Below the pieces are notes generated by a model. It was given only the letters and a program-made list of their open reading frames with translations. It did not search any database and was not told where the DNA came from. A stretch of DNA of 64,000 nt, taken from NCBI GenBank assembly GCA_946965045.2, contig OX337238.1:3286001-3350000 (forward strand), given 5' to 3'. Source of the stretch: Epithemia pelagica. Taxonomy: Eukaryota > Protista > Bacillariophyta. Within the stretch, counting starts at the first letter, position 1; every line of letters starts with the position of its first letter. The translations under genes and the position numbers were made by a program. Positions 1 through 64,000 of the stretch are shown piece by piece.

Positions 1-81
1 AGTATCCAAGCTGTACGTAGGCGCGTGAATGAGACCATTCGAGTTGTGTCAAACGGGCACAAAGAAAGGAAATTGTTTCCG

Positions 82-1254
82 ATGAACGACAACACGGATT
101 GGCAGGAGAACGCACGATTGTCAGGACTCGTCTTTTTAACCAACGACGAGGGCAACCATGACGATCCGCCGGAATGGCATGAATTCAGAACTGTGCTGAA
201 TGAAAGAAGATCTAGACATTCGTGTCTGGTTGTTCGTCATGCGGACAATTCTCTTCGAAAAACCATTGTCGTATTGGGTGGCATGACAGGTCCGCAAAAC
301 GAAACTGTCAATTCCGTTCTTCTTTGGAATCCGGAAAACGGAAACTGGTGCCAGGGACCATCCATGATCGAAGCACGAGGAGAGTTGACAGCGGTGGTTT
401 GTGGTGACAATATATATGCCATGGGTGGTCGCAACTCCAGCGGCGAGGTCTTAAACTCTATTGAAAGAATCTCAATCCAGGAATTATTGCACTCGTGGAC
501 ATTGATGGACAGCAGCGCAAGCAACACCACGGCAACATCCGCATGGCAAACTTTTCATTGTTGTTTGAGTAAGCCACGAGCGGGAGGTAAGGCTGTCGCA
601 GTACAAGACCAATACATTGTTTTGGCCGGTGGGACAAGTATTGTTTATGAGGATCCAATGGATTCTGTCGATATCTTCGATACACACCTTCCGTATTTGC
701 GCTTCCCATTTGCTGGACCATGTCTCAATTTTCCTCGTGATGATTGTCACATGGACATTGTACAGAACCGCATTTTTGTTATTAATCCGTCATGGATTCG
801 TGACAATGACCCTTCAGTGGAATATCTGGATTTTGATCCATCTTGCTTGGATACAACAAGTCGTGGTGTGAGATCCGTGGAATTGCCATCGACTTCCATG
901 TCGTGGAAGGTACACGAAGATCGGACGATTTCGCGTCTCATGGCTAAGGCGGTGGTACGAGTAGGATCCTGTTTGGTGCTGCTCTGGCCGGGGTCTGTTC
1001 ACGATCAAACTGTTTTTGACACAAAACGAAACATTTCATGGCAACTTCCTGTAGCTGACTCCTTGGATCTTCTTGATTGGCCATGCATCGCGGTCTCCCT
1101 TGCAAGTGGAATTCTTTGTTTCGACATGAGCAAAAGTGGACCAAGGGGATTTCGACTTGGACTGGTCGACAAACAGTCTCTCTTGTTCCATCGCCTGTTG
1201 AATCTTTCGAATGGGCAAATTCAGTCACTGATTCCTCGCCGCCAGACTGGATAA
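82..1254 (+). CDS. Kelch-repeat (beta-propeller) protein, lineage-expanded family
   Basis: The ORF is open from 25; the ATG at 82 (MNDNTDWQENARLSGLVFL) is preferred by alignment with paralogues. Kelch repeats with GG and W motifs (IVVLGG...W..GPSM, IYAMGG, IVLAGG). C-terminal DKQSLLFHRLL..S..QIQSL motif shared with the other copies. Confidence 0.85.
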   Translation: MNDNTDWQENARLSGLVFLTNDEGNHDDPPEWHEFRTVLNERRSRHSCLVVRHADNSLRKTIVVLGGMTGPQNETVNSVLLWNPENGNWCQGPSMIEARGELTAVVCGDNIYAMGGRNSSGEVLNSIERISIQELLHSWTLMDSSASNTTATSAWQTFHCCLSKPRAGGKAVAVQDQYIVLAGGTSIVYEDPMDSVDIFDTHLPYLRFPFAGPCLNFPRDDCHMDIVQNRIFVINPSWIRDNDPSVEYLDFDPSCLDTTSRGVRSVELPSTSMSWKVHEDRTISRLMAKAVVRVGSCLVLLWPGSVHDQTVFDTKRNISWQLPVADSLDLLDWPCIAVSLASGILCFDMSKSGPRGFRLGLVDKQSLLFHRLLNLSNGQIQSLIPRRQTG

Positions 1255-1465
1255 TCCTTTACGCACGCACGCGCAAGAACCAAAAGGAGCAATTGCAGTC
1301 CCAGTGCCCGTTGAATCAGGGCACAGTTGGTGCCAAAGCATCCTTTGAGGCTTTACCTCTTGTAGTTTTCTTGGAGTATAAAGAACATATGTCTATAGTA
1401 TGGCTCGTTTCGGCTTTTCAACCGTGTGCAATATGTATTGGTGTTTTCTCATTCGCTGCTACGAG

Positions 1466-1608
1466 CCATCATTGAAATTGTCCGGAGGATTGTTGGTGAC
1501 GGGAAGGTCATTGACCCCATTTCCCATGAAGAATCGGCCAACCGTTCCGTGGCTTTGACACCCTTCCACAACAAGAGTTCGTCGGAAATGCCCGATTTCG
1601 CAATGTGT
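1466..1608 (-). pseudogene. Degenerate duplicate of the 3' end of the adjacent SPFH gene
   Basis: Aligns with 1716-1887 with two internal deletions, e.g. gacgggaaggtcattg..ccatttcccatga and cgttccgtggc.t.gacacccttccac..caagagttc.tcggaaatgcccga. Confidence 0.75.
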
Positions 1609-1708
1609 CACAACCCTATTCACAAAAGAGATAATTACGTAGCGAGAAAGAACATTTCTATACGGCTTTTTTCAGCAGATTATCAATGTTTCCACCTTCA
1701 CTATACAA

Positions 1709-2671
1709 TTAGACACCATCATTGACATGGTCCGGATCATTGTTGGTGGCACTCAAAATGACGGGAAGGTCATTGGCGCCATTTCCCATGACAATCACCT
1801 TGGTATTGCAAGAATCGGCCAAGCGTTCCGTGGCTTCGACACCCTTCCACCGCAAGAGTTCATCGGAAATGCCCGAACTCACAATGCGTTGAAAATCGGC
1901 AATGCCCTGCGCCTCAATCGCCTTGCGTTCCGATTCTTGTCGTTCCTTGGCCAAGACAAATTGCATTCGTTGCGCTTCTTGTTCGGCCTTGACCTTGGCT
2001 TCAATGGCTTGGGCCAATTCGGTAGGTAAGGTGATATCTTTCAACAAGACATCTTCAATAATGATTCCACGAGGTCCCAGAGTTTCCGTCAGTTCTTTTT
2101 TCAAGGCTTCTTGAATGACACTTCGACCACTGGTATACAAATCCTTGGCCGCACTTTCCGATGTCAACCCCCGTGTAGCCGACGCCGCTTCGGGTTCCAC
2201 CACGACCGAGACATAATCCTCTCCCACTTGCGTCAACAATTCTCCCGCCTTGGTCGGATCCAAGCGAAACAAGACGGCCGTATCGAGTTGCACCGAAAGG
2301 CCTTCCTTAGTCGGACACGTGTTTTGTTCATCCAGTTTTTGCGTCTTGGACGACAACTTGGTGACACGAGTCACGGGAGAGGTCAAATACAAACCAGGTT
2401 CATAGCTTTGGTAGTCACCCAAGGTGATGGCCACGCCAATTTCGCCCGGTTGGACCACGGTCAAGGAACACAGCATGAGAAACATTGTTAGGAGCATCAC
2501 CATGGCCATGACAAAGCGGAAGCAGGACTCGGCTTCGCTTGCTGTACTGGTGGTGGTTGATTTGGTTCGTGCCGTTCGTGCCGTTCGTTCCAGGGGCTGT
2601 CCCACCACCAAGGGTGCCGTTTCGTCCACAGCATGTGGTGAAGATGATGATGATGATACGTCCATGGTCAT
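1709..2671 (-). CDS. SPFH/band-7 (prohibitin-like) membrane protein
   Basis: N-terminal TM segment (FVMAMVMLLTMFLMLCSL), VVQPGEIGV, CPTKEGLSVQLDTAVLFRL, GIIIEDVLLKDITLP, and coiled coil AIEAKVKAEQEAQRMQFVLAKERQESERKAIEAQG. Likely ATG at 2671 or 2665; the ORF-track extension to 2917 runs into the LTR. Confidence 0.85.
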   Translation of the reverse strand: MTMDVSSSSSSPHAVDETAPLVVGQPLERTARTARTKSTTTSTASEAESCFRFVMAMVMLLTMFLMLCSLTVVQPGEIGVAITLGDYQSYEPGLYLTSPVTRVTKLSSKTQKLDEQNTCPTKEGLSVQLDTAVLFRLDPTKAGELLTQVGEDYVSVVVEPEAASATRGLTSESAAKDLYTSGRSVIQEALKKELTETLGPRGIIIEDVLLKDITLPTELAQAIEAKVKAEQEAQRMQFVLAKERQESERKAIEAQGIADFQRIVSSGISDELLRWKGVEATERLADSCNTKVIVMGNGANDLPVILSATNNDPDHVNDGV

Positions 2672-2865
2672 GTTTGTCGTTGCCGTTCGTGTCCGTGCTG
2701 TGATCAACGCTGCCTCTTTCGTTGTTCCTTTGTGAGGTCTCCACCCAACACTACGAACGAGATGTTGTTGTTGTATGTGGTTGTTGGAATCTTCCACGCT
2801 GTGTTTGGTTTGGAATGTTTTGTGACCCAATACATGTGAGACTTCTGTCACGGTCACTTGGCACG

Positions 2866-3131
2866 TGTCACGGTACGACAAAGAACCGCCTCCTTTCATT
2901 CCAATCCAACTCACCAAAATTTATCGCACCAAGAAATCGACCTCACCAAATCACCTTAGTTTAGCAAACATAACTTTCAGAACAACAAAATTTACATACA
3001 ACACAATGATTCACCTTTACACGCACCTCGACAATGGCGTACGGAACATTCGGAAATTTGGAATGCCACAGCGCCAAATTGCCAAAATTCACTCCCCATC
3101 GGAACGTTCCAAAAACTCTCTAACAACGACA
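2866..3131 (+). repeat. 5' LTR of Copia element 1
   Basis: Direct repeat of 9952-10217 with no mismatch found by eye; TG...CA ends. Confidence 0.97.
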
Positions 3132-3144
3132 GGTTATAAGCCCA
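3132..3144 (+). promoter_or_regulatory. Primer-binding site of Copia element 1
   Basis: GGTTATAAGCCCA immediately after the 5' LTR; resembles the GGTTATGGGCCCA PBS of Drosophila copia (tRNA-iMet fragment primer). Confidence 0.7.
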
Positions 3145-3440
3145 AGCGTTATCACTGGAGTTTGGTACTAATACTTTCATACTGTCTCATGTCACAGTTG
3201 CTGAGAAACAGTTTACTTAAGCCTCTAATCGTGTTGCGACAGAATGCTATTATGCCTTCCGCATCAACCCGAACTCTTACCGCCTCCTTCAAAGGCAAGT
3301 GGGAGTCAACTTCTTCGGTCTCCCAAAAGACGAGAGGACATCTTTCGAGGTTCTCACAGTTTCGTTGCACGAATCCTGTTGAACGAGTTCCCATCCCCTC
3401 GAAGCCTTTGACTTACCTTTTCCCTTTTCGACCTTTGACA

Positions 3441-4925
3441 ATGACTGAAGCCGAAAGCACGGAGACTGGCATTCCTGCCACCCCTGACTCGAAGAGCTCT
3501 TCCGGCGGGACGACCCCTCTCTCCACGGGTCCGTCGCCTGGCGATTCTGGATTCCTTAAGACCCCGATTCAAACTCCGACCCTCAAAGATGTGACTATGA
3601 ATGGGATCACCTTTACCAAGAAGAAGACGCGTACTTTCGAGTTGGGCGCATTTGCTGAAACTGTTACTCCCAAGTACCGCGAGACCTTGTCTGGCAAGGC
3701 TCTCTTCGACTTTCGTAACGAGGCGGTTGCAGCTTTGGACGATCACTTTACCTTATCGACTGCTAGTATCCGTGTCACTGATGACAAGACATTCTTCGTG
3801 CATAACAACAAGGTCATGAAACAACTTTACAATTTGAAGACTCGTCTCACCAGCTATTGTATGCAATCCGTCTTCGCTATCCTCCCGATTGACCCATCTA
3901 CCGGGGATCTTGACGAAACGAAGCCTACTGTTAGTATTATTGACAAAGCGTGCATCCTTTCTGAAGCTCAGGTCCGGCTTAGCAATCAAGCCTATGCTGA
4001 GAACTCAGACTCACGTCTCCATCCCCAGAACCTATCGTGGAGTCAGGACCTTCTACTCTCTTCGTGCGACGCTAGCCTACGTGCGGATTTGGAACACCGC
4101 CTCATTAGCATTCCCGAAAATGAACAAGGCGGGCCCCTTATCCTACACATGGTTCTCAACCAACTCATGTCAACCACGCATGAAGCTGCTCGAAACATCA
4201 TTCGTCGCCTTGAAACTCATTCCGTGACTGACTACCCTGGGGAGAATATTGCTAACTTTTGTGCTACGTTCAATAATGCTGTGATGCGTTTAAGCGTGAG
4301 TGGGCATGTACCTACGGACATTGCAAATATCTTCTTTATTCAGTTACAGACATGCACTGTGCCCAAATTTCTCAGTCTCTTGGAGGCTTTCGAGAACACC
4401 GATGCACCCATTTTGTCCGACTTCATGCTCCTTCGTGAACGCGTCATCAAGAAATATAACGATCTTCTTCTTGCGAACAAGTGGCTTCCTACTACGATTG
4501 ACCACGCCAGTTCGTCCTTCCAGAGCAAGAGTTCTTCTCCACAAGGCAAGTCTGGTGATTCTGGTTCTGGCGGTCGTCGCTCCTTTCCGATTGACACCAC
4601 ACCACCGGCTGATGGTGCAGCGAATTGGCGTCCTCACCCCGGCAACCCATCCAAGAAGCAATACTGGTGTGGTTTGTGCCCTAATGGTCTTCCCAACGGG
4701 CTTGGTCGTTGGGGTAACCATAGCACGGACCGCCATGATCCAAACAAGGTCAAACAGCGTACTCGCACCACCGCCAACCGTACTTCTACTACACCCACTC
4801 CGACAACAACGGCTGCACCCAACACTTCGACTTCATCTGTGTCCGACGACACTGCCGCCGATGATTCGAACACCGGTACTACTGCTTCCGTTGCGTTGCT
4901 CTCCTCTTTGCGGGATTTTTCTTAG
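3441..4925 (+). CDS. gag: Gag of Copia element 1
   Basis: Long ORF after the PBS. The ORF-track start at 2865 lies in the LTR and is not credible; ATG 3441 is a guess. Contains HSVTDYPGENI and the Cys/His motif YWCGLC...RWGNHSTDRH. Confidence 0.8.
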   Translation: MTEAESTETGIPATPDSKSSSGGTTPLSTGPSPGDSGFLKTPIQTPTLKDVTMNGITFTKKKTRTFELGAFAETVTPKYRETLSGKALFDFRNEAVAALDDHFTLSTASIRVTDDKTFFVHNNKVMKQLYNLKTRLTSYCMQSVFAILPIDPSTGDLDETKPTVSIIDKACILSEAQVRLSNQAYAENSDSRLHPQNLSWSQDLLLSSCDASLRADLEHRLISIPENEQGGPLILHMVLNQLMSTTHEAARNIIRRLETHSVTDYPGENIANFCATFNNAVMRLSVSGHVPTDIANIFFIQLQTCTVPKFLSLLEAFENTDAPILSDFMLLRERVIKKYNDLLLANKWLPTTIDHASSSFQSKSSSPQGKSGDSGSGGRRSFPIDTTPPADGAANWRPHPGNPSKKQYWCGLCPNGLPNGLGRWGNHSTDRHDPNKVKQRTRTTANRTSTTPTPTTTAAPNTSTSSVSDDTAADDSNTGTTASVALLSSLRDFS

Positions 4926-4969
4926 GGCGGACATCCCTCCAATGTTCCATTGCCCTTTTACCGCTCAGA

Positions 4970-7900
4970 TTGGAGATCTCTTTTTCTTTACATATTTGTT
5001 GGATGGTTACTTGGATGATGTCCCTTTGGTTGTCGATGTCGGCTGCTTCGTGTTTTGGTTTTGACTCTTTACCGGTTTACTGTTTCCCTTTTACTTGGCC
5101 GTGTGTATACTCTTTCTGCTCGCGCTTTTACGTTTTCTTCAAGATTCCATGGTGGCAATTTCAATGGTCCTTCGGTCGTCTCAGTTGTCGGTTATCGCGC
5201 TCTCACGTATTCGGTTCCTTCTTCTGGCTCTGGTATCTCTTCTGTGGCGTCTTCGATTCTACGTTGATTGTTGGTTGTCACGCTTTGCGACTTGGTCGGC
5301 ACTCCTCTCCCTTACTGGTTCATTTGGATAAACTTGACTCGGACTCGCTTTTACCCACTCGCTTCCCTCCCAGTGGTTTTGATTCGCGTCTTGGTTTGGG
5401 TGCTCATGTTGTCAACTTGACCTCTTTGTCTCGGCTGATTCTCCACCACCGACTGACTGTGTTTGGAGCTGCTGCAGATCCGCTCCGTACTCCGTTTCTA
5501 CCTACACGGCTCTGGGGCGAGAATTTTGGTCGACGACGACGCAGACGATTCCAGCCATCGACTGCCCTCTACCTTAGCTACCTCAAGGGACTCGATGATG
5601 ACAGTATTTCCAACCTAGTCTTGATGGCGTTCCTAACACCTGTTGACGATTGTTGCTTTTGGGATCCTGTGTTATGGGACAAGTTTTCGGACGGACTGGG
5701 ATTCGAGCTCGAACCACCTTTGCACACGTTGTCACCTCTTTGGACACCAACTTACGATATCTCACCCATCTTAGACTACTGGTACGACTCTACCTTCGTA
5801 CGACACCAAGCTGCACACGACCGTCACGCTAACGATCTTCGACTCGGAGAACTGGGACACGACTTTAGTAACTTGCTGCGTTGCTCGAGCGAGACTGTGC
5901 GACAAACTTGTCATCATGCTGCCTTCCGATTCGATCCTACCGTCTTTGTCAACACGAACAAAGACCAGACACGTAAAGAAGACCCTTTACTTTCAGTGAT
6001 CTTGGACACAGGAGCTTCACACGGGCTGACCATGAGTGCCGAAGACTTTATTGAACTTACATATGGTAACTTCGGGTCAATGTCAACTGCAGCGTCAAAC
6101 AACCAGTTTCCTATCATTGGATCTGGTATCGTCGCATACGACGCAATAAGCGAAAACGGAGAAATTCAACGATGGACTTACCCGGCCAATCTCTGTCAAG
6201 CGGCCGGAACTCGACTCTGCTCTCCTCAAGTCTGCGCTGACTACCTGAATCTAGATCGACGATATCCCAGTTTTGAAAGCAACCATGTTTTTGCCAGTCT
6301 CCAAACAAGTTCCAAAACTGATCGCCTTACCGTACCAATCGATCATGAAACAAATCTCCCGATCGTGAAGGTCAAGCATCACCGTCCTGAAAAACACACG
6401 AGGAAACGGCCTTCGCACTGTCGATGTGGTTCGACTCGATGGTGTCGATGCGTCTCAGCTGAGTCCATGAGTGTACCATCTCAAACAATTAGTCAGATGC
6501 TGAACGCACACCCAATTCCAGACTTGATGACTGACGAAAATCGAAATTTATCCAAGGCACAATGGCAATTGCTTCTGGATCATCAACGACTGGGTCACAT
6601 CGGAATGCGACATGTACAACGACTTTATTCTCCTCTCGGGTCCGGTGCACCGACTACACACAACGAAAATGGTGACTCATGTCTGTTACCACGTTTCCAA
6701 TCGTCCACCAGCTGCGAGATTCCCAAATGTGAAGCATGTCTTTTAGCTAAGGCTCGACGTCGTCCCACACGCGCAACAACAAAAGTTCCAAACAAGCAGT
6801 GTCGACCGATACCTCCCACAACGGACTTGAAACCAGGGGATCTCGTCTCCATCGATCATTTCGAATCCTCGGTACGCGGTAGATTGTTGCATACACGCGG
6901 GCGAGAATTGCCACAACATCGATATTGCGGTGGAAGTCTGTTCTATGACCACGCATCTCAGGCCATCTTCACATACCCCCAGGTCTCATTAGCCAGTAGC
7001 GATACCATTCACTCGAAAGAGTCCTTTGAAGATCTCGTCCGGCAGTTGGGCCACTCAGTTCGTCACTACCACACTGACAATGGTGTCTTTACGTCGGACG
7101 CTTTCCGTCAGTCACTCAGTCAAGATCGCAACCAGCACCGCCCTTTGCACACTCGATCCGGTACAGGCGCCCACCATCAAAATGGGAATGCCGAGCGAGG
7201 CATTCAAACCGTCACCCACATGGCCCGAACGATGATGCTGCACTGTCATCTCCGTTGGCCTGAAGCCTTTTGTCCGACACTTTGGCCTATGGCTCTTTCC
7301 TACGCCACGTGGATCTACAATCATGTCCCTTCCGACGCAACGACCTTATCACCGATGGAACGCTTCACCGGAAGCAAGATGAACTGTGAGTATCTCCGAC
7401 GACTGCGAGTGTGGGGTTGTCCGGCGTATGTGCTTCACGCTCGTCTCCAAGATGGGAAGAAGCTGCCCAAATGGAATTCCCGAGCTAAACGCGGACAGTT
7501 TCTTGGTTTTTCGCCGTCTCATTCGACCACGATCGGACTCATCCGCAACTTGGAAACGAACAACATCACTCCACAATTTCATGTGGCATACGACGAACAG
7601 TTCCACACTGTGGCTAGCTCGTGGACACCGCCGCCGACCGACTCTCCGTTGCCCGACCTTTTCACTCGTGATTTCTACTTGGACGGCTATGACGAAACGC
7701 TCGACGGCCCTTTGCCCGAGCTTGACTCGGAATGGTCTCTCGACGACGAACCATCTGCTCCTGCTTCGAGGCCACCTCCGATCCGTCCTGATGTTCCTTC
7801 GATTCCCACCATGCCGGAGGGCGAGAACGCACCACCCGCTTCTCCGTCCAGTCCACACTTACCGCACTTCCCACCTGTGAGCACTCCTGCCCGCGAACTT

Positions 7901-9930
7901 TCCCAAGAACCGGGCGAGCCACCGTTGGACGTCCCTCTTGCACCAGACTTCGAAGAACCGGGCGAGCCACCTTTGGAGCCATCTGTCGACCAACCGGGCG
8001 AGCCACCGTTGCATCCACCCGCTGACGAACCGGGCGAGCCACTGTTGGACCAATCTCCCGTTCGTCCACGTCGTCAACGCCATGCTCCACGCCGTTTCCC
8101 CGACCCTGATCGACACGTACGTTTCCAACTGCCACCAACTGAAAGCCAATGGGCCAACACAACGCGAAGCTTGAACCACTCTCCGCACTGTCTTGGATTC
8201 CACATGAACCAACTCGACTGGACAGTGCCTCCAGATCCTACCTCTGACACTGTGGCAGCTCATTTCGAACAGGTGTATCACCGACAAGCAACAAGTACTC
8301 TCGGGTTGATTGATGAGTGGGACCCCCGTTTTCTCGCGGCCAAAGCCTTCGACGCCGACACACCCTCAGTCTTTGAAGTCCGTCACATGTGCGAAGAGGA
8401 ACGAACCAAGTGGTACATCGCTATGGACAAAGAACTCAACGAACTCGAAGCGAAAGGAACCTTCCGTCTGGTCCCACGTTCCAAGGCAGCCGGCAAAGAA
8501 ATCGTCGATACCATGTGGACGCTTAAACGCAAACGTCTTCCTGACGGCACCATCTCACGTTACAAAGCGAGACTTGTCGTCCGCGGTGACCAACAAAAGG
8601 CAACATTCGACAAGGAGGACACTTTCGCACCAGTCATCGACTGGCCAGCCGTCAGACTCATGCTCATCCTCTCACTCCAACATAACCTTACCACAGTCTC
8701 TATCGACTTCAAAAATGCCTTCGTTCAGTCCAGCTTGCCGGAACCCATCTTCGTGAACCTACCAAAAGGATACGGCGGAGGCCACACAGACCAAATCCTC
8801 GAAGTAACCAAGAGCCTATATGGCGACTGCAGAGCCCCACGGCTCTGGTATGACCATCTCAAGGCCCAACTATCGAAGCTCGGACTGAAACCCGACGGGT
8901 CCGACCCATGCCTGTTCTGTAAAGAAAACGTGGTGTTAGTCACGTATGTCGACGACGCCATCATCTGCGGCACGGACCAAGACGCTGTCAATGAGATTTT
9001 GAACGGACTTAAGAAGTTAGATATGGACTTCGATCATCTCGGCGACTTACCCACTTACCTGGGTGTGCAAATTACCCGCCATGAGGATGGCAGCATGGAG
9101 TTGAAACAACCTCACTTGACCGAAAGCATCATTGCAGCGCTGGGACTGACCGACAGTCGGGCAAAGGGAACACCAGCCTCTCGCACAATCGGTAAGGAGA
9201 CAGACAAGCCACCTCTTGACGAAGGGTTCAACTACCGCTCCGTGGTGGGCATGTTATTATACTTGGGCAATAACACACGCCCAGATTGCGCCTTCGCTAT
9301 ACACCAAGCGGCACGCTTCAGTAATAACCCTCGCCAACCCCACGGCGAAGCCCTGAAACGAATTGGCCGCTATCTACAAGGCACCCAAGACAAAGGCCTC
9401 ATCTTGCATCCATCAAAGGACATGACGTTGAATTGTTACGTGGATGCGGACTTCGCTGGAATCTGGGGCAACGAAGACCCTCATGACTCAACATCCGTGC
9501 GTTCACGCACCGGATTTATCATCACACTCGGAGACTCACCGGTGACATGGTCCAGCAAGCTTCAGACTGAAATAGCACTTTCAACGATGGAAGCGGAATA
9601 CATTGCCGCAAGCACAAGCATGAGAACCCTGTTACCATTGCGACGACAACTCTTAAAACTCACCTCTTTCCTTCAACTGCAATCGCCCGACACATCCATC
9701 GTAACAACCAAGCCGCCCTGAATCTCTCCACCAAAGATCCACCTCGCATGACACCGCGGTCCAAACATATCGCAATCAAATATCACTGGTTTAGAGAGAA
9801 ACTATCACCAGGCAAACATGGAATCAAGATGCGCCCAATCGCCACAGACGATCAACTTGGCGATTGTTTCACGAAACCCCTCGAACTCGGACCTTTCGAA
9901 ACCGCACGGAAGAAGATCCTCGGCTGGTAA
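4970..9930 (+). CDS. pol: Pol polyprotein of Copia element 1 (PR-IN-RT-RNase H), frameshifted in RNase H near 9704
   Basis: PR ILDTGAS; HQRLGH/CEAC zinc motif; IN SIDHF, YHTDNGVF, HQNGNAER; RT YKARLVVRGD, IDFKNAF, YVDD; RH YVDADFAG, EAEY. The frame stops at 9721 but RNase H continues in another frame (NQAALNL...RSKHIAIKYHWFRE...QLGDCFTKPL) to 9930. Confidence 0.92.
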
Positions 9931-9942
9931 CTTGGCTCCGTC

Positions 9943-9951
9943 GAGGGCGAG
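9943..9951 (+). promoter_or_regulatory. Polypurine tract of Copia element 1
   Basis: GAGGGCGAG directly upstream of the 3' LTR. Confidence 0.65.
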
Positions 9952-10217
9952 TGTCACGGTACGACAAAGAACCGCCTCCTTTCATTCCAATCCAACTCAC
10001 CAAAATTTATCGCACCAAGAAATCGACCTCACCAAATCACCTTAGTTTAGCAAACATAACTTTCAGAACAACAAAATTTACATACAACACAATGATTCAC
10101 CTTTACACGCACCTCGACAATGGCGTACGGAACATTCGGAAATTTGGAATGCCACAGCGCCAAATTGCCAAAATTCACTCCCCATCGGAACGTTCCAAAA
10201 ACTCTCTAACAACGACA
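9952..10217 (+). repeat. 3' LTR of Copia element 1
   Basis: Identical to 2866-3131 and followed by TSD GCACG. Confidence 0.97.
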
Positions 10218-10347
10218 GCACGACTGCAATCACGAATCGAAGGTTGCGAGCACGGCTGAACGATGGGCCGGCGCCCATGACAGAAACGCGACCACTCAAG
10301 GACAGACCGATTATCGATTATATTATAGACCCCTAATGCCCTTCATC

Positions 10348-13300
10348 TATAGGTATCAAGTTTCATCGCCGAAGTTTCTCCGCCTAAACTTCGGCACCTA
10401 AGTTTCTCCGAAGTTTCATGACGCTGCTTTGGCCTTACCTAAGTTTCGGGTGGCCCTTTAAATATTTAGCCTATGTATTGAATCCTGTCTGTGAACGTTG
10501 GTGTCAACGTCCATATCTTCCGAGTGGTCTTTCGTGTGGATGTCCATTCTGCCAACCAAACATGATCTGCCGTCTCGAATCGACAGGAACCATGTACCAT
10601 GTACCCGCCTCCATCTTCATCCAACAACCAAACAAAAGTCGTGATTGCTGCTGTGGTGATCACTGACGAGCATTGATAACCATCATGGACAACCTTACGG
10701 AGGTTGAGCAGGACGTTGGTACCTCCCCGTCATTTGCCAATATATCTCCATTGACAGACGACCAACAGCAGATGTTGGAGGCGCAGACGAACCAAAACGA
10801 TGTCAACGAGGTGGTTGCAGAGGATGTCGAAGAAGTGGCAGAAGTGCAAGTGCTGGTGGGAGCAAAGCGAAAGGTCAATCCTCCCAAAAAGAAGGCCAAT
10901 CAACTTGTCCGAGATCAATTCAAGATCGGGCCAGACCCCAACCGACAGGGGTATCTGGCCGTTGTATGCGTGCATTGTAAAGAGTTCCGATCCTGGAAAA
11001 CATTCAACGCGAGTGTTGCCTCCAACCACATTATCCACAAGTGTCGTAAAGTTCCTGCAACCATCAAAGACAGTTGTGAAGACGCGACACAAGCTTCAAA
11101 GCGGGCCAAGAAGCAACTCGGGTTGATTGTTGGTGGTCCATTGAGTCAAGAGTCGTCGGCTTCTGTCAGCAACAGCAGTGGCAGTGGTGAGAATGTTGTC
11201 AGCAATGGTAGTAGTTCCCGTAAGGCTCCATCCACCATCACCACCACCAAGAAACAGTCTTCGTCACAGCAATCATCCATGCTGCAGTTTGGCCACATTG
11301 TCAACGAAGTGACTGCAAACAAGGCAATCACAAAGTCCGTCGAAACGATGCTGGCACGTTTCGAACCACTCAACAGGGTTAGTGACCCATTCTTCCAGGA
11401 CGAGATGGTGTCACGTTGGGGAAAGGCTATTCTTCGACACCTTCCCAACCATCACGATACTGTATACAAGCGATTTGTTCTCCCCATTGATAGAAACTGT
11501 CGTGAGGAGCTGAAGCAAATGTTGCACAAGATTCAGGGTGGACTTACCATTGCTGCTGACGGTGTGACAGCAAATGGTACGAGTACCATTCTGTACACAG
11601 TCTCCAAGGGTCCAGTCACTATGTTTTGTAGAGCCACGAGACTTCGAAACGAAGCACATGTGGCTGATGCAGAGGTGGAGGACATGGTGGATTTTATGGA
11701 GACAGCACGTCGCGACTTTGATACATCAGTGGTTTGTGTTGCTTGTGACAACGCAGCCAACAATATTGTTAAAGGAGCATGTGAGAAGTACAGAGAACGC
11801 AACAAATCAGAACCTAGTATTCTCCATAACCGAGACTGTGCACACTGCATTGACCTGGTGGCCAAAGATCTGGCAAAGGTTCCATGCATTGAGTCAGTCC
11901 TGACCGATGCTCAGTTACTCATGGAGTTTTCCACAACAGACAACATCGATGGCATCCGGCACGAGCTTGTGCGAACTGGAGAGCTCCCTCGGTCTTGTGG
12001 TCATGTGACCAATTACTCCGACACCAGATTCAACAAAGTCGGCATGACACTCATGTCTATAACCAAACAGAGGCAGTTCTACGAGTGGTGCTGTAACAAT
12101 CCACCTATGTTCATGCAGTACTACAATACGAGGAACAAGAAGCGTCAGGAGAAGCTTGATGCTGCTCTCCGATTGGTCAATCGCGATTTCTGGGCGAAGC
12201 TTCATGTCCTAACTCAACTATTCCAAGTCATTGAACATGGAACGAAGCTGGTATCAAGTGAGAAATTCCCACTGTCAGCATACTACCCACTGGTTGTGGC
12301 AATGAGGAACGAGATTCACCAAGTCATGAAGAACAGTAGTGGAACACGATCTTTTGATTCTCTGTTTGCAGTGCCTGGGGCAAAAGAATCAATTTTCGAC
12401 AGTATTGATGTCCGCTTCAACTTCGCTGGTGTCCAACCCAATGGAAGGAAAGTTGGGCTACTTGACAAGTACCATGTGTGGGCGTATATTGTTGACCCAT
12501 TCCGCCCAATGATCCCATTCCGTCCGTTGCTTCCCTCCCTTGCTCGTTCTGTCCGAGAAGCAATCGACTTCTTTGTCCACGAGGATGGCTCAGCAACTCC
12601 AACAAACTCAGCAACTCCTCCTCCAGCTCCAGGTCCACCTCAATACAACCCAAACTATGACTATGGGGATGAAGATATTGCTGAGGTCCAACAAGCAATC
12701 CGTGAAATTGAGCGAGAATTGGAACCATCACAGAGCAACAAGACTGTTGTCGACAGGGAGCTTCGGTCGTACCTAGGTCGTTCTGGAGACTGGATTGACC
12801 TGTTCCACAAAGAAAAGGCACGGCCATCTATGGACAAGAATGCAGAAGAGTGTCAGCTGACCATTGAAATGGTTGCCAAATGGCTCGAAGACACGGGATG
12901 GTATCAAGGACGGATGGAGTTCTTCAGCATAGCACCGTCCACAAAGGTGTTTCCATTGCTGATTGAACCACTCCTATCTGTCAGGGCAACAGGGTCAATT
13001 TGTGTCGAGAGAGTTGCTAAACCTCTGAAAAATAATATTTGGAATAAACTTCGTGCATCGCTTGGCCAGGACAAGGCTGAGGTTTGCCTCAGGGTTGGGC
13101 TCAACCTACGGTATCTGCTGAACGTGCGGTCAACTATCCGCCAAGCAACCCATGAGCAATACCTTGATTGTGATCTCTTTGGATCTGTGTAAGTCAATCA
13201 ATGGTTTACCTTTGATATAGACGAGGACCTGTTGTGTTGTTGGTCTTTATTACGTCTTACGAAAAAATGAGGGAAGGAGCCGTATTTCATAGCTACCTAA

Positions 13301-13386
13301 ACTACCTAAACTTCAAAACCTAAGTTTCACCTAAACTTCTTTAGAAACTACACTAAAAATCTGAGTACCTAAGTTTGATAGCTATA
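10348..13386 (+). mobile_element. hAT-superfamily DNA transposon 1 (apparently autonomous)
   Basis: 8-bp TSD CCTTCATC (10340-10347 and 13387-13394); imperfect TIRs TATAGGTATCAAGTTT / TATAGCTATCAAACTT; subterminal CCTAAGTTT/CCTAAACT repeats at both ends; single transposase ORF. Confidence 0.93.
10685..13192 (+). CDS. hAT transposase
   Basis: BED-like finger (CVHC...HIIHKC), D1 TIAADG, D2 ACDNAAN, CxxH (DCAHCIDL), DTRF, catalytic E in SICVERV; uninterrupted ORF. Confidence 0.9.
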   Translation: MDNLTEVEQDVGTSPSFANISPLTDDQQQMLEAQTNQNDVNEVVAEDVEEVAEVQVLVGAKRKVNPPKKKANQLVRDQFKIGPDPNRQGYLAVVCVHCKEFRSWKTFNASVASNHIIHKCRKVPATIKDSCEDATQASKRAKKQLGLIVGGPLSQESSASVSNSSGSGENVVSNGSSSRKAPSTITTTKKQSSSQQSSMLQFGHIVNEVTANKAITKSVETMLARFEPLNRVSDPFFQDEMVSRWGKAILRHLPNHHDTVYKRFVLPIDRNCREELKQMLHKIQGGLTIAADGVTANGTSTILYTVSKGPVTMFCRATRLRNEAHVADAEVEDMVDFMETARRDFDTSVVCVACDNAANNIVKGACEKYRERNKSEPSILHNRDCAHCIDLVAKDLAKVPCIESVLTDAQLLMEFSTTDNIDGIRHELVRTGELPRSCGHVTNYSDTRFNKVGMTLMSITKQRQFYEWCCNNPPMFMQYYNTRNKKRQEKLDAALRLVNRDFWAKLHVLTQLFQVIEHGTKLVSSEKFPLSAYYPLVVAMRNEIHQVMKNSSGTRSFDSLFAVPGAKESIFDSIDVRFNFAGVQPNGRKVGLLDKYHVWAYIVDPFRPMIPFRPLLPSLARSVREAIDFFVHEDGSATPTNSATPPPAPGPPQYNPNYDYGDEDIAEVQQAIREIERELEPSQSNKTVVDRELRSYLGRSGDWIDLFHKEKARPSMDKNAEECQLTIEMVAKWLEDTGWYQGRMEFFSIAPSTKVFPLLIEPLLSVRATGSICVERVAKPLKNNIWNKLRASLGQDKAEVCLRVGLNLRYLLNVRSTIRQATHEQYLDCDLFGSV

Positions 13387-13847
13387 CCTTCATCCACTGT
13401 TTAGTCCTCGCCTTGGTAGTCTGGTTAGACTATTTTTGGCCCGGCGCGTCGGTCGACGTCTCCCTGCGGGGAGCGTGCGGCAGCGTTAAAATAGATATTT
13501 CCCTTTATTTTTGATTATATTATAGACATGCGAGAATTGGCAATCCAGTCCGTGATTGAGTGGAGAATGGGAAACGACGGGACCTTGAGAGGACACGTCC
13601 TCCTTTGTTGAATGTTGTGTGGCGTGTAACGAGCCATGGAAATTCAGGAGTGAGCCGTTCGACGCAGTTGGATCAACTTCATTTCGACTCTTGTGGTGGT
13701 TGGTTCCCCATCCAATTTGTTCAAGAAATCGTGTCAGGCAGTGCCGATGGCCTTGGTGCGTCATTGGTCCACTTTGTGCGTCATACAATCATGACTGGCA
13801 AGCTCGAACAAGTGTTTCAGCAACAGAGACCATATGTCTACCAATCA

Positions 13848-15011
13848 TTAGTCTATTGTGTCCATGTACGAAATAGACTGGCGTTGGAGTGACTGGATTT
13901 GTGGAACAGAGCAATCCAACAATCGTTGGAACAAGAAGGACTCCTTGTCGACGAATGCAAGTCGTTTGTACCAAAGGCACCCATGACGGTGAAGGTCAGT
14001 GTCGTCCGAATCGTCCAAAATAATCTTTCCCTTGGAATTGGTGAAAACGCGTGTCATAGCACAAGGCGAGAAAGGGTCCCACGAATCGGATTGGTATTCA
14101 AATTTCCATGAAATGTTTCGCTTCGTATCCAGAACCTCAACAAAACGATCCGCAAACAACAAACAGTGTCCAACTCGGACCACATCTGAACTTGTAATGT
14201 TCCCAAGATTCCGATCCCCGTGAACGATCCATGTCATGGTGGAGGTCGATAAAGTCTCTTTCGACTGGACATAAGTAGTATTCAAACCGGGTGGATCAAA
14301 ATCCAGATATTCCACGGAATGACCAAGAACCGTCGAACCTTTACATTCCCCACCAACGACGTAGACACGATTCTGCACAACCTCCATCCCGAAGGAATGT
14401 CGCGCATAATTGAGATCGGGTCCAGGAAAGGACACGGATGAATGAGGGGAATGTGTATCAATGATTTCCACCGAAGCAATGGGGTCTTGTTGGTGAGTTA
14501 TTCCACCGGCCACAACAATAAACCAGTCTTGGACTGAGACAGCTTTGGCGAGCACTCGCGGTATGCCAAGACAGCACGGAAACGGTTTCCATGTCTTGTC
14601 GTCTTCGTTGTCAGTTGAGGTCCTTGGCTCCAACAAATCCTGGATTGATACTCTTTTGATCGTTTTTAACGGCTTGCCATCAGAATTTATTCCACCAATC
14701 ACATAGATATGGTCACCAGCCACCACACTTGTCAAGTATGTTCTTGCTTCGGGCATAGAGGGCCCTTTGCTCCAGCGTTTGGTTTCAACATGCCAAACAT
14801 CCACACAAGTCACGGCCGAGCGTCCTTCGCGGCCTCCCAATACTACAATCGTCGGTTCTTGGGTCTTGTCAGGATGACGAACGGTAACCAAGGAACAACC
14901 AGTTCTTTTATGTTCCAACGGTGAGCTTGGTCGTCGCAGTCCAATGTCGTTATCGTTGTCATTCAAGAACACGAGTCCTGACAAACGCGCTTCTTCCTGC
15001 AGCCAGCTCAT
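13848..15011 (-). CDS. Kelch-repeat protein
   Basis: 387-aa intact ORF, MSWLQEEARLSGLVFL, Kelch GG motifs, C-terminal DKESFLFQRLLDCSVPQIQSL. Confidence 0.88.
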   Translation of the reverse strand: MSWLQEEARLSGLVFLNDNDNDIGLRRPSSPLEHKRTGCSLVTVRHPDKTQEPTIVVLGGREGRSAVTCVDVWHVETKRWSKGPSMPEARTYLTSVVAGDHIYVIGGINSDGKPLKTIKRVSIQDLLEPRTSTDNEDDKTWKPFPCCLGIPRVLAKAVSVQDWFIVVAGGITHQQDPIASVEIIDTHSPHSSVSFPGPDLNYARHSFGMEVVQNRVYVVGGECKGSTVLGHSVEYLDFDPPGLNTTYVQSKETLSTSTMTWIVHGDRNLGNITSSDVVRVGHCLLFADRFVEVLDTKRNISWKFEYQSDSWDPFSPCAMTRVFTNSKGKIILDDSDDTDLHRHGCLWYKRLAFVDKESFLFQRLLDCSVPQIQSLQRQSISYMDTID

Positions 15012-15170
15012 GTTTCGCTAACATTATGGGGACGATATTTGAACTGTTGGCGGATTGTGATTTGTGTCCAATCCAATCCGTTTGTTTCTCTGGTCCGAAT
15101 GCGCGTTCTGTGGCACGAATCGAACGGTTTCGCGCAAGTGTGTTTTTGAAAACGCATCCTTGAACTTTCG

Positions 15171-15190
15171 ACGGCGCACGATTCTTCTCG
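15171..15190. promoter_or_regulatory. Candidate conserved cis-element upstream of Kelch genes (copy 1; others at 31161-31180 and 33263-33282)
   Basis: ACGGCGCACGATTCTTCTCG is identical in three otherwise diverged upstream regions, about 160-220 bp from the ATG. Confidence 0.45.
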
Positions 15191-16020
15191 TCTGAGGGTT
15201 TCAAGAGATGCACAACCGCTGCGCACGGAGCGAGGCCAGCAAAAGGAGGTGCATAGGATTCCAAGAAGTCCAGGGTTCGTTGCCGCGAGGAGAATGGCAA
15301 GAACTCCTCTCGCATATCAAGTCTTTTTTTTGTTCCACAATTCAAACGTCAGAGCATGAGCATGACTGGAAGCGCTCCAGCATTGGTTTGGTTTGGTGCG
15401 TATCCTTTTCCAAGGGCTTGTGCATGGCAAAAATGGAAGCAGTCGGAGGCTGGTGGACGCCCATCTCTCGCAGATCGTGTCCTCTTAGGGGTTCCCCACA
15501 CCAAACTCACGAGCGTCACAGAGCTGTGGATCGTTTCGTTCCGGGGGCCGTTTCCACTGGAACATGGTTCTTGCTTGCATCCTACAGTGGTTTGGCGTTG
15601 TGTGTCGGTGGTTCTTTTTCACCAGCGCAAGGCAGATGGCAGAGAAACGAGAGCAGAGAACGAGGCTGGTGGATTTCAGCTCTCGTCTCTCGTGTCCTCG
15701 TCGTTGGTTTCCCCCAACTAAAATCCACAAGGACGTTCCAGAACATATGAGAGATTTCTGCTTTCATCGCTCCAATATTTGATTTGGTGTGGGTCGTTTC
15801 CGAACATAACGGGACCTCCAAGACAGGGGCGCAAATTGGAACCAGAGATGAAATCAATCGTCGTGGTGGCTCCAAAAGACTCCACAGCGCCTGTGCCCAA
15901 TAATACGAGCCAAAGATGAAAACAATGTCGTGGTCGTTCCACAGATTTCACCGCCAGTGTTCTGGTGCCAAGAAGAAGAAGAATACCTGGTCTGGAACCT
16001 GCAGTGCTGTTTGGTTTCTC

Positions 16021-16056
16021 TTCTTCTTCTTCTTCTTCTTCTTCTTCTTCTTCTTC
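16021..16056. repeat. (TTC)12 microsatellite
   Basis: Direct reading; the paralogous position near 34447 has only about 3 units. Confidence 0.95.
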
Positions 16057-16680
16057 TCCAGGAACCACAACCAGGTCGCTTGCTGCTCCTTTCTGTTTCG
16101 TCGCACTATTAATGTGGAGAGTGTGAGCCTTGCACGATCATTGCAGTGGTGAGTCTTTCCAAACCACCCCGAACGGATTCATTCTTGTGCAGGAGAACGT
16201 GACAGTCGCAACTTAACCTCCATGGACTGGTGTGGTTGGTTGGTGGTGTTTTGCAACTGTGCAAGTCCTGTTCCGAGCTGGAGGACTACCGAAAGGGGTG
16301 CGGCGGTTGCTCCAGTCGCGACTCCACCAATGGAGAAGAACAAGAGCTTCTTTTGCCTTGTGTGTCTGTCCCGAGAGTGTTTTTTCTGGTCTGGAAGGGA
16401 GAGCCATTCCTCACAGTTCGGCCTTGTTGCAGAGAGAAACGCCACACGGAAAGAGCATTGTCTGGAACGAAAAGAGTTCAGGTCAACTGTGCCATGCACA
16501 TGCATCCTCTATCCTCTCCACAAAACGAGATTTTGAAGTTTCAAAATGTGGCGATCGCCAACCCCAAAAGCATCAGTCGCCGGGCGCGCACGACCATGAC
16601 ATGGCTTGGTCGTGGTTGTACGGTTCGGTCGCGGTTGTAACTTCCTCTTCCGAATCGCACACAAACAACCACACCATGGG

Positions 16681-17448
16681 ACTTAATGTATGTAGAAAAC
16701 TAACGTAAGACGTGATGGTTAGTGCTCTGAACTTCTGTAGTCAACCAGTTCACTCGGTACACGATGGGGCCCTCACCTTGTACTAGGTTAGTATGGTTGA
16801 CTCCTTCCTAAAGGTTGCTTACAACTTTCAGGTTTTTATAAGAAGTGAGCTTATTCTATCGAAAGTGTTTGTTTCTCATGATTGCTCTTTCATTACTTCC
16901 TTTCAGTCATAAAGAGTTTACTTTTCCCGAATCGTTGGGCCCGGTGAAGAAACATCTTTGACTTCTAGGTAAGGCGCTACAGACGCTCTACGTTTAGGGA
17001 CTAATGGAACCTGTTCTCTTAGTGCATAGAACCTGTTCCATATACTCAAACTGTGAGGGATAGAGGCGGAACTATTGGCTTGAACCGAGTATCCATGATC
17101 CTTTGGTGAATCTTGTTGTAAGTTGGAGACGTGTATGTTTTAGGTGAGACATAGCCTGGACTTTGCTTCCGAGTGGAGCTCGTCCGGCTTTTGCCTGTCG
17201 TAGATAGTAGTGGGCATATGTAAATGTGTATCACAAAACACCAGGGTTATTCAGAGAGGGAACATTGTGCCGCAGGCTCGGACATGTCACATACATGGGC
17301 ACAGCTTCGTCAGCCGTCCACGCACGTGTTCGCACAAGCTTGCAGGACAGATGGCACAGCTATGTCATGGTAGACGTGTACTCTCATAGAGTCTAGGTGT
17401 TGTTCTTCGAAAGGAAGTTCTAGGTCTATAGCTAGCCGTACTTTAACT
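16681..17448 (-). repeat. 3' LTR of Copia element 2
   Basis: Direct repeat of 26404-27171; differences seen at 17389 and 17415. Confidence 0.95.
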
Positions 17449-17457
17449 CTCCCTCTC
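17449..17457 (-). promoter_or_regulatory. Polypurine tract of Copia element 2
   Basis: GAGAGGGAG on the minus strand abutting the 3' LTR. Confidence 0.7.
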
Positions 17458-17497
17458 ATGGAGTGATTGGGGAATTACGACATGCCGTAGACTCAGT

Positions 17498-20400
17498 TTA
17501 CCATCCTTGATTGAGCTTACGGCACTTTTCGAAGAGTTCCCGAGTTTGGCACTTGGTGAAATAATCTGCCCTTTGTTCCTCGGTTCCTACCATGCTTACC
17601 TTCACTCCGCCTGGGTGATCACCTACATGTTCCCAGAAGAAGTGTAAGTACGTGTTGAAGTGTTTTGTCCTAGGTGTCAATCTTTGCTTAGTTGCAAGAT
17701 AGAAGGCACCTGTATTGTCTTCAAATACTTCAGAGAAGATGGTTGGCTTCTCAAATGGCAGGTCTAGGTTTGCTAGAAGTTCCTCTATCACGCGTCTCGT
17801 AGCTATCACACTTCGCATGGCTTGGGAGAGAGCGTGGTACTCGGCTTGGAGGGTACTTAGTGCAACTGATGATTGTAGCTGCGACCGCCAAATAAGAGGA
17901 CACCCACAAAAGCTAAGAATGTAACCAGTCCTGGACTTAGCACTTACTGGGTTGTCTTGAGGCTCCCTTCCATGTAGTCCTGCGAAATCGGCATCTACAT
18001 AGCAATCTAGCTTGAAATCTTTAGTTGGCGTAAAGATGGTTCCTTTATCCTTGGTGCGTGCTAGATAGCGCACTATGGTTTTCACTGCTGCCGCATGTGA
18101 TTTCTTCGGATTAGAGTTGAATCGTGCTACTTGGCTCACAGCGAAGGCTATATCTGGTCGGGTGTTAGTTGCAAGGTACAGTAACATTCCCACGATAGAG
18201 CTGTATTGCCATTTCTCTTTCATGGGTTCCCCATCAGGATCGCTTCCCAATGCTAATTGTGTAGCAGGGGTCCAATTCGGGTTGCAGTCCTGCATATTGG
18301 TAGCGTCAATTACCTTGTTGATAAGTCCCTTTTGAGTCATGGTGATCGAATTGGTCTTTTCATCTCGGACAAAGTTGATCCCCAAATAATTGGTGAAATT
18401 TCCTTCTTTTTCCAGTGATAAGCCCTTTTTCTTCAATCGTTCAACTAGTTCGTCAATTAAGGTAATTGTAGGTGCGCACACTCCACAGTCGTCTACCCAT
18501 AGAAAGATGATTATGTTTTCCTTGTACAGTAAACATTGGTCGTGTTTACTCATTTGGAATCCGTCTTCCTTGAGGGCCTGTATTAGGTGGTCATACCACA
18601 GTCTAGGTGCCGATGACAATCCATAGAGGCTTTTGACCAACCTAAGGCATGTAGTTCCTTTTAACGATGATCGAAATCCTCTAGGCAGATGGATCCATAC
18701 GGGTTCATTCAAAGTGGCTTGCACGAAAGCATTATTGAAGTCAATGCATGCAAGTTCCCATCCTAGAATCAGACTGAGGGTGAGTACGATGCGAATAGTG
18801 CTCCAGTTGACTACAGGGGAATAGTTCTCTTGCTCTGACTCCTGGAGGTCACCGCGAACGCAATATCGTGCTTTGAACTTGGAAATTTCTCCGTCAGGGG
18901 TTCTTTTGCGTTTGAACACCCAGGTACCGGGTAAAATTCGCGTAGTTGCTTCACTCTGCGGCACCTCTACCCATGTTCCCTTTTCTTCTAGTTCTCGGAT
19001 TTCTTTGCTGGCTGCAGCCTGCCACTTGGTGAGATCCTTATCTCGCATAGCTTCATCATAACTGAGGGTGTCAGGATCTGATAAGGAAGCTTTCATCATG
19101 GAGAGAAGGTCACTAGACTGGACAGAGGCTGGGAAACTACATAGGTCTTGCACATAGCGTTTGGGCGGTCGAATAGTTCGTCCGGAACGCCTAGACACCA
19201 TAGTTGGACCAGGTGTAGGAGCTGGAGTAGGGATGCGAGGCGATTGTGGTTGCTCCCTCTGAGGAGTGGATGGCTCGAAAGAAGGGGGTGCAGGCAAAGA
19301 AGGGGTCATAGGAGAAGGTTGCTCTGCGATAGTAGGTAGTTTGGTAGGAGTGGTACGGACTGTTTCCCTCTGAGAAAGGGGCGTCGATGGAGAAAGAGGG
19401 GTTACTCCCTCTGACAACGGCACCGGTTTCTCGCCTGGAGCAGAGCCAGGAGTATTAAGAGGGTAGATACCAGGAGAGTTAGAATGACTAGGGAGGACGG
19501 AAGGAGGGTCGTGAGTCTCAATAGATCGAGTTACAGTGGTCTGTTTGTTGCCAAAGTCGGAATGATGTAGAACATCATGTGGAGCTGGAGACTCATAGTC
19601 TAGATCATCATCGTCCTCAATGTATTGGTAGTGTGAGTCACCAAAAAGTCGGTCCCATTCGTGACTGGTAAGGTCAGGAAGGTCTTCAACGGATGTGGCA
19701 ATTGTACTAAACCAGTCGTCGAAGACAACGTGGAATTGAGGGGTAATATACCCCGTATTGGGGTTGAGTACCAGTGGTACAGTTGTAGCATGACGGGTAC
19801 TTAGGCCCATGAGAATTCCTCGCGTGGAGCGGGGCTTCCATCGTGGAAGCTTCTTACCGTCAGCCATGGCTTTGTCCAATACATAGACGGGACAACCCCA
19901 CACATGTAAGTCATGGAATTTCCGTTGCTCCCATCTTGTTCGTGTAAACAAGTCATGGGGACTTATGCCTGTGTCGAGGCTTGGAACATGGTTACTTAAG
20001 AAAGTTGCATGTGCGACTGCCATTGGCCATAGAGAAGGATCAGCCATTTCGGGCCATTGTATGGCCGCGTGTAGCATCATCGTTCTTGCTATAGACATAA
20101 TGGTTTGTATTGCACGTTCGGCTATACCGGCATGGTGATGTGCCCCAACTCCCGCAAATCGATAAGTTTGTGCAAAATTTTGTAGGGACTCCGTATATTT
20201 AGCCGATGTAAAGGCAGAACCATTGTCAGTTAGGTACTGTAGGGGCACAACTCCCACATCTCTACAGAAAAGTTCGAATGAGTCTTTTACTCGTAGGGTC
20301 TCATGGGTGTTTAGATGACTCTGGAACCCAATCCAGGTGTACCCCGAAGCGTGGTCTACAAAGATTGCGCCGCCCATGTACAGGTCGGAAGATTTTGACT

Positions 20401-23281
20401 TGTCTCGGGATGTAAATAAGCGTCCTTTAGTGGAGCATACAAAGTGATCTACGCTTACACACTGACCAGGGTAAAGATTTCCGGCTTTTGTTATTCCCCG
20501 TCTGTCTTTTACAATGGAACTCAAGGTTCCAGGTGATGGACGTCTCTTTTGTTTTCCATATTGACACGCTGCACAAAGAGGTAAGTCGGTGAGTGATGCT
20601 GCTTTTGTGTGCAAACGACGCTGTTGCTCAGTTTTTGCGAGAATTCCAGTTCTCATAATGAACTGGATTCGACGAAACGATAGGTGCCCAAGGCGTAGAT
20701 GCCAACGTACCAGTTCCTTCTGTGTCTCACTAAGATTCTTGTTTTGTTCTGATGTTTCGTTGACGATTGTGTTGAGAGCATGCGAACTCTTGGTTACTTC
20801 CTCATGGTTGTAACCGTACGACATTGGGAGATTGTTTTGCGGATTCACAACGACAGTGACTTGTGTTCGTGTTGTGTCTTCAGGTAAACCGGTGAGTACC
20901 AATGTTTTACCGTCTTGCACAATCTTTTCGCCGTCATACGTCTGAAGCAAACTCTGTGTCGATAACAGTCTGACACTTGTCTTGGGTACCAGGAAAGCAG
21001 GAATTCGAAGTTGTCGGATGTTCCCAGAAGAATCAAGGATGCTCCACAAGACCTCTCCGCGGCCAATCGCTTTCATGCGATTGGCAATGCCTTTCACCTT
21101 GAAGTTTGGTAGTGGTTCGATCTTGCCCACGAAGTCCTTTTCGTTGTTGGTAATGGAGATGCTGGCGCCACTATCCCAGATGATGGGATAAGACGCATCA
21201 TTCGGCATTGCGCTCCTCAAGGCCATTGGATCCTGAAGGCACGCTTCCAAGCCAGCAGGAGTGATGTACCTCCATGAGTCGTAGTTGCGTGTGTTCCCCA
21301 AGACTTGAAAGGCGTTGAGGGAGCGGAGTTCCTCAAGGTATGCAGTCAAACCAAAGACTTGTCTTGGGGTTGATGACTGTCGGTTGCTCCTCAAGGCTTC
21401 ACTTCGAGTGGGTGAGTGGTTATCGGTGTTTCTGTTACGACGATTGGGCGTCGTGAACGAGGTTCGGTTGTTGTAATGGAAGCGCTGGTAGCTATTCGTG
21501 GGAATCACAGAGCTGCGGGTTCCCATGGGTGGATTAAACCTGGTACGTGCTGAATTGTTGTTGTTGTTGTACGGAGTTGCGCGACGACGGAGAGGGATTG
21601 GTCGCGGCATCCGTTGTCGCATACGCGCTCGTTTGTGTGCCGGTGAAGAAGTCACGGATCGAAACGACGGCTTTCGCTTGACACGAGGGTGATTCAAAGG
21701 GAATGCAGTGTTCTTCCCTCTTTTCGGACGGGTACTGACGGGTGCACACGGAGGAGCAGCGTGAGTGGACCCAAAAGAGTCCAGATGCAACAACTTACAA
21801 AACGACCCAACAATCAAACGGATGTAAATGAGCGGGAAACGGCGGCTCATTGCATAGGCCAGTCCATTGCTCACCACACTCCACAATCCACCAGATGATA
21901 AGGTAGAAGAGGGCGGAGGTACCGGATGGAGAGTGGCACGGAAATGGTGGACGGAAGGTGTCGATGTGGAGTTGAACAAAGGAGAAGGATGGCCTGTCAC
22001 GGGTGAAATGGTCTTGGGAAGCAAGATCAAAACAACAATCCAGCAGGAAAGCCAAGAAAAGAAGGCAGGTTGGCATGATGGATGGGCCAAAACGCTCCAG
22101 AGCAAAGCCCATAGTCCATAAAATAAAGTCTTGGTTCCCATCCAGTAGTAGCCAAAGCTAGACATGAGAGAGGCCATTCCGTCTGTGAAGACTGTAGTTG
22201 CATAGGTGGAGGGTTGGGGTGATGGCAGAAGATAGAGGACACTGGGTACCACCACAACCAACGTGATGAAGCTAGCACGTAACATGTGACGGCTCAGGGA
22301 TCTTGAGTCAACAGTAGTGTCGACAGGCGCGGGAGCGCGTGGCGGAGTCACGTAAGGGCGACCACGGCGGGTTGACTCGGTGTATGACATGTCAAAAGCA
22401 GCCATATAAACCTTCGCGTGGTCATCTGTAGGATAGGACCTGTCTTGGTCAACAGTCACAGTAGAGATGGAGTCATTAGAAGAGACTCGATCGGGAGTGA
22501 CCGTAAGACAGGGGCGATCCAAGTTGTACCACGGTGGTGAAATTGGTCCACATTTCGTCAGTTCATAGGCTACATCATGTACGAGACTCAATCCCGCATG
22601 TTCGTAGGGCGATCCTGGTGTTTGTTCGCACTCAAGAATAAAATACCACATGTCGCGAATCATGCGACGGGTATTTTGAATCCGAAGAGTCAAAAGATCT
22701 TTCAGTCCCGGGTCAGCTGCATGGGAATACTCAGCATACAAAAACCATAAGTGGTCGGCCGCACTTGTGATCAGCTCATCCATGGTGTCAGGATGGCGAG
22801 CCAGTTCGGCTTCATTTTCTGCAGCATCGTCTCCTTGCAAGTTTGTGGTGTCGTCGAGATCCATCATGGCAGCACAGGCATAGTATTTTGCAAATGGATT
22901 TTCGCTGCGCTTTTTGGTCCTAGAGTCGTCGTCGGTTTTGCTGGTATCTGTTGGTACGTACAGTGCACCAAATTGACTGTTGTCGACGAAAGAGGTGGAT
23001 GAGACAGATTCATCAGCCATGTTCTCCAAGGTCTCACACGCTGTGCTTCTTGAATGTAGATCGACGGGCGGTGGATCGGAAATATTCACGGGAGAAGGCG
23101 TGGCGTTACTCTGATTCAAGAACGAGACAAATTGATCATATTTCTGGTCAATGGGTCGGTGCTCCATGATTCGAGAGCGAAGAAGGCAAGGAAGAGGAGT
23201 TGAGTGCACACTCATCTCGGGCCAGACGGGGGCTGGATTCGGATGGTTCGGGATTCTGGTTCCATCAATGAACCATCTCAC
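17498..23281 (-). CDS. pol: Pol polyprotein of Copia element 2 (long N-terminal extension, PR-IN-RT-RNase H)
   Basis: PR IWDSGAS; HLRLGH/CAAC; IN SVDHF, YLTDNG, GIAER; RT FKARYCVRGD, IDFNNAF, WVDD; RH YVDADFAG, FEDNTGA, QRADYFTK. No internal stop. The start codon is not defined (separated from gag by one in-frame TAA). Confidence 0.95.
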   Translation of the reverse strand: MRWFIDGTRIPNHPNPAPVWPEMSVHSTPLPCLLRSRIMEHRPIDQKYDQFVSFLNQSNATPSPVNISDPPPVDLHSRSTACETLENMADESVSSTSFVDNSQFGALYVPTDTSKTDDDSRTKKRSENPFAKYYACAAMMDLDDTTNLQGDDAAENEAELARHPDTMDELITSAADHLWFLYAEYSHAADPGLKDLLTLRIQNTRRMIRDMWYFILECEQTPGSPYEHAGLSLVHDVAYELTKCGPISPPWYNLDRPCLTVTPDRVSSNDSISTVTVDQDRSYPTDDHAKVYMAAFDMSYTESTRRGRPYVTPPRAPAPVDTTVDSRSLSRHMLRASFITLVVVVPSVLYLLPSPQPSTYATTVFTDGMASLMSSFGYYWMGTKTLFYGLWALLWSVLAHPSCQPAFFSWLSCWIVVLILLPKTISPVTGHPSPLFNSTSTPSVHHFRATLHPVPPPSSTLSSGGLWSVVSNGLAYAMSRRFPLIYIRLIVGSFCKLLHLDSFGSTHAAPPCAPVSTRPKRGKNTAFPLNHPRVKRKPSFRSVTSSPAHKRARMRQRMPRPIPLRRRATPYNNNNNSARTRFNPPMGTRSSVIPTNSYQRFHYNNRTSFTTPNRRNRNTDNHSPTRSEALRSNRQSSTPRQVFGLTAYLEELRSLNAFQVLGNTRNYDSWRYITPAGLEACLQDPMALRSAMPNDASYPIIWDSGASISITNNEKDFVGKIEPLPNFKVKGIANRMKAIGRGEVLWSILDSSGNIRQLRIPAFLVPKTSVRLLSTQSLLQTYDGEKIVQDGKTLVLTGLPEDTTRTQVTVVVNPQNNLPMSYGYNHEEVTKSSHALNTIVNETSEQNKNLSETQKELVRWHLRLGHLSFRRIQFIMRTGILAKTEQQRRLHTKAASLTDLPLCAACQYGKQKRRPSPGTLSSIVKDRRGITKAGNLYPGQCVSVDHFVCSTKGRLFTSRDKSKSSDLYMGGAIFVDHASGYTWIGFQSHLNTHETLRVKDSFELFCRDVGVVPLQYLTDNGSAFTSAKYTESLQNFAQTYRFAGVGAHHHAGIAERAIQTIMSIARTMMLHAAIQWPEMADPSLWPMAVAHATFLSNHVPSLDTGISPHDLFTRTRWEQRKFHDLHVWGCPVYVLDKAMADGKKLPRWKPRSTRGILMGLSTRHATTVPLVLNPNTGYITPQFHVVFDDWFSTIATSVEDLPDLTSHEWDRLFGDSHYQYIEDDDDLDYESPAPHDVLHHSDFGNKQTTVTRSIETHDPPSVLPSHSNSPGIYPLNTPGSAPGEKPVPLSEGVTPLSPSTPLSQRETVRTTPTKLPTIAEQPSPMTPSLPAPPSFEPSTPQREQPQSPRIPTPAPTPGPTMVSRRSGRTIRPPKRYVQDLCSFPASVQSSDLLSMMKASLSDPDTLSYDEAMRDKDLTKWQAAASKEIRELEEKGTWVEVPQSEATTRILPGTWVFKRKRTPDGEISKFKARYCVRGDLQESEQENYSPVVNWSTIRIVLTLSLILGWELACIDFNNAFVQATLNEPVWIHLPRGFRSSLKGTTCLRLVKSLYGLSSAPRLWYDHLIQALKEDGFQMSKHDQCLLYKENIIIFLWVDDCGVCAPTITLIDELVERLKKKGLSLEKEGNFTNYLGINFVRDEKTNSITMTQKGLINKVIDATNMQDCNPNWTPATQLALGSDPDGEPMKEKWQYSSIVGMLLYLATNTRPDIAFAVSQVARFNSNPKKSHAAAVKTIVRYLARTKDKGTIFTPTKDFKLDCYVDADFAGLHGREPQDNPVSAKSRTGYILSFCGCPLIWRSQLQSSVALSTLQAEYHALSQAMRSVIATRRVIEELLANLDLPFEKPTIFSEVFEDNTGAFYLATKQRLTPRTKHFNTYLHFFWEHVGDHPGGVKVSMVGTEEQRADYFTKCQTRELFEKCRKLNQGW

Positions 23282-23290
23282 GAACCATTC

Positions 23291-26143
23291 TTAGTCCTTG
23301 ACTCGCTGGTAGGCGACAGCCACGGTAAGTTCTGGTTCTTGATGTCGAAGAGCGTACACCGTGTACTGCGCCCTTTCGTACCTCATTCCGTCTCTTTTTG
23401 CTGTGTTGGCTTCTTGCTCGATGGAGATGCGTGGATCACGTGGACGTGGCCGAGGTACAAAACCTCGAGTCCACTGCTCGAGAGCTTCAGTGGCAGGAGT
23501 CGGGAATTGGTCATGGCGCAATGGCGTCGGGTTCGTCACCGGTGAGATCTCGGGTCGCCGAAGAGCTGGCGGCTTCGAGTCGTCCAGGAGTCCTTCTTGC
23601 AGGTTCTTGAGGTGGGTAAGTTCGCTGCTGTTGTCATGGCTGATAAGCGATCCTTCTTGTGTATCCATGGTTGTGTCCAAACCACCAGCATTCTCATCAC
23701 TATCCTGTTCGTCCTCCTGCTTGATCTTGGTGCTGTCGAAGCTTTTGTCGTGCACAGCTGCGTTGGCTTCAACGCTAGAGAAGGTACGTTGGTCTGTGGG
23801 ACTGTGGTCACTGCCGTACCACATATCGATGTCGTCCCACCTGTCGAAGTACAGTGTCTTGGCATGCGATCCACTCAACTTTCCCTTTTTCTTTTCTTGT
23901 TCTTCTTCCTTGTTACTTGCCGAACTCGGTAAGTCTTTGTTTGCCACAACTGGTGTGAGTTTTTGTGCCACAAGTGGTGGCATATCAGCATACTCATCTT
24001 CGTTGTCTTCACTTTCAGTGGAGCTGTCATCGTCCTTGTGAGGTCGACAGATCGAGACTGTTTCATTATTTGTGCTTGTTTTCTTTTCTTTTGTTTCTGT
24101 GTTGCAAGTGCATGGTTCATTGTCATCATCCTTGTGGTCGCTATCGTTGTGATTGGTGGCGGTTGGTTCATTGTTGTTGGGTGACAGGATGCGGCGCAAT
24201 TCGTCGAACGGAATAGGCGGTGTCCGGTCAGTGTCATCATCGTCGTTTCCAGAGTTGGTGGAACTGCAGTCCATGGACGAGCTGTCATCGGATGGTGACA
24301 TGTCCCAAATGGTGAAGAAGACGTAGTGGTCGACGGTGTCCTTGCAACAATCAACCGAATCGCAACAATCATCATCATCATTCATCAGAGCTTCGCAACA
24401 ATCCACAGAGGCAAGGGACATACAGTCGGGTAAAGCAGCGACGGGCAAGGCAGGAGGATCAAGTTGGTCGAGATCGAATTCGGTCTGCCAAGCGGATACT
24501 TCGAGTTCAAGTTTCTTCGCATGGGTGGCATTCCGAGGTTTTGCTTTGTCCTTGTCGCCAGGAGACTTTTTATACCCAACAATATGGTTTGCCGTGGTGT
24601 GAGAGGTGTTCCAACGGGTACAAACACCACACCAGAGCCACCGCTGACCCTGGATCGTCTGCTGCTCAGGTGCACCAGGAGCAGGAGGGATCTTCTGCCA
24701 AGGGTGAGCCTGCGATCGATCAACGCGAGTGTTGTTACGCTTGTGAATCGGCTTTCCCTTCCTGTCGCGGTGATTGGAGCCAGGCTGGGTGTTTGGTCCA
24801 TTGCTTGGAGTCGGATTGGAACCCGGCGGGTTTCGAAGTGTCTGAATGAGTGCATTAAGACTAGCTTGAGTCATAATAGAATGCCGTTTCTTCTTAGTCT
24901 TCGAAACGGTAGCCTTGTTAGCGGTGAACGACGAGGGGACGGATTTAGAATCAGGAGAACTTCGTTTAGGTGACCATTCACCTTCCTTGACACAGATTAG
25001 GTACTTCTTGTTCGCCTCTTCGATAACATCTGTGTACAAAAGACGCTCTTTCTTCATATGACTGTCTCCGATAGAGCGATCTAGAAACCGAATATGGATA
25101 ATACCGTCATTGACACGCTTGTTCAGAGTAAGTAGGTCGAACTTAGGCGTGTCAGGCCATTCAGTCTTGAGGATGTTAGCTAGGAGGTTCCCAGTCAGAG
25201 TGTGGTCGCACTGTCCAGCTGCGATCAACGGTCGCGCTTTTTCCAAAAAATCTTTAGTCAACGCCATAATATCGTGGCCAGGGTACTTGTGAGGCACAAG
25301 AGCTCGCATCTCGTGCTTCACTTGTTCCCAGTGCTGCGGGGAATCATGTGTCACGATGGTGACAAGGACCATGAAGAGCTCGGGGAAGCACGTCACTTCC
25401 CGACTCTGGTCCTCAACTTCGTGCCTAAAGGACTTTTCCAAACAGTCCAGTAAGTAGTCCTGGGCACTGACGTCGTTGTTTCTGTCGTACTTGTCATAAC
25501 TCACAATCTGCGTCTTCATCAATTCCTTCACCTTGCTCATCGTATATTTTGGGTGCTCGATTACAATGAACAACATGTCTTTGGGATCATGAGGATTGGG
25601 GAGGTATGCGATCGAGTCCATGCCGTGTTTAATCAAGTGCTGCTTGATTTCATCCTGGAGACGGCTAAAATCACCGGTCTTCTTGCTGTACTTTTCGTCA
25701 GGCCCGGAGATGCGATCGTAGTATTTCTTGTCTGTCAGGGTACGTATCTGCATCGTTCGCAGTGGCTCTGTCGCCTTTACCTCTAACCCATCCCACTTGT
25801 ACGTGGGTTTTCCTCCAGTCCAGGCCACCCATTCGTCCTTCTTGCTTCGGACCAGTCCGCCAATCTTCGGCGGATCGGGGCGGTAATCGATACCGGGTGG
25901 AGGAGTAGGAGTCTCGTCACTCATGGTGGTCTTCCTTCTTTGTTGTTGAGATGCAACAATCAAACCCTGATGTTGGGTGTCGTTGTTAGATGGACCTGGT
26001 GGAGACTCAACAATCTGCGATTCCGAAGCAGCAATACTTTGTCCTTGTTCGTCAACAAGGGCGTCTTCGTTCGTCGGATTGGCTACAGGTGTTGGAAGAT
26101 CAGCGGTACTGGATACGGTGTCTTCGTCACCTGGTATGGACAC
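23291..26143 (-). CDS. gag: Gag of Copia element 2 with long acidic low-complexity tail
   Basis: HLIKHGMDSIAY, PHKYPGHDI and WCGVCTRWNTSHTTANH motifs, followed by ~400 aa of D/E/S-rich sequence. Confidence 0.85.
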   Translation of the reverse strand: MSIPGDEDTVSSTADLPTPVANPTNEDALVDEQGQSIAASESQIVESPPGPSNNDTQHQGLIVASQQQRRKTTMSDETPTPPPGIDYRPDPPKIGGLVRSKKDEWVAWTGGKPTYKWDGLEVKATEPLRTMQIRTLTDKKYYDRISGPDEKYSKKTGDFSRLQDEIKQHLIKHGMDSIAYLPNPHDPKDMLFIVIEHPKYTMSKVKELMKTQIVSYDKYDRNNDVSAQDYLLDCLEKSFRHEVEDQSREVTCFPELFMVLVTIVTHDSPQHWEQVKHEMRALVPHKYPGHDIMALTKDFLEKARPLIAAGQCDHTLTGNLLANILKTEWPDTPKFDLLTLNKRVNDGIIHIRFLDRSIGDSHMKKERLLYTDVIEEANKKYLICVKEGEWSPKRSSPDSKSVPSSFTANKATVSKTKKKRHSIMTQASLNALIQTLRNPPGSNPTPSNGPNTQPGSNHRDRKGKPIHKRNNTRVDRSQAHPWQKIPPAPGAPEQQTIQGQRWLWCGVCTRWNTSHTTANHIVGYKKSPGDKDKAKPRNATHAKKLELEVSAWQTEFDLDQLDPPALPVAALPDCMSLASVDCCEALMNDDDDCCDSVDCCKDTVDHYVFFTIWDMSPSDDSSSMDCSSTNSGNDDDDTDRTPPIPFDELRRILSPNNNEPTATNHNDSDHKDDDNEPCTCNTETKEKKTSTNNETVSICRPHKDDDSSTESEDNEDEYADMPPLVAQKLTPVVANKDLPSSASNKEEEQEKKKGKLSGSHAKTLYFDRWDDIDMWYGSDHSPTDQRTFSSVEANAAVHDKSFDSTKIKQEDEQDSDENAGGLDTTMDTQEGSLISHDNSSELTHLKNLQEGLLDDSKPPALRRPEISPVTNPTPLRHDQFPTPATEALEQWTRGFVPRPRPRDPRISIEQEANTAKRDGMRYERAQYTVYALRHQEPELTVAVAYQRVKD

Positions 26144-26390
26144 GAGGTCGAAGCTTCCTGCACCACTGGAAGTTGGTGAGTCCTCGTCGCTCGTGTTGGT
26201 ACCTTGGTTGGAGCCTTGATGGCTTCCGGCGCGCTTGGTTGGATGCTAGTGGATCGATAACCACGTAGCAATGGAGATTTGTCGTTCCCTTCCTGATGAA
26301 TACAATAATTCACACTGAAGAGAGGTTGGTTCGGTCCGTCGGTCTTGTCGGCAATACGATAGAGGAGGCGTACGGTTCGTCAGCCTCTTT

Positions 26391-26403
26391 GGGCTCAATA
26401 ACC
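26391..26403 (-). promoter_or_regulatory. Primer-binding site of Copia element 2
   Basis: GGTTATTGAGCCC on the minus strand immediately inside the 5' LTR; same type as the element 1 PBS. Confidence 0.7.
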
Positions 26404-27171
26404 ACTTAATGTATGTAGAAAACTAACGTAAGACGTGATGGTTAGTGCTCTGAACTTCTGTAGTCAACCAGTTCACTCGGTACACGATGGGGCCCTCACC
26501 TTGTACTAGGTTAGTATGGTTGACTCCTTCCTAAAGGTTGCTTACAACTTTCAGGTTTTTATAAGAAGTGAGCTTATTCTATCGAAAGTGTTTGTTTCTC
26601 ATGATTGCTCTTTCATTACTTCCTTTCAGTCATAAAGAGTTTACTTTTCCCGAATCGTTGGGCCCGGTGAAGAAACATCTTTGACTTCTAGGTAAGGCGC
26701 TACAGACGCTCTACGTTTAGGGACTAATGGAACCTGTTCTCTTAGTGCATAGAACCTGTTCCATATACTCAAACTGTGAGGGATAGAGGCGGAACTATTG
26801 GCTTGAACCGAGTATCCATGATCCTTTGGTGAATCTTGTTGTAAGTTGGAGACGTGTATGTTTTAGGTGAGACATAGCCTGGACTTTGCTTCCGAGTGGA
26901 GCTCGTCCGGCTTTTGCCTGTCGTAGATAGTAGTGGGCATATGTAAATGTGTATCACAAAACACCAGGGTTATTCAGAGAGGGAACATTGTGCCGCAGGC
27001 TCGGACATGTCACATACATGGGCACAGCTTCGTCAGCCGTCCACGCACGTGTTCGCACAAGCTTGCAGGACAGATGGCACAGCTATGTCATGGTAGACGT
27101 GTACTCTCATAAAGTCTAGGTGTTGTTCTTCGAAAGGTAGTTCTAGGTCTATAGCTAGCCGTACTTTAACT
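26404..27171 (-). repeat. 5' LTR of Copia element 2
   Basis: Direct repeat of 16681-17448. Confidence 0.95.
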
Positions 27172-27850
27172 ATGGGCGACGAGGAACGAGGACGGTCATC
27201 TCGAGACACCTCTGTTGCCAACGTGCAACTCAAGGCCGGCCTTCAACTCTTTGATTCCTTTCACGACACGGGTGTGGAAACACCAAACGACGAACCGCCT
27301 GCTGTTGCAACCGATCGAAGTGTGGCTGTTGTGGCGACCGATTCAACGGAAGTTGATGTCTATGAGGCCATTGATACAGTCTTGGACCAACGCGGTCACT
27401 ACAACGGCGAACTGGACAAGAGTGATCATTTTGTAAGAAAAGCATACTGGCTTCATTGAACGCATCAACATACTTTGTTCTTTATCGATAGTTACATACT
27501 CTAGAGAACCAGTCTTCGATTGATAGCACATGAAGTGCGTTTTGCCCTTTGTTCCTTGTGACTGAGTATACAACAACAGTGGTTTTTTTATGGTCTGCCA
27601 ACATGATACGAGCGTTAGGAACATACCACACTGCTTTTCTTACTTTGCTATGACATTGGTTAGTGAACAAGTGCCTCCTCAAATAATACTTGCTTGCTTC
27701 AACGGGGACTGAGGTTGTTTTGCTCTTGTGTGCGTCAGTAGGATTTCTTAAAACTCACCAGGAACAAGGGACTGAATTTGCATATGGGAAAGTTCCAACA
27801 TGCGTTTGAATAACAGAGTGTGTTTGTCCACCAATCCAAGTCGTCTCCAT
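27172..27850. repeat. Arm A of an inverted segmental duplication (arm B ~37740-38450)
   Basis: Reverse-complement match including the peptide VANVQLKAGLQLFDSFHDTGVETPNDEPPAVATDRSVAVV, the intergenic DNA and the Kelch 3' end. Confidence 0.9.
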
Positions 27851-29363
27851 GACATAGACCTACTGGTAATGAGGCTGGGAAACACGACACTAACGATGCC
27901 ATCGAAAAGGGCAACCATGGGGCTCGAACAAGAGAAGTTGCATGGAAAAATCCACGATTGGTCTCGTCTAGTATCCAGAACCACTAGAGAGGGTCTACGG
28001 TCAAAAAAGGGGCCACCCCTATCTCGACGATCCACGAACAACAAACAGGACCCGACTCGGACCACTTCCTGACATTCGACGTCTCGAAGCGTATGATCCC
28101 CGTGAACCTTCCAAGACATCATGGTCGATGATAATTCTTCAGAATTGACGCCATCACTTGTAGTATCCAAACAGGGTGGAAGAAAATTCAGATATTCTAC
28201 GGATCGTCCACGAAGAGCACAACCTTGTTCACATAGACCACCAACAACGAAGACGCGGTTCTGCACTACTATAGCTCCTCGGAATGGAAGTAGGATTTTC
28301 GTCTTATATAGCCTTATATTGCCCACGACGGCCGCGCTCTCATACGCGAGCAAGTGCGGAGCTAAAAAAGATAATGCGGAGCAAAAAAAAAGTCCTGGGA
28401 AAAAAGTGTGACAGTTAACTAGGGGGGGACTCGGAGGTTATAGAAGCAAGCGACATCCCCTCCTGGTCGTGGGGGCACTTGTCGGGGCTATTGACTCCTC
28501 GGCGGGCAATAGCTCCTCGTCGTGGACCGCCAAATCCGCTGACGCGGATTTAGAAGGCGGTCCACTTCTCGGAGCTATTGCCCTTCTCGGAGTCAATAGC
28601 CCCTCCTCGAGCCTCCCCACTCCGCGGAGCGGATGTAGAATTACAACTCCCATCCCAAAGGAGTATCGGGGACAAATGAGAGAGGGTCCACTATATGGCA
28701 TGGACAAATATGGAAAGTGTGTATCGATGATCTCCACTGAGGCCAAGACGCGGCGCTCTCGATGAGAACGATTTTGACCCACCACCGCATTAGATCTCCC
28801 ACCCGCCACGACAATGTAGCGATCTTGAATCGAAACAGCGTTAGCGAACGCTCGCGGCATGCTCATGCAACAATGAAAAGTTTGCCAAGCCGAAGTTGTC
28901 CTGTTGTTGTTGGCGGTGGTGTGTTCTGTCAGTAATGACTTTATTGATATCCTTTCGATCGAGTTTAAAGCGTTGCCCCTGGCATTTTCTCCACCAATGG
29001 CATAAACATTGTCTCCACAGACAACGACTGTCAAATTTATTCTGCCTTTTGTCATTGGTGGTCCTCGACTCCAGCTTCCATTTTCACCACTCTAAAGAAG
29101 AACGGAATCTACTGCTTCACGACGTCCACTTCGGGGTGATGACAGGTATTGTCGTCCTCCCAACAATAGAATCATTCCTTGTCTAGGGTTATCGGGAGGA
29201 CGAACCAGTACACAGGAATAATCAAACCATACTTCATCATTCAACAGTGACGGCATTCTTCTCGTTCAGAGGTGCAATGTGGCTCTCGAAGACCGGTACG
29301 CTCATTGATGCTGGGACTCAAGAACACCAGACCCGACAATCGCGCTTGTTCTTGCCAATTCAT
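27748..29363 (-). pseudogene. Kelch-repeat pseudogene
   Basis: Starts MNWQEQARLSGLVFL, hits an early stop at 29241, has broken frames and a ~370-bp insertion at 28270-28641, and ends DKHTLLFKRMLELSHMQIQSL. Confidence 0.85.
28270..28641. mobile_element. Unclassified ~370-bp insertion containing a long segmented hairpin
   Basis: Interrupts the conserved Kelch GMxVVQNRV motif, is flanked by TAC on both sides, and contains inverted repeats at 28484-28603. Confidence 0.6.
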
Positions 29364-29773
29364 GTTCGTAGTAGGCAATTGTGCGAATGTTTCACAGTGC
29401 CGTTTGTGTGTGCTCCTTGTGGTGGTTTTGTCTCCTCCGGTTTCAAAACTCAACTGAGTCAACGCTCCCAATTCCCATTTGCGGGTCTGCCGGCAGGTCT
29501 ACCTAGCAAGCGTGTGTGTCGGAACGCATCCCCTTGCGAAATTTCCACGCACGATCGTTTGAGGTTTTGACGAGATGTGCCAAAACTACATAATAACGGT
29601 TGACACGACTATGTCGATTGCCGATATTCGTACGAGACTGGCATGGCAATTCCTTTCGTCGTACCAGTAGAACGACTCCCCTCTCGTCGGAGCGTCCCGC
29701 GACTGGCAAGCTCGAACAAGTGTTTCAACACCAGAGACCAAATGTCTACCAATCAATAGTCTATTTTGTCCAT

Positions 29774-30940
29774 CTACGAACTAGACTGGCGTTTGAGTGA
29801 CTGAATTTGTGGAACAGAGCAATCCAACAAGCGTTGGAACAACAAGGACTCCTCGTCTACGAATGCAAATCGTTTGTAACAAAGGCATCCACGACGGTAA
29901 AGGTCGGTGTCGTCCGAATCGTCCAAAATCATCTGTTCCTTGGAATCTGAGACAACGCGTACCAAGGCAGAAGGTGTGAAAGGGTCCCACGAAGAGGATC
30001 GGTATTCATCTTCCAAATACCATGATTTGTTTCGCTTCGTATCCAGAACCGTTAAAAACCAATCCGCAAACAACAAACAGTGTCCAACTCGGACCACATC
30101 CGAACTTGTGAGATTCCGAAGATTCCGATCCCCGTGCACGGTCTACGTCATGGAGGACGATAAAGTCTCTTTTGATTTCGCGGTATCCAAACAGGCTGGA
30201 TCAAAATCCAGATATTCCACTGAATGACCTTGAACCGTCGGACCTTGGCACATCCCCCCAACGACGTAGACACGATTCTGCACAACCTCCATCCCGAAGG
30301 AATGTCGCGCATGATTGAGATGCGGCCCAGGAAAGGCCACGGATGAATAAGGGGAATGCGTATCAATGATTTCCACAGAACCAATGGGGTCTTGGTAAGT
30401 GATTCCACCCGCCACAACAATATACCGGTCTTGTACCGAGACAGCGCTGGCGTGCACTCGCGGTGTGGCAAGACGGCAAGAAAACGCTTTCCATGCTGTC
30501 TTGTCGTCGTTGTCATCCGTCGAGGTCTTTGGCTGCAACAAATCTTGGATTGCGATCCTGTCGATCGTTTGTAACGGCTTGCAATGAGGATTTTTTCCAC
30601 CAATGACATAGACATGGTCACCAACCACCAAAGCTGTCAAGTATGTTCTTGGTTTTTTCATAGATGGCCCGTCTCTCCAGCTTTGGGTTTCATCCTCCCA
30701 AATATGAACCGAAGATACGGTCGAGCGTCCCTCGCGACCACCCACTACCACAATCGTTGGTTCTTGGGACTTTTCGGGATGATGAAAGAGAACCGAGGAA
30801 TACCCATATCGTTCGTCATTCAACAGTGAAGGCCATTGCTGTTCTTGGTTGACACAAGTTGGTCGCCGCAGACCAATGTCGTACTCGTTGCTATTCAAGA
30901 AGACCAGTCCTGACAAACGCACGTCTCTCTGCCAAATCAT
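29774..30940 (-). pseudogene. Kelch-repeat gene with a single nonsense codon
   Basis: MIWQRDVRLSGLVFL start; in-frame TAG at 30143-30145 where paralogues have Trp (MTWIVH/MSWTVH); the reading frame is otherwise intact to 29774. Confidence 0.85.
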
Positions 30941-31911
30941 GTTGAGGGAAAAATTGTGGGGATGATCGAATGTTGGTGATGGATTTTCGTTCAATCCAAT
31001 CCGATGCGGTTTGTATTCCTGTTGCGTGCGGTCTGCCAAGGTTTCGTCTCACTCGATTTAAAGGATAGGCAGCATTCGAGAGTTCTTCAGGCTATTGAGG
31101 AAAGGACCGGCAGGTTTGACAGGTGCGTTTGTGGAAACGCATCCCCGTTCGGATTGTTACACGGCGCACGATTCTTCTCGTACGAGAGGATGGCACAACC
31201 ATTCACGCGGCGCTCGGTCGTGTGCACGGGCCGAGACTGGATTGGCGGAGGAAAAAGAGGTGCATCGAAGTGACCTTCTTTGAAAACTGCGCTCCAAACG
31301 TTCCAGTCATTGCGCCTTGCCAACCTGGGACAGTCGAAACTGGAATGGACTGGGTGGTAGTTTGGAACTCTATCTGTCCTGTTCCCAGATGAATGACAGC
31401 CGAATTGGGATCAAGTCTTCAAATCAAGAGTGTGTTGTTGTGCTTGATCCGAGACGCAATGAGTTTCGGGAAGGAGATTTCAAAATGTGACAATCGCCAA
31501 CCCAGCGAACAGGTCGGCAGGCGCGCAGGACCAGTCCCATTGGTCGCGGATGTACTCTCCAATCGCGGGTTTAGGTTCCTCTTCCGAACCACAACCACAA
31601 GGCAACAACAATGAACCATTGCAACCGGACAAGGATGCTCTCTTGCAATGGACGTCGTACCAGTGGAACGACTCACGCCGCAGTCGATAATCGTAGTAGA
31701 TGGGAAACGACGGAACCTCTTTGTTGGATCTGGTACAAACGGAACGGAACCATGGAAATACTACATGAGTGAGCCGTTCCACCCATACGCATTTGATGGG
31801 CTGTGTCTCGATGGCCTTGTTGCTTCATTAGTCCATTTTCTGCGTCAAACAGTCAAGACTGACAAGCTCCAACAAGTGTCTGAACAAAAGTCAACGTATT
31901 TCTACCAATCA

Positions 31912-33105
31912 TTAGTCTTTTGTGTACATGAAAAGAGCCTGGTGTTTAAGTGACTGGATTTGTCGACCAGAGCAATCCAACAAGCGTTTGAACAACAAGG
32001 ACTCCTTGTCCGCCAATTCAAGCTGTTTGAAGACAAGTCTCTTACCAAGAGTACGGGTGTCGATATAAGACTCAAAACCAGTAACTCCCTTGGAAAGAGC
32101 AACCATGCGTACGATACCAGAATGCGAGGAATAGCAACGGTCCCACCGAAAGGTTGGTGTTGATCCGAATTTCCATGATTTATTTCGCTTCATATCCAGA
32201 ACCAAGTGTGTATCAACAAACAACAAACAGGATCCAACTCGGACCACCCCTTCAGAACTTTTGAGGTCCTGAAGATTCCGATCCCCGTGCACGGTCCACG
32301 ACATCCAGGTCGATAAAACAGCTCTAGATTTGACGCCGTGGCTTGCAGCATCCACATAATGTGGATCAAAATCTAGATATTCCACCGAACTTCCTTGAAC
32401 ACTCCGATGTCCATGCTTCCCCGCAACCACGTAGACACGATTCTGTACAACTTCCATCTCGAAGGAATGTCGTGGGTGATTGAGATTAGGTCCAGCAAAG
32501 GCAACAGATGAACTAGGGGAATGTGTATCAATGATTTCCACAGAACCAATGGGGGCTGAGTGAATGGTTCCACCCGCCACAACAATATACCGGTCGTGTA
32601 CTGAGACAGCGTTGGCGTGCACACGCGGTGTGGCAAGACAACAAGGAAACGCTTTCCATTTCTTGTTGTCAGTCGAGGTCCCTGAATGCAACAGATCCTG
32701 GATCGCGATCCTGTCGATCGTTTTTAACGGCTTGAAATCAGAATTGTATCCACCGATCACGTACACATGCTCACCAGCCACCACCGCTGTCAAGTGTGCT
32801 CTCGCTTTTAGCATAGATGGCCCTTCTCTCCAGCTTGTGTTTTCGGCATTCCAAAGATAAACCGAAGGTACGGTCTCATATGCGATCGAGCGTTTTTCGC
32901 GGCCTCCCAATACTACAATTGTTTCTTCTTGGGGCTTCTCGGGATGATGAACGACAACCGAGGAATGTCCATGTTTTCTATCATTCAACAAAGAAGGCCA
33001 TTCTTGTTCTTTTTCAACCCAGTGCGGATTTTGAAAACCGATCTCGTTGCCGTCGCTATTCAAGAAGACGAGTCCTGACAATCGCGCTTCTCTCTGCCAA
33101 ATCAT
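31912..33105 (-). CDS. Kelch-repeat protein
   Basis: Intact ORF; MIWQREARLSGLVFL start preferred over 33171; family C-terminal motif DKESLLFKRLLDCSGRQIQSL. Confidence 0.88.
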   Translation of the reverse strand: MIWQREARLSGLVFLNSDGNEIGFQNPHWVEKEQEWPSLLNDRKHGHSSVVVHHPEKPQEETIVVLGGREKRSIAYETVPSVYLWNAENTSWREGPSMLKARAHLTAVVAGEHVYVIGGYNSDFKPLKTIDRIAIQDLLHSGTSTDNKKWKAFPCCLATPRVHANAVSVHDRYIVVAGGTIHSAPIGSVEIIDTHSPSSSVAFAGPNLNHPRHSFEMEVVQNRVYVVAGKHGHRSVQGSSVEYLDFDPHYVDAASHGVKSRAVLSTWMSWTVHGDRNLQDLKSSEGVVRVGSCLLFVDTHLVLDMKRNKSWKFGSTPTFRWDRCYSSHSGIVRMVALSKGVTGFESYIDTRTLGKRLVFKQLELADKESLLFKRLLDCSGRQIQSLKHQALFMYTKD

Positions 33106-33404
33106 GTTTGGGGAAAAATTGTGGCGATCATCTGAAATGATGTTGATTGATTTGTGTCCAGTCCAATCCAATCCGTGTCATCTGGTTTTTCTGTTGTCCC
33201 ACTGCACGGTCTGGCACGACTCGAACGGTTTGAAGCTGGGTTTTTGGAAACGCGAAATTTCCACGGCGCACGATTCTTCTCGCAACAGATGCACAACCGT
33301 TCGCGCAGCACTTGGTCATGCGCACGGAGCGAACCAGTCAAAGGAGGTGCAGATGATTCCAAGAACGCTCCGTGGTTTGTGGCCGCGAGGAGAATGGCAA
33401 GAAC

Positions 33405-33991
33405 TTCAAGGCCGCTGAACACGACACAGGCGTTTCGCCGGACGACTCGCTCGCCGCATTTCATGCCTGTAGGAGACGGGAACAGCCGGAACCCTCTCCA
33501 TTCGTCGCAACAGTGAAAGCAACTCCCCCTCGAAAGAACGTCACGCCAGAGATTCCATGATCGTAGAAGTCAAGGTTATTGGCGTTCTTGAGTAGCGTTC
33601 CGACGCCGCATTTCATGCCAATAAACGATGGGAACAGATGGAACCCTCTCCATTCGTCGCAACAGTGAAAGCAATTCCCCCTCGAAAGAACGTCACGCCG
33701 GAGATTCCATGATCGTACAAGTCAACGAGACCGTGAGAAAGCACCACACACGGGCGTTCTTGAATATGGCGGCATCCTTCGACGCCATTCTCCCAACCGA
33801 ACCATGGCCATTCCTGTATCGGCCGTTCCCCTCCTATTTTTCTATAGTGGTCCAAGCGGGATTGCACAACAAGTCGTCGTTGGTTCCCCATTTCGATTGT
33901 CCTGGCGAATCATGTGGATCGAGAGGAGGATCCAGACATGATTTGTTCCATTGACAATCTTGTTTGGGAGTGTGTCGATTGGAGACGTGTG
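33405..33991. other. ~590-bp insertion in a Kelch upstream region, with an internal ~150-bp tandem duplication
   Basis: Absent from the paralogous site at 15301-15318 (gaact|cctctcgcatatc); two copies of ggaaccctctccattcgtcgcaacagtgaaagcaa.tccccctcgaaagaacgtcacgcc.gagattccatgatcgta. Confidence 0.7.
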
Positions 33992-35551
33992 TCCTCTCGC
34001 ATATCATCAAGTCGTTTTTCACCACAATCAAAATTTCACCACAATCAAAAAGTCGAAGCATGAGCATGGCATGACGTTGCAGGGGCCGTTCCGGAAGATG
34101 ATTCGTACTGGACGCGCTCCAGTATTTGGTTTGGTTGGGTGCCTATTCTTTCCCAACAGCGGAATGCGCCCGCATGGCAGAAACGGGAGCGGAGTGAGGC
34201 TGGTGGACCTTCACTCCCTCAGATGGTGTCGTCCTCGTATATTTGGGTTCCCCCCAACCAACATCACGACAGCCAAAGCACGACAGGCTCCAAAAGATTT
34301 ATTTGTTCCGTGCTCCAGCAGTGGTTTGGTTGGATGCGGGTCGTTGTTTCCCCGCAAAAAAGGGAAGAGGGACACACCAGAACCAGCCAGAAAATGAACT
34401 CGACATCATTTGCTCGCTCCAAGACGTTACCGCCTGTAGTGTTTGGTTTCTTCTTCTCCACGAAACCATTCTTGTTTCATCGCACCACCGCCATTGATTT
34501 GAGCCTCTACGTGGCTACTCCCAAGATTTCACCGCTCGTGCCTTGGTGCCACGAAGAAGAACAGTGCCGGTTCTAACGCCTGCAGTGCTGTTTGATTTCT
34601 GAGTTTCTCCAGGAACCGCAATCCGGCCTGTGACTGCTCCTTTTATTGTTCGTCGCACTGTCTCATTGCTGTGAGACTTTGTCACTCGATGCAAGCCAAC
34701 CAGAACGGATTCACGCCAAACGTGCCAGTTGTGTGTTCTAAACAGTGACGGTCGCAAAAACTCGATGGACTGGTGTGGTCGGTATTGTTTTTGCATGTCC
34801 TATTCCCAGCTGGATGTCAGCAGCCATGGGAGCAGCAGGGACGTCGTCTCACACTAGGAATGAGAGTTCTTTTCTTCTAGGTGGTTGTTGCTCCAGTGAC
34901 TACTCCACCTCCTGTGCCCTGTGCCACAGTATGGAGAAGAACTTTTGTTGTGTGTGTGTCCTGAGTGTTTTGGTTTCTTCTTGTCTGGAACGGAGGCATT
35001 CCTCCCAATCATGCTGTTATCTATTGCTTGCGAGGAACGCCACACGGAAAGGATTGTGGAACAGGAAGAGTCTTGTGTGTTCTCGAGGCGAGACTCCATG
35101 CCTCCTTGTGCGCAAACTCTGGGCTTGCTATGTTTCAAAATAATGTGGCACTCGCCAACCCAAAAATCATGGGTCGCCGGGCGCGCGGGACCAAGACAGG
35201 GGTTGGAGTATGCGGTCGCGGTTGTAGGTGTTTCTTCCGAATCGCACCAAACAGCGAGGTTCGGAATCGCTCATGGTACACAAACTTCACAGTCAGTGCA
35301 TGCCGATGGCAAACAATGAGAAGACTGGTGGTAAACAACGAGACGAGCGACGGTCCCCAAACGCGAAGAGTCACCATTCAACCCGAAGAGCCCAAGGTAT
35401 CTTCACACCAACGGTCCATTGGGCAATCGAACGCAAAAAATTGACGGTTTGGAATTGCCATTGAATTCATTGAGTGCCAACGTACCTCGTTGGTTGGCCG
35501 GCAAGTCTCCCTCCATCACCACATTATTTGTTGGAGCCATTTTCCTCTCTC

Positions 35552-36997
35552 ATGATCAACAACAACAACATGTCGTCGTCGTCGTCGTCTCCTCGAAGTC
35601 TCTTGAAAAAGAAACCCAAACAACCCTTCATGACCCAACCACAACAAGAAGCAGCACCAGAAGCACCAGTTAGCAAGAAGAAACTGGAGCGATTTCGCAA
35701 AACCTCCAAGTCGTCGAGCAGCAGCAGCAGCAGCAAGACCACCGCTCCATCCTCCTCCCCACCCCAACGCACCCATGTTCCGACTTCGACGGAATTGACG
35801 CACACGATCCAACAATTGGTGGCGCAGCATCCTTCCGCCACGACGTGGTCGTCGAGTCAAATTGCCGCCTTGCACACCACCTTGTTGCACCAGCATCCGA
35901 CTTGGATGGTTCCGGAACGTCGGACGACCAAATTTGTCAAGCGTGTGCAACAAACGTCGGGGGCGGGCGTCACAGTGAATGGAGGGACCACCGAGGATGC
36001 TTCCGTCACGAGCCGGAACAGTTTCTTGTCGTTTCGACGACGCCAGAGTCGCCGACAATCCAGTCCGGCATTGTTGCCAAACGACGACGATACGGCTTCG
36101 GTGCGGTCCTCGGCGTCCTTGCGGTCGCGACGATCCTTGCGTCGTCTGTTTTCGTCGCGCCGTACGAGTCTCCAACACACTAGCTCCTCCTCCTCGAAAC
36201 CAGCCGTGGCACCCATTCCCGAACAGCCACGGACCGAAACGACCCAACAAGTTCCTCCATCTCTCGCAGTAGTACCCCAAGAGAAGGAGGAAGAACCAAT
36301 CGTTGCCCAACAAGAAGAAGAACAAGAAGAACAAGAACGCAAGGACGACGACAAGACCCATGAGGCAACCGTCGTATTCGTGGAACCGACCGTCCCGGCG
36401 GAGGAGGAGCCATCACAAGCACCATCCCCGAAACCAGTAGTGAAGGAAGAAACCACCACTACCATGACCTTGCCATTGCTCTTGTCTCCGGAAACAACAG
36501 ACCACCCATCCGAGAATGACGACAAGGAGGAAGACAACGACACGTCCAACCAGGTTGTGATCTTGTTGCCTCCATCAACAACCACAACGCCCTGGATCCC
36601 CCACCCGACCACCACCCTGCTCTTGTTGCCTCCCCCACCACCTCCCAAAAACAAGACCAGCACCGACCCGCAAGACAAGACGGTACAAGACAATCATGAT
36701 GATACAACGGCCACGCATACCACGGAAGATGGAACCCACGATTCCACCACGGTCCACGAAGACTCGACCCACGAAGAAACGCCTCCAGACACGGTTGACA
36801 ACCACAACAAGATCTCGACGAATCGGTGCGTTCCAATGTACGTATCGTCCTCGTCCGACGTGTCGTCCTCGAGCAATGACGATAGCCACACGAGGATGAG
36901 GGTGGCCGATTGGTACCAGACGGCGACAGTGATTGTGACGGTGGCCGTTGTGACGGCCTGTTCCCTGGGATTGGCCGCTCGTCGAGGTGGCAAATAA
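35552..36997 (+). CDS. Hypothetical low-complexity protein with PTxxEL...HPTWxVPERRTxKFVKR domain and C-terminal TM anchor
   Basis: Long ORF; conserved segment shared with two neighbouring genes; hydrophobic tail TVIVTVAVVTACSLGLAA followed by RRGGK. Start codon uncertain. Confidence 0.7.
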   Translation: MINNNNMSSSSSSPRSLLKKKPKQPFMTQPQQEAAPEAPVSKKKLERFRKTSKSSSSSSSSKTTAPSSSPPQRTHVPTSTELTHTIQQLVAQHPSATTWSSSQIAALHTTLLHQHPTWMVPERRTTKFVKRVQQTSGAGVTVNGGTTEDASVTSRNSFLSFRRRQSRRQSSPALLPNDDDTASVRSSASLRSRRSLRRLFSSRRTSLQHTSSSSSKPAVAPIPEQPRTETTQQVPPSLAVVPQEKEEEPIVAQQEEEQEEQERKDDDKTHEATVVFVEPTVPAEEEPSQAPSPKPVVKEETTTTMTLPLLLSPETTDHPSENDDKEEDNDTSNQVVILLPPSTTTTPWIPHPTTTLLLLPPPPPPKNKTSTDPQDKTVQDNHDDTTATHTTEDGTHDSTTVHEDSTHEETPPDTVDNHNKISTNRCVPMYVSSSSDVSSSSNDDSHTRMRVADWYQTATVIVTVAVVTACSLGLAARRGGK

Positions 36998-37740
36998 ATA
37001 GAAGAAGCAAGAACACAAGAATCATCCCCACCAAACGCTACTACCATTCAGGAGATTGTGGTTGTGCGGCTGATGCAATAGAAAAAAAGAAAGCCAGACG
37101 ACAACACCACCAACAACAATAACGACTTGGCGTTTGGCAGAATCATCCCATTAGAGAGAGAACCACCAACCGAACCAGAACCACCACCAGATTTTGAAAA
37201 AGGGGGCAACATCCTATGCGATAAAAAAAGAAGCAGGCCCTGCTGCCCCCCCCCCCCACCCCCCACTTTATACGAATCCTCTACCCTCCATACAAAACAC
37301 ACTTCTGTTCCAAACGACCCGTACCGACCGAACATGAAAGAGAATCGGGACGTGTCATCCTGGACGATCCTTGGAACTTAAGCGCAAAAATCATACTAAA
37401 AACCTTGAGCACCCTATGCAATGCTATATATGGTAGTGGTGGAAACATCCAAGAGACGAGACGCCACAAATCCAACGGAAGGTAGGTCGAACTGTCTACT
37501 ACTCAACAAGATCCATCCGACCGTGGTTTTCCGGTTGGAGATGGACACTGGAATTCGTGTGACTGTTTGTCCAGTGTGCAAAAAGAGACACTCTTTTGTT
37601 CTGGGAATCCACGCAAGGAAGAAAACCTATGAAACGAACCACCACAAGAGTTCGCCGGGATGAATTTGCTCCCACGCGTGCGTGAAAAGGCTCACTATAA
37701 ATTTCCATGGTTCGGGGGCACTAACAATAGGCCTTTTTTA

Positions 37741-37842
37741 TGGAAACGACTTGGATTGGTGGACAAACACACTCTGCTATTCAAACGCATGTTGGAACTC
37801 TCCGATATGCAAATTCAGTCCCTTGTTCCTCGTCAGTTTTAA
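37741..37842 (+). pseudogene. Kelch 3'-end remnant
   Basis: WKRLGLVDKHTLLFKRMLELSDMQIQSLVPRQF; no upstream Kelch sequence is recognisable. Confidence 0.75.
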
Positions 37843-38156
37843 GAAATCCTACTGACGCACACAAGATAAAAACAATCTCTGTCCCGGTTCAAACGAGCAA
37901 GTAATATTTGAGGAGGCACTTGTTCTCTATAGCCAATGTCATGACAAATTGAAACAAAGCATTGTGATATGTTCCAATGTTCGTAGATTACCATCGAAAA
38001 TACCATTGTTGTTGTATACTCAATCACAAGGAACAAAGGGGCAAAACGCACTTCATGTGCTATCAATCGAAAACTGGTTCTCTAGAGTATGTAACTATCG
38101 ATAAAGAACAAAGTATGTTGATGCGTTGGCCCGACAATGTCGCCAGTATGGTTTTC

Positions 38157-41100
38157 TTACAAAATGATGCATCCTTGACACACTACCAATTCTTTGGGAC
38201 AGTGATCACTCTTGTCCAGTTCGCCGTTGTAGTGACCGCGTTGGTCCAAGACTGTATCAATTGCCGCATAGACATCAACTTCCGTGGGATCGGCCGCTAC
38301 TACTGCCACACTGCGATCGGTTGCAGCAACAGGCGGTTCATCGTTTGGCGTTTCCACACCCGTGTCGTGAAAGGAATCAAAGAGTTGAAGGCCGGCCTTG
38401 AGTTGCACGTTGGCAACCGGTGTCTCGGGATGACCGTTCTCGTCGCCCATGGTGACATCGTCCTGTGTTGTGTGCAATTCATCAAAGAGTTTGAGACCAC
38501 TGGCCAATTCTTCGTCGTGCTCCGTTTCTTCCGCAACGAGTTCCGTTTCTTGCGTTGCATCTTTTTGTGGAGCTGGTGCAGCCAAATCTTCCTCTTTTTC
38601 TTGTTCCTCTTCAGCGGCAGCAACAACGGCCGCCACCACTTCGCTGCTGACTCGGCGCCCCATGGTGGCCAGGGATTCCTGGTCCACACCTGTATCGTGA
38701 CTTTCCATTTCTTGCGCTTGCAATTCTTCAAAAAGACCCAAGCTACGTTCCAAGACAATGCCCGTTTCACTCTCATCCAGGGCCGCAGCTTGCCCGTCCG
38801 ATGACGGCTCCACAATTTCGGGTTCCGCAATAACAACTGGTTCGAGGTTGTCGTCTGCTTCGTCCTCTACAATCGACATGGTTGTTTCCACTATTTCTCC
38901 TTCTTCGTTTACGTCCCAATCGAGATCCTGCACATCGCTGTTGTTGTTTTTGTCGTTCTCTACGGCATCTGTTGACATGGGTTCTTCCTCCTGCATCGTC
39001 TCATCGACCTTTGGTTCGACAATGGTTTCATTGTGAGTCTCCTCCTCACTGACTGGCTGGACTTCGTCAATGACCATGGTCGGTTCCGCTGTCGATTCGT
39101 CCACAGGGACCGGTGATTCTCGTTCCAGAACTCCAACCACAAAACCAGTGCCTTCATCAACGGAAAGATCGGGAATTTCTTCCATGGATTCGTCCACGGC
39201 TGGAGCTGGAGTCGGATAGGCCAATGCCATGTCATCCACGGCTGGAGCTGGTGTCGGAGACGCCAACGCCATGTCAAGTTCCTGGAAAGTCGGCCGTTCC
39301 GGCTCCTTGTCGTCATTGTCGTCGTCCTCGTCGAGCGAAGTGGCCACTGAAGCCGAAGTGGCATCGTCTCCCATCAAATAGGGATGCTCGTCCTCTTCGT
39401 CGTCCTCCTCGAATTCTCCCGTTTCATTGTAAAACAATTCTTCGGCGTCGTCCTCGTCCGTGTCCAATCGAAGAATCGGGGACGTAGAGGCGGGTTGTTC
39501 GGCCCCATCCATGACTGCTGCCGTCGTCGTCGTGTTGGTTTCTTCCACTTTTGGAACGACTGGTTCGGGTTCCTCCTCGTCGACAACGACTGGTTCCGGT
39601 TCCTCATCGTCGACAACTGCTGGTTCCGGTTCCTCCTGTTCCACAACGACTGGTTCCGGTTCTGGGGCGGCCACGAATGGCTCGGTCACGACCGGCTCGA
39701 CAACCTCATTTTGATTGAGTTCCACGGGTTCGGGTTCCACCATGACGGCGTCTGCGGATTCCGAAACGACTGGAGTGACTGGTTCTTCTTCCTCCTTCAC
39801 CACAATGGGCTCGATCGGCTCCGAGGTCGCTGTCTCCATCACTGCAACTGGCTGTTCCTCCTCTTTGGTGGGTAACGTATCCTCCACCACATCAGTCACT
39901 GGTTCTTCCATCAAAGACACGGGTTCCTCCTCTACAAGAGTCTTGGCTTCGTCCGTCGTCGTTGGTTCCTCCATCACTGCAATAGGTTTCTCCTCTTCGG
40001 TGGTGGTTTCGACTGTTTCCTCCTCCTCCAACACCACTGGGGCGGACACAGGTTGTTCCACGGCAGTCGTCGTCGTCGTCGTCGTTGGTTCCTCGACGAC
40101 TGCAGCAGTAGTAGCAGGTGGATCGTGGAAGGTCTCCAATTCAGGCTCGTCCGTTGTTGTGTCTGCAGCAATAGCTGGTTCGGATTGTGCCGGTGGTTCT
40201 GCGACGTCAAGTGTGGTTTGTGGTTCGGATGGCACTGGTGCATCTTCTGTCGTGGTGGTTGTGGTGGTGGTGGGTTCTTGTTCTTCTTCGACTGCTCCTG
40301 CTTCGTCTTGTTGTTGTGATGGTTGCTTTTGAGGTGTGTCCACCACTACTACATTATTTGTCGTGGTATCCTCGGGAAAGAGGAGCAATCGTTCCGGTCG
40401 ATCGTCGGCATGATCCGACATGGGCGATGTCGGCAACAAACTTCCGGCCGGAGTGGAGTGCAAGAGAGCATCATTGCCGGGTTGCAAGGGTTCATTGCTA
40501 GTGTTGAGGTTGTTGTTGGATTTGCTTTTATTCTTGCGTCGCGAAAACAAGCGGCGGAGCGATCCCTTGGACGAGACGGATCCGGCATAATCGGGCGTGT
40601 CGTGGTTGTTCTTTTTGCCAAAGGGCGAAAAGCGCAAACTTCGTTTGCTGGCCGTACTGGCCCGGGATCGGGCCGACGCATAGGTCGACGACGATTGAAC
40701 CGAGGAATCGTCGGCCTCCGGCAGGGCCGTGGTATGCGGCGTGTGAAAATACGGACTGCTAGTATTGGCCGGATGGCGAGGCGACTGTTGCCGCTTGACA
40801 AATTTGAGGGTGCGACGTTCGGGAACATTCCACGTGACATGGTCTTGCATCAAGACGGCGTGGATTTGCTTGCCGGGGAGTTCCTATCGAAAAGTATAAG
40901 TATATGTAGATAGAGATTGAAGCGAGGATTGGAAAAGGTTGTATCGAAAGGACAGGGTCAAGGCAGAGAGAGAGAATAGGACAAACAAAGAAAGAAAGAG
41001 AGAGAAAGAGAGAGAAAGAGCCAAACAACAACAAAAAGCGCTTTCAGCGTGAGACGGACGACTCGTTCGATACTCTATCTAAAATGAAGCAAGCAAACAA

Positions 41101-41384
41101 ACAAAGCAAGCAAAACAAAGCAAGCAACGTACCGGTGATTGCGCCAAGACGGATTGAATGCCTTGATTCAATTCTTCGGTGGTGGGATTGTACGACCGAG
41201 GAGGAGGTGTCGTCGTAGTAGTGTTGTTGTTGTTGGTGATGGTAGTATCCTCCTTGGTGGCCGATTTGTTGGCCTCATTCTGCTTGTCCTTGCGCTTGTT
41301 GGGCGTCCAAGCGGCTCGCATCCTCATTCTGCTATTGGGTTTGGTGGATTCTCCGCTATTGTTGTTGCGACTCGCCGTTCTCAT
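38157..41384 (-). CDS. Hypothetical acidic (E/T/P-rich) protein, same N-terminal domain family; predicted exons 41384-41133 and 40883-38157
   Basis: Phase-0 intron 41132-40884 (GTACGT...TAG) joins YNPTTEELNQGIQSVLAQSP to ELPGKQIHAVLMQDHVTWNVPERRTLKFVKR. Confidence 0.75.
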
Positions 41385-42323
41385 ACTAGTCTGGACTTGC
41401 TTGTTCTTGTTGTGTGTGTCTGTTCGGGTCCGTCAATGAATGAATCTCGTTCTTGCGATTCGTCGTTTCAATAGAGCCTGAAGATGGACGATTGGACTTG
41501 TGTTGGCAAATTCAAGAGGAAACAGATTCTCGATCGTGGTCGTTCCAGAAGAGAGACACCAATCTCAAGCAATCTCAAGTATGTATGGAACTTGGAGGAA
41601 TCTCTGGAACGAGCGCGAAATGAAAGGTGCGTAACAAAAGGAGATTGAATGGATGGCCAAGTCAGTTCTGGTTTGGGGGCTGAGAATGCTTTTTGGCGGC
41701 AACAAGTCGTCGCCAATCGCAGCGTCGCCAAATAGTGGTGTGTTTGGCGCGCGCATGTGGAGAAGGCGTGCGAATCAGAATAAGCCGGCGTGCGTTCTTA
41801 CTTGCCTTAATTCCCGCGCGCCTTCCGAATGCCACGTGGGCATGCGTCACATATTATGTTTCGCGTTGGGCCGGATCGTTCATTGTCACAAAAACGAAAA
41901 AACGAACTCTCTCCCCCCAAATCCCCCCCCCCGGCGAATCTGGGTTCTCTAAAACAAGGCAGAAAGTCTGTGGATCGGTGGAAGCGAACCAAGGTGTCAG
42001 GACCGACCATATCGATCGCTGTTGTGTTGACGAGGAACAAGAGAAGCATGATCGATGATGATGCACCTGGATGCAACGAGAACCATTGTCACACTCTCTA
42101 CAATAGACTACTACTAGCTAGTAGAGAGGAGGAGGAGGAGGAGAAACGAAAGAATGAGAACCAACCACCAGCAGCAGATGGTTCGTATCGAGGCACAAGG
42201 CAAGGGTCGAACGATCCATTCCTTGTTCCCACAATCACAAACAAAAAACTTATAACGACAACATTCAACCCCTACAAACGGACCCTTTCTTGAACCAACG
42301 ACAACAACGATCACAACAAGAAC

Positions 42324-42383
42324 ATGATTTTTGGGATTGTGACACCCGACGATGACATTGTGTTGGACGAACCAACAACCAAG

Positions 42384-42415
<32 letters not shown>

Positions 42416-42938
42416 GACCGACCAGCCAACCACCACCAAGACAACCACAACTACGTTGCGACGCGAACCCAGTTTCTTTTTCGATGATTTAATGATTGCC
42501 GCCGAACAATCCTCGTGGTGGGGATTCGTGACACTGTTGGCCACCACGGGCGGCTTGGTGACCTTGCTCTGGTGGTGGTGCCTCGCGCACAATGGCACGC
42601 ATTCGACGCGAGAACATTTGGAACATGTCTCGACACGATTGGCCCAGGAATTTACCACGGGCCATTGGCATTGGCACGATGTGCCCACTCTCTTTACCAC
42701 TACTTTGCCCATGCCCAAGCGGCTCGAATCTCTGACGGGACAACATGTCTTGCACGAGTTGCATCCCCCGCAAACGGCCGCCTCGCGTCCCTTTGTGTTG
42801 CAACACTATGACGACATGGAAGAGGACCAACCAGAGGAACCAACAACGACAACAACCACTTCCTTTGCGAGCAATGCCTGGTCCTGGTTGTTGCAACGGA
42901 ATCCTCATGAGGAGGAAGAACAAGCCATGACCAACTAA
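42324..42938 (+). CDS. Hypothetical single-pass membrane protein
   Basis: 204-aa ATG ORF with one hydrophobic segment (WWGFVTLLATTGGLVTLLWWWCLA) and N/T-rich low complexity like its neighbours; no family recognised. Confidence 0.5.
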
Positions 42939-42944
42939 TCACAA

Positions 42945-42970
<26 letters not shown>
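42945..42970. repeat. (AG)13 microsatellite
   Basis: Direct reading. Confidence 0.95.
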
Positions 42971-42977
<7 letters not shown>

Positions 42978-43896
42978 CTACAATGATCGGTACGTTTCTC
43001 CTCCCGAGGCGTCTCTTGTTTGGAACCAACCGTTCGGACCCCTGTATACCTCTCCACACACAAAAGACAGACGGCGTGGAATGACGTTTCTCCACACATT
43101 TTCTTCTGCATACAGTACATTATACACATAGAGAGATTCATAGGAATTTTATAGCTGTTGTAATAACTTGTACGTTTCTTGTCTCCACCACTCGAGAGAG
43201 CCAGTGCTCCTACACGGCTAGGAAACGCAGGGACTACCAGCAGGAGGGGGGCCGGGAGGATGATTCCGACCGACGACTGTGGAGGGACCTTCTCCTCTCA
43301 CAACTCGCACCTTTTCATTCGTTTTGTGAGAGAACGAGATTGGAGATTGTAGAATCGTCTTTTCTCGCAACGGGAAACCGTTCACTTGCTGGACGCACGT
43401 TCTAGTCCAACCGAACGAACCAATGGCCAACGAAACTATAGGATATCATCTATCCAAATTTCTTCGGACCAGAAGGGCTGACTCTGGTCCATTTGGATGG
43501 GTTAAGAGAGAAGAACAAAAATTGACAAACACCGAACACGATCTGCTGTGGTGCTCACCGGGATCACTGCCTATGGTTGTTGTTCCGGCACGACGATTTC
43601 CTTGGCACCTTCACATGCTGGTGGAATAAGCCTACACGTTCGTTCCAAAACATTCAACTGGACTCGTTGCCTCGTTCGTTCGTCCGAGCACAGTTTTTTT
43701 TTCGTTTCGTTTCTTGTACTACCACTCTTCCTGGAGTCGTTCTACAGACCATTGAAGAAGAACAAATAATTCGTTCCTATACTAGTATAATTCCCCAGGG
43801 TTCAATTCAGTTACAAATATAAAATAGAGTAGAGAGACATGGACGACGGTTCCGAGTACCCGCATGACTTTGTTGTTGTTTCGAGACTCTCCATGA

Positions 43897-45622
43897 CTAG
43901 TTGGGTGCCGCATCTTGCGCATCCGACGATGACGACGACGAGGTCCAATATTGGGAAAATGTCCAAGAGGGAGTGGCATCAGTGGCTGGAGAAGACGGTT
44001 CCACGGTTGTGGTTGTTGTTGGTTCATCGTGATAACTGCTGCGCGATCCCGTCAAGGTGGACCAATACGAGGAGGAGGGTGACGGATGAGCGGGTGGCAC
44101 CTCTTCTTGTTTGAGAGGAATCACAGTTGCGTCCTTAGTTGTGGAAGACGACGGAACAAACGACCAGACGTAGGACCAGGTGGAGGAGGGAAGAGCAGGT
44201 TCCTCTTGCTCCTCTTCTTTTTGTACCACGGGATCCGGGGAAGAAGAACCAAACCAGTGGGCCACGGAAAAGAGCGAGGCGCTGGTGGGTTCCTCTTGTT
44301 GTGGTGATTCTTGCTCGGGGACCACCACCGCTGGTTCGGCCTTGGGGCTGTTACTACTACCACTACTGACCAACACGAGGGTTGTGACGGGCAGCAAGAG
44401 GAGTGCCATGACAATGAGCAGGACGGCACGCGCCCGAGACTGCACACGAGTAAAGGAATCTTGCTTTTGCACGTCGACAACGACCGAGGCTTTTTCACCA
44501 GTTGCTTCCGGGGTGTTGTTCTTCGTAACGTCGGCACCAAGCTCGTTGGGGTGGTCAAAACTCACCACCTTTTTCTCGAGAACGGGTGGTTCTACCAAGG
44601 AGGAGGAAACATCCTCCACAGTCTTTGGTTCTTCCTTCTTGTCCGTCTTCTTGGTTTCGACCGTCGATGGTTCTGGCTGCTTCTTGTTGTTGGCTTTGGC
44701 CGAAGCTTGTTTGGACAGAACCGCAGCGGAAGAAGTCACAGCAGCTTTTTCGTGGGGCTTGGTCGCTTGGGCTTTACCAATAGTAGTAGGAGTAGTGGGC
44801 GTCTTTTTGGTGGGTGTGGATGGAGCAGTATTACTACGTGGAGAAGTCGTGGCCGTTCGAAAGGGTGACGAGGGCAAGGAAAAGAATCGTCGTCGAAAGG
44901 TGGGAGCCGGCGAGGAACTGTTGTTGCTACTGCTGGTGGTAGATTTGCTGCGCGAGGGCGACGACCGAAAACGAAAGGGGGAGGATGGAGTGGTGTTGGT
45001 CGTCGTTGGAGTAGGAGTGGTCGTGGTGCGCTTGGCCGGTAGTTTGGTGGAAGATTTGTGAGTCTTGTTCTTCTTCTTCTTGGAGGATTTACTGCCCCCA
45101 TTGAGCGTCGAACCCGTCAAGGTGGACGAGGCCGAGACGGCATCGTCGTCGACAGCGGCGACTGGATGGGGATTGTTGTCCCCCGTGACCAGGGGAAGCA
45201 CCAAGGGGGCCTCCGAGGTTTTGGACGACGACGACAGGGCGACAAGGTTGACTTGTTTGGCACATTGCGTGGTTCGATGGTGCGTCACATTCCAGGTGGG
45301 ATGCTCCTTGAGGAGTTGGGCCTGCACTTGCGACACAGACAAGGGGGTCTGTGAAACGAAGAAAAGATTTCTTATGAGAGAAGTCCAGACCGACAAACAC
45401 ACGCAGTCTTTCTCGCTTTTGACGTACCTTGGTATCTTGATTCGAATCGACAATGGCTTTAATGGCTTGCGTCAATTCTTCCGAAGTGGGAATGTAGGTT
45501 GCCGTCGTTTTGGCCGTTTGGGGAGTTGTCGTCGTTGTGGTTGCCTTTTGGCTGGTGCTGGTGCTTGGCGACTTGGGGTTGGCTGTCGCAATGGCCGTGT
45601 TGGTACCGGCGTGTTCCATCAT
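43897..45622 (-). CDS. Hypothetical S/T/P-rich membrane protein, same N-terminal domain family; predicted exons 45622-45428 and 45348-43897
   Basis: 79-bp phase-0 intron (GTACGT...CAG) joins YIPTSEELTQAIKAIVDSNQDTK to TPLSVSQVQAQLLKEHPTWNV; TM segment AVLLIVMALLLLPVTTLVLV. Confidence 0.72.
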
Positions 45623-46721
45623 GGTCTCTTGCTTCTTGCTTCTCGGTTCTTCTTCTTCGCTGTGTCGTTTCTCAAAGACACGCCAAATCTTTTGCAACGT
45701 CTCTTTTTCTCGTAGAGTGCGACAAGTTTCAAACGAGAAGTCGGTAGATGCAATTTGCTATGGTTGGATCTATGAGGGTGGCTGAACGGTGATAGAGATT
45801 TTCAGTTCGCAATTCGGATCGTCGATCTCACATTGATGGTAACCCTCTTTCTCTATAGAGCCAAACAGTACTACCAAAACCATTTGGTTGTTTTGTCTGC
45901 GCCTCGGACAGCCGTTGTGGGGGATGAGAGAAAAAGGCCCAACCACGGAGAGAATGCATTCGTTGCGGCAACTGCAAACTGCAGTTGATAAGTAGTATGG
46001 CGAACAAAGTACTAAGAGAATGGGGGAAGGCCCAAGACGAATGCTTGGGGGGATGCCCCCAAATGAAAGACAGGAAAGTCTGGACCGCCCCCAACGAAAA
46101 AATCCGGTTTCTAGCCATTCGGGGGCAGGGTGTGGAAGTCACTAGCGAAAAATTTTTTAAGTTCTGCAACTTTTGAACTTTTTCACCATAATTTCACAAA
46201 TCAAATCACATTACTAGCCTTTCCCAAACGAACTTTTTGCACAAAGTCAAATCGCTCACATTTTTCATCGAACTTGACTTGGACCCATCCAACTTAGTTA
46301 TTTACAAGCTCTTATTACCGGAACATTGGCACACACCAATGTAATTATCCAAGTTGCAATTTTCTCACATAGTTCAATCAAGTTACATGTCTCCACTTAG
46401 TGACTCGAAGTCTGAAGTCTAATTGCAAGTCTCAAGATTAGAACTAAATTCTCCAAATCAAGTTGAAATTTTACTTCATTGCAACTAGTGTCAGTGTCGA
46501 CTGTCGACACTTGGTCACTTGGCACCATCCTACAGTAACAAACACAGTCAACAAGATATAATCGGTACTGGCCCCTTACCTCTTACCTCTTAACACTGAA
46601 CCCAACACACAATCTCTTCACCTCTGTTGTGGCTTGTTGCAGCGTTACAGCACACGAATGAGGTGTGATTTTTCCAGTTGACACTGTCGGAATCAAACAA
46701 CCAATCTCTGGTTGAAAGCAC

Positions 46722-49700
46722 ATGTCTTTGTTGCCAATCGAGGACATTGAAGTAGATTTGAACTCCCCTGCTGTTTCCAGTCTTTCATCAGCGACATTCA
46801 TGTATGCCATGGCTCCCCAAGGAAAGAATCAACAGCAGTCATCTCAATCCTCCAAAGAAGCTCGACTATCGTCAGCAACTGGAGGTGACGACAACAATGA
46901 AGAACCCACGAACCCACCGACAACAACCAATGAAAGAGAAAATGAAAACCAGGCGCCTCCTACAACAGCCAACAATGAAGACAACTCTCAACAAGTTGCT
47001 GCTCCTGCTCCTACGGACGAGGGACCCTTGACACAAAGCCGAAAGGATGAAATCAAACAAGAGAAATCACATGTCTCGTTTTGTCCACCTCCGAAGAAGC
47101 TCTTTCGAAATTTCGAAAATTCGTTCTTTGGAAAAGTTCGTTACCTGAACTTCAAGAAATTGACCAGCACAAAGAAGACCTTAAAATCAAACCCCGCTGT
47201 CAATTTGGGGAAAATGCCAGGTTTATTTTCGTGTCTGCAATTGTTAGAGTCAGCTTCTGATGAAGACAAAGAAATGAACGATGGCTATCATTCCATTGTA
47301 AAGAAGCTTGTTGTTTGTCCACATTGCTTCGACGACCCGACTGTTAGTCTCGACAAATGTCTCCTTGGTCTTGGCAGAGGCCTTTTGTCCAACATCAGCA
47401 CACACTTCGGTAAATACCACCCCGAAGTCGTGGAAGATACTGCCTCTGTTGCAACCGACCCTACTCAACAACCCATTTCCATGTATTCTGGCACAATGGT
47501 TAGCAAACAAGATGCCAGAGTAATGTTTCATCACTTTGTTTCATCAGTCAATTTATAAGTTCGTGAATGACTGTGGTTTCCCGGTATCAACTGTTGAGAA
47601 GGAATCGTTTAGAGATCTTCTTAAGTGTGCAATTGCCAACGCCCCAAAGCTCAAGGAAAAGGACTGTTCCATAAGCAACAAAGCAATCACTCGGATGAGA
47701 TTGGAGTCCTACAATGATTTTCTCAAGACCGTTACGGAACTTGGAGAAAACGTACGACAAGCGTACCATGATCTCTGCAACAAACCCATCGCCTTCTCTA
47801 CGATAACACACGACATCTGGCAGGGAAATGACAAGGATGTCCTTGGGGTTTGTTTGATGTTCACCGATCCTCGGAACTGTAAATCTTACAGACTCCCGAT
47901 TGGCCTTTGCTCAACAAAGGGCCATACAGCAAAACAAGTAGCCGACCACACCTCATCAATCCTCAACGCTGTCGGCTTTACGCAACAAGACCTCTCTGCC
48001 TCCGTGAATGACAACACGAACTCCGCCGTGTTGGCTGGAAAGTATATAGTGGGTAATAAGACAGGCGGCAAGTGCAACATGCACAGGGCCAAACTGATCT
48101 TGAAACACTCCACAGGTCTGGCAGTCCGGAAAAAAAAGGCAAAGTGGTGGACAGTAACGAGGAATTCATGACTGTTTATAGAAAATTCTTCAAATTTGCA
48201 GCATGGATGGTGAGTTCGCGTGCCAAAAGATTTGAAAAGCTACGTTCCTACGCCCTAAAACATGGGAGGAAGGTCATCAAAGTCTCTATGCCGAATACAA
48301 CCCGTGTTGGAGGCTGCATCATTACCTTTCATGACCTATTCCGGAACAAATTTGTAACGGATATGTATGCAAAAGAGAAATTTGAGTACAAGGACGACGA
48401 ATTCATTAAACATTATCCGCTCTTGGCCGAATTCGAGGGAATCTTGGCCCCACTCAAACAAGTCTCCATGTCACTCCAAGTTGACGACCCTTCTGCATCG
48501 GCTTGTTCATTGCTGGAAATCTTCACCAGTAAGCATTGTGTGGAAGTTATGAAAGATAAGGGAGTGCCCGTGTTGACTGTTACTGGGCCTAATGCACGCC
48601 CATGGGATACCAGTCTCACCATCGCTAAGCTTCAATCGTATCGAGACATTGTAACATACGACAAATTGTCAGAAAAGAGTCAATTGTTGATCGAGCGAGT
48701 ACTTGTGGAATATACAAACTACATTCAGGAAGGCCATGACTCCCACGCTGAACACGCCATGTGTGGACATCCTTTCCTTGCATCTTATGGTCCCAACATA
48801 CTGAAAACCATAAAGGTTTACGACGATGAGAGTCTTAAACGGATTCGGAAAGAATTTGTGATGGACATTGTCCGCAAGTTCTCGCAGCCAAAGAAGAATG
48901 GCACCAATCCCCAGTCCAAGTCGAGTCAGCAGGAACGTGAACAACAAAAGGAAAGTACACCTGTGGAGATCATCGAGGACGAAGAGGAAGAGTCTTCAGT
49001 CCCAAAAGCTGTCTCGAATGTAATGGACTGCTTTAACATCTTCAAGACACATCGCATCACCAAGGAGAAAGAAAATGCTGCACTGATGGAGGCGACGGCG
49101 ACAAGTACAAGTACAGATGACCAAGTTGATAGAGCCAAGCTATACAAGATGTGTGATGAACAGTTCGGACGCTATCTCGAATTCTACGAGAACGTTGTTC
49201 ATGGATCCTGGGAGGACTTGATTCGCCAGTATCCCACTGCCGCATTTCTGAAACTATCTGGTTCGTGGAACCCTGAAAAACGACAAGAATTCCAGTTGGC
49301 CTGTACGGAACACTATTTCCATGTCGTTGGGAAATATTTTGACGTCTTGAAATGGTGGTCCGACAACAAGATGCTATTCCCCAAACTCTTTCCTAGTGCC
49401 TTGATTTGGATATCGAAACCTGCGACAAACGCATTCCAGAAACGCGTGTTCTCTCGGTCGTCGTTCATGGATAGAAATCCCTTAATGAGACGCCAACTAG
49501 ACAAGAACTTTGAAATGCGCACTATGGAAAGTATTACAAGGGAGGTGCGCTCTGAGATTGTCAAGAATGAAAAGCTACTCAAACAAGGCGCGACCTCCGA
49601 CAAAAAAAAGGCAGCCAGTGGCCGCCAAGCAAGGAAGGTGATAGATCTCAGCCAGGAATCTAAAGGGGAAGAAGTCAGTCAGGTACAACAGACCGCACAA

Positions 49701-50381
49701 CAACGCACCCCGGCAGCAGGAACACAAGTTCCTGTTGTCCCACTGGAAAAAGCCACACCAACACAATCCGATATGACTCGGATGGAAACGGTACTACGAG
49801 CAACGTCGAAGCTGGAACTATACGAACTGTCCGGAACTATTGGTGCCCACGGCATAACGGCAGAAACAAGTTACAAGTTCAAGTCGGTCAAAAAGGTTGA
49901 TAAGAAGACAGTTGTGAGCGATGCGACATGGGACGACGTCGAATTGGTTGATCTGGTAGACGATCCACGAGATGAAGACCAACTAGAGGCTTTGGATCGA
50001 AAAGTTGTTGCTCCTTACGACAATGACGAAGACAAGGAAGATTCCGACACGGCGTTAAAAGAAGCCATCCAGGAAAGAAAGAATGAACTCATTCAACAAA
50101 CCGCGTTGGAGAAGACTGTTGCTAGTCTGCCCGTTGCAAAAGCCAATGAAGGCACGAAAGGAGATAGTGGGAAACGTAAAGCCTCTTCAACTATTCAAAA
50201 AGGAAGGAAACGGACGAAACAGAATTCACTCTCTGAGGCACTCGCAAGAACTGTGGTTAGAACACCACGCAAGAAAGACAATCGCAAACCACCCCCAGCC
50301 CCAAACGACTCGCCAACGAGAAGAAGCTCAAGACTTGCAGAGAAGGAAGTCTCAAGTGCAGACAATGACGGTACCAGTTGA
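46722..50381 (+). pseudogene. hAT transposase, disrupted (frameshifts near 47540 and 48130-48137; ERxFS glutamate reads K)
   Basis: BED-like finger (CLQL...CPHC...THFGKYH), D1 ITHDIW, D2 VNDNT, CNMH (CxxH), NTTRV, dimerisation region WWSDNK..FPKL...PATNAFQKRVFS, spread over three overlapping ORFs. Confidence 0.88.
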
Positions 50382-50483
50382 TCTCCGACCACGAACGTCA
50401 CTGAAGGTGACAATGGAAGAAACGTCACGGAAACTTTACATCCATAATCGCAGTGCATTTTGGTAAATACAATATATTGACAG

Positions 50484-52325
50484 TCATTTAGTATATTCTT
50501 TTATCAACTGCAGAAAGAAATACTTGAGATGGCGAAGATTCGCTGGAGATTTAGATTCGGATTGGTCATGAGAGTGAGCCACAATAAAAGACTCCATTTG
50601 TTCTTGGCACTTACTTCTGGTCTGTGATTTGTTAAGTAGTTGTCCTAGAGAACCAAATAAAGGATTGATCTCCTCCCATTGTTCTTTAGGAAGCCATGAT
50701 TGAAGGTTCAAAGAGCATTCCATGCCGTCATTGATATGAGATTCCGTCCAATTGAGAACCTTAGTTGATCAGATAACATGAATATCTGAGGGAATTCCTT
50801 CCGTCCGGCCAAATGCCGTTTGTAGAATGATTGTTCCCGTCTTGTGGCCAATTCCAGGTAAGGTCATAAGCTCAGTAAGGGAAATGTCTTTAGGAATGCG
50901 ACCTTTGTGTCGCTGGACGAAATAGTCCGCGGCGTTGACTATGCGTTCCGCATTGACACGATACCGTCCTGTTTCTGCAAACAAACTACAGAAAACATCC
51001 ATCCCAAAATATGTAGACACTTCAATTGTTCCTTGTGCACTAGTGATGCCCGATTGGAATAAGCAAGGGATCACTTGAGAGAGACTTTGATCTGATGTGG
51101 CCGAGCTCATCAAGATAACAATGAGACACATGAAGGCTGGGTCAGAGTCTTCATATTCCGACATATTGTTGGTAATCCATTCGGACCATGTGTCTCTGGG
51201 GGCTTCCAAACCAGACTGAAGGAAATACCGACGTAAATGGGAAAGATTATCAAGTAAAAACAGCCGGGAATCAATTGTGGATTGGTTTCTAATGGGGATG
51301 GAAGGGCGAAACATTCTGGTCATGACAGGTTTGGTAATTGCAGGTGTCCCAGGCATGTGTCTGTCGCCATAGACTATCTGTTCCTTGGTGGCACATGATT
51401 GCAATAAAGCATGGCAGAGAACAGTTTTTCTTTGCCGAGTCAAGACATGGGCAGTGGGGGAAAATTGTCTCTTGGTCCAATATTCATCAATGACAGGAGA
51501 AGAAGCCCAATATTCATGGGTGACAGAAGTAGAAGCGTTGTTGCTATTTGGGCCCATGGTAGATTGAGAAGCTTTGGCAACTGGAGTTGATGGAGGACTT
51601 GTATCAATAGGAGGAGGGGACGTCGTTGTATCCAGTTTCATTGAGTAAGGGTCATCCTCCTTCGTGCTCTTCTTAGTATGCGCAACAATGTCCTCAACAA
51701 CGATGTCGATGCTTGGACTAATACAAATAGGACACTCTGTCCGTAGGTCAAAGGAATTTCTAACCTGGATTCTGGCATTGTGTCGGGTCATCCAGGTTAG
51801 AAGATTCCATTCCACGGAAAGTTTAGTGTAGTTGTTTTGCTGATGGTAATCGGCATTGAATTTTTGAAAAGCTCTGAGACCATTGGAGCAAGGCAAAGAA
51901 AATATTGGTCGGCATTTTCCTTCAATGGAGATGAAGGGGAGGTCGTCGGTGGGGGGGTTCATCTCGTATGTGACTTGGAATGAGTCATCTTCTTGGGAAT
52001 ACAGACCCGTAAACACTATTCGACAGACAGTGTTCAGTAAGCTTTCGAATGACATGCGACTTGGAGATAAACAAGGGTGGCTTGTGTTGGATGGATAGTC
52101 GACTTGTTGGAAGTGCAGACTTCCATTGTACCGGGTAAGCCACAGCAACACCACATCTTTTATGTTCTCCATTGCCAAGTCTTGTGTCGCCTTTTCCAAG
52201 GGAGTGGTTAACAAAGTTGAGTCCTCTAGCATCATGGTCATGAACGACATTGGAATATGGGTCACAGTGATGACTTGGTGACAAGTCACATCGAGGTTGA
52301 TTGTACGGTCATCTGATGCTTCCAT
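50484..52325 (-). pseudogene. Endonuclease III/NTH1-like HhH-GPD DNA glycosylase with ~370-aa unknown N-terminal region; one in-frame TGA at 50769-50771
   Basis: FMCLIVILMSSATSD, HhH motif LMTLPGIGHKTG (catalytic Lys position), IPSDIHVI (catalytic Asp). Continues in frame past the TGA as STKVLNW...LQSWLPKEQWEEINPLFGSLGQL, typical of eukaryotic NTH1. No 4Fe-4S Cys motif. Confidence 0.88.
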
Positions 52326-53296
52326 TGTACTTGAATATTAGATGCATGGGGTTGGGGATGGGGAAATAATAGTGGCAATGAGAAATGAGAAGGGCGGGAA
52401 AACTGAAGGTTGTGTCGTTGATGGAAAGGAACAGAGGTAAAGGTGACAGGTGACAGTGGATTGGTGAATGTTGAGAGGTTGAGAGTTGTGAGTGTTGGTT
52501 GAACCTCTGTCATGAGTCGTGAACGTTCTACTCCTCTGGGAGTGATATTGGTAAATATGTGCAGGAAGAGTGTGAATAAATACGTAGAAACAGATAAGAG
52601 TGAATGGTTCCTCTGAATAAAAGTTGTTGTTTGTGACTACGACAACAAAGAAGTTGCAACTAATAGTTGTAACTATGGAGGTGACAGAGGGATGAAGTTT
52701 AATTACAAGGGGCAAAGTTGCAACTTGGACTTGTTTAGTCTAGTTGCAGACTCAGAAAATAAACTACGACTTTCAAAGTTAGTCTAAGTTAAGTTGCAGG
52801 TTCTTCATTGGAACCATATTTAATCTAGTCAAGTTAGTACCTTAGTCGTGTTAGACTATTAGTTGCAAGTTCATTCTGTATCATGGTTTTGTGATTTGAT
52901 TAGTTTAAGTTAAGTAAATCATACATGTTGAACTAACTAGTGGGTACAAGTCGCATGACAGTAAACTGTCTAATGAATTATTAGTTGGGAAGTTAAGTCT
53001 AATGGCTGATTTTCCAACTTCCACACCCTGTTCGGGGGGCTATCCATTCGGGGGATGGAGCAAGCGCGAGAGGTGTGTAAATTCCTAGTGCTACTAAGGT
53101 TACATGAACCCTTTAGCCAGAACTGTATGGACTCTATCTAAAATATAAAAAAACAATCCAAGTACCGGAGGATATAGGCAATCCTCACAAGCTCCAGGAA
53201 ACAAGGATTTGGGATCTAATACGACTGGCTTTCCGCATTGGAGTTACTCCACATCATGTCATGCCAATGCCACTGGCCAATCTCCTCTTTGGGCAT

Positions 53297-55575
53297 TCAT
53301 TCCTGATGAAAAGACGAACGGGCCAAGTGTCGTTCAATCGAGTCCTCGCGAAACGCCAAGGAGGACGAAGAAGCCGAAAAACGACGAAACTGGCGAGACG
53401 AAGAGTCGACGACCCAGGCTCGTCGTGCGGCCAAGTAACGTTGTCGTGTTTCCAATTCCACCGCTCGACGGAGAACCATTTCCGTTTGACCCTTTTGGTA
53501 GGCATGGGCCATGCGTCGTTGCGATTCTTGTTGGCGTTCCCGTTTCGTCACGGACACGACCGACTCGGTCAGCGAGGATGTGGCGGATAGATTGCCCCAG
53601 GATGGACAACGAGGAAATGGTCCGGAAGAACCAGGAGGAGTGGAAGAATCGTAGAGTTGCTGGTGGTTCTCTTGTTGATCGTTTTGTGGTTGAGGTTCTT
53701 GTGGTGAATGCGTCGGTACGAGCTTGCTGGGCATTTGGTGTTGTTCCGATTCGTCTGCATCACAGGCAAACGAACGAAAGGAATTCACTCGGCCCACTCT
53801 TCGTAGCAGTGACGGAGAATTACTACTATCCATCACAACACTTGTTTGTATATGGAAAGGCTCACTGGCATCATATCGAATGGTTGCTTTGTTTGCGATT
53901 GCGGGTTGTGCTTCCGAGTCCAGTCCACCGGTAGACTTGCGACGAGCCATTCGTACACCACGACCGGCACTTCCATGTTGTCGAGTCGATGTGGCATCCT
54001 GGTGGCGGTTGCTAGTTTTCTCCAGGCTGGTGATAGTTGAATGTTCCTTTTGCTGCTTGTGGACACTGCCGTTCATGCCCAATGCGGATAACGACTTTCT
54101 TCTCGTCGCTGGTGGTTGTCCCGTCGTCGTTGGGGTATGCAAATTCCGGTTCTTGTCATCTCGGTCCATCAACAGTTTCTGCTGATTCGTTTCATCCATT
54201 TCTGGATTGCCTGCTTCAACAGGTATCGAGCAATTGCCAGTGGATCGTCGGCGGGCCATGCGACCAGGTCGTCGTCGCTGTTGTACTTGTGGTTGTGCTT
54301 GTGCTTGTGCTGGACTTGAAGGCAATTGTTCTGGCTCTTGCAATGGACCAACAGGAGATTGTAATGCAAAGAACCGCCTTGGTGACAATAATTCACGAGC
54401 CTTGTCATCTCTACCAACCGTGCGTGCACAGGCACGGGGTTGGTTCCCCTCATGACTGACACGGACGGCATGCTCCGAATGGACCCTTGGTCTTCGGGCA
54501 TTTTTTGTCGTCTCGCTTGGGTGGCCCATGCCTGACGGTGTGCCAATTCGTGTTGGCGTAGCAATGCGTTGGCTTGGCGACGGAGAGTCGATAATTGGCG
54601 GCCTTTTTGATAAGAGGCGGCCATTCGAGATGAAGACGATGGCAATGACATGTTTTCTTGGAAAAGAGAATTTTTCTGGGAATCCATGGAAGCTAGAGAT
54701 ACGGAGGATCCCATGGAGCGGCGTCGCTGGAGACGAGGGGTTCTGGTCACTGATTTCACTAGTTTGTGAGGAACAACAGTTCCTTCGAGGGGAGTCTTGT
54801 CCGACACAGCGGTCGGGTACTCCTTCTCCTCATCATGCTTCTTGTCTTCTGGTGGACCTATTGCACTTCTTTCCTCCTTGGATTGTATGCCCAAAGGCGG
54901 TGATGGCTCGTTTGGTTTTGTTGGAGGCGCATGATCCATGTTTCGACGGCCAACAAACGCCCCTTGTTCCTTGTCATTGGACGTCTCCGAGTTGCGTTCT
55001 TTGTCTTTCTTGTCACAGTCATCATGGCTACCAGCTAGAATCGGACCACAAGTACCCTGTCCAGTGTCATCCTTGCATGCACTGCTGGATTCATCGTCTT
55101 GTTGCTGCTGTGAGTCGACATGATCTAGATGATGCTGTCGGCTGCGGTTCGATGAATTCCCAATTGTGGGATGGTCCGAGTTGAATTGTTGTGGGAAATT
55201 TGTGGAGTCATTCAGCAATCTGGTGGGGCCTGAGATTTCCGTCCCACAATGGGGCACTGTGTCACTGGGATGCTCCGTTGGAACAACAGCAACTTGTCCG
55301 TACCCTTTGGCGGGTGGTAGTGGCGGTGGTTGGTGATGTCGGCATTGCAAATTGGTGTCCTTAAGCGTGTTGTTTGACTTGGGTGATTCGGTCCACTTTG
55401 GATCGGCGAACTCCTCGCGAGAGGTTGCAAGTGGTTCTTTTTCCTGAAAACTCGTTGAATGATTTTTTGTGCTGCCATCGTCTTTTTCTCGACCTTGGGA
55501 CATTGCAAGTGTCAATGGCAGCAGCACTGGTGAATCTCCAGCCTCCATGGCTCGTACCAAACTCACATGGTCCAT
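53297..55575 (-). CDS. Hypothetical low-complexity protein(s) with a duplicated RMAxxYQKG...LRR...AW motif; two overlapping ORFs (frameshift or intron near 54400-54470)
   Basis: ORFs 54169-55575 and 53297-54529 each contain one copy of the motif; no family recognised. Confidence 0.5.
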
Positions 55576-56671
55576 CTCAGAAGTGTACCTACAATCTTTT
55601 GGATAGTCAAAAGGGTATTCGAACCGCTAGAAATGTTTCGTTGCGATGGAGGACGATGTGGAATGTGGACGGCCACATCAAGTTCCAACCCACCATCATC
55701 ATCACAACTTTACAGCAATCGTACCGCTGCATCATGGATGCCAGATGACTTTGGATGCTTGTCCGTCTCAACCTGCAATGATCAACCTGCAATGATCAAC
55801 CGTGGAACAAGCGCACTGTCCACTGTGCTTCTCGTCGACTCGTTATGCGTACGGAACCAACAACCAGACAGACTGGAGCCTTCATTGCATGGTTGTATAT
55901 TCCAACAACAACAAATAACATCACCTTCGTCACTGTTACGGGCATTCTCCGTTCACGCTTCAAGGCATGCAGCAACTGGATTGTCCATTTTTGTCATCCT
56001 TCTTCTTGTTCGGTGCTAATAGAAGGACTCTTCTAGTCTCCCACTTTTGGTCCGCAAAGCCACATGGTGGCCAACTCTTCTTGATGGCACCCAGCAACAA
56101 ATTGCAGTTCTATTACTAGAGGGATCGGAAACAAGCCTTGGTTGCAGGCACTGCCCAGCCAGCCATTGGTGTTCTGCAAATCGAGAGGATGACGGAGGAG
56201 CACATGCCCTATTGTGTGATATGCTAGTTCCCAAGGGCGTTTGGCAGGGCTCGGACAATGGCGGAAAAGAGAGACGTATTGCTTGGGTTCTTTGCGAGAG
56301 GCACTAAGAAACACTGTGTACTACTAGGACGACGCTTCCCGAAAATTACAGGGCGACGAAACTGACCTTTGCCAGTACCACGACAACGACAGGGCACCCG
56401 CCATGCTGGCCTCTGACCATTGACTAGCAGTACTAGCAGGATGGAACAACACGAGCAGTGTCAACAACAACCGGTCGAAGCAACTGTCACAATTTGTCTC
56501 GTGACGAAAACTCCTACCCCACTCTTTGGTCCATCGATTTCATGCAGTCAGTCGTGCTTCCAGTCCGCACCCATCAGCATCGGCATCACAACAACAGAGC
56601 AAACCTACACGTGCCTCTTACAAGACAGTGTCTCGATCCTCATAAGTTCTGCAGTTGAAACCTTTGCAACC

Positions 56672-58135
56672 ATGACCACAACAACACTGAAAGAACAAGC
56701 ATGGCAGTCGGAACTTGTCCTGTTAGACGAGACACCTGAATGGAATTTCGAGGACTGGCCTCCTCTTGAGGGTGGATGGCGTTATCGTCATGCTACGGTT
56801 GTACTTGATCATCCCGATACGGACAGCAACGACAACAACCCGAAGAGACAAACCGTCGTCGTGATTGGAGGACGTCAACAAGGCCTAGGTACCACCACTT
56901 CCGTTCTTGAATTGAATTTATCAGAATCAAACAAGCAGTGGCGAGAAGGGCCACCCATGAACAAGATTCGTGAAGGACATGCCAGTGTTGTGTGCAATGG
57001 AGGTGTCTACGTGATGGGAGGATACACTAGATATTCAAGTTTGGATTGTATCGAACAAATTAATGTAACCGATTTGCTCCAACCATCTTCGACATCAAGC
57101 AGTTCGAAGAAGAGCAATTGGACGACATTGACATGTCGATTATCAACGGGACGATCAGGATGTTCTGCTGTTGCGGTTCAAAATCGATACATCGTTGTAA
57201 TGGGTGGCTATTACAACCATCGCTATTTCTCGTCAGTGGAAATTATTGATACCAACAATCACATTGTCACTGCTGGACCATCCATGAATGTTTCTCGACA
57301 ATTATGTGCCAGTGCGGTTATTGATCACCGCATCTTTGTCGTTGGAGGCTGTAATGATCATGGTAATCTTTACTCGGTGGAGTATTTGGACGACGCAACA
57401 CCCTGTTACAGTGATGAGACAAAAAAGGAAACTGGCTCGATGTTTATTTCTTTCTCACCCACCTGGACCACTCATTCGGAGTTGCGGCTTTCCAATGCAC
57501 GAAGTCCTTGCGCAATGGTTGCCGTGGGATCTTGTCTGGTGGTGGCGGGAGGATGGACCAATTCAACCATGGAAGTGTTGGATACGCACCGCAACCGCTT
57601 GTGGAATCTCCCACCATTCACTCATAACCGCCATGGCTGCACTATGGTGACTGTTGCCAATCAAGTTGCCGTGATTGGTGGATGGGAGAATCCTTCCTGT
57701 GCAACATTACCACTACCGGATAGGAATTCGTGGTGTTTTCGCCGTCTCTGTACGCAGCCATCGAACGGATGGCATCATTCTCTTGTAGGTATGGGTATCC
57801 AAGATGCTGGGATCTCACCCTTATCCACATTGACATTAGCTTGTAAACGAGCAAGGACCAATTCATGCCAAAATATAGAGGGAATGATGAAACCTAGCCG
57901 TTTATTTCTCGATTGGTTGACTTGTTTTCTACATTCGATTGCAATCCCAGAACCTAGTATTAAGTGTTTACTCAAAAGTAGAAACAAGATAGTGCAAGAA
58001 AGAAGGTACTTGTATATTGTTAAAGGCGGGGAAGGAACGACCCGATTTGTGTCGTTCTACAAATGGTACTGCGCTTCGACCATTACCTGTTACCTGTCAG
58101 TTGTGGGACAGTGCCACCACCGTGGCTGTGTATAG
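56672..58135 (+). CDS. Kelch-repeat protein (second subfamily)
   Basis: Five to six Kelch repeats (VVIGG, VYVMGG, IVVMGG, IFVVGG, LVVAGG, VAVIGG). ATG 56672 in AACCATG context is preferred; the true C-terminus beyond ~57760 is uncertain. Confidence 0.85.
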   Translation: MTTTTLKEQAWQSELVLLDETPEWNFEDWPPLEGGWRYRHATVVLDHPDTDSNDNNPKRQTVVVIGGRQQGLGTTTSVLELNLSESNKQWREGPPMNKIREGHASVVCNGGVYVMGGYTRYSSLDCIEQINVTDLLQPSSTSSSSKKSNWTTLTCRLSTGRSGCSAVAVQNRYIVVMGGYYNHRYFSSVEIIDTNNHIVTAGPSMNVSRQLCASAVIDHRIFVVGGCNDHGNLYSVEYLDDATPCYSDETKKETGSMFISFSPTWTTHSELRLSNARSPCAMVAVGSCLVVAGGWTNSTMEVLDTHRNRLWNLPPFTHNRHGCTMVTVANQVAVIGGWENPSCATLPLPDRNSWCFRRLCTQPSNGWHHSLVGMGIQDAGISPLSTLTLACKRARTNSCQNIEGMMKPSRLFLDWLTCFLHSIAIPEPSIKCLLKSRNKIVQERRYLYIVKGGEGTTRFVSFYKWYCASTITCYLSVVGQCHHRGCV

Positions 58136-58334
58136 TCGTGAGACCAGAATCGGGTACTTCTTGGTGGCATCATGGCTCTCTACATAGCACAGAGTCGTTC
58201 TCCATGGATTGGTAGCTGTGGCAGGGAGGCCACCAACCGATGAGGGGAGCAGGAACAGAAGCACACCAAGGCGAAACCTTGTTGGACCTGATGTTGTGCG
58301 CTTCGAATGGTTCTTCCTCGAAAGATGACAGGCA

Positions 58335-59234
58335 ATGGGTCGAGTTTGGATGGAAGTAAGTAGGGTGGACCGTGTCATATCCAATTCCGACATGATGTCC
58401 AAGAACAGGATGTCCCATTCGGAGGAGTCTCCGCGCTCCAATCGCAATGCCTTCTTCCACCTGCTGTTGCATGTGAATCGCAATACGTTGCTGCACTTGT
58501 CATGTGATGTCAAGCCGGAATGGCCCAACGAAGATGACGAGTCCAAGAGGAACCCACCAAATCGGATCGAGGGTCGTGCCAATTGTCGCAATGGACCAGA
58601 ACGAAAACAAGGAATCGAGTCTCGACGTTGCGACGAGACAGACAGGACACCTCCCCCCACCACTACTTTCTGTCGCAGCATTGCTCGTTCAATTGCTCAT
58701 GCCTGGAAACAAGCCGCTCACCATCGCGATGTCTTGCCCCTCAATGCCAGTTCCCCGGAAACCTTGTTGCACGACAACAACACTGTCGAACAGCAGTGTT
58801 GGACCTTGACCACTACATCCTTTGTGCCTCGTACCGAACTCAGCAGCACCAACGACACAACCACGACAACGAACGCCGCCGGTCATGTCTTGGCCATTAT
58901 GGAAGCCTTGTCACCCACACCGTATAAATGGATGGTCGTGTTGGAACACGAGTCGCCCGAGGCGGTTGTGGGGGCGAATGGTTGTGCTCGTCGCAGTCGG
59001 AATGCCGAAATTCGTGTATCTGTTTCTTGTTTGTCGTGGAATCGCCCGACCGTCTGGCTCGCGTATCACACTGATTGGGTGGAGTGTGGGTCGCTTCGAC
59101 CGACCTTTGGTGCAATCACCACAACGCTGTCCCTGGTGTGCACCAGACACCAACACGCTATGTATCAACCATTCATGTGTGGTGGCTTTTCTGTGGTCGT
59201 CCCAGCCAATCAAATATACCTGGACAGGAACTGA
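58335..59234 (+). CDS. Hypothetical protein
   Basis: 299-codon ORF only; no recognisable motif. Confidence 0.3.
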   Translation: MGRVWMEVSRVDRVISNSDMMSKNRMSHSEESPRSNRNAFFHLLLHVNRNTLLHLSCDVKPEWPNEDDESKRNPPNRIEGRANCRNGPERKQGIESRRCDETDRTPPPTTTFCRSIARSIAHAWKQAAHHRDVLPLNASSPETLLHDNNTVEQQCWTLTTTSFVPRTELSSTNDTTTTTNAAGHVLAIMEALSPTPYKWMVVLEHESPEAVVGANGCARRSRNAEIRVSVSCLSWNRPTVWLAYHTDWVECGSLRPTFGAITTTLSLVCTRHQHAMYQPFMCGGFSVVVPANQIYLDRN

Positions 59235-60101
59235 AGGAAACTCTCATGCCGTGTACAACCAGCATGTGTCCGCACAGGAAGGGGGCGTCGGGATTTGCAG
59301 TGGATCCGACCAAGTCAACCGCAATTATTTTTTCGTCCTTTTCTTGATTTTACGTCCCCATCCACTCGCACTGGAATGGTTGCCTGCCAAGCAAGCAAGC
59401 AGGGAAACAGATGGATCCAAGCGACGACTTATCCGGTCCACTTTTCCTGTTAATGGAAATCTTGTTGTCGCCAATCGAGACGACAGCAACACCGATTGGC
59501 AAACGTAGCACCCGTATAAGGGAGAAGTCACCAGTACCTAACCTGTTGTTCTTGTGGTCATTATTGGTTCCTCCTTCTGGTTGTCTCGAAAAGGTCCACT
59601 TGGCGGTGGAGGAGGATTTTGCTTTCCGACATGTGTCACTACAAGGACACAATCACAAGCACACCAGAGTGTTGATGCTGTTCCACTTTCCTCATCCTTC
59701 TCCTCGTGAGAGGAACGGGTCATCGTTTCCGTTTTAAATTGTACTGGGTCGCTAGATTCTCATCCATTGTATTAGTCTCCAGGAAGCGACGGCTCCAGAC
59801 AGTGGCCACCTCCATGGCCATTTTTGTGCGTTTGTGGTGTCATTGCGAACGACTCCCCAGCGAGCGCTATCGTATCTTTGATGATCTCTGCCTTCTGTTT
59901 TCATTAAGAGATTCGAACGTGCGGGTCCCGGATGGCGCGGGATTTCCCACAATGTGCTCCTTTGTGGGCCCGTGCTACCTTTTGGCTATGTGGCCTGAGT
60001 TTCCTAGGAGTACCTACTCCTAGGAGTAGACGCTAATATATAATATAAAGTATGACAAATGACAAAGCCTTGGTTACTGTTATTGCATGAATACCAAATG
60101 G

Positions 60102-63086
60102 TCAGTCATTATTGGAAGGTTTGCGTCGTTTCCTCTCCCTAGGCGAAGGATCTTGGTGCGAGGTAATATCATCTTCGTTGCACCGGCGCTCTCGTCTATT
60201 TGACAGGGCGAGGGCGCGTTCCTGATGGATTTTTAAACAAGAGATCACCTCTTTTGCGACCTCTTCCATGTGACCAACCAACTGTTTGTATCTGGAATCT
60301 GTTCCGTTCAAGTCCACATAGCAACAACAACCAGGCAACCGCTTAGGTCCAGTTCAAAAAGTCAAACATGAATTTTTCCTACCGGTACTTGTCCTGGAAC
60401 ACTTACCATAGAGGTTTTCGCCACCAATGGTACACCTATGCATGGATGGTAGTTTGGTTGGAAACAAACCAATGAAATCATTGATCCATTCACTCGCATC
60501 CCGAGTACAAATTGCCGGTGTTGACGCACTCGCTGTTGCGCGACAAGGTGGAAGAACCCATTGGCATCCTGGGAAGGCGTCCACTACCACTGGACTGAGA
60601 ATCGAATGTGGGCAAGCCATTTCATTCCGAGCTAATGCACAGAGAAGTTCAGCAATCGGCCATTTCTTTTGGACATAATGTGTAGTCGTCACACACACAC
60701 CACTCGTGCTGTTAGTACATGCGTCAACGTGGTCACTTCCGGATCTGGCTGTTGTCCGGGCTTCATGGTCTTCTCTGCCACAAAAATATTGAGTGCGTTG
60801 CCGCCACCAGCCGCGTTTTGCAACTCACGCTCCAACCTGGTTACATAGTCAAACTCACGTTCTTTCCGAACTTCCCCAGCAAAAGAAATGAAAATGTCGT
60901 GTTCCGGTTTCTGGTTTTCAGAAGGAAGCTTGCCAAGCATCATCTTTGCCATCTCGATTCCAAGTCTCAAAATTTCTTGAAGTTTCTCTTTGTGATGTTC
61001 AGACAACTGTTTCAGTGCCTCTGTTCCTGCCATCTTAAGTCGTATCTTATTGATTTTTGCAAGTACCGCCGATACTTCCAAAAGTCGTTCGCCGAGTTCG
61101 ACAAAGCTCCATGACTGCATCGAATCTAACTTGGAAATCAGAGTATGCCCAATGAGAAAGGTAAGATCAAGAGATGTATCCAAACATTCCACGTCTTCAC
61201 TTATTCGCGCAATAATCAGCCCAAGTAAATTGAAATTTTCTCCCAACAGCGAATCACTATTGGACTTTGAAATGAGACTGCATTCTTGAGTTATTTCGTT
61301 GCTCGTGGCCTGATAACGACCGGCTGTTAACAACGGAACGTTGGGTCGATGAATAGAGGAAGAAAGAGCATTTGCTTGATTTGTTCCGACATGAATGGTG
61401 TGCCATGGACGACCATCAATGGAAAGAAACAACCTCCGAAATGCTTCATCAGATAAGGGCATGTGGGAGATAGAGAACCAAGACCATGTGGTGTTTCCTT
61501 CCAAAAAGTTACGCAGTAACGGTGCTCCCAGCTGGCCAATCTCGGTATGGGATAAATTCATACATCGCCAATCACGATTGCTATTCATACCTTCAACCAG
61601 CGCCTTGAATCCAGTGTCATTTAGATGTGTGTGCGCTAGATCAAAGATTTGCCATTGAGGACTGTTTTGTAACAGGTCCGCAACGGCATTGGCTCCCTCC
61701 TCCCCAATGTCCAGATGACTCAACGACAAACGAACCCAATCGACATGGCCTTGTCGTCTAGATGCAAGAACGGCTGATGGCATGGAAGCACTGGTGCTGT
61801 TAATGTTCTTAGCTGATGCACCGTCACCTTGGATTGACTGGATCATTCGAAGGGCTGCGGGAAAGGTCAACCGTGGCGTGTGGTGCAGTGAAATGGTCCG
61901 AGGAATGGTAAACGGTCGACCGACACGCAGAGCCTGATTTGAAGGTAGCATGCGTAAATCCATGGATTTCCAGCAGTGTCCCAAATACTCTGCCACTTCC
62001 AGGGCATCGGTTGCTTTGTCATGACGGGTCAGGAATACATTGGAAATGGTATCTGCCGTCACTCCAATGTCGTCTGGATGGTTCTCTAGCAGAAAGGGCA
62101 GGTGCTGAATTGGATTCGTGCCACGCTTGTACGGAAACCACAGCACCAGCGAGTTCCAATTCTTCACCAACCGTTGGAGGATGGCTGGACCAAACTTGAG
62201 CCACGACCCAATTTCGTACAATCCTACATCTAATACAAACCGTTCCCAGCTTGGTGACGTTTTTAGTAGATTGGCCAACATTTCCACACCTTGGTCTGGA
62301 GTGCCATAAGGGAGACTCAAAATAAAATATTTCCAAGACGTCTGCCCACGGAGACCCTTGGCCACTATGTCGACATGTTTTGTCTTGTCCAAATCCAGAT
62401 CAAACACTCGCCAGACTGTATTGCCATGCAGTGAGTGGGCAACGGATCCCAGTCCTCCATCAAAATCAAAATGAGATGGGCATTTATAGCGACATGTTTC
62501 AGCATTGATTGCAACGCAAGGCATATGACAATGCTTCCAATTCACAGTCGTCGATCAGAGCTGGCTTATCAAGTAGTGAGCCCTCAAGCTGAAATGATTT
62601 CCATGTCTTATTTTCACTCAAGGCTCCGCACAAGGCTTTGACTCCATTCATAGAGGAAACCAGTACGCACCAGAAGCTGAATATCTTCCAGTGGGAGTTT
62701 TGCTGGAGTGCTTCTGCCAGAGTTCTTATTGCTTCATCTTGAAGATTTGTACCAAGCACCAGCGACTGCCAAACATGATTATGGCTCAAAGCGCCAGCCA
62801 GTGCTTTCAATTCACTCGATCCCCAATCGCATATCCTCAACTCTACCCAGGACGGATTTGCATTGAGGGCACTCGCCAACCGAACCGCCGTTTTGTCGTC
62901 CAGGGCTTTTACTTCACCCAATGCTATCTCGGGATTTGGTGTGGTCGTTTGGACGAATGCCCGGACGAGCGCTTCAATACCCACGTCACCAATATTCGTA
63001 TCGGTGAGATCCAGATAGAACCAATCCACATCAGCACGTCCTCTGCCCCTGACGTTTTTATTCAAATCGAGAATGGCGGATTGCAT
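60102..63086 (-). pseudogene. Disrupted RNI-like LRR + helical + TIR-domain gene
   Basis: LRRs (LDLTDTNIGDVG, LSLSHLDIGEEG, FDLAHTHLNDTG, MNLSHTEIGQLG) followed by TIR elements HDIFISFAG, NIFVAE, VVCVTTTHYVQKKWPIAEL. Lesions near 62500, 60690 and 60354. Confidence 0.8.
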
Positions 63087-63612
63087 TCGTTCATTTCATG
63101 GTTGTTTCCCTCCATTGTCGTTTCTGGAAGAGACATGGTGCGGTCCATTGACTTGTAGAGGCCGAAAGTCGTTGTCGTCGTCGTTTTAATGAGAGAGTAT
63201 TATGCGAAAAAAAGATCTTGTGTTGGTACCGCCGTTCCAACTCAGCGGGGAACATGTGTGTGAGTACAGTCCTCTCTATTCTGATGAGTATGCGAAGCGC
63301 GAGGAATCCTTGATGGGTCGCAACCTGCAACCTCCTGTAAGGGGGTTCGGATTCTCAGACAGACAGTGTCAGTTCTGTGTCGTCATCTACAGCATCGGAT
63401 ACAGTGATGCTTACATGTGACACAAAACGCGACGCAGAAAAGAAGAGTAAAGAGACGAGAAAAATCTGGGGTGATTGTTCGACGGCCAACAGGAGACGAT
63501 GTCCGTCTTTGCCATGGTCGACGAGACAATACAACAACACGATACACGATGGACGTTCTCATATCTCTCAAGTTCCAAGTTCCAAACCACCAGCAAATGG
63601 CCTTGATCGTTT

Positions 63613-64000
63613 GTATTGCTGGAGTTCTTCGGGAGAGGCACCACGAAACACTGTGTACTACTAGGACGACGCATCCCGAACATTATACATGGCGACAAAA
63701 GTGACCGACAAGGACAGGCAACCGTGTCATGCTGATGGACTCCAACGATTGACCAGCAGTATACTAGCAGGATGGAACAACAAGAGCAGTGCCAACAACA
63801 ACAACTTGATCGAAGCAACTGTCACGATTGTCTCGTGACAAAAGCTCCTACACCTCTTTGGTCCATCCATTTCGTCAAGTCAGTCGTGCTTCCAGTCCGC
63901 AAACATCAGAATTACAACAGCAGAGCAAACCTACGTGCCTCTTACAAGACAGTGTCTCGATCCCCATAAATTCGCTGCAGTCATTGTGTGGAACCATGAG
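63613..64000 (+). repeat. Paralogue of 56276-56674 (upstream region of the second-subfamily Kelch gene), ending in a probable ATG at 63996
   Basis: Collinear identity, e.g. gaaacactgtgtactactaggacgacgc, actagcaggatggaacaaca.gagcagtg, cagagcaaacctac.cgtgcctcttacaagacagtgtctcgatcc, aaccatga. Confidence 0.85.

What the first reader, a model, noticed from the sequence alone, without database searches (positions are those of the whole stretch)
46126..53030. hAT transposon carrying its own NTH1-like DNA glycosylase: candidate anti-silencing or self-repair module
Perfect 14-bp TIRs and an 8-bp TSD enclose both the transposase (+) and a convergent ~613-codon gene (-). Its C-terminal part is an HhH-GPD glycosylase/AP-lyase with the catalytic Lys (LPGIGHKT) and Asp (PSDIHV) positions but no 4Fe-4S motif. 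hAT elements normally encode only transposase, and this is a whole gene with its own upstream region, not a fragment. It is established that the HhH-GPD superfamily includes the 5mC-excising DEMETER/ROS1 enzymes and the G:T-repairing MBD4, that diatoms methylate transposons, and that some plant transposons encode anti-silencing proteins. My inference is that the cargo may remove methylated, deaminated or oxidised bases from the element, or process hairpin or gap intermediates after excision. I know of no described hAT-NTH association but could not search.
Basis: partly seen in the sequence, partly recalled or inferred. Interest (0 to 1): 0.9.

Follow-up and report, generated by a model that had tools for sequence, protein, structure and literature searches.

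The report
Dead copy of glycosylase-carrying hAT transposon
This is a decayed copy of an old, diversified family of cut-and-paste (hAT) jumping genes that always carry, beside the transposase, their own endonuclease III-like DNA base-excision enzyme; I found no description of such a cargo, and it may let the element counter DNA-methylation silencing.

Summary
Window 46126-53030 is a hAT element with perfect 14-bp TIRs and an 8-bp TSD. It encloses a transposase gene (+) and a convergent 613-codon gene (-) whose C-terminal half is an NTH-like HhH-GPD domain with the Lys/Asp dyad and no 4Fe-4S motif.

This copy is dead. The glycosylase has a CGA>TGA stop at invariant R519. The transposase has two frameshifts and a Glu>Lys change at the catalytic DDE glutamate.

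The pairing is not a one-off capture. Nine diverged lineages in the same assembly (glycosylases 30-54% identical) and three environmental contigs all show TIR, glycosylase ORF, short spacer, convergent ~1,200-aa hAT transposase ORF, TIR. Where both ends are held, 8-bp TSDs flank them.

The two genes give largely congruent trees. Lys and Asp are invariant. The glycosylase domain is a separate clade among 1.84 billion proteins, next to other clusterless NTH-like proteins. The N-terminal 225 residues are an internally duplicated domain with no detectable fold relative.

Function is untested. CpG depletion and a CpG>TpG mutation signature show methylation pressure on the elements, so an anti-silencing or anti-deamination role is the best guess (about 40%).

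The scan had already found this family on other pieces of this genome. I found no published description.

The parts
46118..46125 (.). Left copy of the 8-bp target-site duplication, TTCGGGGG
   Evidence: Read directly; identical to 53031-53038.
46126..46139 (+). Left terminal inverted repeat, CAGGGTGTGGAAGT
   Evidence: (pair I10). The same 14-mer ends elements in L001, L002 and L003.
46140..46721 (+). Subterminal region upstream of the transposase gene, rich in AAGTTG(C) repeats
   Evidence: AAGTTG, AGTTGC and GTTGCA are 10-19 times enriched in the terminal 450 bp of each end compared with the interior. Pairs I5 and I11 lie here.
46722..50381 (+). hAT transposase gene, broken: ORF pieces 46722-47558, 47536-48171 and 48072-50381
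   Evidence: Dimer_Tnp_hAT match. A BED-like CPHC...H...H motif lies in piece 1, and HDIW and NDNT (the two DDE aspartates) lie in piece 2. Frameshifts relative to the majority of copies and to P0228: a 13-nt insertion at about 47524 and a 1-nt deletion at about 48129.
49440..49442 (+). AAA (Lys) codon in place of the invariant catalytic Glu of the DDE triad (motif NAFQ-E-RVFS)
   Evidence: the window has NAFQKRVFS, while L001, P0228 and P0227 have NAFQERVFS. This Glu (E918) is invariant in 12 transposases. It aligns to the SERTFS motif of Hermes transposase.
50382..50483 (.). 102-bp spacer between the two convergent stop codons
   Evidence: The spacer is about 40-160 bp in all other elements.
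50484..52325 (-). 613-codon glycosylase-like gene, made a pseudogene by one nonsense codon
   Evidence: 98% identical to the intact 613-aa P0001. Domain layout from the AlphaFold model: N-domain residues 1-225 (51651-52325), disordered linker, then HhH-GPD domain residues 297-613 (50487-51437).
50769..50771 (-). Premature TGA at codon 519, which is Arg/CGA in intact copies: a CpG>TpG transition
   Evidence: element position 2260, T in the window against C in L001, context CTG against CCG.
50841..50843 (-). Lys495 codon in the helix-hairpin-helix motif LPGIGHKT; the expected Schiff-base nucleophile
   Evidence: Invariant in 22 family members. Aligns to the catalytic Lys motif LPGVGPKMA of human NTHL1.
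50784..50786 (-). Asp514 codon in the motif IPSDIHV; the expected catalytic Asp
   Evidence: Invariant in 22 family members. Aligns to VDTHV of NTHL1.
52326..53016 (-). Upstream region of the glycosylase gene and right subterminal repeats
   Evidence: (I5, I11).
53017..53030 (-). Right terminal inverted repeat
53031..53038 (.). Right copy of the 8-bp target-site duplication, TTCGGGGG
   Evidence: Read directly.

Best explanation
Shown: the window holds a non-functional copy of an autonomous hAT DNA transposon family whose conserved unit has two convergent intronless genes between CAGGG-type 14-bp TIRs. One is a ~1,200-1,300-aa BED/DDE hAT transposase. The other is a ~545-640-aa protein made of a family-specific, internally duplicated N-terminal domain, a disordered linker, and a clusterless endonuclease III/NTH-like HhH-GPD domain with an intact Lys/Asp dyad.

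Shown: the glycosylase gene was acquired once, long ago. It came from a lineage of NTH-like proteins that already lacked the 4Fe-4S cluster. It has since co-diverged with the transposase under purifying selection.

Inferred: the protein is an active bifunctional glycosylase/AP-lyase that serves the element rather than the host.

Inferred, about 40%: it removes 5-methylcytosine, or a deaminated or oxidised derivative of it, from element DNA and so counters methylation-based silencing or CpG decay. The N-terminal domain would supply targeting, to element DNA or to the transposase.

This particular copy can at best be mobilised in trans.
For: Ends and architecture:
- TIR plus 8-bp TSD enclose both genes in the window and in L001, L002, L003 (inner and outer elements), L004, L006, L007, L008, L009 and L010.
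- L008 and L009 are the same element at two loci. They have different TSDs and only 3 differences in 6,798 bp, which shows recent transposition.
- The same architecture occurs in two sediment-metagenome contigs and one Logan contig.

hAT identity:
- Dimer_Tnp_hAT matches in 12 of 12 transposases, and Hermes transposase is the best PDB hit.
- D361, D427 and E918, and C200, C203, H229 and H234, are invariant.
- Subterminal repeats are enriched.

Glycosylase:
- Pfam HhH-GPD match.
- Human NTHL1 and EndoIII are the best matches by sequence (E=3e-17) and by fold.
- K495 and D514 are invariant, and there is no FeS motif.

Not a recent capture:
- The domain HMM gives 292-361 bits within the family and at most 112 bits outside it.
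- The family is monophyletic with SH-aLRT 100 and a stem length of 0.74.
- The nearest outsiders also lack the cluster.

Co-divergence: the two gene trees are congruent except for one long branch, and pairwise identities correlate at r=0.68.

Selection: dS is saturated between lineages while dN is 0.28-0.46 in the catalytic domain.

Methylation pressure:
- CpG o/e is 0.69-0.78 in ten of the eleven elements and 0.87 in the L003 outer element, against 0.85-0.97 in flanks.
- 11 of 40 window-specific changes are CpG>TpG/CpA, including the stop codon itself.

Precedent for transposons carrying demethylation enzymes: TET/JBP genes in fungal DNA transposons, including hAT (PMC12730594).
Against: - There is no expression evidence. 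The only runs found are DNA or Hi-C.
- There is no biochemical evidence.
- The nearest characterised relatives act on oxidised pyrimidines, not on 5mC. ROS1/DME structures were not among the top 50 fold matches.
- The elements are CpG-depleted and this copy decayed by CpG transitions, so any protection is incomplete.
- CpG depletion shows no pattern by region within the element.
- I could not check whether every related transposase lineage carries the gene. The transposase cluster P0244, with 205 members, was not examined.
- dN/dS could only be bounded, not estimated.
Confidence: 0.85

Rival explanations
1. The glycosylase assists the transposition reaction itself rather than countering silencing. 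For example, its AP-lyase/dRP-lyase or nicking activity might help repair the 8-nt gaps at new insertions or the broken donor site, or bias repair towards copying the element back. Alternatively it might act as a DNA-bending partner of the transposase at the subterminal repeats.
For: The pairing and the convergent arrangement with the transposase are strict in all 14 loci. The two genes co-diverge. The family-specific N-terminal domain could bind the transposase or the element ends. Weak fold hits (Z about 4-5) of residues 141-228 to small helical DNA-binding domains, including domains of the P-element and TnsB transposases, are only at background level.
Against: No other hAT element needs such a factor; Hermes and Ac transposases suffice, by established knowledge. 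Base excision has no obvious place in hAT chemistry, which uses hairpins on the flanking DNA and 3'-OH attack. The fold hits are below the tool's stated noise level.
Confidence: 0.2
2. It is an ordinary base-excision repair enzyme for oxidised pyrimidines that the element carries as a host-beneficial or neutral passenger, as in a Pack-type or transduplicated gene.
For: The closest characterised relatives are NTHL1 and EndoIII. The Lys/Asp dyad is that of bifunctional oxidised-base glycosylases (PMC13490550, title and abstract).
Against: It is not a recent copy of a host gene: the best outsider scores 112 bits against at least 292 within the family. It is retained intact across lineages that are only 30-54% identical, with saturated dS. 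It co-diverges with the transposase. It carries a large extra N-terminal domain found only in this family. A neutral passenger would have decayed.
Confidence: 0.15
3. The HhH-GPD domain has been exapted as a non-catalytic DNA-binding or chromatin-binding module, so glycosylase chemistry is irrelevant.
For: The iron-sulfur cluster is lost. A novel N-terminal domain and a disordered linker have been added. One nearby outsider is fused to a bromodomain (P0115), which hints at chromatin roles in this part of the superfamily.
Against: Lys495 and Asp514 are invariant, as are the surrounding motifs (G-x-G-x-K-T and P-x-D-x-H-V), in 22 sequences down to 28% identity. That is the pattern expected of a working active site.
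Confidence: 0.07

Closest known systems
hAT superfamily transposons (Ac, hobo, Hermes)
   Same: 8-bp TSD and short TIRs beginning CAGGG. Subterminal short repeats. BED-like C2H2 finger. DDE triad with the hAT C-terminal dimerisation region, and Hermes is the best PDB match.
   Different: The transposase is about twice the usual length, with long low-complexity N- and C-terminal tails. A conserved second gene for a DNA glycosylase is always present in convergent orientation.
Endonuclease III / NTH1 (NTHL1, Nth) bifunctional HhH-GPD glycosylases
   Same: Same fold and best sequence match. HhH motif with the nucleophilic Lys and the catalytic Asp at the aligned positions.
   Different: No 4Fe-4S cluster; helices replace that region. 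There is a ~300-residue N-terminal extension with a duplicated orphan domain. The family forms a separate clade on a long stem. It is encoded by a transposon.
Fungal DNA transposons that carry TET/JBP dioxygenase genes, including hAT7 (PMC12730594)
   Same: DNA transposons, some of them hAT, that carry a second gene for an enzyme acting on DNA bases and linked to removal of cytosine methylation.
   Different: The enzyme class differs: dioxygenase there, glycosylase/lyase here. The hosts are fungi. In the fungal PU type the cargo moved repeatedly between transposon superfamilies. Here a single acquisition co-diverged with one hAT lineage.
Plant DEMETER/ROS1 5-methylcytosine glycosylases
   Same: HhH-GPD superfamily, bifunctional with a Lys/Asp dyad (PMC3045615, abstract). 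This is the functional model for a glycosylase that reverses silencing.
   Different: DME/ROS1 keep the FeS cluster and have a discontinuous glycosylase domain and further conserved domains. They gave no sequence match at E<=1 and no match among the top 50 folds. They are host genes, not transposon genes.
Transposon-encoded anti-silencing factors of plants (VANC of VANDAL21; named from my own knowledge)
   Same: A second, element-specific protein kept by a DNA transposon, which in that case causes loss of methylation on its own family.
   Different: VANC is a non-enzymatic DNA-binding protein of a Mutator-like element. No homology was tested or is expected.

Membership tests
hAT superfamily | 8-bp target-site duplication | tested here: met
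   Window TSD is TTCGGGGG. Eight-bp TSDs flank 9 further elements. In L004 the TSD boundary is ambiguous by one base.
hAT superfamily | Short TIRs (about 10-25 bp) starting with CAG or TAG | tested here: met
   CAGGGTGTGGAAGT is perfect in the window. CAGGGT-type TIRs occur in all other elements.
hAT superfamily | DDE transposase with the hAT C-terminal dimerisation region | tested here: met
   PF05699 matches in 12 of 12 transposases. Hermes is the best PDB hit across the W-W...ER-FS block. D361, D427 and E918 are invariant. In the window copy the Glu is mutated to Lys and the ORF is frameshifted.
hAT superfamily | N-terminal BED-type zinc finger | tested here: inconclusive
   C200, C203, H229 and H234 are invariant in the alignment, and the window has CPHC...H....H. 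No Pfam BED model matched.
HhH-GPD superfamily | HhH-GPD fold with a helix-hairpin-helix motif and a catalytic Asp | tested here: met
   PF00730 scores 26.6 bits (P0001) and 32.3 bits (P0002) against a cut-off of 26.2; other members fall below the cut-off. Foldseek probability is 1.0 to NTHL1 and EndoIII. D514 is invariant.
Endonuclease III / NTH1 family | Nucleophilic Lys in the HhH motif (bifunctional glycosylase/AP-lyase) | tested here: met
   K495 is invariant and aligns to the NTHL1 motif LPGVGPKMA.
Endonuclease III / NTH1 family | C-terminal 4Fe-4S cluster (Cys-X6-Cys-X2-Cys-X5-Cys) | tested here: not met
   None of 25 family members has the motif, against 45 of 98 outsiders. The nearest outsiders lack it too. 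The protein is therefore NTH-like but not a canonical Nth/NTH1 member.
Endonuclease III / NTH1 family | Excision of oxidised pyrimidines with beta-elimination | not testable with these tools
   Needs an enzyme assay.
DEMETER/ROS1 5mC glycosylases | Discontinuous glycosylase domain, FeS cluster and the DME-specific C-terminal domain | tested here: not met
   No FeS motif. The domain is contiguous in the model. No DME/ROS1 entry appeared among PDB sequence hits at E<=1 or among the top 50 fold hits.
Pack-type or transduplicated host gene fragment | Recent copy or fragment of a host gene, present in one or a few copies and evolving neutrally | tested here: not met
   A full-length ORF is present in 9 lineages and 3 outside samples. 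A large score gap separates the family from all other proteins. dS is saturated while dN stays low.

The most novel reading that the evidence does not exclude
The second gene encodes a transposon-borne active DNA demethylase or anti-deamination enzyme. On this reading it is a clusterless NTH-derived glycosylase/lyase that its duplicated N-terminal domain directs to the element's own DNA. There it excises 5-methylcytosine or its deaminated or oxidised products, giving this hAT lineage a self-encoded escape from methylation silencing. That would be an origin of 5mC-directed HhH-GPD activity independent of plant DEMETER/ROS1.
Probability: 0.3. Interest if true: 0.9.

Novelty: new variant of a known kind. 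Interest (0 to 1): 0.75.

Why it matters
Cut-and-paste transposons are usually thought to need only a transposase. The few known extra genes are regulators, or in fungi TET/JBP dioxygenases.

A DNA glycosylase kept by one hAT lineage through deep divergence would be a new class of transposon accessory enzyme. If it acts on methylated or deaminated cytosine, three things follow:
- It would show that transposons can carry base-excision machinery to fight epigenetic silencing.
- It would provide a compact, naturally targeted, cluster-free glycosylase for study.
- It would open the question of active DNA demethylation in diatom-like algae to direct test.

The orphan, internally duplicated N-terminal domain is also a candidate new DNA-binding or protein-targeting module.

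Tried and rejected
- Scan of JGI metagenome contigs with the family alignment: 176 pattern matches, none confirmed.
- Profile search of the 5.8-billion-protein set with alignment A2, meant as a census: it returned only the 7 proteins already known.
- RNA evidence: no RNA run was found. X1 and X2 behave as genomic DNA and X3 as Hi-C, with GATC junctions, so expression could not be tested.
- dN/dS between lineages: synonymous sites are saturated, so only a qualitative bound was obtained.
- Fold of the N-terminal domain: Foldseek against PDB, AFDB clusters, VIA-align wide search (best Z 5.5, below the stated noise level), ESM Atlas by shape (TM at most 0.34) and by features (score 0.34) gave no credible relative.
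- Region-specific CpG retention (promoters against coding regions): no pattern.
- blastx of the convergent ORF fragments in L005 and L011 against the transposases: no hit. These fragments fall in the poorly conserved C-terminal tails.
- One-off capture from host NTH1: considered and rejected.
- The TIR-like 14-mers at 48534 and 62280 (2 mismatches each): treated as chance (expected 0.87 such matches). The 48534 site lies inside the transposase gene and recurs in L001.
- Host identity: a flanking GcpE gene shows only a plastid-bearing eukaryote.
Full report
**The observation.** The 14-mer CAGGGTGTGGAAGT lies at 46126-46139, and its exact reverse complement lies at 53017-53030. The eight bases outside each end are identical: TTCGGGGG at 46118-46125 and at 53031-53038. 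A perfect 14-mer on the opposite strand together with an 8/8 flank match is far beyond chance; no shuffle reached the observed count. Between the ends lie two genes. A + strand gene in three ORF pieces (46722-50381) matches Pfam Dimer_Tnp_hAT. A convergent - strand gene of 613 codons (52325 to 50484) carries LPGIGHKT and PSDIHV. The terminal 450 bp at each end are 10-19 times enriched in AAGTTG(C) repeats, as expected of hAT subterminal binding sites.

**State of this copy.** The glycosylase reading frame carries an in-frame TGA at 50771-50769. In intact relatives this codon is the near-invariant Arg519, CGA, so the stop arose by a CpG>TpG transition. The transposase is also broken. Collapsed contigs of the organism's own DNA runs, and the continuous family protein P0228, show that the window has a 13-nt insertion at about 47524 and a 1-nt deletion at about 48129. 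The codon at 49440-49442 is AAA (Lys), where all 12 aligned relatives have the catalytic Glu of the DDE triad. Both genes are therefore dead here. The ends are intact, so the copy could at most be moved in trans. The 1-nt deletion is shared with the copy in L001, which sits at a different site, so transposase-defective copies have probably been mobilised.

**Not a one-off.**
- A protein search found a 98%-identical intact 613-aa protein. Its 90% cluster has 17 distinct sequences, six of them full length. Three more clusters lie at 50, 39 and 33% identity, all from one ENA assembly.
- An exhaustive profile search of 1.84 billion representatives found 42 family representatives with E<1e-30, followed by a sharp drop to ordinary NTH-like proteins.
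- I fetched the genomic context of nine lineages: L001-L004, including a second outer element in L003, and L006-L010.
- Every one has the same layout: TIR, 400-700 bp, glycosylase ORF of 543-639 aa, a 40-160-bp spacer, a convergent transposase ORF of 1,173-1,316 aa, then TIR.
- Each has CAGGGT-type TIRs and an 8-bp TSD.
- L008 and L009 are the same element at two loci, with different TSDs and 3 differences in 6,798 bp, which shows very recent transposition.
- L003 shows one family member inserted into another.
- Outside this assembly, two sediment-metagenome contigs and one Logan contig carry the same pair. TIRs are present where the contig reaches them.
- Biofilm metagenomes hold 5-8% of the element's k-mers.

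**The transposase is a true hAT.** PF05699 matches in 12 of 12 transposases, and Hermes is the only meaningful PDB match. D361 (HDIW), D427 (NDNT), E918 (NAFQERVFS) and a C2H2 BED-like set are invariant.

**The second protein.**
- *Catalytic domain.* By sequence the C-terminal ~240 residues are closest to human NTHL1 (E=3e-17) and bacterial EndoIII. The AlphaFold model (pLDDT 78.6 overall, above 90 in the catalytic domain) matches the same structures best. Lys495 and Asp514 are invariant in 22 members whose identity to P0001 falls as low as 28%.
- *No iron-sulfur cluster.* None of 25 members has the 4Fe-4S cysteine motif.
- *A separate clade.* A domain-only HMM gives 292-361 bits to family members and at most 112 bits to anything else. 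In a tree with 98 outsiders the family is one clade, with SH-aLRT 100 and a stem length of 0.74.
- *Likely donor lineage.* Its neighbours (P0075, P0079, P0104, P0105, P0099, P0115, P0172, P0072) also keep Lys and Asp and lack the cluster. One of them is fused to a bromodomain. The donor was therefore probably an already clusterless NTH-like lineage, not canonical NTH1. That tree used a short search and these neighbours sit on long branches, so this point is tentative.
- *N-terminal domain.* Residues 1-225 fold confidently (pLDDT 84, pTM 0.71) into two similar alpha/beta modules. The two halves are homologous (hhalign probability 96.8%, E=2e-10), with a shared W-[LM]-x-R-x-x-x-x-I motif. No fold relative was found by five searches. 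Residues 221-295 are predicted to be disordered.

**History and selection.** Trees of glycosylase and transposase from the same nine elements agree on ((L001,L002),L003in), (L004,L006) and (L008,L010). Only the long-branched L007 moves. Pairwise identities correlate at r=0.68, and the mean divergences are alike, 33% against 36% identity. This pattern fits a single old acquisition followed by co-divergence. [quoted passage not shown] Between lineages, synonymous sites are saturated while dN is 0.28-0.46 in the catalytic domain. Intact ORFs persist in all lineages. Both are qualitative but strong signs of purifying selection. Within the window's own lineage the copies differ by 1.4%, which looks like ordinary post-insertion decay.

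**What it may do.** This part is inference. An invariant Lys/Asp dyad argues for a working bifunctional glycosylase/AP-lyase, and co-divergence argues that it benefits the element.

Two sequence signatures show that the elements live under cytosine-methylation pressure. First, CpG observed/expected is 0.69-0.78 in ten of the eleven elements and 0.87 in the L003 outer element, against 0.85-0.97 in their flanks. Second, 11 of the 40 listed differences between this copy and the majority sequence are CpG>TpG/CpA changes in this copy, against 2 in the opposite direction. One further CpG>TpG change, not among those 40, is the nonsense mutation that killed the glycosylase gene.

Cytosine methylation controls transposable elements in many eukaryotes and has been studied in diatoms (PMC9998398, abstract). 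HhH-GPD enzymes include the plant 5mC glycosylases (PMC3045615, abstract). Fungal DNA transposons, some of them hAT, carry TET/JBP genes (PMC12730594).

My ranking is:
- Removal of 5mC or its deaminated or oxidised products from element DNA, with the orphan N-terminal domain as the targeting part: about 40%.
- A direct role in transposition or gap repair: about 20%.
- Plain oxidised-base repair: about 15%.
- A non-catalytic role: about 7%.
- The remainder is unassigned.

**Known or new.** Four full-text searches found no paper describing a transposon-encoded HhH-GPD glycosylase. The library does not cover all journals or Repbase reports. The scan's own notes show that this family was already found and followed up several times on other pieces of this genome, with the same reading. 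I re-derived those claims independently here. I add:
- the defects of this copy;
- the catalytic Glu>Lys change;
- the internal duplication of the N-terminal domain;
- the clusterless sister group;
- the CpG mutation signature;
- the environmental contigs.

I class it as a new variant of a known kind: a hAT transposon with a new class of conserved accessory enzyme.

**Limits.** The host is a plastid-bearing eukaryote; 'diatom' was not verified here. I examined 14 loci, not the whole assembly. The large transposase cluster P0244, with 205 member sequences, was not checked for the glycosylase gene.

Noticed in passing
L003:301-14710: Nested insertion. An element with TIR CAGGGTGTGGAAGT (7467-14392, TSD AGTAGAAT) sits inside an older element of another lineage (TIR CAGGGTTGTGAAGT, TSD CTCATGAC). 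The outer element has its own 543-aa glycosylase gene and 1,283-aa transposase gene.
   Followed up: yes
P0115 (sister clade of the family's glycosylase domain): A 524-aa environmental protein fuses a bromodomain to a clusterless NTH-like HhH-GPD domain with Lys and Asp intact. This suggests chromatin-linked glycosylases in the lineage nearest to the transposon enzyme.
   Followed up: partly
P0244 (transposase cluster, 905 aa, 205 member sequences, same assembly): By far the largest related transposase cluster.
   Followed up: no
window 46100-46125 and 53031-53060: The target site contains CCATTCGGGGG twice, 16 bp apart. The TSD is the first TTCGGGGG of this short tandem.
   Followed up: no
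L004:3385-4976: A fragment of another hAT family member lies in the flank of the L004 element. It is 98-99% identical to residues 1-338 of transposase P0253, and a TIR-like ACTTCACAACCCTG lies at 4963-4976.
   Followed up: partly
window 48129 and L001 around 12200-12254: The window copy and the L001 copy share the same 1-nt frameshift in the transposase gene but sit at different sites with different TSDs. A transposase-defective element therefore seems to have been mobilised in trans.
   Followed up: partly
run X3 laid on window 47031-53030: Loose ends of contigs from run X3 begin with GATC, as in a Hi-C library. None of the three runs of the source organism behaves as RNA.
   Followed up: no
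L011:79-900: In the sediment-metagenome element the subterminal region is packed with CACTTA/AAGTGA-type repeats. These differ from the AAGTTGC repeats of the window's lineage, so the subterminal motifs diverge between lineages while the first bases of the TIR stay the same.
   Followed up: partly
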